From contig NC_043005.1 in assembly GCF_006345805.1 (NCBI RefSeq), positions 19,096,001 to 19,160,000 of the forward strand: 64,000 bases of DNA. The letters are read 5' to 3'. This stretch comes from Octopus sinensis (Eukaryota). Below the pieces are notes generated by a model. The model saw nothing but the letters and a program-made list of their open reading frames with translations. It was not told where the DNA came from and did not search any database. The position numbers and the translations under genes are program-made. Positions 1-64,000 of the stretch are shown here, in pieces; position 1 is the first letter of the stretch; each line of letters opens with the position of its first letter.

Positions 1-913
1 CGTATGAAACTTATAAAACCATATCCTGGAGCATATATGTTTTTCAGATCAGAATGAAGTTGTAAAGCTATAAAATGAGAACAAATTATAACCTAATGCA
101 AACAAATATAATTTGAAAATAAAAGTATAAATAGAAATTAAAGAACCATAAAACAACGAACAAGTTAGAATAAAGGGAACACAAAACTTGCATGCGAACA
201 TCAGTAAGGAAATCACTTCCGGAAAAGCAGAAGAAAAGGACAACTGTGAATTTAATCGATCGAGTATCCCGTCATGCGTTGTATGTGAATATATCTCTAA
301 TCTATTTTCCTTTTTATTGCCTGTGACAGCTGATGATATAAGTACTAAAGCTGAATCCGAAGTTGAATGAGAAATTTTTATGGATTTTATTGAAAAATAA
401 CAGTTCAGGAAGTGAATCTAGAATGGGTATTAGTGACAAATGGCCAAGTGGAACTGAGTATTTATGCGGATCTCTTAAATCCCTTCTTTTAGCCATATAA
501 ATACTCCATATTTGGACGAGTTTTCTTCCTTTCCCATTGAGTTAATTGAAGTCCCATCATCTTTCAAATTGTTCATTGTCTGTTTTGAAAGAGTGCAAAA
601 CGCTTTCATGTTTTCTCTTTGAAGTAGCCCTTATTATTTTCATTATAAAAGTTTTGCTTTTAGTGCCTGCCTTTTAATAAGCTTTGGTGTTTTTCTTTTT
701 AGCTGTATACTCGAATTCGCCTGCTCAGCCCGTCTTGTTCTCTCATTGAACTATACGAATAGCTTTTGTTCTGTACGTTGAGTAAATTTTATAGTCCTTA
801 TCAAATGAAATGGAAGTATTTTACTCTAAACTGAGACGGAAATATATAATAAATTTTGATAAGGAGTGTTGAATAAGTGTTGGGATTGTTAAAAATATTC
901 CGATGAAATGTAA

Positions 914-1260
914 AGAGAGAAGCACTCCGTCGGTTACGACGACGAGGGTTCCAGTTGATTCGAATCAACGGAACAGCCTGCTCGTGAAATTAACGTGTAG
1001 TTCTCGGGGATATTCAGCGTGACACAGAAAGTGACAAGGCCGGCCCTTTGAAATACAGGTACAACAGAAACAGGAAGTAAGAGTGAGAGAAAGTTGTGGT
1101 AAAAGAGTACAGCAGGGATCACCACCATCCCTGCCGGAGCCTCGTGGAGCTTTAGGTGTTTTCGTTCAATAAACACTCACAACGCCCGGTCTGGGAATCG
1201 AAACCACGATCCTATGACCGCGAGTTCGCTGCCCTAACTACTGGGCCATTGCGCCTCCAA
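914..1260 (-). mobile_element. tRNA-derived SINE, family C, with 15-bp TSD
   Basis: Minus-strand head GGAGGCGCAATGGCCCAGTAGTTAGGGC...GGTTTCGATTCCC with Pol III A/B boxes; TCCGATGAAATGTAA duplicated at 899-913 and 1261-1275; homologous to 23724, 35424 and 63202 copies. Confidence 0.9.
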
Positions 1261-1397
1261 TCCGATGAAATGTAAGCAGCTAAGGAAGATGTGTTGTCTG
1301 TATATGCGGAAGCTGAACGTCAGAAGGAGTGACGTTATATTCTGAGAGGACGCGTACGCTTCATATTGATTATGTTGGTATAATTAGAAGACTGTTT

Positions 1398-1548
1398 GGG
1401 AAGCGAGCTGGCAGAATCGTCAGAGTGTTGGAAAAAATGCTATGCTACACTGGTTTTGAACTCTGTACGCTCCAAGGTCAAATCTCGCCGAGGTTAATTT
1501 TGCTTTTCATCTTTTCGGGGCCGATAAAACAAAGTACCAGTCACCTAC
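1398..1548 (+). mobile_element. degenerate SINE family B
   Basis: GCGAGCTGGCAGAATCG head and TTTTCATCTTTTCGGGGCCGATAAAACAAAGTACCAG core match family B. Confidence 0.7.
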
Positions 1549-2823
1549 TTGGGACGGCTAACTGCTTCTGCTCCAGATTGATGGTGTGGTGCCTTGACCA
1601 GAAACCATAATTAATAGAATGTCGTATCACTATAGACAGGGCTTTTGGTGGATATTCAATTCACGAAGGGTTACAAATTAGGGGGAAACACGATGATATT
1701 TTGAAGACAATATCATTTCAAAAGAAATTAAATGCAGTCAGTTACTATCGTATACAGGTAAGTCAAATATAATCGGAAATGTTGAATCCATAGATTAAGG
1801 TATATTGCTTATGACGTGCTGAAAGATGGTTAATTCTAAACAAAAACTTGGCGATCCGATTCAGGATTGATGTTGCACTTACACAAAAATTATGTGTTGA
1901 AATACAACCAAAATATAATAGGTGTAACTGCATGTAAGGTCTGACTAAGAAACATATCTGGTATCATGTTAACCGTTCTTAACAGTTCTGTTGTAATGAA
2001 TAAGAATGGAACGAGCTCGTTGCAACAGTGAGAGAATTGAAACAAAGCTGTGGTTTTGACGGTTTAAACGTTGTTAAAGAATCTGTTTTCTCCATCCATT
2101 GTGAGGGGAAATATATATATGTGCTTAACGCATGTGCAAGAATAGTAATGAATTGGCCTGCTGACATTTTGAAGATATGTGCAGGGCTTTTAATCCTTAC
2201 ATGTTCATGTAATGACGTATTGCACGCCAGTAGAAATTATTTATTGTCTTGTACGTAGGATCGTATTATCTGGGCAATATCTTATTATTGGGGACACCTT
2301 ACAAAACCTAAGGGAGATAATGAAAACAATTGCTAAATGAACAGAAAAAAATTAAACTACTGCCGAAATGCGTAAGTTTGACACCCTCCTGATGTTTAAA
2401 ATGGAAATCTTGAATGTGCATTCAGCCATTCAGTTGATAGTGTTATACATATTGTGCAACTGGCCCAAATTAAACATATGATTACATTAATCAAAGCTAA
2501 TTAACGGTGTGCAAATAGAAGCAAGTGATTCGGTAAAGTTTGGGTAGAGCTACAGTTTTGTATCACCACTCCAAGCTTGTTTCTTCGTAACATAATACTT
2601 TAAAATTTTGGCACAAGGCCAGCAATTTCAGGGAGGAGATACGTCGATTACATCGACCTCAGTGCATAACTAGCACTTAATTTACCGACCCCAAGAGGAT
2701 AAAAGGCAAAGTGGACCTGCGTGGAATTTGAAAGCAGAATATTAGGACCGACGAAATGCTGCTACGCATTTTGCTCAACATAATGCAAAGTTTTAAAGAA
2801 ATTTTGCAAAGATACGCTATCTA

Positions 2824-3238
2824 GGCGTAGGAGTGGGTGTGTGGTAAGTGGCTTGCTTACGAACCACATGGTTCCGAGTTCAGTCCCACTGCGTGGCAGC
2901 TTGGGCAGGTGTCTTCTACTATAGCCTCGGGTTGACCAAAGCCTTGTAAGTGGATTTGGTAGACGGAAACTGAAAGAAGCCCGTCGTATATATGTAAATA
3001 TATATATATATGTATGTGTGTATATGTTTGTGTGTTTGTGTTTGTCCCCCCCAATATCGCTTGACAACCGATGCTGGTGTTTTTATGTCTCCGTAATTTA
3101 GCAGTTCGGCAAAAGAGACCGATAGAATAAGTACTAGGCTTCCAAAGAATAAGTCCTGGGGTCGATTTGCTCGAGTAAAGGCGGTGCTCCAGCATGGCCA
3201 CAGTCACATGACTGAAACAAGTAAAAGAGTAAAAGAGT
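2824..3238 (+). mobile_element. tRNA-derived SINE, family A
   Basis: Head GGCGTAGGAGTGGGTGTGTGGTAAG...GAGTTCAGTCCC, internal TA/TG microsatellite, tail CAGCATGGCCACAGTC...GTAAAAGAGTAAAAGAG; many copies in window. Confidence 0.9.
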
Positions 3239-5086
3239 ATCGAAAGTTTCGATGACGGTTACATTGCTGATATATTTTTAAAATTAAAAGCTTTTCTTTA
3301 TTCAAACATAAAGAGGTTCTTTCCCTTTTAACCGATTCATAAATGTACTCATGATCATTAACATCAATAAAAACGATTGATATCCTGGCAACCAATCTAA
3401 AATTGAAGGCACACTAAAGAATTTCCAGCTTACGTTTCGCCTATTATAGCACAAATCAAAAATATTCAGTAATACTACTTTCGATTTGTATTGTAGTAGG
3501 CTGAGAATATTTGTTATAGTGCCTTTCAGCTAGATGTTGATAAAGAAGACTATCGACCAGGATGAAAATTATAAATTTTTTTTTATATTGTGCAATGATT
3601 ATGAGAAAGTTATTCAATGATTAAAAATGGTCTGAACTACTTTCTTTGTGAGTAAAAAAATATTGAAGCGCTTAAGAAAATTGTAGATGATGATTATCAT
3701 AATCTACATTTGTCTATATTTACATTAAAGATATGCATTATCAAGAAAGTTATGAGGAAACAAAGCCGGGGTGGGGGCTATAGTTATGCCAATGTTTGTA
3801 TACCACCCAAGATGAAAAAAAAAATTATTTACAGTTTCTCTGCTCAGTAGAACTTTTGGATTTGCAATCCATGGAGATAGACCAAGAAGCGTAAGTTGGA
3901 GAAATGACGACGAAAAGTCGAGATTATAAAGGGCGATCTTTTATTAACAAACGAATCATTGTTGTTATAATAACAACTAAAGAAAACGAAATGCTTTACG
4001 ATAAATCTATTTTGGAAAAAGAAATAATTTTTCAACAAAAGGTTTTTCTTTTACAAAAGATTGAAAGCAACAAAATCGTTTTAGTCGTTTGAAGGTTAAA
4101 ATCACAGACATAGATTTTTTTTGATTACATAACTGCTATTTTTAACTATGAGAGAAATCAATGCTAGCAAAGTGGAAATGAGTGAGCATACAGAAAGAAA
4201 AGCAATTTAAAAATGGAGAATTAAATGAAAGCCTGAAAATATTTACTGTACTTGAGCAGTGTGATGGTAAGGACCAGACACGTATGTAGTATCGGGTGGT
4301 GATGCAGCTATTATTTTGACGGTCGATTGTGAATGTAGAATGATGTAGCTAGTATTACTAGCATGTTGGTCGACATTTGTGAGGGCGAAGTGGCAGAGTT
4401 GCCTTAGAGTATGCTGACGATGCCCATTATGCATTACAAATTTTATACACACATCAGTATTTTAATCTAAGGCTGTTACAAATGCATTTATTTATTGGTT
4501 AACTTTTGCATAAATCAATGAATATTTTGTCTATCGATTTCCATATCGGAACAAGTATTTTTCTACTTAGCTCAGAACATCAAGGGTGTTAGTCATTGAG
4601 GACACCAAGTCAAGTAGAAACGCCATCACACAGTTTTACATGCATTATGTGTTTACACACCGGCATTTTAGGGAAATTGTAATTTCAAAAAGCAGCATAT
4701 AACAAATCTTAAATATAAGTTTAAAGTAGAGATGGAAAACGAAATAAAATGTTAATGATAAATATGACATAATAGCTTAGTTTCATCATTTCTAGAGATT
4801 TAAAACGGTAATGACTGAAAAGGAGGAAAAAATAATGAATGACACCGAAAAAAAAAAAAAAGAAACCAGAAAAAGAATGAAGCAATGGAATATTGATGCG
4901 AAAAAGAAATGCAATTAAAATTTACTAATATTTAAAGGAAGAAATGAATTTGTCATTACATAACAGATGTGTGCTTCGAAATTGGTGGAAGTAAGTGTCA
5001 AGTTTGCACATGCGCTGTAAAAATGCCCAGCAGATGAACCGCAGCAAAATTATTTTTAAATCTCCTCTTTTTCTTTATATATGTAT

Positions 5087-5504
5087 GGAGCGGCTGTGTG
5101 GTAAGTAGCTTGCTAACCAGCCACATGGTTCCGGGTTCAGTCCCACTGCGTGGCATCTTGGGCAAGTGTCTTCTACTATAGCCCCGGGCCGACCAAAGCC
5201 TTGTGAGTGGATTTGGTAGACGGAAACTAAAAGAAGCCTGTCGTATATATGTATATATATATATGTTTATATATATATATATATATATGTATGTTTGTGT
5301 GTCTGTGTTTGTCCCTCTAGCATTGCTTGATAACCGGTGCTGGTGTGTTTACGTCCCCGTCACTTAGCGGTTCGGCAAAAGAGACCGATAGAATAAGTAC
5401 TGGGCTTACAAAGAATAAGTCCCGGGGTCGATTTGCTCGACCAAAGGCGGTGCCCCAGCATGGCCACAGTCAAATGACTGAAACAAGTAAAAGAGTAAAA
5501 GAGT
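5087..5504 (+). mobile_element. SINE family A
   Basis: Aligns by eye along its length with 2824-3238. Confidence 0.9.
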
Positions 5505-5649
5505 ATATAGTGAGAGAGTCCGGAAGTGTCTCGAATGGGCTGGAGAATTTCTATTTTGGATATATTTGGGGTACTTAATTGTGCTCATGATTTGGTGTTT
5601 GCTTCTTCTGTGGGTATAGGTAGGTATTTCATTTATTTCCTTGCCGCAT

Positions 5650-5710
5650 TTATCACTGACGAAGAGAAGGTTCTTATGTATTAACTCCGAAATCGGGTCC
5701 GATATGGTAA
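5650..5710 (+). ncRNA. type I hammerhead ribozyme motif in a probable PLE terminal repeat
   Basis: TTATCA-CTGACGA-(stem II GAG..CTC)-GAAA-TCGG GT CCGA-TA-TGGTAA; stem I 6 bp with one G-U, AUA cleavage triplet; about 125 bp upstream of a (TA)n tract. Confidence 0.75.
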
Positions 5711-5837
5711 TAACGGAATTTTTTAGAAATTCCTGTCGGCTTTCTTCGAGACGCATGATTATAGTGATGAACGATGTGTCTAGTTTCGGCATATTTGGCA
5801 TTGGAAATTTTTTTTCTTTTGCCCTTGTTTATAAGTT

Positions 5838-5854
5838 GTATATATATATATATA

Positions 5855-5930
<76 letters not shown>
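5838..5930. repeat. (TA)n microsatellite
   Basis: Direct read; source of the YIYI ORFs. Confidence 0.98.
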
Positions 5931-5933
<3 letters not shown>

Positions 5934-6878
5934 CATGTTGGAGTTGCGTGTGTCTGCATGTGTGCGTGTATCTGTGCTTGTGTATGTGATTCTGCGTTTT
6001 ATATAACGTAATATATATAACATGTAGTTTATATCCGTAAGACATGCAAAAGTTACCGAACGTCTACAAAACTCCAGGTATATGATAATTTGAAATATCA
6101 GCACAAATATAGAGGAAGGAAATAATTCCGGTAAGAATTGAACGGGAAAAGATCTTAGAATTTAAAAGTTCCAAAGGAGTCATGTAAGGTTATCTACTCT
6201 CTGTAGTCTATTTAAACTTATACGCTAAAGTCTTTAAAAAATAATGCTACCTTGTCTACAAAAGTTTGTAACTATACTAAACAACAAGGGAATGATCAAT
6301 GGAAATGAAATGAGTGTAAAGGAATCAATGGTAATCAGCAAGACACAATAATCACCATGAATAAGTATTACGACTGAAGGCAGACCAATTCAAAGATAAT
6401 ATATTTGAAGTATATCAAACGGAAAACGGGAGAAGTAGAAGTAAAATCAACAGAAAAAATTGTGATAGACAGAAATCATGTGAAAAATATCAAGCATACT
6501 AAAATCGAAACCAGAAAGAAAGTTAAAATGTTTTATACGATCCATTCTTTTATAGATGGAGCTTAAAATATAGGTATTAACCAAAGTATTATGAAGTAGA
6601 TTATTATCCATTAAGAAGTGGGAACATAAAAGACTTTTGAGAAAACACTAAAAAATGTAATAGAAATATTAAAATTACTAAGTCTCTCTAAAGGAGATTA
6701 CGGCAGCGTTACTGGATATTAATAGTTATCGCCATACTAATATGGCAGTCTATAAATATAAGACTAAAGCTGTCGCTGATTAGCTCCAAGAGGCCATCGC
6801 CTCTAGCTAGCTATATGACACACGAACCTGCGTCCATTACAGACGGTCAGTAGCGACACCTGCTGGTTCTGACTACGG

Positions 6879-6917
6879 TGCATTGATAAAGGGCAACAAC
6901 CCTGAAACATGTCTGCA
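6879..6917 (+). ncRNA. minimal hammerhead-like motif with variant core
   Basis: TGCA-TTGATAA-AGGG CAACAA CCCT-GAAA-CATG-TC-TGCA; core differs from CTGATGA at 2 positions. Confidence 0.6.
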
Positions 6918-7239
6918 GATGTCTGACTAGCAAGGTGAAGCGGCTGACCTCCCCTGTTCGAAGGTTGTAATGGACGCAGGTTCGTGTGTCATATAGCTAG
7001 CTAGAGGCGATGGCCTCTTGGAGCTAATCAACGACAGCTTTAATCTTATATTTATAGACTGCCATATTAGTATGGCGATAACTATTAATATCCAGTAACG
7101 CTGCCGTAATCTCCTTTAGAGAGACTTAGTAATTTTAATATTTCTATTATTGAAAACAAGTGGATGTATTCCACTGTAACTAGGTAAATAAAATCTTCGA
7201 ACAGACGGTCAGTAGCGACACCTGCTGGTTCTGACTACG

Positions 7240-7280
7240 CTGCATTGATAAAAGGCAATAACCCTGAAACATGTTTGCAG
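7240..7280 (+). ncRNA. second tandem copy of the minimal hammerhead-like motif
   Basis: CTGCA-TTGATAA-AAGGCAATAACCCT-GAAA-CATG-TT-TGCAG. Confidence 0.5.
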
Positions 7281-7788
7281 ATGTCTGACTAGCAAGGTGA
7301 AGCGACTGACCTCCCCTGTTCGAAGGTTGTAATGGACGCAGGTTCGTGTGTCATATAGCTAGCTAGAGGCGATGGCCTCTTGGAGCTAATCAGCGACAGC
7401 TTTAGTCTTATATTTATAGACTGCCATATTAGTATCGCGATAACTATTAATAAAAAATGTATAAAGCAAGCAAGGAACTACTAAAAACAAAAAATATTAT
7501 ACTAGACTCTATCAAGCAGAAAAAAATTGAAGTAGTTTATACATTGAATTGAAAAAAGAAAAGAAGAAAAAGAATAGAATACAAAACGAACTAGAAAACA
7601 TTTAGAAGAAAATCAAGAATTATCTGGCTGGATAAAATCTAGAGTTGGACAGACTTTCCAATTCAATAAATGTCTAAGTAGAAGAATGAATAAGTTGGCG
7701 ATCCATGTTGAGAGCCACGATAGCTGATAATATCGAGAAGCAAACACAAGCACACACACAGACACGCTGACATACACACGCATATGTA

Positions 7789-8980
7789 TAGGGGTTGGAC
7801 AAAATAATGGAAACACCTAACATCATAGCATCATAATTTTGAAATGTCTATAAAACCTTCAAAAGCTTGTTTATTTTTATGATTTTTGGTTTCTTATTAA
7901 TATTGCTTAATATGTTTTACTAAAATCGCTGTTTCTTTCCAGATATCATCAGAAAAAGCTAATTAGAATTCATTAAAATGACAAATTTATCGGACTTTCA
8001 AAGAGGTCAAATTGTTGGTGCTCGTATGGCAGGCGCTAGCGCAACGAAAATAGCTAAAATGTTTGGTGTATCAAGAAGTACTGTATCGAAAGTAATGATA
8101 AACTTCGGGAAAGAGGGAAAAATCTCCCTGTCGAAGCAAAACTCCGTAAGAAAACCAAAACTTTCAGACAGGAACCATCGGACTCTTACGCGAATTGTTA
8201 GAAAGGATCACAAAAGTACAACCGGATTTCACGGAAGGGCTGCAATCAGTAAACAACTACTTTCAAAAACAAACGTTGCAAAATGTTTAGAGTGGAGTAA
8301 AAACCTACAGAATTGGTCCCTAGAGCAGTGGAAGAATGTTATTTCCTCGGATGAGTCATCCTTTACTTTACTTCCGACCTACGGCCGAGTATACGTGTGG
8401 AGACAGCCAAAAGAAGCATTTGACCCAGACTGCTTTCTTCCAACTATTAAACATGGAAGAAGATCTGTGATGATCTAGGGGGCTATATCTTGGAAATCCG
8501 CTGGCCCAATGATTTCCCTTCATGGTAAAATTAATATTCTAGACTATTTAAGCATTTTATCTGATCAAATTCATCCTATGGTTGCAGAACTGTTTCCGGA
8601 GGAAAACACAGTCTTTCAGGATGATAATGCACTAATTCACACAGCTAAAGTTGTTACTGAATGGCACGAGGAACATTTTAGTCAAGTTGAACATCTTATC
8701 TGGCTACCACAGGCCCCAGATCCCAATATTATTGAACATTTATGATGCATTTTAGAAAAACAAGTAAGGGGTCGATATCCTCCACTATCATCACTACAAG
8801 AGCTGGAGACTGTTTTAATTGAATAATTGACAGAAATTCCCCTGGAAACAATTCAAACTTTGTATGAGACCATACCTCGTAGAATTCAAGCTGTAATTAC
8901 TACCAAAGGTGGTCCTGCCCCATATTAGAATAAATTTGTTTGAAATTTTAAGGTATTTCCGTTATTTTGTCCAACCCCGG
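7789..8980 (+). mobile_element. Tc1-family DNA transposon, defective
   Basis: TIRs (T)AGGGGTTGGACAAAATAATGGAAACACCT / AGGTATTTCCGTTATTTTGTCCAACCCCGG flanked by TA at 7787-88 and 8981-82. Confidence 0.92.
7978..8930 (+). pseudogene. Tc1 transposase (DD34E) pseudogene
   Basis: LSDFQRGQIVGARMAGAS HTH, SDES, QDDNA and PDPNIIEHL motifs; Trp codons mutated to stops near 8476 and 8743; internal deletion after KDHKST. Confidence 0.9.
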
Positions 8981-9106
8981 TATCTGTTTGCCTGTATACA
9001 GATACGTCTGTATATTTATACATATATATGTATGTGTGTATGTATGTATGTATGTATGTATGTATGTATGTATGTATGTATGTATGTATGTATGTATGTA
9101 TGTATA

Positions 9107-9495
9107 GGCGCAGGCGTGGCTGTATGGTAAGAAGTAGCTCCTCAATCACATAGTTTCAGGTTCAGTCCCACTGCGTAGACCTTGAGTAGGCGCCTCCTAC
9201 TATAACCCCGGATCGACCAAAGTGTTGTGAGTGGATTCGACAAACAGAAACTGAAAAAAGGTTCACACACACACACACACACACATATATACTATATATA
9301 TATATATACATATTTGTATCTTTGTATTTTTACTTGACCTCCACCTCCACTTGACAACCTGTATTGGTTGTTTACTTCGCATGACTTTGCGTTTCTGCAA
9401 AAGAGACTAATCGAATAAGTATTTGGTCTAGGAACGAATAAATAATTCGGTCACCTTTTCCGACTAAACCCCTCAAGGTGTGGTCGCAGTCAAAT
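9107..9495 (+). mobile_element. degenerate SINE family A
   Basis: GGCGCAGGCGTGGCTGTATGGTAAGAAG head and decayed tail. Confidence 0.75.
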
Positions 9496-9663
9496 TTACA
9501 TCTATATCTATATCTGTATCTATTCAATACTATGTAAGTTTAATTTGAATTAGTTTCACTCATCAGAACACAAATAATCCTTATTCCTCTGTATATATGC
9601 TCTTGTCAAACGTAGCGGCTCTAAAACTCTTTTGAATTCCTTTCATTTCACTCCTGACATCTT

Positions 9664-9699
9664 TACTCTAAAAAAGACATCTGTCCGAAACGTTGGGTA
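9664..9699 (+). ncRNA. relic minimal hammerhead in a decayed PLE terminal repeat
   Basis: TACT-CTAAAAA-AGACATCTGTCC-GAAA-CG-TT-GGGTA; core CTGAAGA carries two G>A changes. Confidence 0.35.
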
Positions 9700-10338
9700 C
9701 TGCACAATCTATTTGCACTGTTTCTGTCGCTTCTTTGACAAATCTTGCCGATTTAAGATACCAGCAATCTGAATGGATGTTGTTTTATCCGATATATAAA
9801 CCGTGAAATACGTAGTTATTTTCCTTTAGTTCTCTATACACGAAGAGAGTAACCAGTTGTATTTACATCACCTTTAAGTGCTTTAACGAAAAACTTAGAA
9901 ACTGTAGTTGAATTCCACTAAATTTATCTTAGGTTTTCTTATACACACTGTACGTCTAAGCTGTAATAAAGATAGCTGTTTATTAAACAGCTTGAAGTAT
10001 GTAACTTTTACTAAAAGAAAGCAAGTATTAGAGTCTATATTGCCTAGAAAATACTTATAAATTCCCATTTTAATATGCATTTACCAAATTATATTTTTCA
10101 AGTTCTTTTGTTATGACAAAACTGACTTTTATTAACTACCATATAGTTTTATATGACAGAAAAACAAATTTTGTCAAATCGTGTCTCCTGAAAACATAAA
10201 GAACGGATATAATCAGCGTATTATATTATATCAAAACGACATGAATGAAAACACACACACACACATACACACACAAACACACAGACACACACACACCACA
10301 TACGCGCATATATATTTACACACATTTGCGAATATATG

Positions 10339-10378
<40 letters not shown>

Positions 10379-10574
10379 TGTGTATATATATATATTATAT
10401 ATATATATATATATATAGTGAGAATTTACAAAAAAAAAACAAAAGACGAATAGTTTTTCTAAGTTACGTTATATATATGTGGTTGAAATTTATAGAAAAC
10501 AAAAGCCGAAGTCAGGTGTATGAAAAACAAGCAAGTGTATTAGTTTGACGCTCGGGAAAATGAAAAAGTCTTTC

Positions 10575-10623
<49 letters not shown>

Positions 10624-10686
10624 TGTATGTATGTATGTATGTATATATATGTATGTATGTATATTATATATATATATATATATATA

Positions 10687-11446
10687 TACTAAGCAATAAG
10701 GGTTTAGCAACGAGTTGCCTTACCACATACCGAATTTAGAAATAGCAGTCAAAGGGTTATAGCTATTTCTTCTACTAAAAAGGGAGATCTCAGTAAAAAC
10801 AGCATTTGGAAGGCAGACACAAACAGGTAAGAGAGAATGAATTGACTGCAATCTATCATACATTTTTTTAGTTATCCACGGACGTACGTTTCGAAATCAA
10901 GTTTTAAGGAAAGCATAAGAATTAAATATTAAATATTAAATAATTCTATCTTACCGAAACTTCTTTTCTCTTCAGCGTAGAATACTATAATCATAAATGA
11001 TTATATATTGAATTTTGAGATACCAGAAGGCACCAACTCAACTCAGTATCAGAGCGAGCTAGAATCCGCAACTGGTATCACCGAATTCAAATTGTGAATG
11101 AAATGATTGTGTCAACAGCCCCTTCCCACCCGCGTGTAGCCAAAACAAGATGCTGCGGTCATCTACTGAGATAAAATATGGTTATCCGTAATAATGAAGG
11201 GTGAAATTAATTAATTTGGAAAAATTATCAATTACACCAGTAGTCTTCGGCATGTAAAAGCCTCATTCGAGGAAAATTTAAGTAATACTAAGCAATAAGG
11301 GTTTGTGGTAAGGCAACTCGTTGCTAAACCCTTATTGCTTAGTATTACTTAAATTTTCCTCGAATGAGGCTTTTACATGCCGAAGACTACTGGGTGTAAT
11401 TGATAATTTTTCCAAATTAATTAATTTCACCCTTCATTATTACGGA

Positions 11447-11450
<4 letters not shown>
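10687..11450 (-). mobile_element. PLE terminal-repeat element: about 599-bp terminally redundant unit plus inverted end, between (TA)n tracts
   Basis: TACTAAGCAATAAGGGTTT at 10687 and 11286; hairpin arms 11181-11304/11326-11450; hammerhead at 10875-10981; sibling at 50831. Confidence 0.8.
10875..10981 (-). ncRNA. type I hammerhead ribozyme with extended stem II
   Basis: Minus strand TCTACG-CTGAAGA-GAAAAGAAGTTT...AAACTTGATTTC-GAAA-CGTACG-TC-CGTGGA; palindromic stem III ACGTACGT; GUC triplet. Confidence 0.82.
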
Positions 11451-11509
<59 letters not shown>

Positions 11510-11546
11510 AATACATATGTATATACACATACAACACACACATATA

Positions 11547-11767
11547 CATTCATTTTGATGTATTTATTAATTAAAATCAGATGTATAAGTAATCAAAATG
11601 AATAAATAAATACATAAATAAAAATAAATGAATAAGAATAAATGAGTTAGCATTTTTCACTAATCAATTCTTTATTTATTTATTTATTCATTTGCTTAGT
11701 TCATTTGTTTGTTTTGATTACTTATACATGTGATTGTAATTAATTAATAAATAGATCCAAATGAATG
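11547..11767. repeat. imperfect AT-rich inverted repeat
   Basis: CATTCATTTTGATGTATTTATTAATTAAAATCAGATGTATAAGTAATCAAAA versus the reverse complement of about 11711-11767. Confidence 0.6.
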
Positions 11768-11987
11768 CTCATAATTTGATGTTTGAAGATTGATTATCTT
11801 CTCTATTTTCTTATTTGCTTAATAAATTCTGGGTAAAATTCTGTTTTACCCCCACTCCTACCTAGTATTCAATAGCGGTACTGCTCTACAACAGTAAGCA
11901 CTTGGATATAAATACGTAGGTACACATCGAGTAGTATATTGGATATTTATTATCCCTTAGATGGTTGTCTAACCACTAATTCATGCA

Positions 11988-12055
<68 letters not shown>

Positions 12056-12059
<4 letters not shown>

Positions 12060-12433
12060 GTTAATGTAATATGTGACAATTAATCGGTAGCCAAGATAAA
12101 ACTCCGAGTTTCGGATGCAGAGTGGAAATTCACGCCGCCATCTCTTCAGTTATCCGGCCAGCGGAAAAACGCTATGACAAATGACCGTTATACAAGAGAA
12201 AGTACTGTGTTGTTTACCGCTATTAAGACAAAAGAGCTATTTTAATGACCGCTAAGTAAGGTAAGGGGGTAAAAACTGAAGAGATGGCGGCGTGAATTTC
12301 CACCTCGGCATCCGGAACTCGGAGTTTTATCTTGGCTACCGAATAATTTTCATATATTACATTTACAGATAATTTCCTCTATTTACTTAATATCGAGGTC
12401 TCTTTCTTTCTTTTGTTATCTTACCGTTTTTAT

Positions 12434-12436
<3 letters not shown>
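12056..12436 (+). mobile_element. 5'-truncated PLE terminal repeat preceded by an inverted copy, between (TA)n tracts
   Basis: Arms 12056-12151/12274-12370; 3' end CTTACCGTTTTTATCAA abuts (TA)n; same family at 38570-38870. Confidence 0.8.
12094..12155 (-). ncRNA. type I hammerhead ribozyme motif
   Basis: Minus strand GATAA-CTGAAGA-GATG...CATC(C)-GAAA-CTCGGAG-TT-TTATC; the plus-strand copy at 12276-12331 has GGAA and lacks the 5' strand of stem I. Confidence 0.75.
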
Positions 12437-12472
<36 letters not shown>

Positions 12473-12675
12473 CACATACATATATATATATGTGTGTGTG
12501 TATATATATATACACGATGTATTAGCTCCGCACCTCCCCACCCTAGAAACTGCACCACCTGTTTGCATCCAATATACAACGTCATGTGTTGCTAAATAAG
12601 GAAACATATATAACAATTGGAATAAAGGAGTAACAAGTTATACCTATGTTCTTTTCCTTTTATGCACACAACGGG

Positions 12676-12749
12676 ATATATATATACATATATTTGTATA
12701 TATGTAGATATATATATATATAATATATATATATGTATATATATATATG

Positions 12750-12781
<32 letters not shown>

Positions 12782-12872
12782 TATATGTATTATATATATA
12801 TATGTATATGTATATATATATATGTATAGTATATGTATATATATATATATGTTATATATATATGTATATATA

Positions 12873-12903
<31 letters not shown>

Positions 12904-12904
12904 G

Positions 12905-12938
<34 letters not shown>

Positions 12939-12939
12939 G

Positions 12940-13001
<62 letters not shown>

Positions 13002-13020
13002 ATGTATATATATATATATA
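12676..13020. repeat. degenerate (TA)n/(TATG)n tract
   Basis: Direct read. Confidence 0.95.
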
Positions 13021-13155
13021 TTATATTAAATTAGAGATAAAACCACTATTAGGCAAATCAAACAGTGAAAAACATAAGCCAGTACATGTATTGGCATGTT
13101 TTTCACTGTTTGATTTGCCTAATAATGGTTTTATCTCTAATTTAATATAATATAT
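13016..13155. repeat. near-perfect fold-back hairpin, probable truncated PLE end
   Basis: Arms 13016-13075/13096-13155 with 1 mismatch; loop itself largely self-complementary; abuts (TA)n. Confidence 0.75.
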
Positions 13156-13232
13156 TTACACTATAAAATTGGATTTAATCCTAAATCTCATTTTTCCCTG
13201 TAAGTTTGGATTTATTCCCTAATATTATATAC

Positions 13233-13267
<35 letters not shown>

Positions 13268-13917
13268 TGTATATATAAAGAGCATATATGTATATGTATG
13301 TTTGTATGTCAGTGTGTTTGCGCGTGGGCGTGTGTTTGTATGTCTGTGTATACGTGTATGGTGTATGTGTATATATATGCATATAAGTGTATTATAGACA
13401 TATGCATATACACTCACACATACACACACACACATATATATGAAGCGAGATAGATTGCCATTTAGGTAGATAATTAGAAAAATAAATAAATACAGGTAAG
13501 TGGAGAGTGGGAGGGAGATAAAGAGGAAGCGAAAGAAAGAAACAGGCAAAACAAAAACAAAAAAAAAGAAGATTTATGATTAACAAAAATAATGAAAACT
13601 GTTGCATGTGTGAAATAATAGTCGATGGACAGAGCTTCCGGTTAAACTCTATCGTGAATATAATAAGAAAATACGAGGAAAATCTATAGAAGCAGAAGCT
13701 TAATTATTAAATTTATTACGTGGTGGAATGAACCGGTTTACAATGGTTAATATAACATCGTGTTATTGCAGTTAAGCGATGTAAATTGTCAGCGATACGG
13801 AAAACGCAATTTCTCGGCGGTTGTATATAAAATGCGTCGTGGTAGCATTAAAAGCTAATAAAATTCTCTATTGTAATAATGTAGAATTGTTTGTAACGCC
13901 ACGACCATCAAAGCATC

Positions 13918-14045
13918 ACAACCACCACCACCACCACCACCACCACCACCACCACACCACCACCGCCCCCCCGCCACCACCACCACCACACCACCACCAC
14001 CACCACCACCGCCGCCACCACCACCACCACCAGCTCCATCACCAC
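13918..14045. repeat. (CAC)n microsatellite
   Basis: Direct read; gives spurious poly-His/poly-Gly ORFs. Confidence 0.95.
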
Positions 14046-14501
14046 AGCTATATATAGCACCAGCAAAGACAACCATATCCCGTAACTCCAACAAAACAGT
14101 CACTACAAACAATCTTCACACCAACATCTGCAGCGACACCCGGACCGCAACAAACATAACCATCATCGTCGCCACCACGAGAATTACTACCATAACAACA
14201 ACAACAACAGCAACAACAACGTAACAGCAACAACAATTATTTAAATGGCCGTTAGTTATCTTTCTGGTCTAATGGCGTTAAGTGGACGTAAAAGGTCTCC
14301 TGCAAGCAAAAACGGAATGTAAATCTGACATTTTCAAAACGTCTAGGACCTACTGCTGGCTGCAAGATGAAATGGATCGAGGAGAATTAAGTGTTTGGCC
14401 AAAATACACAATAGATTCAGTATTCTTTCTTTGTTAGCATTTTCTGATAGGCATACACAAATGCACAGAACTGGCACATCGTATAGGAAAAGGATCACAT
14501 C

Positions 14502-14609
14502 AACTTTAAACGGAGTCTGGATAGATTCCTTCAAAGAATACCAGATAAACCACCCATAATTGGATACAACTCACCCAAGAACTCACTACTTGAACAAAAC
14601 TTGACTTAA
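14502..14609 (+). pseudogene. CR1/L2-type LINE ORF2 C-terminal relic
   Basis: NFKRSLDRFLQRIPDKPPIIGYNSPKNSLLEQNLT* matches the FKxxLDxFLxxIPDxP...NSL terminus. Confidence 0.65.
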
Positions 14610-14925
14610 ACAGGATTCGAATAATCCTATCAGGTGGTGCTATTAAGTTAGACATGGCCTGGACCAATCTTTGGTCGAAACATATCTAAGTTTTTATATA
14701 CATCTATGAGTATATTTAGCTCGTCTGAAGAAACGTATATGTATATGTATAAATATATATGTGCGTGCGCACATATTGGCCTGCTCGCTTAGCCAGCGGG
14801 GTGGCGTCATTTGAAGGCTAAAACTATGCGAAGTGCATTGTGACCAGCGATGTGTAGCAACATCTGATAGCCTTGTCGGTCACGGTGATCACGGTGATAT
14901 ATATATATATATATATATGTATGTA

Positions 14926-15471
14926 TTTTGTATCGTCTATCTGGATGTTTTGTTGTCCCTTTTTTGTATCACCTAGTTGTCCGGATGTTTTGCGTTCTTG
15001 TCCCATTTTGTATTTTATTTTATATATATATATATATATATGTAGTGGCGTACGTACACTTTGTTCTCTTATATGTAAGTACACATGTCACTAAATTTTG
15101 TACTTTTTCAACCTTTTCACACTTCGTTCTTGCTTTCTCTCCCATCTCTCTCACATTTCTTTGCCTTTCTTACTCAGTTTTCACTTCACTATGTCCCTGT
15201 CTCTTTTTTTTCTCGCCACTCCTTGATTCTTCCGTCTATCTACTTCTACACACACACACTCTCTCTCTCCTCTTCCCCTCCTTAATTCCTTTGTTCCTCT
15301 TTTTCTCTCTCTTCTTTTCTCACATGACCGATTGGCCGACTGCTAGCCCTTTTGCGTCTGACCATGGTCACTGCCACATCAATATTCTTCCCTCTGCTGT
15401 AAGGCTTCATTTCCACACACGCCAGCTGAATTCAGTTCGTCTCCAGTCGAAAGACGCCTGTTATTATGTCC

Positions 15472-15528
<57 letters not shown>

Positions 15529-15872
15529 CATCATTATTATTATTATTATTATTGTTATTGTTATTGTATTTTTGTATTTGTATTCGTGTAACACCGTCTG
15601 TTTCTCCGTCCTTGTTTTCGTATACATTCGATGCTTTTTTCCGAGGAATCTAATGCTCTTAGCTTAGTTTTTCCTTGGGGCAGGCCAGACTGGAGCAATC
15701 TCAAGATTAATCAGCCGAAATTGCGAGGATGATCCGGTTCTTGACTGAAGATAAAAGGCTTCGAATGATCCGTCCTTGTTTCTTTTGTATCGCCTATCTG
15801 GATGATTTGTTGTCCATTTTTGTATCACCTAGTTGTCTGGATGTTTTGCGTTCTTGTCCCATTTTGTATTTT
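14926..15872 (+). repeat. about 90-bp direct repeat (14926-15016 and 15783-15872), each copy ending at (TA)n
   Basis: TTTTGTATCG(T/C)CTATCTGGATG...GTTCTTGTCCCATTTTGTATTTTA in both. Confidence 0.8.
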
Positions 15873-15883
15873 ATATATATATA

Positions 15884-15922
<39 letters not shown>

Positions 15923-15926
<4 letters not shown>

Positions 15927-16263
15927 TCAGTGGTTAGAGCGTCGAGCTTACGATCGTGAGGTTGTGAGCTCGAATCCCGGACCGGGCTGCGTGTTGTGTT
16001 CTTGAGCAAGGCACTTTATTTCACGTTGCTCCAATTCACTCAGCTGTAGAAATGAGTTGCGACGTCACTGGTGCCAAGCTGTATCGACCTTTGTCTTTCC
16101 CTTGGGTAACACTGGTGGCGTGGAGAGGGGAGGCTGGTATGCATGGGCGACTGCTGGTCTTCCATAAACAACCTTGCCCGGACTTGTGTCTAGGAGGGTA
16201 ACTTTCTAGGTGCAATCCCATGGTCATTCATGACCGAAGGGGGTCCTTCAAAAAAAAAAAAAA
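15923..16263 (+). mobile_element. tRNA-derived SINE, family D, with poly(A) tail
   Basis: TGGCTCAGTGGTTAGAGC A box, GAGCTCGAATCCC B box, central GTTCTTGAGCAAGGCACTT, A-run at about 16250-16263. Confidence 0.8.
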
Positions 16264-16327
16264 TGTATATATATACACATACACATACATACATACATAC
16301 ATACATGCATACATACATACATATATA

Positions 16328-16660
16328 CAGGGTGCGTAAGATATTTGTGGACAAACTTATGTTTATTAAAAAAATAGATGTATGATAACAGATAATTACT
16401 TTATTTAGCAAAACATGCTATGAGGATAAAAAAGGAACCTTCTTTTCTATAATGTCATTCAATAAAATCACCTTCAGCTTTAAGAATTGCTTCTATATGA
16501 GATCTATATCATCTACATGCTCGAATCAAGTGGTCCTACTTCCTTTTGGACATTACTCTGACTATGGCAGCTTTCGAAGAATCTTTGGTGTTTGTGTGGG
16601 TGTTCACTGACCTCTCTGAACATCGCTCCACATAGTTAATAACACACCTTTGGAAGAGAT
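16328..16660 (-). mobile_element. 3' fragment of a Tc1/mariner (maT/DD37D-like) transposon
   Basis: TA+CAGGGTG terminus; minus strand VERCSERSVNTHTNTKDSSKAAIVRVMS...HLIRAC...IEAILKAEGDFIE*. Confidence 0.7.
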
Positions 16661-17027
16661 AAGCAGACATTTTTATTTAAGAAATATTATTGTACTCTAT
16701 ATAAGTATAGATTGGTAAATACGAATTCCTAATTTTTTATTTTGTTAATGATAATTTAGATATGTACATTTATTTAATTATCATTATTTTATAATTATTA
16801 TATCTGAACGTAAATTTTAAAATATTAGTTAGTCACTTTGTGATTTAGATCGTAAAATGTTTTAATTTAACTAAAAGTTCTTATTATATTTCTAGTTTTA
16901 ATATATTTCTAGTACTATAACATTTAATAATAATAGTAATAATAAGTATTTTATAAACGATAAGTTATACGTTTCTACTTGAGAATTTGTCATTTCTTAT
17001 TTTTTATTCCATAAATATACATGTATA

Positions 17028-17248
17028 TGGCAGAAACGTTAGCACGCCAGGCGAAATGCGTAGCCGTGTTTCGTCTGTCGTTACGTTCCGAGTTCAAATT
17101 CCGCCGAGGTCGACTTTGCCTTTCATCCTTTCGGGGTCGATAAATTAAGTACCAGTTACGCACCGGGGTCGATGTAATCGACTTAACCCCTTTGTCTGTC
17201 CTTGTTTGTCCCCTCTATGTTTAGCCTCCTGTGGGCAATAAAGAAATA
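17028..17248 (+). mobile_element. SINE family B, tail-1 subfamily (B2)
   Basis: TGGCAGAAACGTTAG...GAGTTCAAATTCC head, GTCGACTTTGCCTTTCATCCTTTCGGGGTCGATAAA core, tail CTCTATGTTTAGCC...GCAATAAAGAAATA. Confidence 0.9.
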
Positions 17249-17290
17249 ATATGTACGTGCGTATGTGTGTGTGTGCATATGTATGCATGT

Positions 17291-17325
<35 letters not shown>

Positions 17326-18494
17326 TCATGCCGAATTCTGTTTGGATGAGTGTTGAAGCTGAATGTTAGTTGTCAGTGAGTTATGGCAAATGCAAATCTA
17401 CAAAAGTTCTGAATGATGTCAATGCCAAAATTTCTCCAGTTTCTGTAGCTATGTATAACAATTTTAATTCCCTGGGGAACTGGAATTTCAATTCCCATTG
17501 TTGCCATGCTGTCTTGTACTCTGCTATTAATTCTTCATAATGAATTTCGCTTTTTTAAAATAGGTTTCCAAAATAAAAATTATTGTTTAACAGGTGTATT
17601 TTTCTGTTCTTACCGTATATTTACCTATATAACTTTTGGGTTGTTCCCAAAATTTATTTTCGTGAGACCCAATTTTATCTACTTCTGTGTATTTTGACCT
17701 ATTATTGAAGACAGTTATATACGTTTGTTGTTGTGATCATTTGAATATCTTTAAGCATTTGTTCAGCGTATCTATACGAAAAGTAATAATTATTATTTTT
17801 CACGAAGTGTTTTCTACTTTTTTCTACCATGTTATTTTACCCGCTTTGTTATGAAGAACGTATATTTTAAGCCTCAAATTAATGTTCCAATACATATAGG
17901 TGACTCATATCTTTTGTTACCATATATTGTTTCCTTAATCATGCACTTTCTGTTACATATATACAAACACACATGATTAGTCCAATTCATTTATATCTGT
18001 GGTTATTGTTATGTTATAATGGAGAATGTTTCTTTTTACACCTTCTATAACGAATCTTGTTGCTTATGCTCGGTTATGTACTAATAACTATTTCGTTTTA
18101 TGTTCAGAAGACTACATTATTGTGTCCAATCTTGTTTACATAGGTATTGATGTAGATTTGTCAACCACTTCAAGAAGGTTAAGCGACTATTTGTAAGCCT
18201 TCTGTTATAGTTCGTATATCTCTTTACCAAAGTTGGTTTCTCGGAGTGGATTTTCTAAAATACTTTTATTCATATGAGGTAATGTAGCTAATTTGGAAAT
18301 CTTTTATTCATATGAGTTAATGTAGCCAATCTGGAAATATGTTGGTACATGCATCATCAACAGTAGGATGTGGTCGTATTTTAGTAGAAGCGCTTGCTAG
18401 GTTTTTTATGAAATATGACCATCGCTTTCTCGCGAGGTCCGTTACTAGGAGTATTTACAATATCAGTATTGTTAGTATCAAGATGATCAAATGT

Positions 18495-19113
18495 GGTGGG
18501 CAAGCAGAATCGTTACCACGTCAGGCAAAATGCTTAGCGATATTTCGTCCATCGGTATGTTCTGAGATCAAATGTTGCCAAGGTCGACCTTGCTTTTCAT
18601 CCTATTGAGGTCGATAAAATAAGTACCAGTTAAGTACTGAGATCGATGTAATCGATTTTCTCCATCTCTCAAATTTGCTGGCCTTATGCCAAAATTTGAA
18701 ATCAATATCAAGATTATCGAAGGCGGTGAGCTGGCAGAATCGGTAGCACGCCGGGCGAAGTGCTTAGCGATATTTCGTCTGCCGTTACGTTCTGAGTTCA
18801 AATTCCGCCGAGGTCGAATTTGCCGTTCATCCTTTCGGGGTCGATAAATTTAGTACCAGTTACGCACTGGAGGTCGATGTAATCGACTTAATACCTATGT
18901 CTGTCCTTGTTTGTCCCCTCTGTGTTTAGCCCCGTGTGGGTAATAAAGAAATAGGTATTTTGTCTGCCCTTACGTTCTGAGTTCAATTCCGACACTGCTT
19001 TTCATCCTATCGGGGTCCATAAAATAATTACTAGTTGAGTACTGGGGTCAATGTAATTAGCTTAACTCCTGACGCGAATTTGTTGGTCTTGTGTCAAAAT
19101 TTGTTACCAATAT
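18495..19113 (+). mobile_element. cluster of three SINE B units
   Basis: Units at about 18495-18712, 18720-18952 and 18953-19113; the third restarts mid-head at GGTATTTTGTCTG. Confidence 0.85.
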
Positions 19114-19885
19114 TAAGATTGTCGATTGCTTTAGTATTTCCTTATTATTATTATAGCCACGTTAATCTTCTCTTATTTAAAGCGTTACTAAGTACATTCT
19201 AATAGTCACGTTTTACAGTTTCAATTTCTAACTTCGTCAAATGGTGTCCTTGTTAATTTGCGCATTGTCGGTGTGGCTGAAAATGTATTTAATTTTGATC
19301 GATGATTCTTTATCCGGTGCAAGAATTTATCTACATGTAGTTGTTTCCAGTATCAACACATTGATCGTCTGTATGATGTGGGAACCTTTACAACGGTCTT
19401 GAAGTAGCATCGAACGCCGCCTTTATTTGATTCCTTTGCACAACGCCTGTATGTAGTTATTTTTGGATAATGTTATCACAAGTTTATCCTTTACACTGGA
19501 GATTCTTGAGAATCCAAACAAGCTTCCGTTGCTATATGCATTGTAGAAGTTGACTGTCTTCGTAAAAAGTACGTCTGATGAAATATGTTAAATATATAAT
19601 TTGAGAGATTTTCTTTTTAAATATTCCAATCATTGATATATCCACAACTGATTAAAAAAGAAAATAAATTTTCTAGACATTTTCCTCGGATTACTCTCCT
19701 GGGCGTTTCAATATATTTCTACAATACGAACGAAGAAAAAGTTGGACATTTTCAGACATCAAAACTTTGATTTTGTATATTTTCAATCTAAAAATAGCTA
19801 CCACTAGTCAGAGAGGCGTTGCTACAAAAACCCTCAGTTGATATTAAAGGAGAAGAAAACAAAAAAAAAAAAACAAAAAAATTAC

Positions 19886-19977
19886 TTAACCCTTCAGCAT
19901 TCAGATTATCCTATCAAATATAATTCTTCTTTTTCCAATTAGCTTTGAATTAATCCTGCATCATCTCATAGTTTTGA
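19886..19977 (+). mobile_element. left end of a piggyBac-type MITE
   Basis: TTAA+CCCTT terminus; truncated by a SINE A head. Confidence 0.45.
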
Positions 19978-20092
19978 GGCGTAGGAGTGGCTGTGTGGTA
20001 AGTAGCTTGCTTACCAACCACATGATTCCGGGTTCATTCTCACTGCGTGGCACTTCGGGCAAGTGTCTTCTACTATAGCATCGGGTCCAACC
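19978..20092 (+). mobile_element. SINE A head fragment
   Basis: GGCGTAGGAGTGGCTGTGTGGTAAGTAGCTTGCTTACC... Confidence 0.85.
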
Positions 20093-20206
20093 GTTTCTTT
20101 CATTATTATTATTATTATCATCATCACTGATATTATTATTTTAAATTTTTTTACTATTTGTCATTGCTAATATTTCCTCTGATCCGACATGGGTTTTGGC
20201 TAAATG

Positions 20207-20263
<57 letters not shown>

Positions 20264-20713
20264 GAGTGAGAGAGCAGCGCATGCCATCAAAGTGACACTG
20301 GGGTGAAATATACGAAGCCCAGTATACCCATCATGACTACCCGTCTGATAAAGGTACATTAGGCACATGCATCACAACCATATGTGCGCGATATGGTGAT
20401 CTCATATCAAGATAAACAGTGCATGACCTTGCAGGTGGAGCCTAGTTAGAATTTTCTTCTGGTCTAGTAACCTATCCCACTCAAAAGGTCTCTGAATAAG
20501 GGTTGTTTAAGGATGTTGAATGAAGCATCCATGTTTCCAGAGGTGAATTACTCAAACCTCAAACAATCTCTCTCAGCACATGGCTATGATGCTCCCCCAC
20601 TACTTCTGCTCGTGATGAGAGATGCACATATCGTCAGCCACTAAGGGACATGCTCAACTGGTTAAGGTCAAACAACTGACAAGCAAAATGTGATATTGAG
20701 CAGAATATTTGCT
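20264..20713 (-). mobile_element. non-coding (TAA)n-associated retroposon, 5'-truncated copy
   Basis: Reverse complement of 39569-40122 lacking about 105 bp; flanked by (ATT)n and (TAC)n/(ATT)n. Confidence 0.85.
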
Positions 20714-20716
20714 AAT

Positions 20717-20757
<41 letters not shown>

Positions 20758-20805
20758 TTATTACTACTACCACAACTATTATTATTATTATTATCATTAT
20801 TATTA

Positions 20806-20870
<65 letters not shown>

Positions 20871-20884
20871 TATTATTATTATTA

Positions 20885-20917
<33 letters not shown>

Positions 20918-20930
20918 TATTATTATTATT
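20714..20930. repeat. (TAC)n/(ATT)n microsatellite
   Basis: Direct read. Confidence 0.95.
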
Positions 20931-21540
20931 ATGGCGGTGAATAAACAAAATCGTTAGATGCCAGAAAAATACATTTGTTTCTTGAGATTCTGAATACAAA
21001 TCACACCTTTGTCTTTGAACCTTTCCGTCTCTATGAAATCTAGTACTATCAAGTACCGTATGCGAGTTAATCGATTAAATTCTCTCACTATAGTTCAGAG
21101 CGTGAGGCTGAAATCGGGACAGAGGACTGAAAGAATCATTAAAGTGTCAGAGAAAAGCCTTGTGGTTTTTTTCTCCGACTTTTAAGCTTCAGAATTCAAA
21201 TATCGTTGAAATAAACTTTACTTTTCATCTCTCCAGGGCCGATAAATTCAAGTCACGGCCAAGTACTGGGATCAATGTTATCGACTAACCCCATACGAAT
21301 TAAGCTTCTGGTTCTGTACCTAAATTGAAAGCTAAATGAATTGCTGGAGTGTCTGACAAAATCCGTTAATTACGTTTCTTTATATTTGGGGTTCAAATTC
21401 CGCCTAATTTATATTTTGCTTTCATTCTACCACGATTGATGAAACACATTGCAGTTAAGACAAGGGGACGACTTAGAGGACGACTGTCCTCTCCAGTAAA
21501 ATCTGAGAAATTATTGTTATTATTATTGTTAACTTATATC

Positions 21541-23260
21541 GGAAGCGGCGAGCCGGCAGAAGCGTTAGCACGCCGGACGAAATGCGTAGCCGTATTTCGT
21601 CTGCCGCAAACGTTCTGAGTTCAAATTCTGCCGAGGTCGACTTTGTTTTTCATCCTTTGGGGGTCGATTAAATAAGTACCAGTTACGCACTGGGGTCGAT
21701 GTAATCGACTTAATCCCTTTGTCTGTCCTTGTTTGTCCTCTCTATGTTTAGCCCTTTGTGGACAATAAAGAAATAGGTATTTTGTCTGTCTAAGGCGGCG
21801 AGCTGGGAGAAACGTTAGCATGCCGGGCGAAATGCGTAGCCGTATTTCGTCTGCCGTTACGTTCTGAGTTCAAATTCCGCCGAGGTCGTCTTTGCCTTTC
21901 ATCCTTTCAGGGTCGATAAATAAACTACTAGTTACGCACTGGGGTCGATATAATCGACTTAACCCCTTTGTCTGTCCTTGTTTGTCCTCTCTATGTTTAG
22001 CCCCTTGTGGGCAATAAAGAAATAGGTATTTCGTCTGTCTAAGGCGGCGAGCTGGCAGAAACGTTAGCACGCTGAGCGAAATGCTTAGCGGTATTTCGTC
22101 TGCCACTACGTTCTGAGTTCAAATTCCGCCGAGGTCGACTTTGCCTTTCATCCTTTCGGGGTCGATAAATTAAGTACCAGTTACGCGCTGGGGTCGATGT
22201 AATCGACTTAATCCGTTTATCTGTCCTTGTTTGTCCCCTCTGTGTTTAGCCCCTTGTGGGTAGTAAAGAAATAGGTATTTCGTCTGCCGAAATACCTATT
22301 TCTTTATTGTCCACAAGGGGCTAAACATAGAGAGAACAAACAAGGACAGACAAAGGGATTAAGTCGATTACATCGTCCCCAGTGCGTAACTGGTACTTAT
22401 TTAATCGACACCCCCCCCAAAGGATGAAAAACAAAGTCGACCTCGGCAAAATTTGAACTCAGAAGGTAGCGGCAGACGAAATACGGCTACGCATTTCGTC
22501 CGGCGTGCTAACGCTTCTGCCGTCTCGCCGCCTTCCGATATAAGTTAACAACAATAATAACAATAATTTCTCAGATTTTACTGGAGAGGACAGTCGTCCT
22601 CTAAGTCGTCCCCTTGTCTTAACTGCAATGTGTTTCATCAATCGTGGTAGAATGAAAGCAAAATATAAATTAAGGCGGCGAGCTGGCAGAAATGTTAGCA
22701 CGCCGGACGAAATGCTTAGCGGTATTTCGTCTGCGTTACGTTGTGAGTTCAAATTCCGCCGAGGTCGACTTTGCCTTTCATCCTTTCGTGGTCGATAAAT
22801 TAAGTACCAGTTACGCACTGGGGTCGATGTAATCGACTTAATACCTATGTCTGTCCTTGCTTGTCCCCTCTGTGTTTAGCCCCTTGTGGGTAGTAAAGAA
22901 ATAGGTATTTCGTCTGCCGCTACGTTCTGAGTTCAAATTCCGCCGAGGTCGACTTTGCTTTTCAACCTTTGGGGGTCGATTAAATAAGTACCTGTTATGC
23001 ACTGGGGTCGAAATAATCGACTTAATCTGTTTGTCTGTCCTTGTTTGTCCCTTCTGTTTTTAGCCCCTTGTGGGTAGTAAAGAAATAGGTATTGTGTCTG
23101 TCTTTACGTTCTGAGTTCAAATTCCGCCAAGGTCGACTTTGCTTGTCATCCTTCCGAGGTCGATAAATTAAGCACCAGTTGCGTACTGGAGTCGATCTAA
23201 TCGACTGACCCCTTTCCCACCAAATTTCAGGCCGTGTGCCTAGAGTAGAAAGGATTATTA
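21541..23260 (+). mobile_element. tandem/nested SINE B array containing an inverted duplication
   Basis: Plus-strand units start at about 21541, 21792, 22041, 22672, 22905 and 23088; 22290-22678 is the reverse complement of 21400-21782. Confidence 0.9.
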
Positions 23261-23723
23261 ATTTATATCGCGTCAAAAATTGGATACGCTGTTTTTCTCG
23301 CAATATATTCTGTTCACTTCTCATAGCAATCAATCTAACTCGGTTTGATAGGTTTATGAAACCGAAATATTCTTACATGGTATATAAAAATGATATTGCG
23401 AGTGAGTGGCGTTACATGTCTCAGTGAAACAATTAGCGGGCATTACACATTAAAATATTAACCCCCTGTCATCAAATTTCAGCCTTTGCGCCAACGATCA
23501 AAGCAATTATCAAAGCCTTGGATTGTCAAAATCGATTGAGAACTGAACCAACTGTTCCGGCTCTTTATACTCTGAGGTCAAATTTTCTTTCTTATTTATT
23601 TATTTTGTATTTCTATTAACATAATTTACCGATACAACGAGGATAGTATCCCATATAAAAAGAACCATCGACCACGACAGCAACAAGAATAACCACACTG
23701 GCAACAATTACAACAGCAACAAC

Positions 23724-23912
23724 GGTGGAGGCGCAATGGCCTAGTGGTTAGGGTAGCGGACACGCGGTCGTAAGAACGCGGTTTCGATTCCCAGACCGGG
23801 CATTGTGAGTGTTTATTGAGCTAAAACCACCTAAGGTCCACGACGCTCCGGCGGGGGAGGGGGTGAACCCTGCTGTACTCTTTCACCACAACTTTCCCTC
23901 ACTCTTACTTAC
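23724..23912 (+). mobile_element. SINE family C, 3'-truncated
   Basis: GGTGGAGGCGCAATGGCCTAGTGGTTAGGG head; homology ends at ACTCTTACTT. Confidence 0.85.
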
Positions 23913-25329
23913 TACTTCTGTCACAAAGCAGAGGAACCATGGTGTTAACACTATGGTGTGGTAAACTTTCAGACCCTAGTCTAGATTGCGAATCCGCTGT
24001 ACCCCAGGATGGTTCAGCTTTCCACCCGTTAAAAGCCACCGTTTATAGAATGAGGATAACAACGTAGCTTTCGCGCCCGTGCAACCGCCAGTCTATCGCG
24101 TGTGGTCGGTGGATCTTCAAGTTGCCACACGCATTCTTAGTAGCTTAGAGTAGGCTCTAAGTATGGCGTGAGCCCTGATTAGAAGAAGAAAAAGAAGAAG
24201 AAGAAGACAGCAAGAACAGTGATCCCAAATAACAACGTACCACGTCGCTATTTCTTGTTTATTACAATGATATTCACCTACCTAATCAAGTTTTAAAAAA
24301 ATTTGAAAAATACATTGCTTAAAAGTTACTTCATTAAAACACGCAATCAAGTACGGTGGGAGGATATACATCTTGTATAATATAATCATTATTTGAAACT
24401 GTTTTGGGAAGACTACTCTTGCCTAATGGACTATTAAAAATAACTACTTTCGAGGTTGGTCAGTGCTGTTCTTTGTTTTACTTCTTTTTTTTTTTTTTTT
24501 AATTTCAGCATTGACTTTGTGTGAAGGTAAATGGTATGCATAGTTATCAGGCACAATAACAGCAAACAACAAGAAAGCATAAAGTGCTAATTGCTGATAA
24601 AACTTCTTGATGTCTGTGTTTACAAATTTTTGTGTAATAGTTATTAACTAAAATAAAACTTTTTGATGTATGAAATTATAACTTTCCATGACAGTTTTAA
24701 AAAGTTCGGAAGATGAGCACTGCTGGCTGGGTATAATATATTGTAGTAGTTTTATTTGTATGCATCAATAAAAACAAAAAATAACGCATTATCTATTGTT
24801 TTTACCTGTTTTAGCCATTAGACTGCGGCCATGCTGGAGCGCAGCCTTGTTGAATTAAAAAGAAATTTACGTAGGGTACGCATAAAAATATCTAAAAAAT
24901 ATGAGTAAATGCAGAACGACATATCTTTCTTTCACATATCTCCACACTATCTATCACACACGTCCCCTCGCACTCTCTCTCTCTCTCAATCTCACTCTCT
25001 CTCTCACTCTCTCTCTCTCTATAATTAAATGGAATGAACCAAGAAGCATAACAAATGTAATGGATGAAATGTGATAGGTAAGAAAGGCAGGGGAGCCTTT
25101 GAACACAACATCCTGAACCTAATAAAGAAAATAATACACATAACTTATTTTAACACTTTGAAAAACGTTCTAAAGAACAATTTAAAGCATTACCATAACT
25201 CTGGAAAACTCAGGCGAAAAAAAAAATTATGACGTTGTGAAAGTTGCCCCCCACAAAAACCTTTAAGTAAACTAACCCATTAATGTCTCATTTTTGAGAG
25301 AGGCTTTACATAGACATGCTACAATCACT

Positions 25330-25376
25330 GATCAATCAGTCAGTCAATCAATCATTCAATCAATCAATCAATCAAC

Positions 25377-25460
<84 letters not shown>

Positions 25461-25480
25461 GAATCAGTCTCTCTCTCTCA

Positions 25481-25550
<70 letters not shown>

Positions 25551-25555
25551 GTCTG
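25330..25555. repeat. (ATCA)n and (TATC)n microsatellites
   Basis: Direct read. Confidence 0.95.
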
Positions 25556-26280
25556 TCTCTATTTCTTTCTCTGCCAAAAATTCCATTCTTTCGATGGTGC
25601 TTAATAGATAAAGCGTAACGGACCAGATTACAAACTCTTCTATGGACTGCTTTGATGGAGCTGAAATCTGCAATATTCTATGATCATTTATTTTAGATAG
25701 CCTGCTAACTAAATTTAGTATAATAGAAGAAGGACTGAACAGAAATGGCAGTCTGATATTAGAAGGCAATACAAATGGCCACCAATTAGCCCAATTAGAA
25801 AAGATTTAACACTTTTAGAAGGTTTGATCTTAGAATTACTGTGAATATATTTATTCTAGCGTATAATATATTTATACTAAACTTTGAATATATTTATACT
25901 AACCCTTTAGAACAAATGTGAATATATTTATAATAACCTTTTAGATGTTACTCTGGCTCTAAGCAAACCCTTATGGAAAAACCTAACCATGTTATACGTT
26001 ACATTAACAAAGACTGAAACGGCCAACTAATATTCTGGAGAGTTTACGCTAAAATATTCGGAAAAAGAATTTCTAAAATATTATCAAATGGAGAGTCTTT
26101 TAATCGTGCTACTGTGAGGCTTAGCAGAAACTGCTTCACTGACAAGATCGGAATTATTCCTACACAAAGATCCTCAAATGCTGAAAATGTATGTATGTAT
26201 GTATGTATGTATGTATGTATGTATGTATGTATGTATGTATGTATGTATTATGTATGTATGTATGTAATGTATGTATGTAT

Positions 26281-26367
<87 letters not shown>

Positions 26368-26371
26368 TGTG

Positions 26372-26820
<449 letters not shown>

Positions 26821-26825
26821 CGATA

Positions 26826-26900
<75 letters not shown>

Positions 26901-26946
26901 CATTTATACATACATACATACATACATACATACATACATACATACA

Positions 26947-26977
<31 letters not shown>

Positions 26978-28265
26978 GTACATACATACACAAACACACA
27001 CGCACATATATATAATTGTGCAATGTGAAAATGGACAGCAATGTATTCAGTTCTTGTAGAGTAACAGTGAAGTAAATAAAAGGTTTCGTTGAGTAAATTG
27101 AAGATATTGTATAACCAGAAATTTATCTTCCATCTCTTCTGAAATAATATTGAAAAACAATCGAAGTTATAGTAAAAATTGAGTTAAAAATCGAACATCA
27201 ATCCTGGAACCATTTGTTTTTGAAGGGAACCTCCCAACTCTACGGTCAAATACACAATAAATGGCGCATAAGTTTGGACAGTAACTTTTTAATCCAGTAT
27301 TTTCAGTTATATCCTCTTCGATATTTTCCAGCATCAATAACTTATAGCAAACTTCCAAACCATATGCTTCATTCAATTTTTCACTTGACATTTAAGTATT
27401 TCTCCATGTCATGCTATTCAGTATGTCAGTATATAATGCGTATTGGGCAGTGAATGATCAGATTTGTATCAAATATCTATATAAACAGCCTCGTCGTACT
27501 ATTTTTTTTTCATTGACATAGATAGTGTTATTGTTGCTTCAGTAGTTCTTTTTGCCGTTGTTGGTGGTGGTGGTTGTCATTGTTTCCATGATCTATGCCA
27601 TTCTTGTTATCGCATTGCTGATTTTACCGTTGTCGCCGTTGTCGAACATCGGCTACGATTTGGATGTTATTGTTGTTATCGCTCCTGTTATCGTTGTTGC
27701 TGGCGTCGTCATCGTTGTTTTGCTGTCATTAGAAAATCGCTCTCGGTCTTGTGAAATAGCCACAAGCCGCTGAATGCTTTCAAGTGGAATATTTTACTAT
27801 ATAGTAGACTGTTATACATCAGCTATTAAAACAACATAGAGGTGGGCTCTAACGTTAAGCATAGTTGAACGATTAAGTGATTCATTCTGCTTTTACACAA
27901 CATAATGGAGTTCCTTTTCATTGCCTGTTTCAGGACTTGAATTCTAGTTACACTGAGTTTTTCTTTCGCTATGTTTCCACCAGAGGAAATTATATAAATT
28001 GAATCAGAACCAATGTTATTTCAAGCTGGCTCAATTTGATGTACATACATACATACATACATACACATACATATATTTGGAGAGAGAAAAATGTGTATGT
28101 GTGTATATGTATACTTTCATATTCATTGTTATGACTATAGTCCAGCCATCAGCTTTGTGTCATTATGTAAATTAATGTAAATTAATTCTACTTAGATTTT
28201 ATTTGTTACACTCCAGTAATAGCCTTTCGCTGTCATCATCAATAATTTAAGAAAGAGAGGTAAGC

Positions 28266-28308
28266 GAACGCTGACGAGATTTCTATAAACAATACAAAAT
28301 GTCCGTTC
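28266..28308 (+). ncRNA. relic minimal hammerhead
   Basis: GAACG-CTGACGA-GATT..AATAC-AAAA-TG-TC-CGTTC; restoring two CpGs gives C-GAAA-CG-TC with a 5-bp stem I. Confidence 0.5.
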
Positions 28309-28479
28309 TATTCTCACTCCAAGTTGCCAAAAAAAAAAAAAAAAGAAGAAAACCAACATGAAACTAGTTTCACAACTGAGACTAAATAAATGGATATGAA
28401 ACCGATAATTTAGTATATGAAAATATTTAGATTTGAATAGTCTTCAGTTCGAAATCGAAATCAGCTCATCGATTTCATT

Positions 28480-28935
28480 CTTGCACTATGACATTCATGA
28501 GATAAAACTTGATTTATTTCCCAATTCATACACATCAGAGTGTTCTGGAGAGTAGTAAAGATAACACAATGTGCGTTAAAATATCAAGTCAAAATAACTG
28601 TCTAATTCTTATGTAGATAATATAACATGAATATGCAAAAATATAAAAAAAATATGCCCTATCTGAAATTGAGTTTCAATAGAAATAGAGTAATTTAGTT
28701 TGCTTAAACCAGATCAGTCAATATTAGAAATCATGAAGACACTACGAAATCTACATAGAGATTTAGTGAGGACACTTTCAGAAACCTTTACAACATCCAC
28801 GCTTCATGTTTGCGAAACGAAGATGAGGAACAATATTCCCCTGGCAACCTCTGTATGGAAATTAAGAAACCAGGAATTTAGCAATTTGAACATCTTTTGT
28901 GATATACTGAACAAAAAGAAATCAAGCACCACAAT
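28480..28935 (+). pseudogene. PLE GIY-YIG endonuclease relic
   Basis: Frameshifted VI*..IYIEISEDTFRNLYNIH and NNIPLATSVWKLR...I.CDIL, parallel to the 45126-46334 protein. Confidence 0.5.
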
Positions 28936-29033
28936 TTAATAAACCCATGTTACGGAGTTTTTCATTTCTTTAAAGGAAATCAAAACAATTGGTTTGCGCA
29001 TCGAAAAATATTTACAATATTTTATATACATAC

Positions 29034-29127
<94 letters not shown>

Positions 29128-29128
<1 letters not shown>

Positions 29129-29448
29129 TACACTAGCACTATAGCACATATATACACTAGCACATAGTGCTAGTGCATGCATATACAGCTGCGTGCGTGA
29201 GCACATACACGCGAGTACTGTCCAAATCTCCGACCAATCACATACAGCTAGCTGGCATTCAATTGGCATATCAAGTTTCGGGCATTTTGATTGGGTTTTG
29301 GATAGAAAATTCACAAAAAAGTCTCTTCTATTGATTTTTTAATGGCTTTGCGGGGTTACTGCAGATGTGCACGACCACCCTTGGATGGTTTTGAATGACC
29401 ATAGAAAGTGCGAGCCCTCTAAGTGAAAAATTTGGATTTGTATTACGG

Positions 29449-29481
<33 letters not shown>

Positions 29482-29492
29482 GACATTTTGCC

Positions 29493-29500
<8 letters not shown>
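29128..29500 (+). mobile_element. non-autonomous Helitron-like element
   Basis: ACTAGCACT start, 3' (CA)n-GACATTTTGCCGTTTATATATAT end; architecture resembles invertebrate non-autonomous Helitrons. Confidence 0.4.
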
Positions 29501-29542
<42 letters not shown>

Positions 29543-29799
29543 AAGAAAAATGGGAGTAAAAATCCTAGTAGATATCCATAACTTACAACTTTTCTAACGC
29601 TTACTTGGCATCCACTTCAAACCCTTTCAAGTTAGGATTAAACCAATGTTCTAACACGTTTTGAAATCCAACTGGATGAAATAGTACTTAAATGTCTAGC
29701 TTCTTGAGAGATTTGAGACTAAAAATATTGAATAGACCTTTTGTGGGAAGCATCTTATTCGAGGCGGATTCATTACCCTGAAATTAAGAGACATAGCCA

Positions 29800-30060
29800 A
29801 AAGCTAGGGAATATTTTTGCTAAGATATCCAAAGACAACAAATATTCAAAAAGAATTTCATATTGCAGACATTAAAGCCTTAAAAAACATAATGCCTCTA
29901 TAAAGTAGTAACATATACACACACCTAATGTTTTCAATACCTACCCTGAACCATGAGCCTCATGGAATCCCTATTCGTCCATTTATTACAACTTTGTTTG
30001 AACCCAGTGGTCTAAGCATTTCACTCCACCCTTTCCTCTCAAAGTTTCTAGTCATTTCTT
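29800..30060 (+). pseudogene. possible PLE reverse transcriptase N-terminal relic
   Basis: IPTLNHEPHGIPIRPFITTLFEPSGLSISLHPFL resembles LPKxHKxGxPxRPIIS. Confidence 0.35.
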
Positions 30061-30814
30061 AAAATTTTCTTTTGCAAAACCCTCCAGTTCATGCGACCCC
30101 TGGTGTACCCTTCTTATTTATAAAGTAGAAAGCAATGCAGATGCTAAATGGTCACATATCAATCTCTTCGACTCAGCATAAGTATATATCAACAAAATTA
30201 CGGCACAAATTAACAGAAGGAAATTGATCACGTTCTTAAGACAAACTTATCTGCGAACTGACATTGAGCACAGTTTTCGTCCGGTGAAATGCTGTCTCAC
30301 ACAACTTCGGCAGAATTGCGAATGTCACTGAAACAGTTACACGACATTTTAATGTGGTCGTGATATATCACCACTTTATGAAGGCCTTTGTTATAAACTG
30401 TATGGTCGCAGCGTAATTTGGAGACAAGGGAAATAAACACATGATGTTTTAGGAGAAGTCAGGTGGTTGCAACCAGCCTGTCAAAAGATACACTAATTTC
30501 TGTTGGAATTTTCCAGAGAAGTATCTTGGAACCCTTGCTATTGGTGTTTGCTATCCTCAGACGGGATATTAGTTACACAAGCAACCACTCAGACTAGCTA
30601 TAATGATGTTACAAAATTATCGCGTCTGATTAAAAGAACTGGTGAAAATGCTACATCTGGTATTTATTTTATCAGGGTCTATTTCTCGAAGTGATAAGTT
30701 ACGGGACATAAAAGGACACAGTTCAATATCACATGTTTTTAGAGCGTTGTTAACATAAATATAGACACAGATATACAATTCTACACATATACAGAACACA
30801 AACACACAGACACA

Positions 30815-31010
30815 CACAAATATGAATATATACATACTTACATATATATACATACAAATATGAATATATACATACTTACATATATATACATACATATGTA
30901 TACATACAAATATGAATATATACATACTTACATACATATACATACAAATATGAATATATACATACTTACATATATATACATACAAATATGAATATATACA
31001 TATATACTTA
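30815..31010. repeat. about 38-bp minisatellite, about 5 copies
   Basis: CAAATATGAATATATACATACTTACATATATATACATA repeated. Confidence 0.85.
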
Positions 31011-32879
31011 CACACACGCATATACATACAATGGGATTTTTCCCAATTTTTTCTCATCAAATTCTTCAGGGTAAAGCATTGGTCAAATTGAAGTTACGGT
31101 TATAGGAACCTCTTACTCTATCTATTGTGCAGTAGGACGAACTCATTACTATCTAGTTGTGAGCTTCTTAATCAGGCAGCTATGTCGACTCTGCATGTGT
31201 TTATGCCTCTTTGTTATTTAGTCCAATATCAAATCCCAGCGAAATGGATTTCGCTTTTCATTCTTCTTGGGTCCATGAAATACAGTCATTAAAACATCAG
31301 TCAAGTACCGCTTGTGTGATTTCCTTGGCTATGCCATTCCTGATTCAAATTTGGGCTCAGGTGCATTAGAACTGATTAATATTTTTAAGTAGAAACTATT
31401 GTCTCCACTCATAGAATATTTTATATCTAAACAAAATATTTATATTTTAAAGAATGCTAGATATTACTTTAATGAAAGAGGAAAGACAGAAAAAACAATA
31501 CCATAACAGATGAGAGGCGAAACAAAAATAACTAATCAGCAAAACAGAAACAAAAATGTAAATATTCATGATTAAATGCTAGAAAAACAGCTGCAAGAAT
31601 GTCTTTGTAACGTGATATAAATTAAAATGTGTTGATTCAAAATTAAGTTTGCTCGATGTGTTTGATATTTTTGTTCTTGTGGAAGTTTTTGTAGGCGGTA
31701 ATGTTGCGATACGCTGATGAAGCTGGTGGTGGTAATGATGGTTGGTTGTGCTGGTATTACTCGTGACGATGTTAGTACAGCTGTACTGAAAGTATAGGGT
31801 TGATACTAATAGAGGTGAATATGGGTTATAAAATTAAAGATCCATAGTTTCATCTCGCAATAAAGTATCAGTGGATTTTCATACATCATATATTTGTCTC
31901 TCACATAAACCATTTTGTGATTTCATGCAAAATCTTTAAGAATATCTCAATAATGTCCCCAACGATTCCTCCTATAGGCCCCTCTGAAATTTTCAATTAA
32001 ATCTTCGTTGCTTGCTCAATGAAAACTATCTGGTCCCCATTAAAAACTGCTTGGACCCTATTAAAATTCACGCATTAAAATTTCTCTAGGTCTTACAACG
32101 AAATACCTTTTGGTTTCACAACAAAATCATTCTTGAATCTCTTAAAAGTCTTTAATCTATTGAATCAAACATTAACCGTATTAGTCTCTCTTAGTATTTT
32201 CTCGCAATTTCTACACCTTATCACTACTACGACGACGACAACCACCACAGTTAACTGTCGCTTGATGTGGCGACTGACTTCACTGTTTATTATACGTTGC
32301 TACTCTTTCTCTTGAGATTTTATTACTAGTTATTTTATAGTTCACGGTTAGCAGCTGGGGGCTATGTATGCAAATAAAAATCCAAATTTAGGGAATGAAG
32401 TCGTTGAAATGCAGGCTAAATATGTTTTCTAGCTAGCTGATCCTCGGTAGTAATAATTACTCGACGTGAGGTACTCCGCTAGATGCTCGTCAGGCTAAAG
32501 ACACCTTAGTCAAATGAAGGATACAATATCGTCAAGGGATTCCATGTTAACACTCAGAAGATTTGATCGAAAATGTAGGGAAAGAATAGAGTGAGGGAGC
32601 AAAAGGGAAAGCATATCAAAGAAGACGTAATATATGGGAGTAGGTAAATGTCTAAATTTGTTAAGGAAAAGAACAAGAATACGAATAAAGAAAATGAGAG
32701 GTGGAAGAGTAGGTGGAAAAAATTGGTATTATTGAAGCTGGCTAGGGGAATGTCTTTGTGAATTTAATCTGGGGGTCATTTACTGTGGCTACTGTAGAAT
32801 AAATAAGTAGATTTATTGTGGTACTCTGTGAATACATTTAATCAAGGTCAACGAAAAATAAATTCAATCTTTACTGATG

Positions 32880-33828
32880 CTAACTACTTTTTATCTTTCC
32901 GGATAAACTCACTTTGGGTACAGAATTGAAGACTTGGAAAAATGGTACTAGAAACATTTCGTGAAAATGTATAAAATTTGGCACCATAGTGTTATGAAAT
33001 ATCTGCAGAAAAAGGGGTAAGCCCCGAAGGACATTCATGCTGACGTTAGGGTTCTACATTTGGGATTGATGAGCCAGCTTTATCAACTGTGCAAAAGTGG
33101 GCAGCTGTATTCAAGAGGGAGAGTCTTGAAGATGACCCAAGGTCCGGACGTCCTGCCACAGCCACCACCCAAGAAAACATCAATCATTTTCACCACATGG
33201 TGATGGATGACAGACGTTTAAATGTTAAACGGCGAAGGGGGTCCTACTTCACCAGGACAATGCTCCTACACCAGTGATTCCCAAGGTGGGGCGTACGCCC
33301 CACTGGTGGGGCCTGAGAAAATTCAGGTGGGGCGCGGGGCATAGACGTGGGCTGTGAAAATATTTGTACATGACGAGCGGACATGTAAATGTGAGTGGAC
33401 ATGGGAAAAGGTGGGGCGTAAAAACTTTTGCTATGAAAAAGTGGGGCGCCGGGAAAAAAGGTTGGGAAACACTGTCCTACACAGAAGTCTGTGGTTGCAA
33501 TGGCTGCTGTGCGCGACTGTAGCTTTGAACTGGTTGATCACATTCCATATTCTCCTGATTTGGTACCATCTGGCTATTTTCTGTTCCTCAACATGAAAAA
33601 AAAAATACTTTGGTTGGGAAGCAGTATCGGACCGATGATGAAGTCATATCTGCTTTTGAGGACTTTTTGAGGATCAGTGTGAGAGCTTCTATTCCACAGA
33701 AATCCAAGCGCCGCAACACAGATATAAGAAGAGTATGGACTGCAGGTAGGACTATAAGGAAAAATAAAACATATTTAGTCAAGACTATTGCATCGTGGTC
33801 AGCCTATGAACTTTTCAGCCCACCCTCG
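32880..33828 (+). mobile_element. mariner relic with internal deletion, left TIR missing
   Basis: KWAAVFKR-ESLEDDPRSGRP, QDNAPTH, YSPDLVPS motifs; right TIR GTCAGCCTATGAACTTTTCAGCCCACCCTCG+TA. Confidence 0.85.
33272..33474. mobile_element. hAT-type MITE (203 bp)
   Basis: TIRs CAGTGATTCCCAA / TTGGGAAACACTG; exact 8-bp TSD TCCTACAC at 33264-71 and 33475-82; repeated GTGGGGCG subterminal motifs. Confidence 0.92.
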
Positions 33829-34134
33829 TAATTCCGGTAATCTTATAAATGTATAAATATACTTTTATTCCACATCTCACTTGCGTTTACAAGGATTTAG
33901 GCAGCGGAAATACTGAAGTGTGAATCTAGTGCCACTAAGTGATTATAGTTTAAAAAGCCCATAACTCCGAAACTGTTTTGGAAAATGGTGATCGATTTCT
34001 TAAGTTGGGGATGACTTTTTTTTTGTTTCAAATAAAGCAAAATAAATGTTAGTTTCCTGACTTTTATGAAATTATTCATCGAATTACAATATAGTTTTAT
34101 TAGGTTGTGAAAAAGTCACTACCTTAATGTATAT

Positions 34135-34341
34135 ATATGATGTGTTGTGAATTTATGGAAAGAAATGCTATAAAACTCAACAATTTTGTTAAAACTGGAG
34201 AAGAAGGGATATTAAAATATATGAGAATTTTTAATGTACATGAATTAAAATTATCCTATATATTTTAACATCTTTTCTCCAATTTAAACTAAATTGTTGA
34301 GTTTGATGGGATTTCTTTCCATAAATTCACAACACAACATA
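34135..34341. repeat. imperfect palindrome (MITE or fold-back)
   Basis: TATATGATGTGTTGTGAATTTATGGAAAGAAAT... versus ...ATTTCTTTCCATAAATTCACAACACAACATATA. Confidence 0.7.
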
Positions 34342-34404
34342 TACAAGAATTATTTTCATATTCGCAAATTTACGCCTGCAGACTATCAGCAAAATATAAG
34401 AATA

Positions 34405-34803
34405 GGCGCAGGAGTGGCTGTGTGGTAAGTAGCTTGCTTACCAACCACATGGTTCCTGGTTCAGTCCCACTGCGTGGCACCTTGGGCAAGTGTCTTCTAC
34501 TATAGCCTCGGGCCGACCAAAGCCTTGTGAGTGCATTTGGTACACGGAAACTGGAAGAAGCTCGTCATATATATGTATATATATGTATGTGTGTATATGT
34601 TTGTGTGTCTGTGTTTGCCCCCCCACCATTGCTTGACAACCGATGCTGGTATGTTTACGTCCCCGTAACTTAGCGGTTCAGCAAAAGATACTGATAGAAT
34701 AAGTACTAGGCTTACAAAGAATAAGTCCTGGGGTCGATTTACTTGACTAGAAAGCGGTGCTCCAGCATGGCCGCAGTCAAATGACTGAAATAAGTAAAAG
34801 AGA
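34405..34803 (+). mobile_element. SINE family A, near full length
   Basis: Full head-to-tail homology. Confidence 0.92.
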
Positions 34804-34879
34804 GTAATCAACATTAGAAACCTTTTTTGGAAATCTTCAAGTTAAAGGGCGAATTCAATTCTGCCTTTTTACACACACA

Positions 34880-34962
<83 letters not shown>

Positions 34963-35279
34963 ACACACAAATATATATATTGTAGACTCACCAATGTATA
35001 TGAGTGACTGAAGGAAACCGGAGGAAACTTTTCGATATGAGGATATAGTGCAGTTTATAAAATTATAACATTCCTTTCGAAGGCAACGTTAGCTTTTTTT
35101 TATGATGGTGTTTGTTAGTAATAAGGATTCTGTTATATTGAAAGAATATTTCGTTCAGTCGACATCCGTTGAGTTTAAAATTCACAGACGCATACACACG
35201 CGCACAAATACATACACATATACACACATATAGACATATATGCACAAGCATATGCGCACAAACGCACGTGCACAAGCTC

Positions 35280-35372
35280 ATGATGATGGCGATAATGATA
35301 ATGATAACGACAATGATGATGATGATGACGATGATGACGACGACGACGACGATGACGATGATAGCGATTACG
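35280..35372. repeat. (GAT)/(GAC)n microsatellite
   Basis: Direct read; spurious poly-Asp ORF. Confidence 0.9.
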
Positions 35373-35423
35373 ACGGCACATACGCGCGCACGCACACATA
35401 CATACACAAACATACGCACATAA

Positions 35424-35916
35424 GTGGAAGCACTCCGTCGGTTACGACGACAAGGGTTCCGGCTAATGCGAATCAACGGAACAGCCTGCTCGTGAATTTA
35501 ACGTGTAAGTGGCTGAGCACTCCACAGACACGTGTATCCTTAACGTAGTTCTCGAGGATATTCAGCGTGACACAGAGAGTGACAAGGCCGGCCCTTTCAA
35601 ATACAGATACAACAGAAACAGGAAGTAAGAGTGAGAGAAAGTTGTGGTGAAAGAGTACAGCAGGGATCACCACCATCCCCTGCCGGAGATTCGTGGGGCT
35701 TTAGGTGTTTTCGCTCAATAAACACTCACAACGCCCGGTCTGGGAATCGAAACCGCGATCCTATGACCGCGAGTCCGCTGCCCTAACCACTGGGCCATTG
35801 CGCCTCCACTGAGAGAAAGTTGTGGTGAAAGAGTACAGCAGGGATCACCACCATCCCTTGCCGGAGACTCGTGGAGCTTTAGGTGTTTTCGCTCAAACAC
35901 TTTTGAGCGAAAACAC
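35424..35916 (-). mobile_element. composite SINE C insertion (full copy, internal fragment, short inversion) with 13-bp TSD
   Basis: CATACGCACATAA at 35411-23 and 35917-29. Confidence 0.85.
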
Positions 35917-36521
35917 CATACGCACATAAACGCATGCGTACAAGCACATGGTGATAGCGATAATGATGATAACGATGACAATGCTGATGGTGATGATGAT
36001 GATAATGAACCTTTCAGCAATTAGTTGGAATTATGTATATAAGGCCCTGTCTTAGGAAATCAATGTCAAACCTGTTCTTCTTGCCTTGATTTCATTATCA
36101 GAACTTTTCTAAATAAAGAAGTAAAAAAAACATGACATTCGAAAGCCTGCACGAAGAATTCGTTTCTGTAGAGTCAACACTTCTCTCTCTCCGTTATTGA
36201 GTGACCCGAAAACAGGGTGTCAGATACAAGGCACCCAGAGAACGCATGCTAGAGAAGGTGAGGATGCAATACCCGTAGATTAATATTAATTACTTTTATC
36301 ACTGTTGTCAACATATATATGAGAAGATCTCCTTACCGAATGATATCAGACATGTGCCTTCGCTGATCGACAGCAAAAGAAATAAGTTTCTGGCAAATTC
36401 GCAATCATGCCTCGTAGTCTTATCTGGCTGTATGCCTTTGGTATGTAACGGTTAGTTAATTTTTGAAGCATGGCGATTTTGAATGTGAAGGCACCATTGA
36501 GGCTAATGAGTCGCTGAAAAT

Positions 36522-36553
36522 ATAGATAGATAGACAGACAGATAGATGAATGA

Positions 36554-36635
<82 letters not shown>

Positions 36636-36644
36636 GGATGGATG

Positions 36645-36705
<61 letters not shown>

Positions 36706-36904
36706 GTGTCTTTATTAGCCACACAGGGCCGAACATAGAGGAGACAAAAAAGCAACGTAGAAAAAAAGTAGAAAATAAAATTCCGATCAAAAGGGATCGT
36801 GGAAAAAAAGATAGATAGCTATCTATCTATCTATCTAGCTAGCTAGCTAGCTAGCTAGATAGATAGATAAGTTGAAGAATGCAAAGTTGGATTAGTGGAG
36901 CTCT

Positions 36905-36993
<89 letters not shown>
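36522..36993. repeat. (GATA)n/(TAGC)n/(TATC)n microsatellite cluster
   Basis: Direct read. Confidence 0.9.
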
Positions 36994-36995
<2 letters not shown>

Positions 36996-37115
36996 AGGGA
37001 GCTGGCATGGGTGGGGCCCTGATCAATTTGGATCAATCGAAAGCTAAATATCTGTCAGTCTGTCTATCTCTCTAGGTATCTAGTTATCTACCCGTATATG
37101 TGTGGAAGTTTACAA

Positions 37116-37147
<32 letters not shown>

Positions 37148-37484
37148 GAAACGAGTGGGAGAGAGAAAGGGAGGGGGGAGAGAAAAAGAGCGTGTGAGAA
37201 AGGGAGAGAGGGAGAGTGAGAGTGAAAGAGAGCGCTGCCTAATCATCAGCATTACTATCACTAACTCTGTCACTTCATCCGTCTATGTTCAAGCATTAAA
37301 TCAGCAAATCTATTTCAGCAAGTCTTTCAACGCCGTTCATAATCACGTTGGTATCATTTCATCGTGTTCTTTTGTTATATTGTTCTCTACACGGCTGTAA
37401 ATCTTGTGTAAGTGCAACAACCAAACGCCCACAATATACATACACACACACAGATATACAAATATATACATACATTTACATGTA

Positions 37485-37533
<49 letters not shown>

Positions 37534-38121
37534 TCAATTCTCTTCGTTGCTTTTCATTTCCGATTCAGACAATAGTAACAGATGCCTTAAGCTCGAGTCC
37601 TGGATTCTGCACTAATAATCATCATTTATTTCTTTGTGTATTTCTCATCTGGAGCTTAATAGCATACCTGCCTCGCAACCCATGTCTGCTCAGTGAATGT
37701 ACGTGTTCCTACATATATAAATACATACATGCATACATACACCACCTCCACACTACACACAGACACACACAGTACACACAGAAGAATACATGTATATGAG
37801 TATGTATACATCATATATGTGCGTGTCTGTGTGTTTACATGTATGTATGCCTGTATGTATGTATGTAATGTATGTAAGTATGTATGTATGTATGTATGCA
37901 TGCATGTATGTATGTATATATGTATGTATGTATCTATCTGTCTGTCTGTCTATATGTATATACAGAAGGCGTTTATCTTATGAAGCATTCATAGATGCTG
38001 GATCTCTGAAAGTGAGGTCATACAGTACGATAGTGCACCAATAATCTGAATATCTGTAGATATACATGAGATATAAAATATAGAATACATACATACATAC
38101 ATATATACATATATATATACA

Positions 38122-38530
38122 CTCTTTTATTCTTTTACTTGTTTCAGTCATTTGACTGCGGCCATGCTGGAGCGCCGCCTTTAATCGAGCAAATCGACCC
38201 CAGGACTTATTCTTTGGAAGCCTAGTACTTAATCTATCGGTTTCTTTTGCCGAACCGCTAAGTTACGGGGACGTAAACACACCATCGGTTGTCAAGCGAT
38301 GCTGGGGAACAAACAAAGATGCACAAACATATACACACGCATACATACATGCATACATATACATATATACGACTGGCTTCTTTCAGTTTTCGTCTACCAA
38401 ATCCACACACAAGGCTTTGGTTGGCTCGAGGGTATAATAGAAGACGCTTGCCGAAGGTGTCACGCAGTGGGACTGAACCTGGAACCATGTGGTTGATAAA
38501 CAAGCTACTTACCACATAGCCACTCCTGTG

Positions 38531-38532
<2 letters not shown>
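38122..38532 (-). mobile_element. SINE family A
   Basis: Reverse-complement homology to 34405-34803. Confidence 0.9.
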
Positions 38533-38569
<37 letters not shown>

Positions 38570-38571
<2 letters not shown>

Positions 38572-38870
38572 TAATAGTAATGGTAAGGCAACAAAAGAAT
38601 GAAATAGAGGAACTTATCTGTAATATAATATGTGACAATTATTCGGTTGCCATAATAAGACTCCGAGTTTCGGATGTCTGGGCGGAAACCTGCTCCGGCA
38701 TCTCTTCAGTTATCGAGGCAATCAAAATATATTATGAAAATGCCCGTTAAACAAAGGGAAATTACTATGTAATTGACCGTTATTAAGACAAAAGAATTAT
38801 TAGAATGACCGTTAAATAAGGGGAAAAAACCGAAAGGGAGGAAGTAAAAAGTAAAAAGTAAAAATGCTCA
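38570..38870 (-). mobile_element. PLE terminal-repeat fragment, same family as 12056-12436
   Basis: Shared ATATGTGACAATT..TCGG..GCCA...CTCCGAGTTTCGGATG; 3' end abuts (TA)n. Confidence 0.8.
38654..38714 (-). ncRNA. type I hammerhead ribozyme motif
   Basis: Minus strand GATAA-CTGAAGA-GATG...CATC(C)-GAAA-CTCGGAG-TC-TTATT; GUC triplet. Confidence 0.78.
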
Positions 38871-38924
38871 TTGCAATCGCGTATGCGCGCATGTACATAC
38901 ACACACATGCGCGTACGCACACCC

Positions 38925-39254
38925 ATAGAAATTGGCAAATGTGAAACCTGTTGTCATAGGTGCCCTAGGAATGATAGCAAAAGGGCTGATTGCTACCCAG
39001 CTCAGATACCAGGAAACCCCAAAATGGTAGAAATTCAAACTCATGGGGATGGCCCATATCCTACGTAAAATACTGTCTATGTAACCTTAAATTTTAAAAC
39101 AAACTTATAATTTTCTTATGTTTTCTTAAATATTCTCTTGAACAATACTTTGTGCAAAACCATATATATGACACCCTAGGCATAACACCAACATGAACTT
39201 CTCTGAGTGATTCTTGGAGCCAACTTGTGCAAAAACAAAGCAAATATCATACAC
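38925..39254 (+). mobile_element. R4/Dong-clade LINE 3' end, family 1
   Basis: PVVIGALGMIAK...IPGNPKMVEIQ...LMGMAHILRKILSM* then a 3'UTR ending at (AAT)n. Confidence 0.8.
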
Positions 39255-39342
<88 letters not shown>

Positions 39343-39343
<1 letters not shown>

Positions 39344-39497
39344 TGGAACAAACAGGGGCTGCAATAAGGGTGGAGCATTTGCAGAAAACAGCGCTGCTAA
39401 GAACCGCTCGAATACTCCGGAAGGTGCTCGAAAAATATGAGGTGTTGCCTTAGTTCACTTGTAGTGAACAGCTGACACCGTAGTACTGTGCAAAGGC
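39343..39497 (+). mobile_element. R4/Dong-clade LINE 3' end, family 2
   Basis: LEQTGAAIRVEHLQKTALLRTARILRKVLEK; flanked by (AAT)n on both sides. Confidence 0.8.
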
Positions 39498-39534
<37 letters not shown>

Positions 39535-39568
39535 TAATAATAATAATAATAGTAATAGTAATAATAAT

Positions 39569-40122
39569 GCCCTGATGCAGTACCAGGCAGTGGCTCTCAT
39601 GGCTTCTGATCTTAACTGATTGGAAGTGTTATCATGTACATTGTTTTGTCTTGGTATAAAAGATGGGCTACAGCAAATATTCTGCTCAATACCACAGATT
39701 TGCTTCTCAGTTGTTTGACCATAACCAGTTGAGCATGTCCCTTAGTGGCTAACGATATGTGCATCTCTGATCACGAGCAGAAGTAGTGGGTGAGTATCAT
39801 AGCCATGTGTTGAGAGGGATTCTTTGGGGTTTGAATAATTCACCTCTGGAAACATGGGTGGTTCTTTCAACATCCTTAAAAAACCCTTATTCAGGGACCG
39901 TTTGAGCGGGATGGGCTACTCAACCTGAAGAAAATTCTAACTGGGCCCCACCTGCAAGGTCATGTGCTGTTTATCTTGATATGAAATCACCATGTCGCGC
40001 ACATATGGTTGTGATGCATGTGCCTGGTGTACCCTTATCAGACGGGTAGTCATGATGGGTATATTGGGCTTCGTATATCTTACCCCAGTTTCACTTTGAT
40101 GGCATGAACTGCTCTCTCACTC
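39569..40122 (+). mobile_element. 554-bp non-coding (TAA)n-associated retroposon
   Basis: Flanked by (AAT)n; second copy at 20264-20713 shares the 3' end CTCTCTCACTC-(AAT)n. Confidence 0.85.
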
Positions 40123-40949
40123 AATAATAATAATAATAATAATGATGATAAAATTATATAAAACTGAGTTAACGGTATTTATAGCTTAGCTTACAATTGT
40201 TTCATTAGTTTCCATGAAGTCACCCTTCCATCATATCACTGTCATGTCAATAACTTCTGGTTTTTGCTATGCACTGTGTTATGGAAACGTTCCTTAACGG
40301 CCCATGCCAAAACCCCACAATAAAGTGTAATCTGATTGATTTTTGAATTTCACCGGAAGTCATATATACCCACAATTAAGCATAGTATAGAGAGAATGCA
40401 ATTAAAATAGATGGAGAAGGGGCAGTTGGGACTTGATAAAAGAACTAGTAGCACATTAATACAGGCTGTATTAAGAATCTTTTAGTCGTCTATAATAAAT
40501 TAAGTTGTTTGGTAGTTAATTTTGACAACTTCCTATTTCGAGGCTTCTACAGAAAATCTAAGTTAGTTTGGACGCAGACATATTGTTAAATTTTCTAATG
40601 AAATGGGTCATTTAGATAAGTTCTTACAATAAAACAATTACTCACAATCGTTTATACATGCTTACGCCCCTAAGCAATAAAAGCAGTTAGTTAACTATTT
40701 TGGGGTGGAGGTTAATGGAAACAGAGACGAACAGCAGTGGCAGTATGTACCAACAATGGCAGCATATAAAGTTATACATGAAATTTCCATTGCTGAAGCT
40801 TTCTAAAATATTCGCCCCAAACTCAAATTGGAACAGAGAAGATAGCACTGTAATGCATCAAAGCAGCTGCTGACATATAATGTATGTATGTATGTATGTA
40901 TGTATGTATGTATGTATGTATGTATGTATGTATGTATGTATGTATGTTA

Positions 40950-41410
40950 TGTCAGGTCACTTTCGAGTGCTACTGGTAACATGTATCCCAGTACAGCCTG
41001 TTGCATGGTCGGGTCGTCGGCGACTAAACCGGCAACCCCACCAAGCTTGCTTGGTCAGGAGGGTGTTTATTGGACACCCTGCGGGATGAAAAGCAAAACC
41101 CGTCAAAGGGCGGAGGAACTCTTGAGAGTCAACGGCCATCCAATAAATGTCTTAAGGCTGTATCATGCGCGGGGACATAAAAATAATCGGACTGAATACC
41201 CGATCGCGCGATTAAACCATTGGGAATGAAGGACTCCTAGTCTTTGTTAGGGCATCCGTCTAGGAGAAGGTAACTCAGGTAACTGGGATAACTCCGACAT
41301 AAAACCTGCGGCTCAGTGGTTACCGATGATGTTGACTAGTTCTTCTTTTCGGATTATGGCTGCTGCTGCTTAGTAAGTGGGATTGACTCAGTGCACAGCC
41401 TTTCCTCACT
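40950..41410 (+). mobile_element. possible RTE-type LINE 5'UTR fragment
   Basis: Relatively GC-rich; GGCATCCGTCTAGGAGAAGGTAACTC...AAACC resembles my recollection of RTE 5'UTRs; follows (TATG)n. Confidence 0.35.
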
Positions 41411-41594
41411 TTAAAAAAAATATTCTTGCACAGGCATTGCACTATAACAACATTGATTAAGCTTCGTGCAATGGCCATACTCGATAACGAGGAGGCAGCC
41501 ACCTCCTTCTTCCATTTTCCTGAGCGCCTAATAATATAATACTGTAATTGTTCCACGTGTTGTTGTTTTTTTGTTTTTCCCGTTTGGATAACCT

Positions 41595-41712
<118 letters not shown>

Positions 41713-41824
41713 ATATATATATTATATATTTATTATTTTATTTATTATTTATGTATATGCATATATGCATATATTATTATTATTATTATTATTATTACTA
41801 TGTATATATATACATATATACATG

Positions 41825-41877
<53 letters not shown>

Positions 41878-42514
41878 ATATATACACACACCTTTGCGGT
41901 ACATTAAGTCACCCGTTCGTATAATTGACGTAAATTTGCTACACCCAGTTATATAGCCGAGTTATCAGTGAATAAACCGACATCGCCACTGGGATGGCCT
42001 GCTGAAAAGAGTTACTAGTACCTTAGCGGACTCAAAACAATGTGAATTGTTGAACGCAGCAGATGATCAACGACTATCAATCAATGGTTAATGTAGGCGG
42101 ATATTATTTTTGGAAACTTTGGAAACTGTACTTTGCGAGTTTACGTCATGTTCTATGATATTAAGGGAGATGTAAGACCATTCAGAATTGTCAACGATGT
42201 CAGCAACTGGTTTGATGCATTATACTGCACTTATATATGTTATCTTGTCGTTCCAGTTTGAGTCTGTGATTAGCTTAAGTGAATATTTTAGAAAGCTTCA
42301 CCAATGGAAATTTCATGTATAACTTTATATGCTGCCATTGTTAGTACATACTGTCACTCCTGCTGTTATTCGTTGATTTTTTTCTCCATTATCCGTCCAA
42401 CACAAACAGGAGTCGATGGAGGCGGTCAAGGTATCTACCTGTCTGGTTCAGGTTATTCTTTCAATTTGTATATACATATTGCAAATATCTATCTGAAAAG
42501 CTTCTTTTATAGTG

Positions 42515-42641
42515 AAAATTCAGCAGAAAAATTAGCAAGAAAATATTTATCATACCTGGCTTTCAAATCATTCGACTATATACATATACATACCCACCCA
42601 TACACACATACATATATATATATGTGTGTGTGTGCACATAC

Positions 42642-42679
<38 letters not shown>

Positions 42680-42739
42680 CTGTGTATGTGTCGTGTGTCT
42701 GTGTATGTGTCTGTATTTATATATGAAAGTATATTATGT

Positions 42740-42770
<31 letters not shown>

Positions 42771-43594
42771 AAGTATGCTCCTTTCGCTGCGAGAGTATTT
42801 TTGTCTCTTTCAGATCACAATTGTAACATAAAACCAGAATTTTCCACAGATGTTCTTCTCCAATCCTTAACATTCCTGTTGTTATACCAGCTTTTTCTGG
42901 AGCTTTATCTCATTTCATCACCTTCAAGTAATTGCATATTTCAGTGACCTGGTAATCAGGATGTGTTGCATCTTCTTCCAGTGTGACACTGATGGTTTAA
43001 AAATATTGTTGTAAAAGTTTCTCAAACGGTCACCATCTCACCCAGAAGTATACGCCTTAGCTAGGAATATGAGATAACGACCAAATACCTGATAAACAAG
43101 AGGGATAAAGATATCACGAAACCTCTACATTGAGATAAAAAAAAAATTGTCGGTTCAGCTATACCAGTGTGGAAGATATCACTCATATCATCACCAGCTG
43201 CTCCAACATTTCTACAAGATACTACCAACTCCTGAAGCATGATATGGTTGCAAAGAATATTTACAATACTATCCGCAGGAGAGATTGCCGTGATGTGTAC
43301 ATCAAAGGCATATCAGAATCAGAATGTATTCGCATCTTTAAAAGTAAGGAATATTGGTGGAAATATAAAAGGCCTGATATTGTTCTGTGGGATAAAGTGC
43401 AAAGGCAACGCAATGTTGGAGAGATCAGGGAATGGGAATCTAGCATAAAAATGAAGATTCATGGTGAATTAATGCGGAACTTACAGCTCTGATACCCTGA
43501 CTATCCATCCAACACAAAATTCAGCAGAAAAATAAACAATAAAATATTTCTATCATACCTGGCTTTCCAATCATTCGAGTACATACACACACAC

Positions 43595-43667
<73 letters not shown>

Positions 43668-43862
43668 TATATATCTATATATATAAATAATATATATATA
43701 TATATATATAATATATATATATATATATAATATATATAATATATATAAATATATATTAATGTATATTATGTAATACACACACATACACACAAATGTGCCC
43801 CTTTCGCTGCGAGAGTATTTTTGTCTCTTTCAGATCACAGTTGTAACATAAAACCAGAATTT
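42515..43862 (+). repeat. about 330-345-bp direct duplication (42515-42842, 43516-43862)
   Basis: Both start AAAATTCAGCAGAAAAAT and end CAGATCACA(A/G)TTGTAACATAAAACCAGAATTT; internal microsatellites differ. Confidence 0.9.
43030..43515 (+). pseudogene. RLE-type (R4/NeSL-like) LINE relic: zinc knuckle plus restriction-like endonuclease
   Basis: KCRF..VEDITHIITSCSNISTRYYQLLKHDMVAK...EYWWKYKRPDIVLWDK. Confidence 0.8.
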
Positions 43863-44340
43863 GTACCTACCGTCATAGGTCCATTGAGCTATGTAAGAGA
43901 AATGCTAAAAATACTATTTTGGTATGGGTATATGATGTAGAGAAATTAAAGACGACATAGCAGTGATTTTACTCTGGTTACCCGAGGGTGCACATGTATA
44001 CAGCTATTGTTGAATGCTATTAGTACGCTATTGCGTATATATGTGTAACATTCAACAATTAGCAACTGATAATGATTCTTCGAAACAACTGTAGTGTTTT
44101 TTGTAACGAAGCCTTTTCAATATCCAGTAACAAGAGAAGTGCGTGTGTGTGCGCGCGTGCGTGCGTGCGCGCGTGCGTGCGTGTGTGTGCGCGCGTGCGT
44201 GTGTGTGCGCGCGTGCGTCTGTGTATGTGTGTGTGCGTGTGTATCTGTGCGCTCGTGCCGTGTGTATACACGATAGTATCGAACAGTAAGAATAAGTGCT
44301 CAACACAGCATTTGTGGATAAATATGCTTGTATATATGTA

Positions 44341-44401
<61 letters not shown>

Positions 44402-44405
<4 letters not shown>

Positions 44406-44716
44406 ATAAGATCGTTAATTTAATTATCGAGCTTATCAAGTGGCCAGCATGGGAAAAAAAACCTTCAAAGGTAATAATTATTATTAAAACTATAATTTAG
44501 GATATGTAAGAGATACCTCCACGCTGGAAATATCAGCCAAAACCTGACTCTAAAACCACATTAAATTTTCATACCGAACCAGGAGAGAAGACGAAAGGGC
44601 AAGATGAACTAGCAAAAAATTGCTGGATAATTCCAGATCCTGGATTTCTGACTTTGCATAAGAAATGCTTTGCCTCTTCAGTGGAATATACACAGATAGT
44701 AACATAAATACAAACA
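44402..44716 (-). mobile_element. probable PLE terminal-repeat fragment between (TA)n tracts
   Basis: Contains a hammerhead motif; both ends abut (TA)n. Confidence 0.55.
44630..44687 (-). ncRNA. type I hammerhead ribozyme motif
   Basis: Minus strand ATTCCA-CTGAAGA-GGC..GCATTTCTTATGC..GTC(A)-GAAA-TCCAGGA-TC-TGGAAT; 6-bp stem I, AUC triplet. Confidence 0.7.
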
Positions 44717-44798
44717 TATATATATATATATATTTAGAAAGGAAGGCGAAGTCACGAATTACGTAAATAAATTATCAAATCATCCCCCAAATATAATA

Positions 44799-46334
44799 GA
44801 ATCTTTAGTAAGAAATATTTCATTAAGAATTTCAAAATTATCATCCAATAAGGATATATTTAACTCCCATTCTGAGCATTATAATGCGGCGTTAACTAAG
44901 GCTGGATACAACCAAAAGATTACATTCGTTGATAGGGAGAACTCACGTATTCCTAATAATGAAGTTATCAGTAATCAAGTAAGCAGCAAAAAAGACCAAA
45001 CCCGAAATAAAAGTAGAATTAAATTAACGGTAAACGCTAATCTAGAGTACAGGCCCAACAATTCAAATAGAAGCATTGACCAGAACATAGGTAACTCGGA
45101 TAAGATTGAAGTAGATAAACCTAAGATGCACACAAATAAAAATAAAAATAATGGTAATAAATACAATAACTCCGGTGAGATGAATAGTAGTAATTCTACG
45201 AACCCTAAATTTTATAAAAAAGATATATTATGGCTGAATATTCCTTTCAACTGTGCGATACAATCGGATATACAGAACAAATTCAAAGTAATTCTGGAAA
45301 AAAACTTCCCTATCTCTCATAGATATCATAGAATTATTTCTAGGAAAACAGTTAGGATTTCTTATTCAACCCTCCCAAATATGTCCACTTTAATAGCTAA
45401 AATTAATAATAACAACATTAAACTAGCCAGGAAAGATAGAAATAAAAATAATAATATCAGAATGAATACCAATAGCAATAACAATAATACTACCAACAAT
45501 AAAAACAGCAATAGGAACTATCAAAACATAGGTGAAATTAGTAACCACAGAATGACTAATAACATTAACATTAATAGTAATAATAACAATGCCGATATTA
45601 ATAGAAGTAATATTGTTAATAATAGAAATAATAGAAATAAGGCTAATGGAGAAAATAAGGAGAATGAAAATATCAGTGATATCTATAACAATAATATACA
45701 GTTGGATAAAAAGACTAACAATAATAATAACATTACGAATAATATAAGAAATCTTGGTAGGACTTTACACCTAAATGATGAAACGGAAGGATCAATAAAT
45801 AATAACAATACTTTAGATATCAGTACCAACTATAGAAATGATAATCAAAATAATAGGAACCTTAAACATCTACCCAGGAATAATCCAAGGCCTGAAGTTG
45901 TTCCTCCTGTGTGTAAGTGTAGAATAAAATCAAAATGCCCGGCACCTGGTCTATGTAGGGAAAATAATGTAATCTATAAATGTACCATATCCACGGAGAA
46001 TAACAAATATTTTTACATTGGCTGTACAATTAATTTTTTAGCCAGAGTTAGAAATCACATCTCGACTTTTAAATTACGTCATAAAGCTGGTACCACCACA
46101 CTTTCAAACAAAATCTGGGAACTCAAAAATAATAACAAAAATTATACCCTTAATTGGGAAATAGTTAGGAGAGCAATTCCGTATAAAAATAGTAGGGTTG
46201 GTTGTCAACTATGCTCCATGGAGACGTACGAAATTCTAAAGCATAGTAAACATAGAAACTTATTGAATAACCATATCGAACTAGGTCAAGTTTGTGTCCA
46301 CGCTAAATTGAAGACTTTAAAATATTTTAAATGA
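44799..46334 (+). CDS. PLE polyprotein C-terminal part (RT thumb, Asn-rich linker, Cys motif, GIY-YIG endonuclease)
   Basis: Frame open from 44799 (track starts it at ATG 45126). Upstream in frame FRKEGEVTNYVNKLSNHPPNI* (stop 44796). Motifs ILWLNIPF, TVRISYSTLPNM, CKCRIKSKCPAPGLC, VIYK..YIGCT..R...H, CQLC, CVH. Confidence 0.9.
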   Translation, partial: ESLVRNISLRISKLSSNKDIFNSHSEHYNAALTKAGYNQKITFVDRENSRIPNNEVISNQVSSKKDQTRNKSRIKLTVNANLEYRPNNSNRSIDQNIGNSDKIEVDKPKMHTNKNKNNGNKYNNSGEMNSSNSTNPKFYKKDILWLNIPFNCAIQSDIQNKFKVILEKNFPISHRYHRIISRKTVRISYSTLPNMSTLIAKINNNNIKLARKDRNKNNNIRMNTNSNNNNTTNNKNSNRNYQNIGEISNHRMTNNININSNNNNADINRSNIVNNRNNRNKANGENKENENISDIYNNNIQLDKKTNNNNNITNNIRNLGRTLHLNDETEGSINNNNTLDISTNYRNDNQNNRNLKHLPRNNPRPEVVPPVCKCRIKSKCPAPGLCRENNVIYKCTISTENNKYFYIGCTINFLARVRNHISTFKLRHKAGTTTLSNKIWELKNNNKNYTLNWEIVRRAIPYKNSRVGCQLCSMETYEILKHSKHRNLLNNHIELGQVCVHAKLKTLKYFK

Positions 46335-47745
46335 TTGGAATATTCATAACTAGATAGATAGATATAACTTGATTTCTACTAGTATAGCACTGCTTTAAGT
46401 AGATAACTAAGAGTTCTCACATTACAGTTATCTTTATCTTTTTCCTTATATCTACATCAGTTTTTTGAGAACAGGGAATGAATAGTACTTATTCGCTACT
46501 TAATTGAGGCTTTATTTAATTTCAAACTCGCAATTTTTAAATTCTTAATTTTAAATCTTAATTGTAATATTTAATTTTAATTCCTAACTTAATCTAATTT
46601 AAATAGCATAACTCTAATAAATTATAATTAGTTACTGTAGCCCCATAATTCTATTTCATAATTAAATAAATAAGGCTATTCCCTCGGTGATAATATGATT
46701 ATCTTCATTAGGATAGACAATCCCCTAACACCTTGTAAATGATCTTATAAGATTTGACCTGTAGTCGGTCAATGTATGAATAATAACGACAACTCCTTAA
46801 GACAATAAAATGAATAAATTAAATAAGTAAATTTTTAATGACTTTTTGATAAGATTATACTTAGATTTTCCTAATGTATTTTCTGGTGATTTTAGCATCT
46901 GACCCCTTAACCCCTGACTGTGTTATCTCTTTAGATTCTCTTTAAACTCATAGCTGATTTCAACAGCAATAAATTAACGGTTTACTGGTCAAAGAATAAT
47001 ATTCCCCTCCAGTTCCTAGATGCCTGTTGATTAAAACCAGACTTACAGTCTACTAGCTCTTCTGTATAACTAGAACCCTCTTTTTTCTTTTTCTTTTTTT
47101 CCCTTCTTTCCCTATTTCTTTCTCTTTTCTCTTTCTTCTTTTTCTTCTTCTTATTCTCTGTTTCCTTTTCTCTTCTCTTTTAGTCCCCCTTTCCCCCCCT
47201 TTTTTGCTCCCTCCTCCATTATTTTCTCTCTTTTCTTCTATTCCCTTCTCTATTCTTGGCCGATCTAGTAAGCCCTTCAACCTTTAAGAGTTAAATAGCT
47301 ACAGCCTCTTGTGAATAGCAGTAATGTGATTAATATGGCAAACACCTAATCATATAACAAGGATTGGTACCTACCTCATTGTGTTCAACCATTGTAAAAT
47401 TTATCGCCTGTGAATATGAAATTCATCTCCATTTCTCTGGAAATTTACATCTACACCATTGGAATCTGTGCATATATACAAAGGATTAATTCACCCTCTC
47501 TGTAATGCTAATAACAATGGATAAATTTGTCTTCTGTGAGTATATAATCCCTCATCATATCTATGGAAATTCATATGGATTAGGTCACCTTCTCTGTGAT
47601 GCTATCAAAACTTTTTTAAAATTCTGTGATAAGACTATACATCATCTTTAAGGAACTTTAATGAACTTTAGAAATCTGTTTAATTATCTACATTACTTCA
47701 TGAGTATAGCCTCAAACACTAGGATGTCTAGAGAACTTACATGTA

Positions 47746-47836
47746 TTTTAGCTGATGAGTACGGGACTCGTTTATATGCTGTAATCTTTGCAACTTTTAA
47801 TAAAACCTGTCCTTGTATGAAACGATCGTACTAAAA
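47746..47836 (+). ncRNA. type I hammerhead ribozyme in the PLE 3' terminal region
   Basis: TTTTAG-CTGATGA-GTACGGGAC...GTCCTTGTAT-GAAA-CGATCG-TA-CTAAAA; palindromic ACGATCGT stem III; GUA triplet. Confidence 0.85.
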
Positions 47837-47995
47837 ACCTATCCATTCTTGTTGCTTCTTTCTCGCTTATAATCACCCCACATTACTGTATTGTTAAATC
47901 AGTATAGTTTTTTTTGGTGCATCTAAGTTAGGTACCATATTCAAGTAAATTTTTTAAATTAACTTGAATCTTTATTGCTCTTTGTATATATATAT

Positions 47996-48067
<72 letters not shown>

Positions 48068-48070
<3 letters not shown>

Positions 48071-48168
48071 CATACGAATACTTACAGAGCATTTCCTTTT
48101 TACTTTTCAAAAATTCCAATTGTAAAGGGTCGAAACAACCCGAGCAACGCCGGGCGATACTGCTAGTT
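48068..48168 (-). mobile_element. short non-autonomous Helitron-like element
   Basis: Minus strand ACTAGCAGTATCGCCCGGCGTTGCTCGGG start (CCCG..CGGG hairpin), ends in (TA)n. Confidence 0.45.
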
Positions 48169-48237
48169 TGAAATAGTCTCGGAAGATTATACTTCAAAGT
48201 TAGTCACTCTAAAGCTATATTATCATTTTAATGCCTT

Positions 48238-48640
48238 TTAGGGCAACTAGATGGTAGAATCGTTTGCAATATGCTTAGCGCTATTTCGTCCGTCTTTACG
48301 CTGGTTTCGACTTTGCTTTTTATCCTTCCGGTGTCAATAAATTAAGTACCAGTTGCGTACTGGGGTCGATCTCACCCCCTCAAAAATTTCAGGCCTTGTG
48401 CTTATCGTAGAAAGGATTATTATTTTAATGCTTTTAGGGCGACGAGCTGGCAGAATCGTTAGCACGCCGGGCAAAATGCTTAGCGGCATTTCGTCCGTTT
48501 TTACGTTCTGAGTTCAAATTCTACCGAGGTCCACTATGCCTTTTATCCTTTCGGGTTCGATAAAATAAATAGCAGTTGAGTACTGGGGTCGATGTTATCA
48601 TCTTACCCCCACCCCGAACTCGAAACCCTTATTCTAATGT
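48238..48640 (+). mobile_element. two SINE B (tail-2, B1) copies in tandem
   Basis: Units about 48238-48425 and 48436-48640 with core TTTTATCCTTCCGG..TCAATAAATTAAGTACCAG. Confidence 0.8.
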
Positions 48641-49145
48641 CGTTTTGTTAGTTTTGTTTGTCGAATCATTTCAGCAATCAGTACTGAATTGCTTGTATTT
48701 TGTCAAAGCATATGTGGGCATGCTAAAAATCATTTGCACAGATTACAGTGAATTTGGTTGTGTATGATGATTGAATGAGTTTGTACTATAAGATGCGATA
48801 TTATTTTTGCACATGCAAAATATAGATGATGTATTCTTTCAAATAGATTTTTTTTTCAACTTCAGATAAGGTAATTATGTTGGTGATAAATGGATTAGCA
48901 GTTAATCTGATGTAATCTATGCTGGCCTGATTAATGGTAAACTTGGCTACAATTCAGTAGATAACTGATTTGTCAAGGCAATTAGTAATGACAGAACATA
49001 AGTTTGCTGAATCGTAATTGTATCATAAAGTAATATTACTTTTCGGGTTTTGGAAATTCAAATTAGCCGTTACTTTTATTATTAGCGTATGATAAGGTAG
49101 TAAAGTAGTTTGTAAATCTGAGCAAATTGCTCTCTCTCTCCCTCT

Positions 49146-49181
<36 letters not shown>

Positions 49182-49466
49182 CTATATTTCTGAACATAGA
49201 CACACACACACATTCATAACTACCCGTTTTCCTTATTTCTTTCTCTCCCTCATTGTACCTTGCTCTCTCACCTCCTCTCTCAATATGTCTATTGATATTT
49301 GCATGTATCTGTTAAGTCTCACCACACTGAGGGACATTTGTTATCTTTATTTTAAGAATTATAGATATCTTGCTGAACACATTTAGTGGTAACTGCATAT
49401 TTTGTACAGTATCCTGTTTGCTGAAATATTGAACAGAGAAGCGCGGTATTATATTGTTCATCTGAA

Positions 49467-50008
49467 GGTGGCAGAAAGGTTAGCACATCGGGCAAAATGC
49501 TTAGCGGTATTTCGTCTGTCTTTACGTTCTGAGTTCAAATTCCACCGAGGTCGACTTTGTCTTTCATCCTTTCGGGGTCGATAAATTAAGTACCAGTTAC
49601 GCACTGGGGTCAATGTAATCGACTTAATCCGTTTGTCTCCTTGTTTGTCCCCTTTTTTTTTAGCCCCTTGTGGGTAGTAAAGAAATAGGTATTTCGTCTG
49701 TCTTTACGTTTTGAGTTCAAATTCCACCGAGGTCGACTTTGCCTTTCATCCTTTCGGGGTCGATAAATTAAGTACCAGTTACGCACTGGGGTCAATGTAA
49801 TCGACTTAATCCGTTTGTCTGTCCTTGTTTGTCCTCTCTGTTTTTAGCCCCTTGTGGGTAGTAAAGAAATAGGTATTTCGTCTGCCTTTATGTTTTGAGT
49901 TCAAATTCCACCGAGGTCGACTTTGTCTTTCATCCTTTCGGGGTCGATAAATTAAGTACCAGTGAAATACTGGGGTCGATGTAATCGACTAACCCCCCCC
50001 CCCCAAAT
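49467..50008 (+). mobile_element. SINE B nested array (three bodies)
   Basis: Tail-1 followed by GGTATTTCGTCTG at about 49689 and 49872; the last unit starts tail-2. Confidence 0.88.
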
Positions 50009-50830
50009 AGCAGTTGAGAACTGCTCTGTATGAGGAAGGGAGATAATCTCAAGAATCAAAGCTGACATGCTATTAAGGAAAAGTACAGGCTTATTGTCTG
50101 GAAATAAGAGAATAGCGGGGGACATGTATTGTGCCTGTTAGTGAAAAGGACTATATTGTTCATCTGTGTTATTTTATGTGTTATCAGCACGTAGGCTCTT
50201 GCTCCTGATTTAAGTTTTGATTTTAGTAGCTCAAAATAGAACCAAATTTCTAAGGAGAATTTCGCGAAAGTCATAAACATTTGTTGTCGTTATTTCTATT
50301 GTTTTTGTTGTTTCTTATCCTGACAAAACGTCATTAAGTATGTTACTGTTGTTGTTTAACATTTTGTTTAATCACTAATTATTTGATATTTTCTTTGCTC
50401 CACCATATTTAAGTATTGCTCTTTGCGTTGGGGTAATGGGAAGAGAAGTTCAATCTAGTAGTGGCAACGTCTCAAGCACAAACAATTTCTGAATAAAATA
50501 TTGTCACAGATTTTTCAAAAAGGAAAACAGCATAAAAAAGAAAAAAACCTAACACAAAGGAAGCAGAGACGGAAGAAAAGATAACTTAGTAACAGAAATC
50601 GTTGACAATAATGTCAAATTACAACATGCTACTCTCCCTTATTGGTTATTTCATATAACATCTTTCATATAAATTTGGCAAGCTGCTACTGATCTTATGT
50701 AAACAGTAGAAGTTATTATTTTCAGACATGTAAAATGGCTTCTTAAATAGTACTACTATGGTATATACATATATATATATATATATTATATATATATATA
50801 TATATATAATATATATATATATAATAATAT

Positions 50831-51073
50831 AGGGTGAAATTAATTAATTTGGAATAATTATTAATTTCACCAAGTAGATTTCGGCATGTAAAAGCCCCAT
50901 TCAAGGAAGGTTTAAGTAATACTAAGTAATTAAGGGTTTAGCAACGATTAGCCTCACCACACACCGAATTTAGAAATAGCAGTCAAAGAGTTATGGCTAT
51001 TCTTTCTACTTTAAGTAGAAAGAATAGCCATGACTCTTTGACTGCTATTTCTAAATTCGGTGTGTGGTGAGGC

Positions 51074-51075
<2 letters not shown>
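50831..51075. mobile_element. PLE end fragment with 63-bp-arm palindrome, same family as 10687-11450
   Basis: Arms 50949-51011/51013-51075, 1-nt centre, 1 mismatch; flanked by (TA)n. Confidence 0.85.
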
Positions 51076-51106
<31 letters not shown>

Positions 51107-51341
51107 TAATACACACACACATATGTATGCATATGTGTATATATGTATACATGTACCTAAGTATATATATATATATGATTTAACAAAAGTGAGCTAAGAG
51201 AAGTAACTCAGAGCTGGCGATGGCATGGCATTTATTTGAACAACAGACAAATGCAAGTATGTGAAGTACCATACTGCTTAAGTTCTTGATATATTGAAAT
51301 TTTTCCGCGTTTTGAAGATATGTCGTAATTAGAAAATAGTA

Positions 51342-52602
51342 TTAGGTCGTAAAGTATGAAATTTGTAGAAAACCAAAAAAAAGTTCGCTGATGTTTTATA
51401 AATACAAGGAAAAGTATGCACCCATGTTGTCAATACACTTTTGCCATTACAGCGGTAGCTTGTTCAACCCGGAACTGAAAAAGCTTAAGAATCTAGAGTC
51501 AATAAAATCTTTGAAGGCCTGTTTTACAGCATCGTTGGAATTAAATTTTTTCCCCATAAAAGAGTTATCCGAATTCTGGAAGAAGTGGCAGTCAGTTGGG
51601 AGCAAGATCAGGTGAGTATGATAGATAATGCAGAATTTCCAACTCCAACTCCGGTAGTTTCGCCAATGCCATTTTTGCGTTGTCTTGCAATAAAATAGGA
51701 GTGGATCTGTTGACTAATCTAGGCTGTTTTTTTTTGTAAGTTTCTGCGTTATATGGTCCAGTTGACTGCAGTACACTTCGGCCGTGATTGATGAACCAGC
51801 TTTAATGAAATCATAATGAATCACACCTGCGCCAGACCACCAAACACACACCATCAGATTCTTTTGATGAATTTTTCTTTTTGGACTGTGTTTTGGTGGC
51901 TCGTCTTTGTCCAACCATCGTGCTGAACGTTTACGGTTGTTGTATTGGATCCATTTCTCATCACATGTTACAATTCAATTCAAAAATGATTCATTTTCGT
52001 GACGAGAAAGTAGCATAATGCAAGCTTCTAAACGTTGCTATTTCTGGTTTTCATTGAGTTCATGTGGAACCCACTTATCCAACTTTTTCACCTTACCGAT
52101 TTGAACTAGATGAGTCAGTATTGCTTTCTTGCTAACACCAAGCAACAATGATAATTCAAGGGCACTTTGAGATGGAACTGACTCGACGGTGGCTTTCAAT
52201 TCGTCATTATCCACCTTTGTTTCTGGTCGACTGCGTTGCTCATATGTGAGGTCAAAATTACCAGAATAAAATTTCGCAAACCAATTTGATACTGTCTGCT
52301 GTGTAATAACATTAGAATGAAATACTCCATTAATATTCCGAGCTGTCTGTGATGCTGTATTTCCAAGAAAGAACTCATATTTTAATACTGTACGAATTTT
52401 CGACTAATTCATCTCTAAACAAAAACAGCAAAAAACGATTCATAAATACTTTATAAAGAACAAAATAAGTTAGAATAAAGAAATAGATGTGTCAGCTTTC
52501 TAACAAAAAATAAAGATTGTCAAAATATAATAATGGCACAAACTGAGCAGCTGTCAAAGTTTACTATATACCTTACTACAAATTTCATACTTGACGATCT
52601 AA
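51342..52602 (-). mobile_element. mariner (DD34D) transposon relic, about 1.26 kb
   Basis: TIRs TTAGGTCGTAAAGTATGAAATTTGTAG / CTACAAATTTCATACTTGACGATCTAA; minus strand TCDEKW, VCVWW, LLQDNA and YSPDLAP motifs. Confidence 0.88.
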
Positions 52603-54599
52603 GAACGGCTCGGTATAAGAAAGCGAGATAATCACAAAAATGAAAGCTGCCATGCAATTAAGGAAAAGTACATGCTTATCGTCTGGAAATAAGAGAATAG
52701 TGGGGGACATGTATTTCTGCATCTACAGGCGCCATTAGCACGACAATTTTTCTACATTATTCCCAGTAATCAAGGCACATAAACACAAAAAAAAGAACCA
52801 AAAACTATACAAAAAGATTAGATTAAGTCCTTAAATATTGGTACGCTCATGGGGGAAACGCCGTCAATCAAACATCTATTTAATCAGGGATGACTTTAGG
52901 TTAAACGATAGCAACAACAATATTTCAATATCTGTTATCAGTTTTGTATTATAAAGTGTATTTTAAATATTCCCCTTGCTGCCCTAGTTTCTCAAATTCT
53001 TTCATCTAACTTATTTCTGATATTTATTCCAATCCTATACGCATTCCTAATGAGATCTTATAATTTTGCCTCTTTTTTTCTTTCATTCTAGAATGCTGTA
53101 TCCTATTTTGTTCGTTATTCATGAATGTTTCTTGAATCGACTTAGTTCTAATTCCTATGGCTTGTACAATTTCTCTTTTTACTATGAAGTTTTCAAAGCT
53201 TTTCTTTCGTTTTTTTTTTATTTGCTACTTATACTTTCATTTGGAAAGAAAATTCTTCCTACTTTGCTCTTTTACCAATTGTGAAAACATTTTCGACGTC
53301 GTTATCTTTTGCAGAAAGTCTTCAAGTCATCTAAACGGAAATGCATAGTAATCCGTTTTCTTTGAACATACTAAGCAGTGATGTTAGGGATAAACAAACG
53401 AAGAGCAGTAAGGTATGGCCTTCGAATATTTTTATCCACAAATGGATATAACGTAACTAAACATATTTTGATATGTACGGTTATTTTCCATTTTACCAGA
53501 GTTTATTTAATATTCTTAACAAATAATCACACCCTTTTATTTATTTAGTAATTTATTTTCCTCATTATTGTTTAATACAACTAGTAAGTAATTAGTGCAC
53601 CTAATTATTGCTTAATAATATAGCTAATAATTGTCAAACGTGCTTCATCTGTGTTTATATGCTTAATGTTCAATAAACTTAATTATTGCATAATAAGCCT
53701 CATTAATACTTAAAATAGCTAACTATACTAATTATTCTTTAACGTGGCTAAATGTTTATTAATGTACCCAGTTAAAATCAAATATACCTAATTAAAATAG
53801 CCATCTTTGTATCATACTTAATGTCGATAGGCCAGTTAATGCAGTGTTTGTCGTGGTAAAACATGTCTTAATAGACTTGTTAGCATTTCTCGTGGTTTTA
53901 AGACATCAAATCCATACCAGATGTTTTCTCAGGAAAAATACGGCAATCGCTGGCCTATCGATATTGTGTACACGTTAAATATGATATATAGATGTCTATT
54001 TTAATTAAATAGCGTCTTATTGCTTACACATGATACATAATTAATATTTATTGTATCTAATTATACTTAAAGCACTTCACACAACGTTAATGATTCCAGA
54101 TCCAGTCAAAGGATATTTGTCATACTCTCACCAATCAACGCCTTGCTTAAGTATGATGTTTTTCTTTGTATTTTTTATAACATTTTTACGTTTACTATAT
54201 GCTTCTGCTACAATTAACATGCCTGACATCAGTAATTTTGTTCGTTTGGTAAGATATTGCAAACCTGGGATATTCTCTTCCAGATTTGCATTTAGTCTGG
54301 TCAAGAGTACAGATTGGGGTAAGGAGATGATATTTATTCAAAGGAAAGGAATCATTCTATGACTCAGTAGGATGCATATCTAACTGCAAGAATGTTCTTT
54401 TGCCTTTTATGGAAGTGATCCATCTATTAAATAGTGTGTGACCCTCTCTAAAAGAAACGATTAAGACTTACAGACAAGCTGTATGAATTTAAACTATTGC
54501 CTCAGAGTAATTAACTTCAGTGTTTTAATTGCTATGTATAATAATTGTTCATACATGTTCGTGCACAGTATTATGCATCGCCGTAGCTCGATGAAGTCT

Positions 54600-54835
54600 A
54601 CACTGGATGATAGAATCAGGACAGAAATTAGAGATTGTACAACAGTTCAGTTACTTGGAAGCAATCATTAAAGATAAAAAGTCAAAAGTCTAAAATCCTC
54701 GCAAGAAGCACACAGACAATGAATGCACTAACTAAATTCAGAACAACATGGAGAGACAGGAACACCACTACCAAGAACAAAACCGACTTTTTCGTACACT
54801 GGTATACTCTACTTCCTTGTAAGCTTGCAAGACTT
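54600..54835 (+). pseudogene. RTE-type LINE RT C-terminal relic
   Basis: GQKLEIVQQFSYLEAII...ILARSTQTMNALTKFRTTWRDRN. Confidence 0.7.
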
Positions 54836-54934
54836 TGACTGAGTCAAATAGATTGATTTACATTAATCATTGAAGCTCGCTGAGAAATGAGTACAAATTC
54901 CGTCGAGGTAAGTTTTCTTCCCATATTTCGGGGT

Positions 54935-55072
54935 TTATAATGCCGCTAGAATCGACTTTGCCTTTCATCCTTTCGGGGTTGATAAAAGAAGAAACATTTG
55001 AATCGATTTCTCCCTCCCTTAAAATTACTGGCCTTGGGCCAAAATATGAAACCAATATTTCGAGGTTTATAA
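54935..55072 (+). mobile_element. SINE B1 3' fragment
   Basis: TCGACTTTGCCTTTCATCCTTTCGGGG core plus tail-2. Confidence 0.7.
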
Positions 55073-55264
55073 AAAAATATATTCTAACTCTGAACTGGAT
55101 CGATTCCTGTCCTACACCACTCTTTCTATCGGTGTAACTGTAGTTAAACCTGTAGAGGAGTTGTCTTCGTTGGGCCCCAAAGATGACTAAGATACGTTGT
55201 ATATAATGATAGTGACTCGAAGACATTATCAAAGAGTTCAGGTCCTACGGCAAGATATGAAAGC

Positions 55265-55364
<100 letters not shown>

Positions 55365-55571
55365 GTCTGTCTCTCTGCCTGCCTGTCTGTCTGTCTGTCT
55401 ATTTATCTATGTACATATTCGTTTATCCACCTCCAAAAATTTCGCCATAAAATTCGCTTCGCTGTTAGATCAGAAGCTATCACTATTAAATATGGCATAA
55501 AATCAGGATCATTACCCTGATAGTAGTATTTAATAATAATAATGATAATAATAATAATAATAATAATAATG

Positions 55572-55640
<69 letters not shown>

Positions 55641-55926
55641 GAGGTAACTAGAATGTGGAATCTGAAAACAGAAACAATTCCTATCATAGTAGGTGCATTA
55701 GGCATGATAAAAAAATATTCAGACGAATACATAACAAAAACACCAGGACTTACAAACACATATAACATACAGAAAATTGCACTACTAGGCACTGCACACA
55801 TCCTACGCAGAACACTTTCCATACAATAACCATCAGAGCATCACAACAAATCACAGCACATACCCAAGGCACACAGAGCTGCGCTCGGTAGTGAAGTGAA
55901 AGCACGCTATAAAAATAAAACTACTG
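55641..55926 (+). mobile_element. R4/Dong-clade LINE 3' end, family 3, inside (TAA)n
   Basis: EVTRMWNLKTETIPIIVGALGMIKK...IQKIALLGTAHILRRTLSIQ* plus about 97-bp 3'UTR; (AAT)n on both sides. Confidence 0.9.
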
Positions 55927-56667
55927 AATAATAATAATAATAATAATAATAACAACAACAACAATAATAACAATAATAACAACAACAACAAATATAATAA
56001 CGACACCTTTGAGATAATGCCCGCAGCTGCAACTTTCATATTATCTCTAAGAATAGGGAGAAGGTGACGGAGTTGTTTTTAAGTATAATTCCAATGCGGT
56101 GATGTTTAAACCCCACAAAAGCTCCTGGTAAAATGTTGATAAGGAAAAATGGAGTTAAATATGATAAAAAATGAATATATAAAATAATAAGCCTATGGAG
56201 AAGAGGGAACAATTTAAGAATTTATACTAGAGGGTAAATGAGCAGTTATGCAACGAGTGAGAAAAGAAGTGGGGGAGATTAGCGAATGGTTAAAATACTT
56301 AAAAGGGCATGGGACAAGTGCGTCAGTTATTAAAATGGTGAATTTTCTGGGCGAATTATGACAGGGAAGTTGTAGTATTTAAGGAGGCAAGGAATAAACA
56401 AGGTAAGTAAGATTATAGAAGATTATAGAAGATTATTTAAGATTATAGAAGTAATTTGTTTTATATTTCATCTTTTGGGCTCTCACTCTTTAACAGGCCG
56501 TAACCTGAAGATTGTAAGGAATATACACACGTAAGCCATTTAACTATGCATACGTTTTCCGATTTATACACATCATGCATAGTGCACATATTCATATAAC
56601 TAAATTTTTATTTAAATGTACGTGTATATAGGCGTAGGAGTGGCTGTGTAATAAGAAGCTTGCTTCC

Positions 56668-58768
56668 ACTGCGCATGTGTGAATAATTGTGGTGTTCGGC
56701 ACCAAAGAGGTGAGACATGCTTTTGAAGCCGTCTCGAATTGAAAAATGTTGAAGCTCCATTGTAAGGTAAGATTCTGTTTTTTGGGTCCAGTGGGAATTT
56801 TTGTTGAGAATTGTTTTTGTACAGTCAGGAAGTCCTACTGGATTCAGAATTCTGGTTCAGCCTACATGGGGCAAATCATTTTTCTCGCTGAATTGTGAGA
56901 ATTTTTGTTTGGGGGCGTATTCGTCTTCGATTTATTTTGAGTGAATATTTTTCTCGCTTAATTATGAGAATTATTGCTTGTATTGTGCTTTTTGAAGATC
57001 TTTAATAATTGTGAGAACTGCTGTTTGGGGGAGTGTCTTTGCCTCCGAATATTGAACAATTTGTATATCAATTTTTGTGGAAGTTGTGTTCCAGTTGTCG
57101 CGTTCCGGGAGTACCGAATGGCCGGAAGATTTTTTTGCTGTGTTCCTGAACTATTGACTTTCTTCTAAACTTTATTTGACTTTCTCCTTTTTGTTTATTG
57201 TGACTTTCTTTTGATTTCTTTTATCTTTTTTTTTCTCTTCTCGCTTTTTAAGTTTTATTTTGAATATATTTTCAAAAAAAGAGAAAAAAAACATGGCAAT
57301 GAAAAAAGACAAAGTTTTGGAGTGGGAGATTATACCGCCCAAAAAGTGGTTGAAAGACCGTGAAGATAGGACAGTGGTGTTGAGAACCTACTCCGAGTCA
57401 CTCAACACCATTGCCCTATTCGAAAAGACGGCAATTGAAAAGGAGTTGGCAGAGTATTTGCCAACAATTAAATTCATTTCCAGGGGTGTCAGATATGCAA
57501 CGGTGTGGTTGCTATTTGATACCCCTGAAGAGGCTCGCAAATTTGCTAGTCAACCCTTGGAGGGTGAGGAAATTTTGTTCCTTCCCACGTATTATGGAAG
57601 GAGGTTGACGAAAGCTTGGGTCTGTGGGTTGCCACCCAGGATAAAACCCGAGTGGATATAGGAGACTATCCGCCGTGGTCTGGGTGGCAGCGGGACCAAG
57701 CTTCTTTATGTGAAAGTTCTTCCTGCGGCTGATTGGGTTGGGTCAAAAGCTGTTTTGACCCTTTGGACCCAATCAGCCAATCTGGTTTTTCCAGAGTTTT
57801 TGAAAATGGCCGGGTGCAGGTACCCGGTGATACTATAGGGTCGTCCCCCCAGATGGCATCGGTGCCTGGAGTCCGGCCATATAAAGAAAAACTGTCCCCG
57901 GGAACAAAATAAGGTCCCGGAGCAGTTGAGTGAGACCCCTGTAGAAGAGGGAATGAAGGCGGCCGAGGAAGAGGAGGACTCCTCAAATAGGAGCCGAAAG
58001 AGGAAGAAGGTGAGCAACAATGTGTGCTCACCGAAGGATCCTAGGGATGAGGAGGGGAAGGCCAATCTTCCGGCCACGGAGGAGACGCACCCTCCCTCAG
58101 TTGAAAAGAAAAAAAAGAGGAAGAGGAAGAGAAACGGGACATTGCCGGCAGTCGTTGACATAGTACCGGAATGTCCCGGAACTACGTCGGTTGGGGTTGT
58201 GCCACCGGCAGGAGAAGAAACACCGTTGGCGGGAACTGTGCCGCCAATGAAAGATTTGGATATCTCGCCCCCGGGGAAGACGAAGTATTGATCTTCTATA
58301 GAGGCGGAGAGATTGAAAGGTGATGGAAAAGCACCATAAGGGAGCACCTTTAGCCTTCACACAGAACCCCGAATGACCCCCGCAGGTAGCTGTGGAGGTC
58401 ATAACGTTTGACGTGACGTTTGGGCTGAAGGGGCTCAATGAGGAATATCGCTTGTACCCGGGCAACGCTAACACGGAACTCGATACGATTTTGAAAGAGG
58501 CGTGGAGGATGGTAGAGGATGCGGGCTCAAGTTATTTTGAGGGTGAGTTATAAATTGTGGCACTGTGTGACACAAACACTCGATAATAGGTACTTCGCAT
58601 TCTTTTTAAACTCCCGGCTGTCAACGTGGTCTGCTCTGCAGGCGGCTAGATATTTGACTGGGGTCCGGAAAGAGGAGGAAGGGAAAAGTGATAATGTATT
58701 TTTTATGTTTGGTTGACATGTTGATTTTTATGTAAGTGTAAGGTCTCCATGGCTAATTTGATAAAGTA
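56668..58768 (+). mobile_element. ORF1-only non-LTR retroelement (HAL1/Tx1-like), 2.1 kb
   Basis: 625-bp leader, ORF1-like frame, no APE/RT recognised, 15-bp target duplication on both sides. Confidence 0.75.
57293..58291 (+). pseudogene. L1/Tx1-type ORF1p (RRM-like region, CCHC knuckle, basic/acidic tail) with two in-frame stops
   Basis: Track ORFs 57260 and 57926 are in the same frame; TAG at 57659 and 57836; GRPPR-W(C)HRCLESGHIKKNC at 57854-57895. Confidence 0.78.
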
Positions 58769-58783
58769 AAGAAGCTTGCTTCC

Positions 58784-59235
58784 TGGAGGGAGGAGCCCAT
58801 GCCCTGGACAGGGGACGAGGAGTGGCTTTCGCAGGTGACTACGAAGACTCAAAGGACATGTTTAGATACGCCTTGAGGGGCCCCGACCTAGAGCTGGTGC
58901 ATTGCCTAAGGGAAGTGTAAGCCAGGTCTGGGAGGAGGGGCTTTGTGTATTGTATTTATATTTATTATATGTAATTATTGAACTATGTTGTTGTTTGTAA
59001 TGGACTGTTAAGTCCAAAAATTGAAAAGTTGTAAAAGTTGTAAGAGGTTTAATACCTCGTTTTGTGTTTGGTTTTAAAGAACAATGTTTTAGAGAAGCAG
59101 AAGTCGGCGGGCACTTTTTGTCTTATCCCATCCTTATCATCTTTCCTTCATTATCATTAATTTCATTAATGTCCTTTCCAGCCCGCAAAGCTACTTTACT
59201 CTATGTATTGCCTTTATGGCAAATGTAATGAAATA
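58784..59235 (+). mobile_element. second, probably 5'-truncated element at the same target site (452 bp)
   Basis: Bounded by the same 15-mer; last 20 nt 15/20 identical to the last 20 nt of 56668-58768. Confidence 0.72.
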
Positions 59236-59629
59236 AAGAAGCTTGCTTCCCAACCATATGGTTCTGGCTTCAGTCCCACTGTGTGGCACCTTGGGCAAGT
59301 GTCTTCTATGATAAGCCTCGGGCCGACCAAAGCCTTATGAGTGGATTTAGTAGGCGGAAACTGAAAGAAGTCTGTCGTATATATATATATATATATTATA
59401 TATATATATATATCATGTATCATATATCAGTCGAAAGACACCTGTTGTTATTTCTTGTTGTATTCGTAATTGTGTAACTATCTGGAATGGTCGTGACTTC
59501 TGGTACTTGACGGATGAAAGAAAGCCGAGAATGACCAATCTTTTTTGCCTGTCCTAATTGTTGTTTCTTTTGTCCGCCTTTGTGTTGTCTATCTGTCCGA
59601 ACGTTTTAATGCCCTCTTCGTTTTGCTCC

Positions 59630-59692
<63 letters not shown>

Positions 59693-60261
59693 TTAGAGAG
59701 TGACCACTGTGTGGTTCACTCTTGTGCTAAAGATAGCTCCGCTAATGGTATAGCCACTAAAATTTGTTTCCAAGAAGAAATACCACTACATTTAACGTAA
59801 GGTAAGTGAAACACAACGAAAAAATAGATTAACCCTGAACAATTGTTTCATTATTAATGTAATATGCAATTTTACTTACATAACATCCATAAATCTTCAA
59901 CAGAGGTTTGTCTTAAATACAATTTATTAAATCGCAGCGAGCGTCAAATATACGTGCGGTTTAATCGATTGTAATCGTAGTTATGATTCAAATTTCCACG
60001 CCAAAAGAGCGATAAGACTTACTGGAAACGAATACTGCATAAAATATTTACTGCAGTATAATTAAATTTATAAATGAGGGTGAAAAAATTGATATTAAAA
60101 AGTAAAAACTTAGGAAATAGGAAAGAATAAGGAAATAAGAAAAAATTAGAAATTAAAAACAATTTTGTTCTCATAAGTTGTGTGTAGTTTAAGAACAAGT
60201 TCTTTTGTTTCCAGATAAAAAAAAATATTGCTTTTACAAATATACAAACAAAACAGGCAGC

Positions 60262-60481
60262 TCGTTACCAACCCGGCTGAAACTGGCTGTGGCTCTGAGT
60301 ACAAATGTCTTCTTTTCATAAATTTTGAATTAAAATCGTCCACCAAACCTTAGTCACAATTTATGTTCCTAACACTAGCTGAATGATAATTAAGTTATTT
60401 TAGTAAATTCTTTGTTATATTTAAAATAATTGAAAGAAACCTCAGAGCATCTCAAAATAAAGACAATAACAAAAGGGTTAA
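60262..60481. mobile_element. piggyBac-type MITE, left end degraded
   Basis: Ends AAAGGG+TTAA. Confidence 0.45.
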
Positions 60482-61723
60482 ACAAGTGAATGAACGATAT
60501 ATATTTATTCTTAATGAAGGCGTTTATCAATATCTAATTTTTGAAATTTAGCTTAGAGGTTTGAAAGTGAAAATAAGTGATTTTAATGTAATAAAGATGA
60601 TTTATTTAAAGATTGTAGTAGAAAACATTAATAATTAATCTTTATAATAAGACTAATCAATATGAAGTTTTCAAGTGACAGCACTGTCTGCTGCTTCAAT
60701 CTGCGTTCCAGAAATATGAATAGTTAGTGTTTTTCTAGTCAATAAATGGGATAGAAAAGTTTAACAATTTGTTAAGGTTATAAAGGGAAACGTGCTAAAG
60801 ACAATGAATGTATAAGGCTACAGTAGAATATTGTTTACCTGACTCTTTAACCGTATCCTATGTAAACATAAAGGAGTGTTGAAGGGATTTTATTTTATCA
60901 CATATTGTGGGTTAAAGTTTGGAAGTAACTGCAAATTACTGAGCGCAATTAGTAAAAGATACTGAGATGTATTAGAAGTATAGAATATTTAAAATAATAT
61001 TCACACTATTACTTAACATAATTCAATATAGTTTAAGGTACTTTGTGAAGGGATCGGTAGAAATAACCGGGTTATGTTTGGTTAAGTATTATTTGTTTAC
61101 TCTAAGAAAAATTTTCATACAAATTAATTTAATCACCAATTACTTTTCTGCTTTCTGTCCCTTTCTTACACATTCTTTTCCTGTTATATGCTCTTCTTTT
61201 ACCTCCCAGCTGTCAACACTTCCACTTGTGGACCGAGTTCTTCCTCTGTCATTACTTCCGTTTCCGCTTCGGTCTTATCTAACCTTTGTCAATATAAAGG
61301 TGGGTCTCGTAAACTTTTTGTGCTAATGCGTCATGTGCCATAGAGAATCCCACCGTCTGAGTTCTATTTTTTATTCAGGTACGAATATCGCATTATATTT
61401 TGTATATTTTTCCTGTGTATGTTTTATATTTTTACGTTATTGCTCATATACGAACTCAATTTATAAATCCCTAACACTAATAAAATTGTCAGTACAAGTG
61501 GTCTTGTGTTATGTAACAAAACCATGCGGATAATTCATTGGTAGCTGAGGATACGATGTTTCCTGTTTATGTAAAGTGTTTAATTCTTTTATTGTTGACT
61601 TTGATCTTTGTAATCCTGCCCCAGGTTTCTTCACATAAGTCTGAATTTATTGATATTTATGCACAGATTAGTTAAAAGTTTTATGAAAGAATTTATTTGT
61701 TAAGTATATATATGTGTGCGGGC

Positions 61724-61974
61724 ACAACAATGCAGAGTCGACTATAATAACTGTTATAATTTAATTATTCATAGTCTGATATAATATTTCGGAATGTAAA
61801 AATTCCTTCTTCAGATATTGCTAGGAATTGATCGAGTCACTGCTATAACGGATTATAGCAGTGGCTTCAATTCCCAGCGACAGCTAAAGAAGGAATTTTT
61901 ATATTCCGAAATATTATATCAGACTATGAATAATTAAATTATAACAGTTATTATAGTCCACTCTGCATTGTTGT
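61724..61974. repeat. 251-bp near-perfect palindrome with a hammerhead-like core in each arm
   Basis: Arms 61724-61848/61853-61974; CTGAAGA-A-GGAAT..ATTCC-GAAA-TATTATA-TC. Confidence 0.8.
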
Positions 61975-62223
61975 ACCATTCAAGGCACGTTATATTCCAC
62001 AGTCAATGCAAAATGCTTCCAGCGAACTACAATACTCTCCTATATATTTAGTTGAAATTTATAGAAAAACGAAAGACGAAAACAGAACAACAAGCAAGTT
62101 TATTAGTTTGAGGCTAGGGAAAAATGAAAAAGTCTGTTACATTTCGTGCCTACGCACTTCAACAGAAAATAAGAAATAAACAAAGAGAGAATGAAAAGAC
62201 GTGTAGAGTTCAGCAGTCCAGCA

Positions 62224-62293
<70 letters not shown>

Positions 62294-62479
62294 ATGTGTG
62301 TGTGTATGTATACATGCAGAGGTATATACAAATATATATATATATATATATAAATATATATATATGTATATATGTATGTGTATTTATATGTGTATATCTA
62401 TCTTCCTATTGTTTTATTTACTAGTTTCTGCTGGAGTTGTGGCTATGCTGAGGTACCACCGTTAGCTTTACTCCACTTT

Positions 62480-63650
62480 CACTAAACCTCCTCTCTTATG
62501 TGGAATTTGGTGAGTAAGGTAGTTTGGTGTTGCTGTCGTCAGCTGCATTTCTTGCTGCGAGGTAGGTTTATCCGGAACTCTTGACAAGACGAAATCTAGA
62601 TTTGTCTTGAAGACACCTGCATCCACTCAATGTATGTCTCTTATGCTTTGTGGGAGGATATCGAAGAGCTGTGGGCCCTTAAAACCGAAGCTGTTGCAGT
62701 ATCTGGCCCTGTATTTTGATGACAATAATGGGATTTTTGGTACTATGCAGTGGTGCCCCGTTCTGCTATCTGGGTAACTTACGATGCCAAAGTTAGGTAC
62801 AGGTACTTCTAGGCCTTTCTAATTGTAAAACACTGCATATCTATCGCGCCTTCGTTTTAGGGAGTAAAGACTTAATTTTTTCAGTCTCTCTCAGTAGCTA
62901 GCAAGTTGCATTGAGATAGTATTCTTTGTGTAGCTTCGCTGGATTGCTTCAAGTTCTGACGTTAATTTTACAGCGTGTGGTGATCATAGTTAGGAGCAGT
63001 AATCTAAACGGAGGAGGACAAATATCTTCCAGAAGGTCACTATCGTTTCCTGTTTTCTTGTTCTGAAAGTTCTAAGTATCCAACCGGTCAATCGTCTGCA
63101 TGTTATTGCCAACTTAGTAATATACACTTGGAAGGATGCATCATTACTTGTGTCGATGCGCAGGCCGTGCACCGATTTTGATTCAGAGATTGCAGTCCTG
63201 TGGGATGGAAGCACTCCGTCGGTTACGACGACGAGGGTTCCGGTTGATCCGAATCAACGGAACAGCCTGCTCGTGAAATTAACGTGTAAGTGGCTGAGCA
63301 CTCCACAGACACGTGTACCCTTAACGTAGTTCTCGGGGATATTCAGCGTGACACAGAGAGTGACAAGGCCGGCCCTTTGAAATACAGGTACAACAGAAAC
63401 AGGAAGTAAGAGTGAGAGAAAGTTGTGGTGAAAGAGTACAGCAGGGATCACCACCATCCCCTGCCGGAGCTTTAGGTGTTTTCGCTCAATAAACACTCAC
63501 AACGCCCGGTCTGGGAATCGAAACCGTGATCCTATGACCGCGAGTCCGCTGCCCTAACCACTGGGCCATTGCGCCTCCACCGCAGTCCTGTATCCTGTCT
63601 ACTTTTCATACAGCTTCGTGTTTCGGTGGTGCAGGATATAGAATTTTCAT
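62480..63650 (-). pseudogene. CR1-type LINE ORF2 3' relic interrupted by SINE C
   Basis: NDASFQVYITKLAITCRRLTGWILRTFRTR...LRLDYCS; GPQLF motif downstream. Confidence 0.8.
63202..63581 (-). mobile_element. SINE family C with 10-bp TSD
   Basis: GCAGTCCTGT at 63192-63201 and 63582-63591. Confidence 0.9.
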
Positions 63651-63684
63651 TAAAATTCATGCTATTTTCCTCAGCGTCTTTTGC

Positions 63685-63731
63685 ATATATTATTATTACT
63701 ATCACTATTATTATTATTATTATTATTATTA

Positions 63732-63785
<54 letters not shown>

Positions 63786-63815
63786 TATTATTATTATTAT
63801 CATCATTATTATTAT
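63685..63815. repeat. (ATT)n microsatellite
   Basis: Direct read. Confidence 0.95.
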
Positions 63816-64000
63816 ATGAAAACTTACAGCTTATTTTGCTGGGTATCATGGGAAGTGTCAGTTGTTCACAGCCAGCAGATTAAGGTGACACTTGTTTACT
63901 GGTCATGCTTCAAGAATAATTCTTGCAGTTCCAAGCAATGCTGAATTTTGTAGGTGTTTTATCTTCACTCTTGCACCGATCTTTTTCAGCCATGCTGGTC

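What the first reader, a model, noticed from the sequence alone, without database searches (positions are those of the whole stretch)
56631..59388. SINE-targeting retroelements: an ORF1-only element and a second element stacked at one exact site in a SINE head
Seen: AAGAAGCTTGCTTCC occurs exactly three times (56653-67, 58769-83, 59236-50). Removing what lies between restores a SINE A head, and the site falls in the D-arm/anticodon-like part of the tRNA-derived region. The two inserts (2101 and 452 bp) differ internally, but their last 20 nt are 15/20 identical without gaps (ATGGCTAATTTGATAAAGTA vs ATGGCAAATGTAATGAAATA), and both end exactly at the 15-mer. The long insert has a 625-bp leader and one 332-codon ORF1-like frame with a CCHC knuckle, but no recognisable endonuclease or RT. 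Known: Tx1-clade LINEs can be sequence-specific for tRNA/snRNA genes, and HAL1 elements are ORF1-only L1 derivatives. Inference: a non-autonomous ORF1-only family and a relative share a site-specific endonuclease that uses an abundant SINE as a renewable safe-harbour target. I do not recall this being described.
Basis: partly seen in the sequence, partly recalled or inferred. Interest (0 to 1): 0.88.

Follow-up and report, generated by a model that had tools for sequence, protein, structure and literature searches.

The report
Retroelements that target an octopus SINE
One copy of a common octopus SINE was hit twice at exactly the same nucleotides by two LINE-type retroelements, one of which encodes only the RNA-binding ORF1 protein; copies elsewhere sit at the same SINE position, so this is a site-specific, Tx1-like targeting system that uses a SINE as its landing pad, a new target and variant of a known behaviour.

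Summary
AAGAAGCTTGCTTCC occurs exactly three times, and removing the two inserts (2101 and 452 bp) restores a SINE that has eight other copies in the window. All three 15-mers carry the same two departures from the SINE consensus, so they are target-site duplications copied from this SINE.

The suggested decisive test succeeded on a small sample. Two relatives of the long insert in Octopus sinensis (84% and 74% identical, unrelated flanks) also start directly after a SINE head ending ...GCTTGCTTCC. The 84% copy has the same ORF2-less layout. ORF1 evolved under purifying selection (dN/dS 0.19) and models as two RRM-like domains plus a CCHC knuckle.

Distant ORF1 relatives belong to full-length octopus LINEs (APE + RT + zf-RVT; closest solved structure human L1 ORF2p). 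These stack in tandem around short repeated target sequences.

This matches described Tx1-clade behaviour: Tx1-Mar and SINEU-3 target a Mariner transposon with a 16-bp duplication and form tandem insertions sandwiching it. The new points are the SINE target and the selected ORF1-only family.

Limits:
- Three loci support the 5' junction.
- One locus supports the 3' junction.
- No autonomous partner was found.

The parts
56631..56667 (+). Head of the target SINE ('SINE A'), 37 nt, ending in the left copy of the 15-mer.
   Evidence: Aligns to the first 37 nt of eight other SINE copies in the window.
56653..56667 (+). Target-site duplication, copy 1 (AAGAAGCTTGCTTCC).
   Evidence: Exact 15-mer. 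It carries the copy-specific T4A and A14C changes relative to the SINE consensus AAGTAGCTTGCTTAC.
56668..58768 (+). Insert 1: a full-length copy of a non-autonomous, ORF1-only LINE-type retroelement (2101 bp).
   Evidence: Its 5' end coincides to the base with the O. sinensis copy L002 11741, which is 84% identical over positions 1-1950. It has no terminal inverted repeats or LTRs and no APE/RT similarity.
56668..57292 (+). 5' leader of insert 1 (625 bp), with short internal direct repeats and many T-runs.
57293..58291 (+). ORF1 pseudogene: 332 codons, in-frame TAG at 57659 and 57836. It encodes two RRM-like domains, a CCHC knuckle (57854-57895, first Cys changed to Trp here) and a basic, acidic-rich tail.
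   Evidence: 65% amino-acid identity to O. sinensis LOC115225585. dN/dS is 0.19 against L001. AF2 model pLDDT is 81, and Foldseek's top hits are tandem-RRM proteins.
58292..58768 (+). 3' region of insert 1, including a 53-codon ORF (58392-58553) with no detectable relatives. The last ~20-32 nt (58737-58768) form the conserved 3' terminus.
   Evidence: The region is present in L002 13440-13670. There are no protein homologues and no similarity to ORF2 C-termini. The terminus is shared with insert 2.
58769..58783 (+). Target-site duplication, copy 2, sandwiched between the two inserts.
   Evidence: Exact 15-mer.
58784..59235 (+). Insert 2: an unrelated 452-bp retroelement. It is either a 5'-truncated copy of an unknown partner or a short non-autonomous element, and it shares only the 3' terminus with insert 1.
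   Evidence: A profile of the 3' tails of related octopus LINEs and SINE B hits only its exact 3' end within the 2.8-kb region, weakly (E = 0.08). No protein homologues.
59236..59250 (+). Target-site duplication, copy 3, contiguous with the rest of the SINE.
   Evidence: Exact 15-mer.
59251..59415 (+). Remainder of SINE A (body to ~59378) plus its (TA)n tail.

Best explanation
An old copy of an abundant octopus SINE (SINE A) was used twice as the landing site of a sequence-specific, L1/Tx1-type LINE retrotransposition machinery.

Inferred mechanism, by analogy with target-primed reverse transcription of APE-type LINEs:
1. The endonuclease nicks the bottom strand between SINE positions 22 and 23 (top strand ...GGT^AAG...; bottom strand ...CTT^A, an L1-like nick context).
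2. The reverse transcriptase primes on that nick and copies an RNA that it recognises by a short conserved 3' terminus (...ATGGCNAATNTNATNAANTA, no poly-A).
3. The top strand is cut exactly 15 nt downstream (...TTCC^CAACC), which produces a 15-bp target-site duplication.
4. The duplication regenerates the 15-bp core on both sides of the insert, so the site remains a target. A second, independent insertion then gives three 15-mers sandwiching two inserts.

Insert 1 is a full-length member of a non-autonomous family that keeps only ORF1 (an RNA-binding protein with two RRM-like domains and a CCHC knuckle) and must borrow endonuclease and RT in trans. Insert 2 is a different RNA that uses the same 3' terminus and the same site.

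Shown: the triple duplication, the restored SINE, the identical 5' junction at three independent loci, the shared ORF2-less layout, selection on ORF1, and the LINE affinity of ORF1.

Inferred: the nick positions, trans-mobilisation, the Tx1 affinity, and sequential rather than simultaneous insertion.
For: - The 15-mer is exact three times, and the SINE is restored by removing the inserts.
- All three 15-mers carry this SINE copy's two departures from the consensus, so they were copied from the local target.
- The O. sinensis relatives L002 (84%) and L001 (74%) start right after a SINE head ending GCTTGCTTCC, in the same orientation. The outer flanks of the three loci are unrelated.
- Upstream of the 15-mer the three SINE heads differ from one another at six of 22 positions, five of them private to one head; they behave as independent SINE copies, not one inherited unit.
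- The two inserts share only their 3' terminus: 15/20 identical, background about 1e-4 per position.
- L002 has the same ORF2-less layout. ORF1 dN/dS is 0.19 between subfamilies.
- ORF1p models as tandem RRM folds plus a knuckle.
- 80 distant ORF1 relatives were found; of the 20 whose sources were looked up, 11 are from octopods, 9 from unnamed Logan, ENA or MetaClust records. Those fetched with DNA sit upstream of ORF2s with Exo_endo_phos + RVT_1 + zf-RVT, whose best solved relative is human L1 ORF2p (E = 2e-71).
- These LINEs themselves form same-orientation stacks separated by short repeated target sequences (L004, L006, L007), or lie inside an (ATT)n microsatellite (L003).
- Tx1-clade precedent for a fixed-site transposon target, a 16-bp duplication and tandem insertions sandwiching it: PMC4494074.
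- L1-Tx1 families are annotated as recently active in O. vulgaris: PMC13282606.
Against: - Only three loci support the 5' junction. The 3' junction with the duplication is seen only in this window, because both O. sinensis copies are broken before their 3' ends.
- No endonuclease/RT-bearing element with this 3' terminus or this target was found.
- The ORF1 of this family is only 25-35% identical to those of the ORF2-bearing LINEs, so the link to that group is remote.
- All three targeted SINE copies have C at 15-mer position 14, against 1 of 11 uninterrupted copies (Fisher about 0.01). Target preference can explain this, but so could co-inheritance of part of the site with the element.
- Sequential insertion cannot be told apart from one event with template switching.
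Confidence: 0.8

Rival explanations
1. Composite unit. The SINE head is carried as the 5' part of the element, through read-through from the SINE promoter or 5' capture, in the way some Tx1 families carry U1/U2-derived heads. The repeated 5' junction would then reflect inheritance, not targeting.
For: All three element-linked heads share C at 15-mer position 14, which is rare in free SINE copies. Tx1 families with snRNA-derived heads are documented (PMC4494074). Both O. sinensis copies lack a visible 3' junction.
Against: In the window the duplication lies at the end of the head, not outside it, and the rest of the SINE follows the last 15-mer exactly, so a pre-existing SINE was split. A second, unrelated insert without any head uses the same site. 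Upstream of the 15-mer the three heads differ at six of 22 positions, five of them private to one head, as independent SINE copies would. The leader has 12 runs of five or more T on the sense strand, and insert 1 has 17, which would stop a pol III transcript started in the head.
Confidence: 0.07
2. One integration event rather than two. Reverse transcription of the insert 2 RNA was followed by a template switch onto an insert 1 RNA that carried read-through target sequence from its donor locus. This would produce the middle 15-mer in a single step. Targeting would still apply.
For: Template switching and chimeric retrocopies are known for L1-type RTs (for example U6/L1 chimeras, PMC6789731, listed). 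Donor copies would be followed by a near-identical 15-mer (L002: AAGAAGTTTGCTTCC).
Against: The middle 15-mer is identical to the two outer ones, whereas the 15-mers at the other two loci each differ by one base. This favours local copying. Kojima interpreted the equivalent SINEU-3 tandems as sequential insertions. Stacks of up to four different LINEs in L006 are hard to make in one event.
Confidence: 0.1
3. No real specificity. An ordinary L1-like endonuclease with a loose T-rich/A preference happened to hit a favourable site (CTTCTT^A) in a very abundant repeat.
For: The bottom-strand nick context ...CTT^A resembles the L1 consensus (inference from the sequence). SINE A is abundant, with 9 copies in 64 kb.
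Against: There are four insertions (two here, two in O. sinensis). All four have their 5' junction at the same base of the SINE, and both insertions whose 3' junction survives have an identical 15-bp duplication. SINE A makes up only about 2% of the sequence sampled. There is no poly-A tail.
Confidence: 0.03

Closest known systems
Tx1-Mar LINEs and SINEU-3 of crocodilians (Kojima 2015, PMC4494074)
   Same: A LINE lineage and its non-autonomous partners insert at a fixed position of another transposon family, with a long duplication (16 bp; 15 bp here). 'Tandem insertions sandwiching a TSD' are read as sequential insertions. Partners share the target preference.
   Different: The target there is a Mariner DNA transposon; here it is the head of a SINE. 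The non-autonomous partner there is a SINE with an snRNA head; here it is a 2.1-kb element that keeps a selected ORF1. The host is a cephalopod. Tx1 membership is not tested here.
Tx1L in Tx1D of Xenopus, and Tx1-clade families Keno, Kibi and Koshi targeting U2 snRNA genes and microsatellites (as reviewed in PMC4494074)
   Same: Sequence-specific APE-type LINEs that use multicopy sequences as harmless targets. The related octopus LINEs fetched here also sit in a microsatellite (L003) or in repeated short targets (L004, L006, L007).
   Different: None of those targets is a SINE. The autonomous element for the SINE A site has not been found.
HAL1, the ORF1-only 'half-L1' of mammals (from my own knowledge, not checked in a paper here)
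   Same: A non-autonomous LINE derivative that retains ORF1 and lacks ORF2. More than one copy shares the layout, and ORF1 is under purifying selection.
   Different: HAL1 inserts without site specificity and derives from mammalian L1. Here ORF1 is of the RRM + CCHC type and the family is site-specific. Its parent LINE is unknown.
R1 elements of arthropod 28S rDNA (from my own knowledge)
   Same: An APE-type LINE with a fixed target and a fixed long duplication (14 bp). The duplicated target permits repeated insertion.
   Different: The target is a functional rRNA gene, the clade is different, and the element is autonomous.
Dada DNA transposons targeting tRNA/snRNA genes (PMC3706591, PMC8869645)
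   Same: A fixed insertion site inside small-RNA-type multicopy sequences.
   Different: Dada elements have terminal inverted repeats and a transposase. The inserts here have neither. They have LINE-type ORF1, a conserved 3' terminus and a 15-bp duplication.

Membership tests
Target-specific Tx1-type (L1 superfamily) LINE system | ORF2 with an APE endonuclease and an RT that groups with the Tx1 clade in an RT phylogeny. | tested here: not met
   Neither insert, nor the window, has any APE/RT similarity. Distantly related octopus LINEs have Exo_endo_phos + RVT_1 + zf-RVT, and their best solved relative is human L1 ORF2p. No RT phylogeny against reference Tx1 sequences could be run. The inserts can therefore only be dependants of such a LINE, not members by this criterion.
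Target-specific Tx1-type (L1 superfamily) LINE system | ORF1 protein of the RRM + CCHC zinc-knuckle type. | tested here: met
   The AF2 model of the intact O. sinensis orthologue has pLDDT 81. Foldseek's top hits are tandem-RRM proteins (SFPQ/NONO, hnRNP A1 UP1, E about 1e-5). The C-x2-C-x4-H-x4-C motif is intact in L002. Pfam zf-CCHC is only sub-threshold in the window copy but significant in distant relatives.
Target-specific Tx1-type (L1 superfamily) LINE system | Insertion at one defined position of a repeated target, in one orientation, with a duplication of fixed length. | tested here: met
   Four insertions at three independent loci share the same 5' junction. The two 3' junctions in the window show an identical 15-bp duplication. 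The sample is small.
Target-specific Tx1-type (L1 superfamily) LINE system | Tandem stacks of elements separated by the duplicated target. | tested here: met
   The window has 15-mer / insert 1 / 15-mer / insert 2 / 15-mer. Related LINEs form such stacks in L004, L006 and L007.
HAL1-like ORF1-only non-autonomous LINE derivative | ORF1 present and ORF2 absent as a family trait, not as a single deletion. | tested here: met
   The window copy and L002 (16% diverged) share the same layout, including the post-ORF1 segment. L001 is broken too early to tell. Other ORF1-only elements of the wider group occur at L008 7926-9653 and L006 ~700-2187.
HAL1-like ORF1-only non-autonomous LINE derivative | ORF1 maintained by purifying selection. 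| tested here: met
   dN/dS is 0.19 over 274 codons between the window copy and L001, and 0.26 between L001 and L002. The O. sinensis ORF1 (P0001) is intact.
HAL1-like ORF1-only non-autonomous LINE derivative | Derivation from an identifiable autonomous LINE that shares its 5' and 3' ends. | not testable with these tools
   No octopus genome could be searched by DNA. Protein searches with the post-ORF1 frames found nothing, and a profile of ORF2 C-termini found nothing.
tRNA-derived SINE (the target) | A tRNA-related head with A and B boxes, a short body, a simple-repeat tail and high copy number. | tested here: inconclusive
   There are nine copies in 64 kb with a (TA)n/(TG)n tail. A-box-like TGGCTGTGTGG and B-box-like GGTTCAGTCCC are visible in the sequence. 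ARAGORN and Rfam tRNA give no match.
Dada-type DNA transposon targeting small-RNA genes | Terminal inverted repeats and a transposase. | tested here: not met
   The inserts have no terminal inverted repeats. The only protein is LINE ORF1-like.

The most novel reading that the evidence does not exclude
An octopus L1/Tx1-like LINE lineage has specialised on the tRNA-like heads of the genome's own SINEs as dedicated landing pads.

SINE A is hit by the ORF1-only family and by insert 2. SINE B, whose 3' tail matches the full-length LINEs, is hit by SINE B itself at a fixed internal 14-mer, which builds SINE arrays.

SINE expansion would then continually create the niche for the LINE and its dependants. 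ORF1-only elements under selection would show that ORF1p is needed in cis while ORF2p is borrowed.
Probability: 0.45. Interest if true: 0.6.

Novelty: new variant of a known kind. Interest (0 to 1): 0.5.

Why it matters
Site-specific LINEs are studied as natural 'safe-harbour' integrators and as models of how an endonuclease and an RNA 3' end together define an insertion site.

A lineage that uses a high-copy SINE as its target would differ from rDNA or snRNA gene targeting. The target is itself a parasite that multiplies, is neutral to disrupt, and diversifies into subfamilies.

The apparent preference for a minority SINE variant (C at position 14) hints that specificity could be mapped to single bases.

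A selected ORF1-only family in such a system gives a natural separation of ORF1 cis-function from ORF2 trans-function.

For octopus genomics, where SINEs and LINEs together make up about a quarter of the genome (PMC13282606), it would also explain SINE arrays and nested repeats that confuse repeat annotation.

Tried and rejected
- Pfam on ORF1 and on the two downstream frames gave nothing significant.
- Two protein searches with ORF1 returned only two O. sinensis models.
- A search with the post-ORF1 frame of insert 1 joined to the terminal frame of insert 2 found nothing. A profile of ORF2 C-termini from related LINEs did not match them either. The idea that these frames are ORF2 remnants is therefore unsupported.
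- Folding the two 3' ends showed no shared structure. The insert 1 end folds no better than shuffles.
- ARAGORN and Rfam did not recognise the SINE as tRNA.
- A metagenome scan for a conserved 33-mer of ORF1 found nothing.
- The O. bimaculoides relative P0004 is not on record with DNA.
- The Logan contig L005 is a relative with no SINE context.
- A DNA transposon or LTR element was rejected because there are no terminal inverted or direct repeats.
- Orthology or segmental duplication of the three loci was rejected because their flanks are unrelated.
- The antisense near-match to the 15-mer inside ORF1 (57692-57706) was judged a coincidence built on the AAGCTT palindrome. It is not conserved in L001.
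Full report
**What is in the sequence.** The window is octopus-like DNA. A ~165-nt SINE with a (TA)n/(TG)n tail, called SINE A here, occurs nine times in 64 kb. At 56631-59415 one copy is split after its 37th base.

The 15-mer AAGAAGCTTGCTTCC is exact at 56653, 58769 and 59236 and occurs nowhere else. Between the copies lie 2101 bp (insert 1) and 452 bp (insert 2). Joining 56667 to 59251 restores a SINE that aligns across the junction to five other copies over nearly its whole length, and to two more in part.

The SINE consensus at the site is GTGGT|AAGTAGCTTGCTTAC|CAACC. This copy differs at positions 4 (T to A) and 14 (A to C) of the 15-mer, and all three 15-mers carry both changes. They are therefore duplications of the local target, not sequence brought in by the inserts.

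The inserts have no terminal inverted repeats, no LTRs and no poly-A. They share only their last 20-32 nt: 15/20 and 22/32 identical, against a background of about 1e-4 per position. The remainder is no more alike than shuffled sequence.

**Insert 1.** It has a 625-bp leader, then a 332-codon frame (57293-58291) with two in-frame TAG stops and no frameshift, then 477 bp of 3' sequence. The knuckle reads W-x2-C-x4-H-x4-C here and C-x2-C-x4-H-x4-C in a relative.

Pfam gives nothing significant. An AlphaFold model of the intact O. sinensis orthologue (pLDDT 81) has two beta-alpha-beta domains. Its best matches among solved structures are tandem-RRM proteins (SFPQ/NONO, hnRNP A1 UP1; E about 1e-5). 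This is the RRM + CCHC type of LINE ORF1 protein.

There is no endonuclease or RT similarity in the region or anywhere in the window.

**Other copies.** Protein searches found two O. sinensis gene models, and their loci were fetched.
- In L002 a copy 84% identical to insert 1 begins at the same base as insert 1 (ACTGCGCATGTG...). It is preceded by GGCGCAGGCGTTGCCGTGTGGTAAGAAGTTTGCTTCC, a SINE A head ending at the same position.
- In L001 a 74%-identical subfamily begins after GGCTGAGGCATGGCTGTGTGGTAAGTAGCTTGCTTCC.

The sequences outside the SINE heads are unrelated among the three loci. Upstream of the 15-mer the heads differ from one another at six of 22 positions, five of them private to one head. 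These are independent SINE copies hit at the same base, in the same orientation.

Both O. sinensis copies are broken before their 3' ends (L002 at about insert position 1990, L001 at about 1640). The 3' junction is therefore documented only in the window, by two inserts.

L002 has the same ORF2-less layout, including the small post-ORF1 frame. ORF1 dN/dS is 0.19 between the window copy and L001, and 0.58 between the window copy and L002. ORF1 was thus kept functional while the family diversified without ORF2.

**An unexplained bias.** Ten have A at 15-mer position 14 and one has C, whereas all three interrupted copies have C. By Fisher's test this is about 0.01.

The machinery may prefer a minority SINE variant next to the top-strand cut, or it may have been active when that subfamily was expanding. 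The bias is also the best argument for the composite-unit rival.

**The wider LINE group.** An exhaustive profile search found 80 distant ORF1 relatives. Of the 20 whose sources were looked up, 11 come from octopods (O. bimaculoides, O. sinensis, O. vulgaris, Argonauta hians); the other nine are unnamed Logan, ENA or MetaClust records.

Where DNA could be fetched, these ORF1s precede an ORF2 with Exo_endo_phos, RVT_1 and zf-RVT domains. Its closest solved relative is human L1 ORF2p (E = 2e-71 over endonuclease and RT).

These LINEs behave as target-specific elements:
- L004 (O. vulgaris) is a tandem array of 99-100% identical 5.28-kb units separated by ACCCGAYA-like sequence.
- L006 holds four stacked elements, with ACTGAATACTCGTCAT at two of the junctions.
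- L007 holds two elements, each preceded by TTTTTCAAACAGCTGGTCG.
- The L003 LINE lies between (ATT)n tracts.

ORF1-only elements recur in this group. L008 7926-9653 has an intact 379-aa ORF1, a 10-bp duplication GCTGGGTTCG and the group's 3' tail. L006 ~700-2187 is another.

The group's 3' tail (...TTGTCCCCTCTNTGTT.GCCCCTTGTGGGTA.TAAA...) loosely resembles the termini of inserts 1 and 2. A profile of it hits, within the 2.8-kb region, only the exact 3' end of insert 2, and only weakly (E = 0.08).

**Mechanism.** The simplest reading is target-primed reverse transcription by a sequence-specific APE-type LINE enzyme. The bottom strand is nicked at ...CTT^A, between SINE positions 22 and 23. Priming occurs on an RNA recognised through its conserved 3' terminus. 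The top strand is cut 15 nt downstream, giving a 15-bp duplication.

The duplication rebuilds the core of the site, so a second insertion is possible and yields the sandwich seen here. The nick positions, trans-mobilisation and order of events are inferences.

The middle 15-mer is identical to the outer two, whereas the 15-mers at the other two loci each differ by one base. This favours two local events over one event with template switching, though only modestly.

**Comparison with what is known.** Kojima (2015, PMC4494074) described crocodilian Tx1-Mar LINEs and SINEU families that insert preferentially at fixed positions of the Mariner-N4_AMi transposon. They have a 16-bp duplication (AGGTTCCCATCAGCAT) and 'tandem SINEU-3 insertions ... 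sandwiching a TSD', read as sequential insertions.

Other Tx1 families target LTR elements, Harbinger transposons, microsatellites and snRNA genes, and Tx1L targets Tx1D. The architecture found here is therefore a known behaviour of the Tx1 clade.

A recent O. vulgaris repeat annotation lists 13 recently active L1-Tx1 families but says nothing about targets (PMC13282606). Five literature searches found no report of a LINE-type element that targets a SINE. That library is incomplete.

Two points are new relative to the papers I could read:
- the target class, which is the head of a SINE;
- a site-specific ORF1-only family under selection.

Membership in Tx1 proper is not established, because the element has no RT and no reference phylogeny could be run.

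**Verdict.** This is a new variant of a known kind. My confidence in site-specific insertion into SINE A is about 0.8, and I score interest at 0.5.

Noticed in passing
window 18720-19065, 21545-23206, 49466-49990: A second SINE ('SINE B', ~236 nt, starting AAGGCGGCGAGCTGGCAGAAACG...) forms head-to-tail arrays. Some are full units separated by a 14-mer, TATTTYGTCTGYCK, that equals SINE B's own internal positions 52-65. Others follow the pattern [1-236][50-236][50-168]. A solitary copy (17028-17251) lacks the 14-mer. This looks like repeated insertion of SINE B into a fixed site of SINE B's own head, the same architecture as the finding but with another SINE as target.
   Followed up: partly
window 22231-22275 versus L004 5668-5712 and L006 7292-7333, 12588-12630: The last ~45 nt of SINE B (TTGTCCCCTCTGTGTTTAGCCCCTTGTGGGTAGTAAAGAAATAGG) closely match the 3' tails of full-length APE-RT LINEs of O. 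vulgaris and O. sinensis. This is a probable LINE/SINE partnership.
   Followed up: partly
L004 1-13026 (O. vulgaris OX597840.1): A tandem array of at least three 99-100% identical full-length LINEs with a period of ~5279 bp. ORF1 (503 aa) and ORF2 (1132 aa) are intact in the first unit, and short ACCCGAYA-like sequences lie between the units. It is probably a recently active target-specific LINE.
   Followed up: partly
L008 7926-9653 (O. vulgaris OX597833.1); L006 ~700-2187 (O. sinensis): Further ORF1-only elements of the same LINE group. The L008 element has an intact 379-aa ORF1, no ORF2 within 8 kb, the group's 3' tail and a 10-bp duplication GCTGGGTTCG. ORF1-only derivatives seem to be recurrent in octopus.
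   Followed up: partly
window 59186-59199: About 37 nt before its 3' end, insert 2 carries GCAAAGCTACTTTA. This is the antisense of the junction plus target (TAAAGTAGCTT-GC, close to the consensus SINE site). With the following 15-mer it folds into a hairpin better than shuffles (z = -2.7). Insert 1 has no equivalent near its end. Unexplained.
   Followed up: no
window 57692-57706 (minus strand): Inside ORF1 there is a 13/15 antisense match to the 15-mer (GGGACCAAGCTTCTT). It is built around the AAGCTT palindrome and is not conserved in the L001 subfamily, so it is probably chance.
   Followed up: partly
window 9107-9260; L003 4890-4990: SINE A has divergent subfamilies at the target site: AAGAAG-TAGCTCCTCAATC in the window copy at 9107, and AAGAAGCTTGCTTCT in an uninterrupted, internally deleted copy in O. 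sinensis. Variation at the site exists on which target preference could act.
   Followed up: no
L002 6001-32638: The O. sinensis gene model 'K02A2.6-like' (P0002) is a chimera. It splices the first 46 codons of the retroelement's ORF1 to an integrase (rve) fragment, so it is an annotation artefact built from transposon pieces.
   Followed up: no
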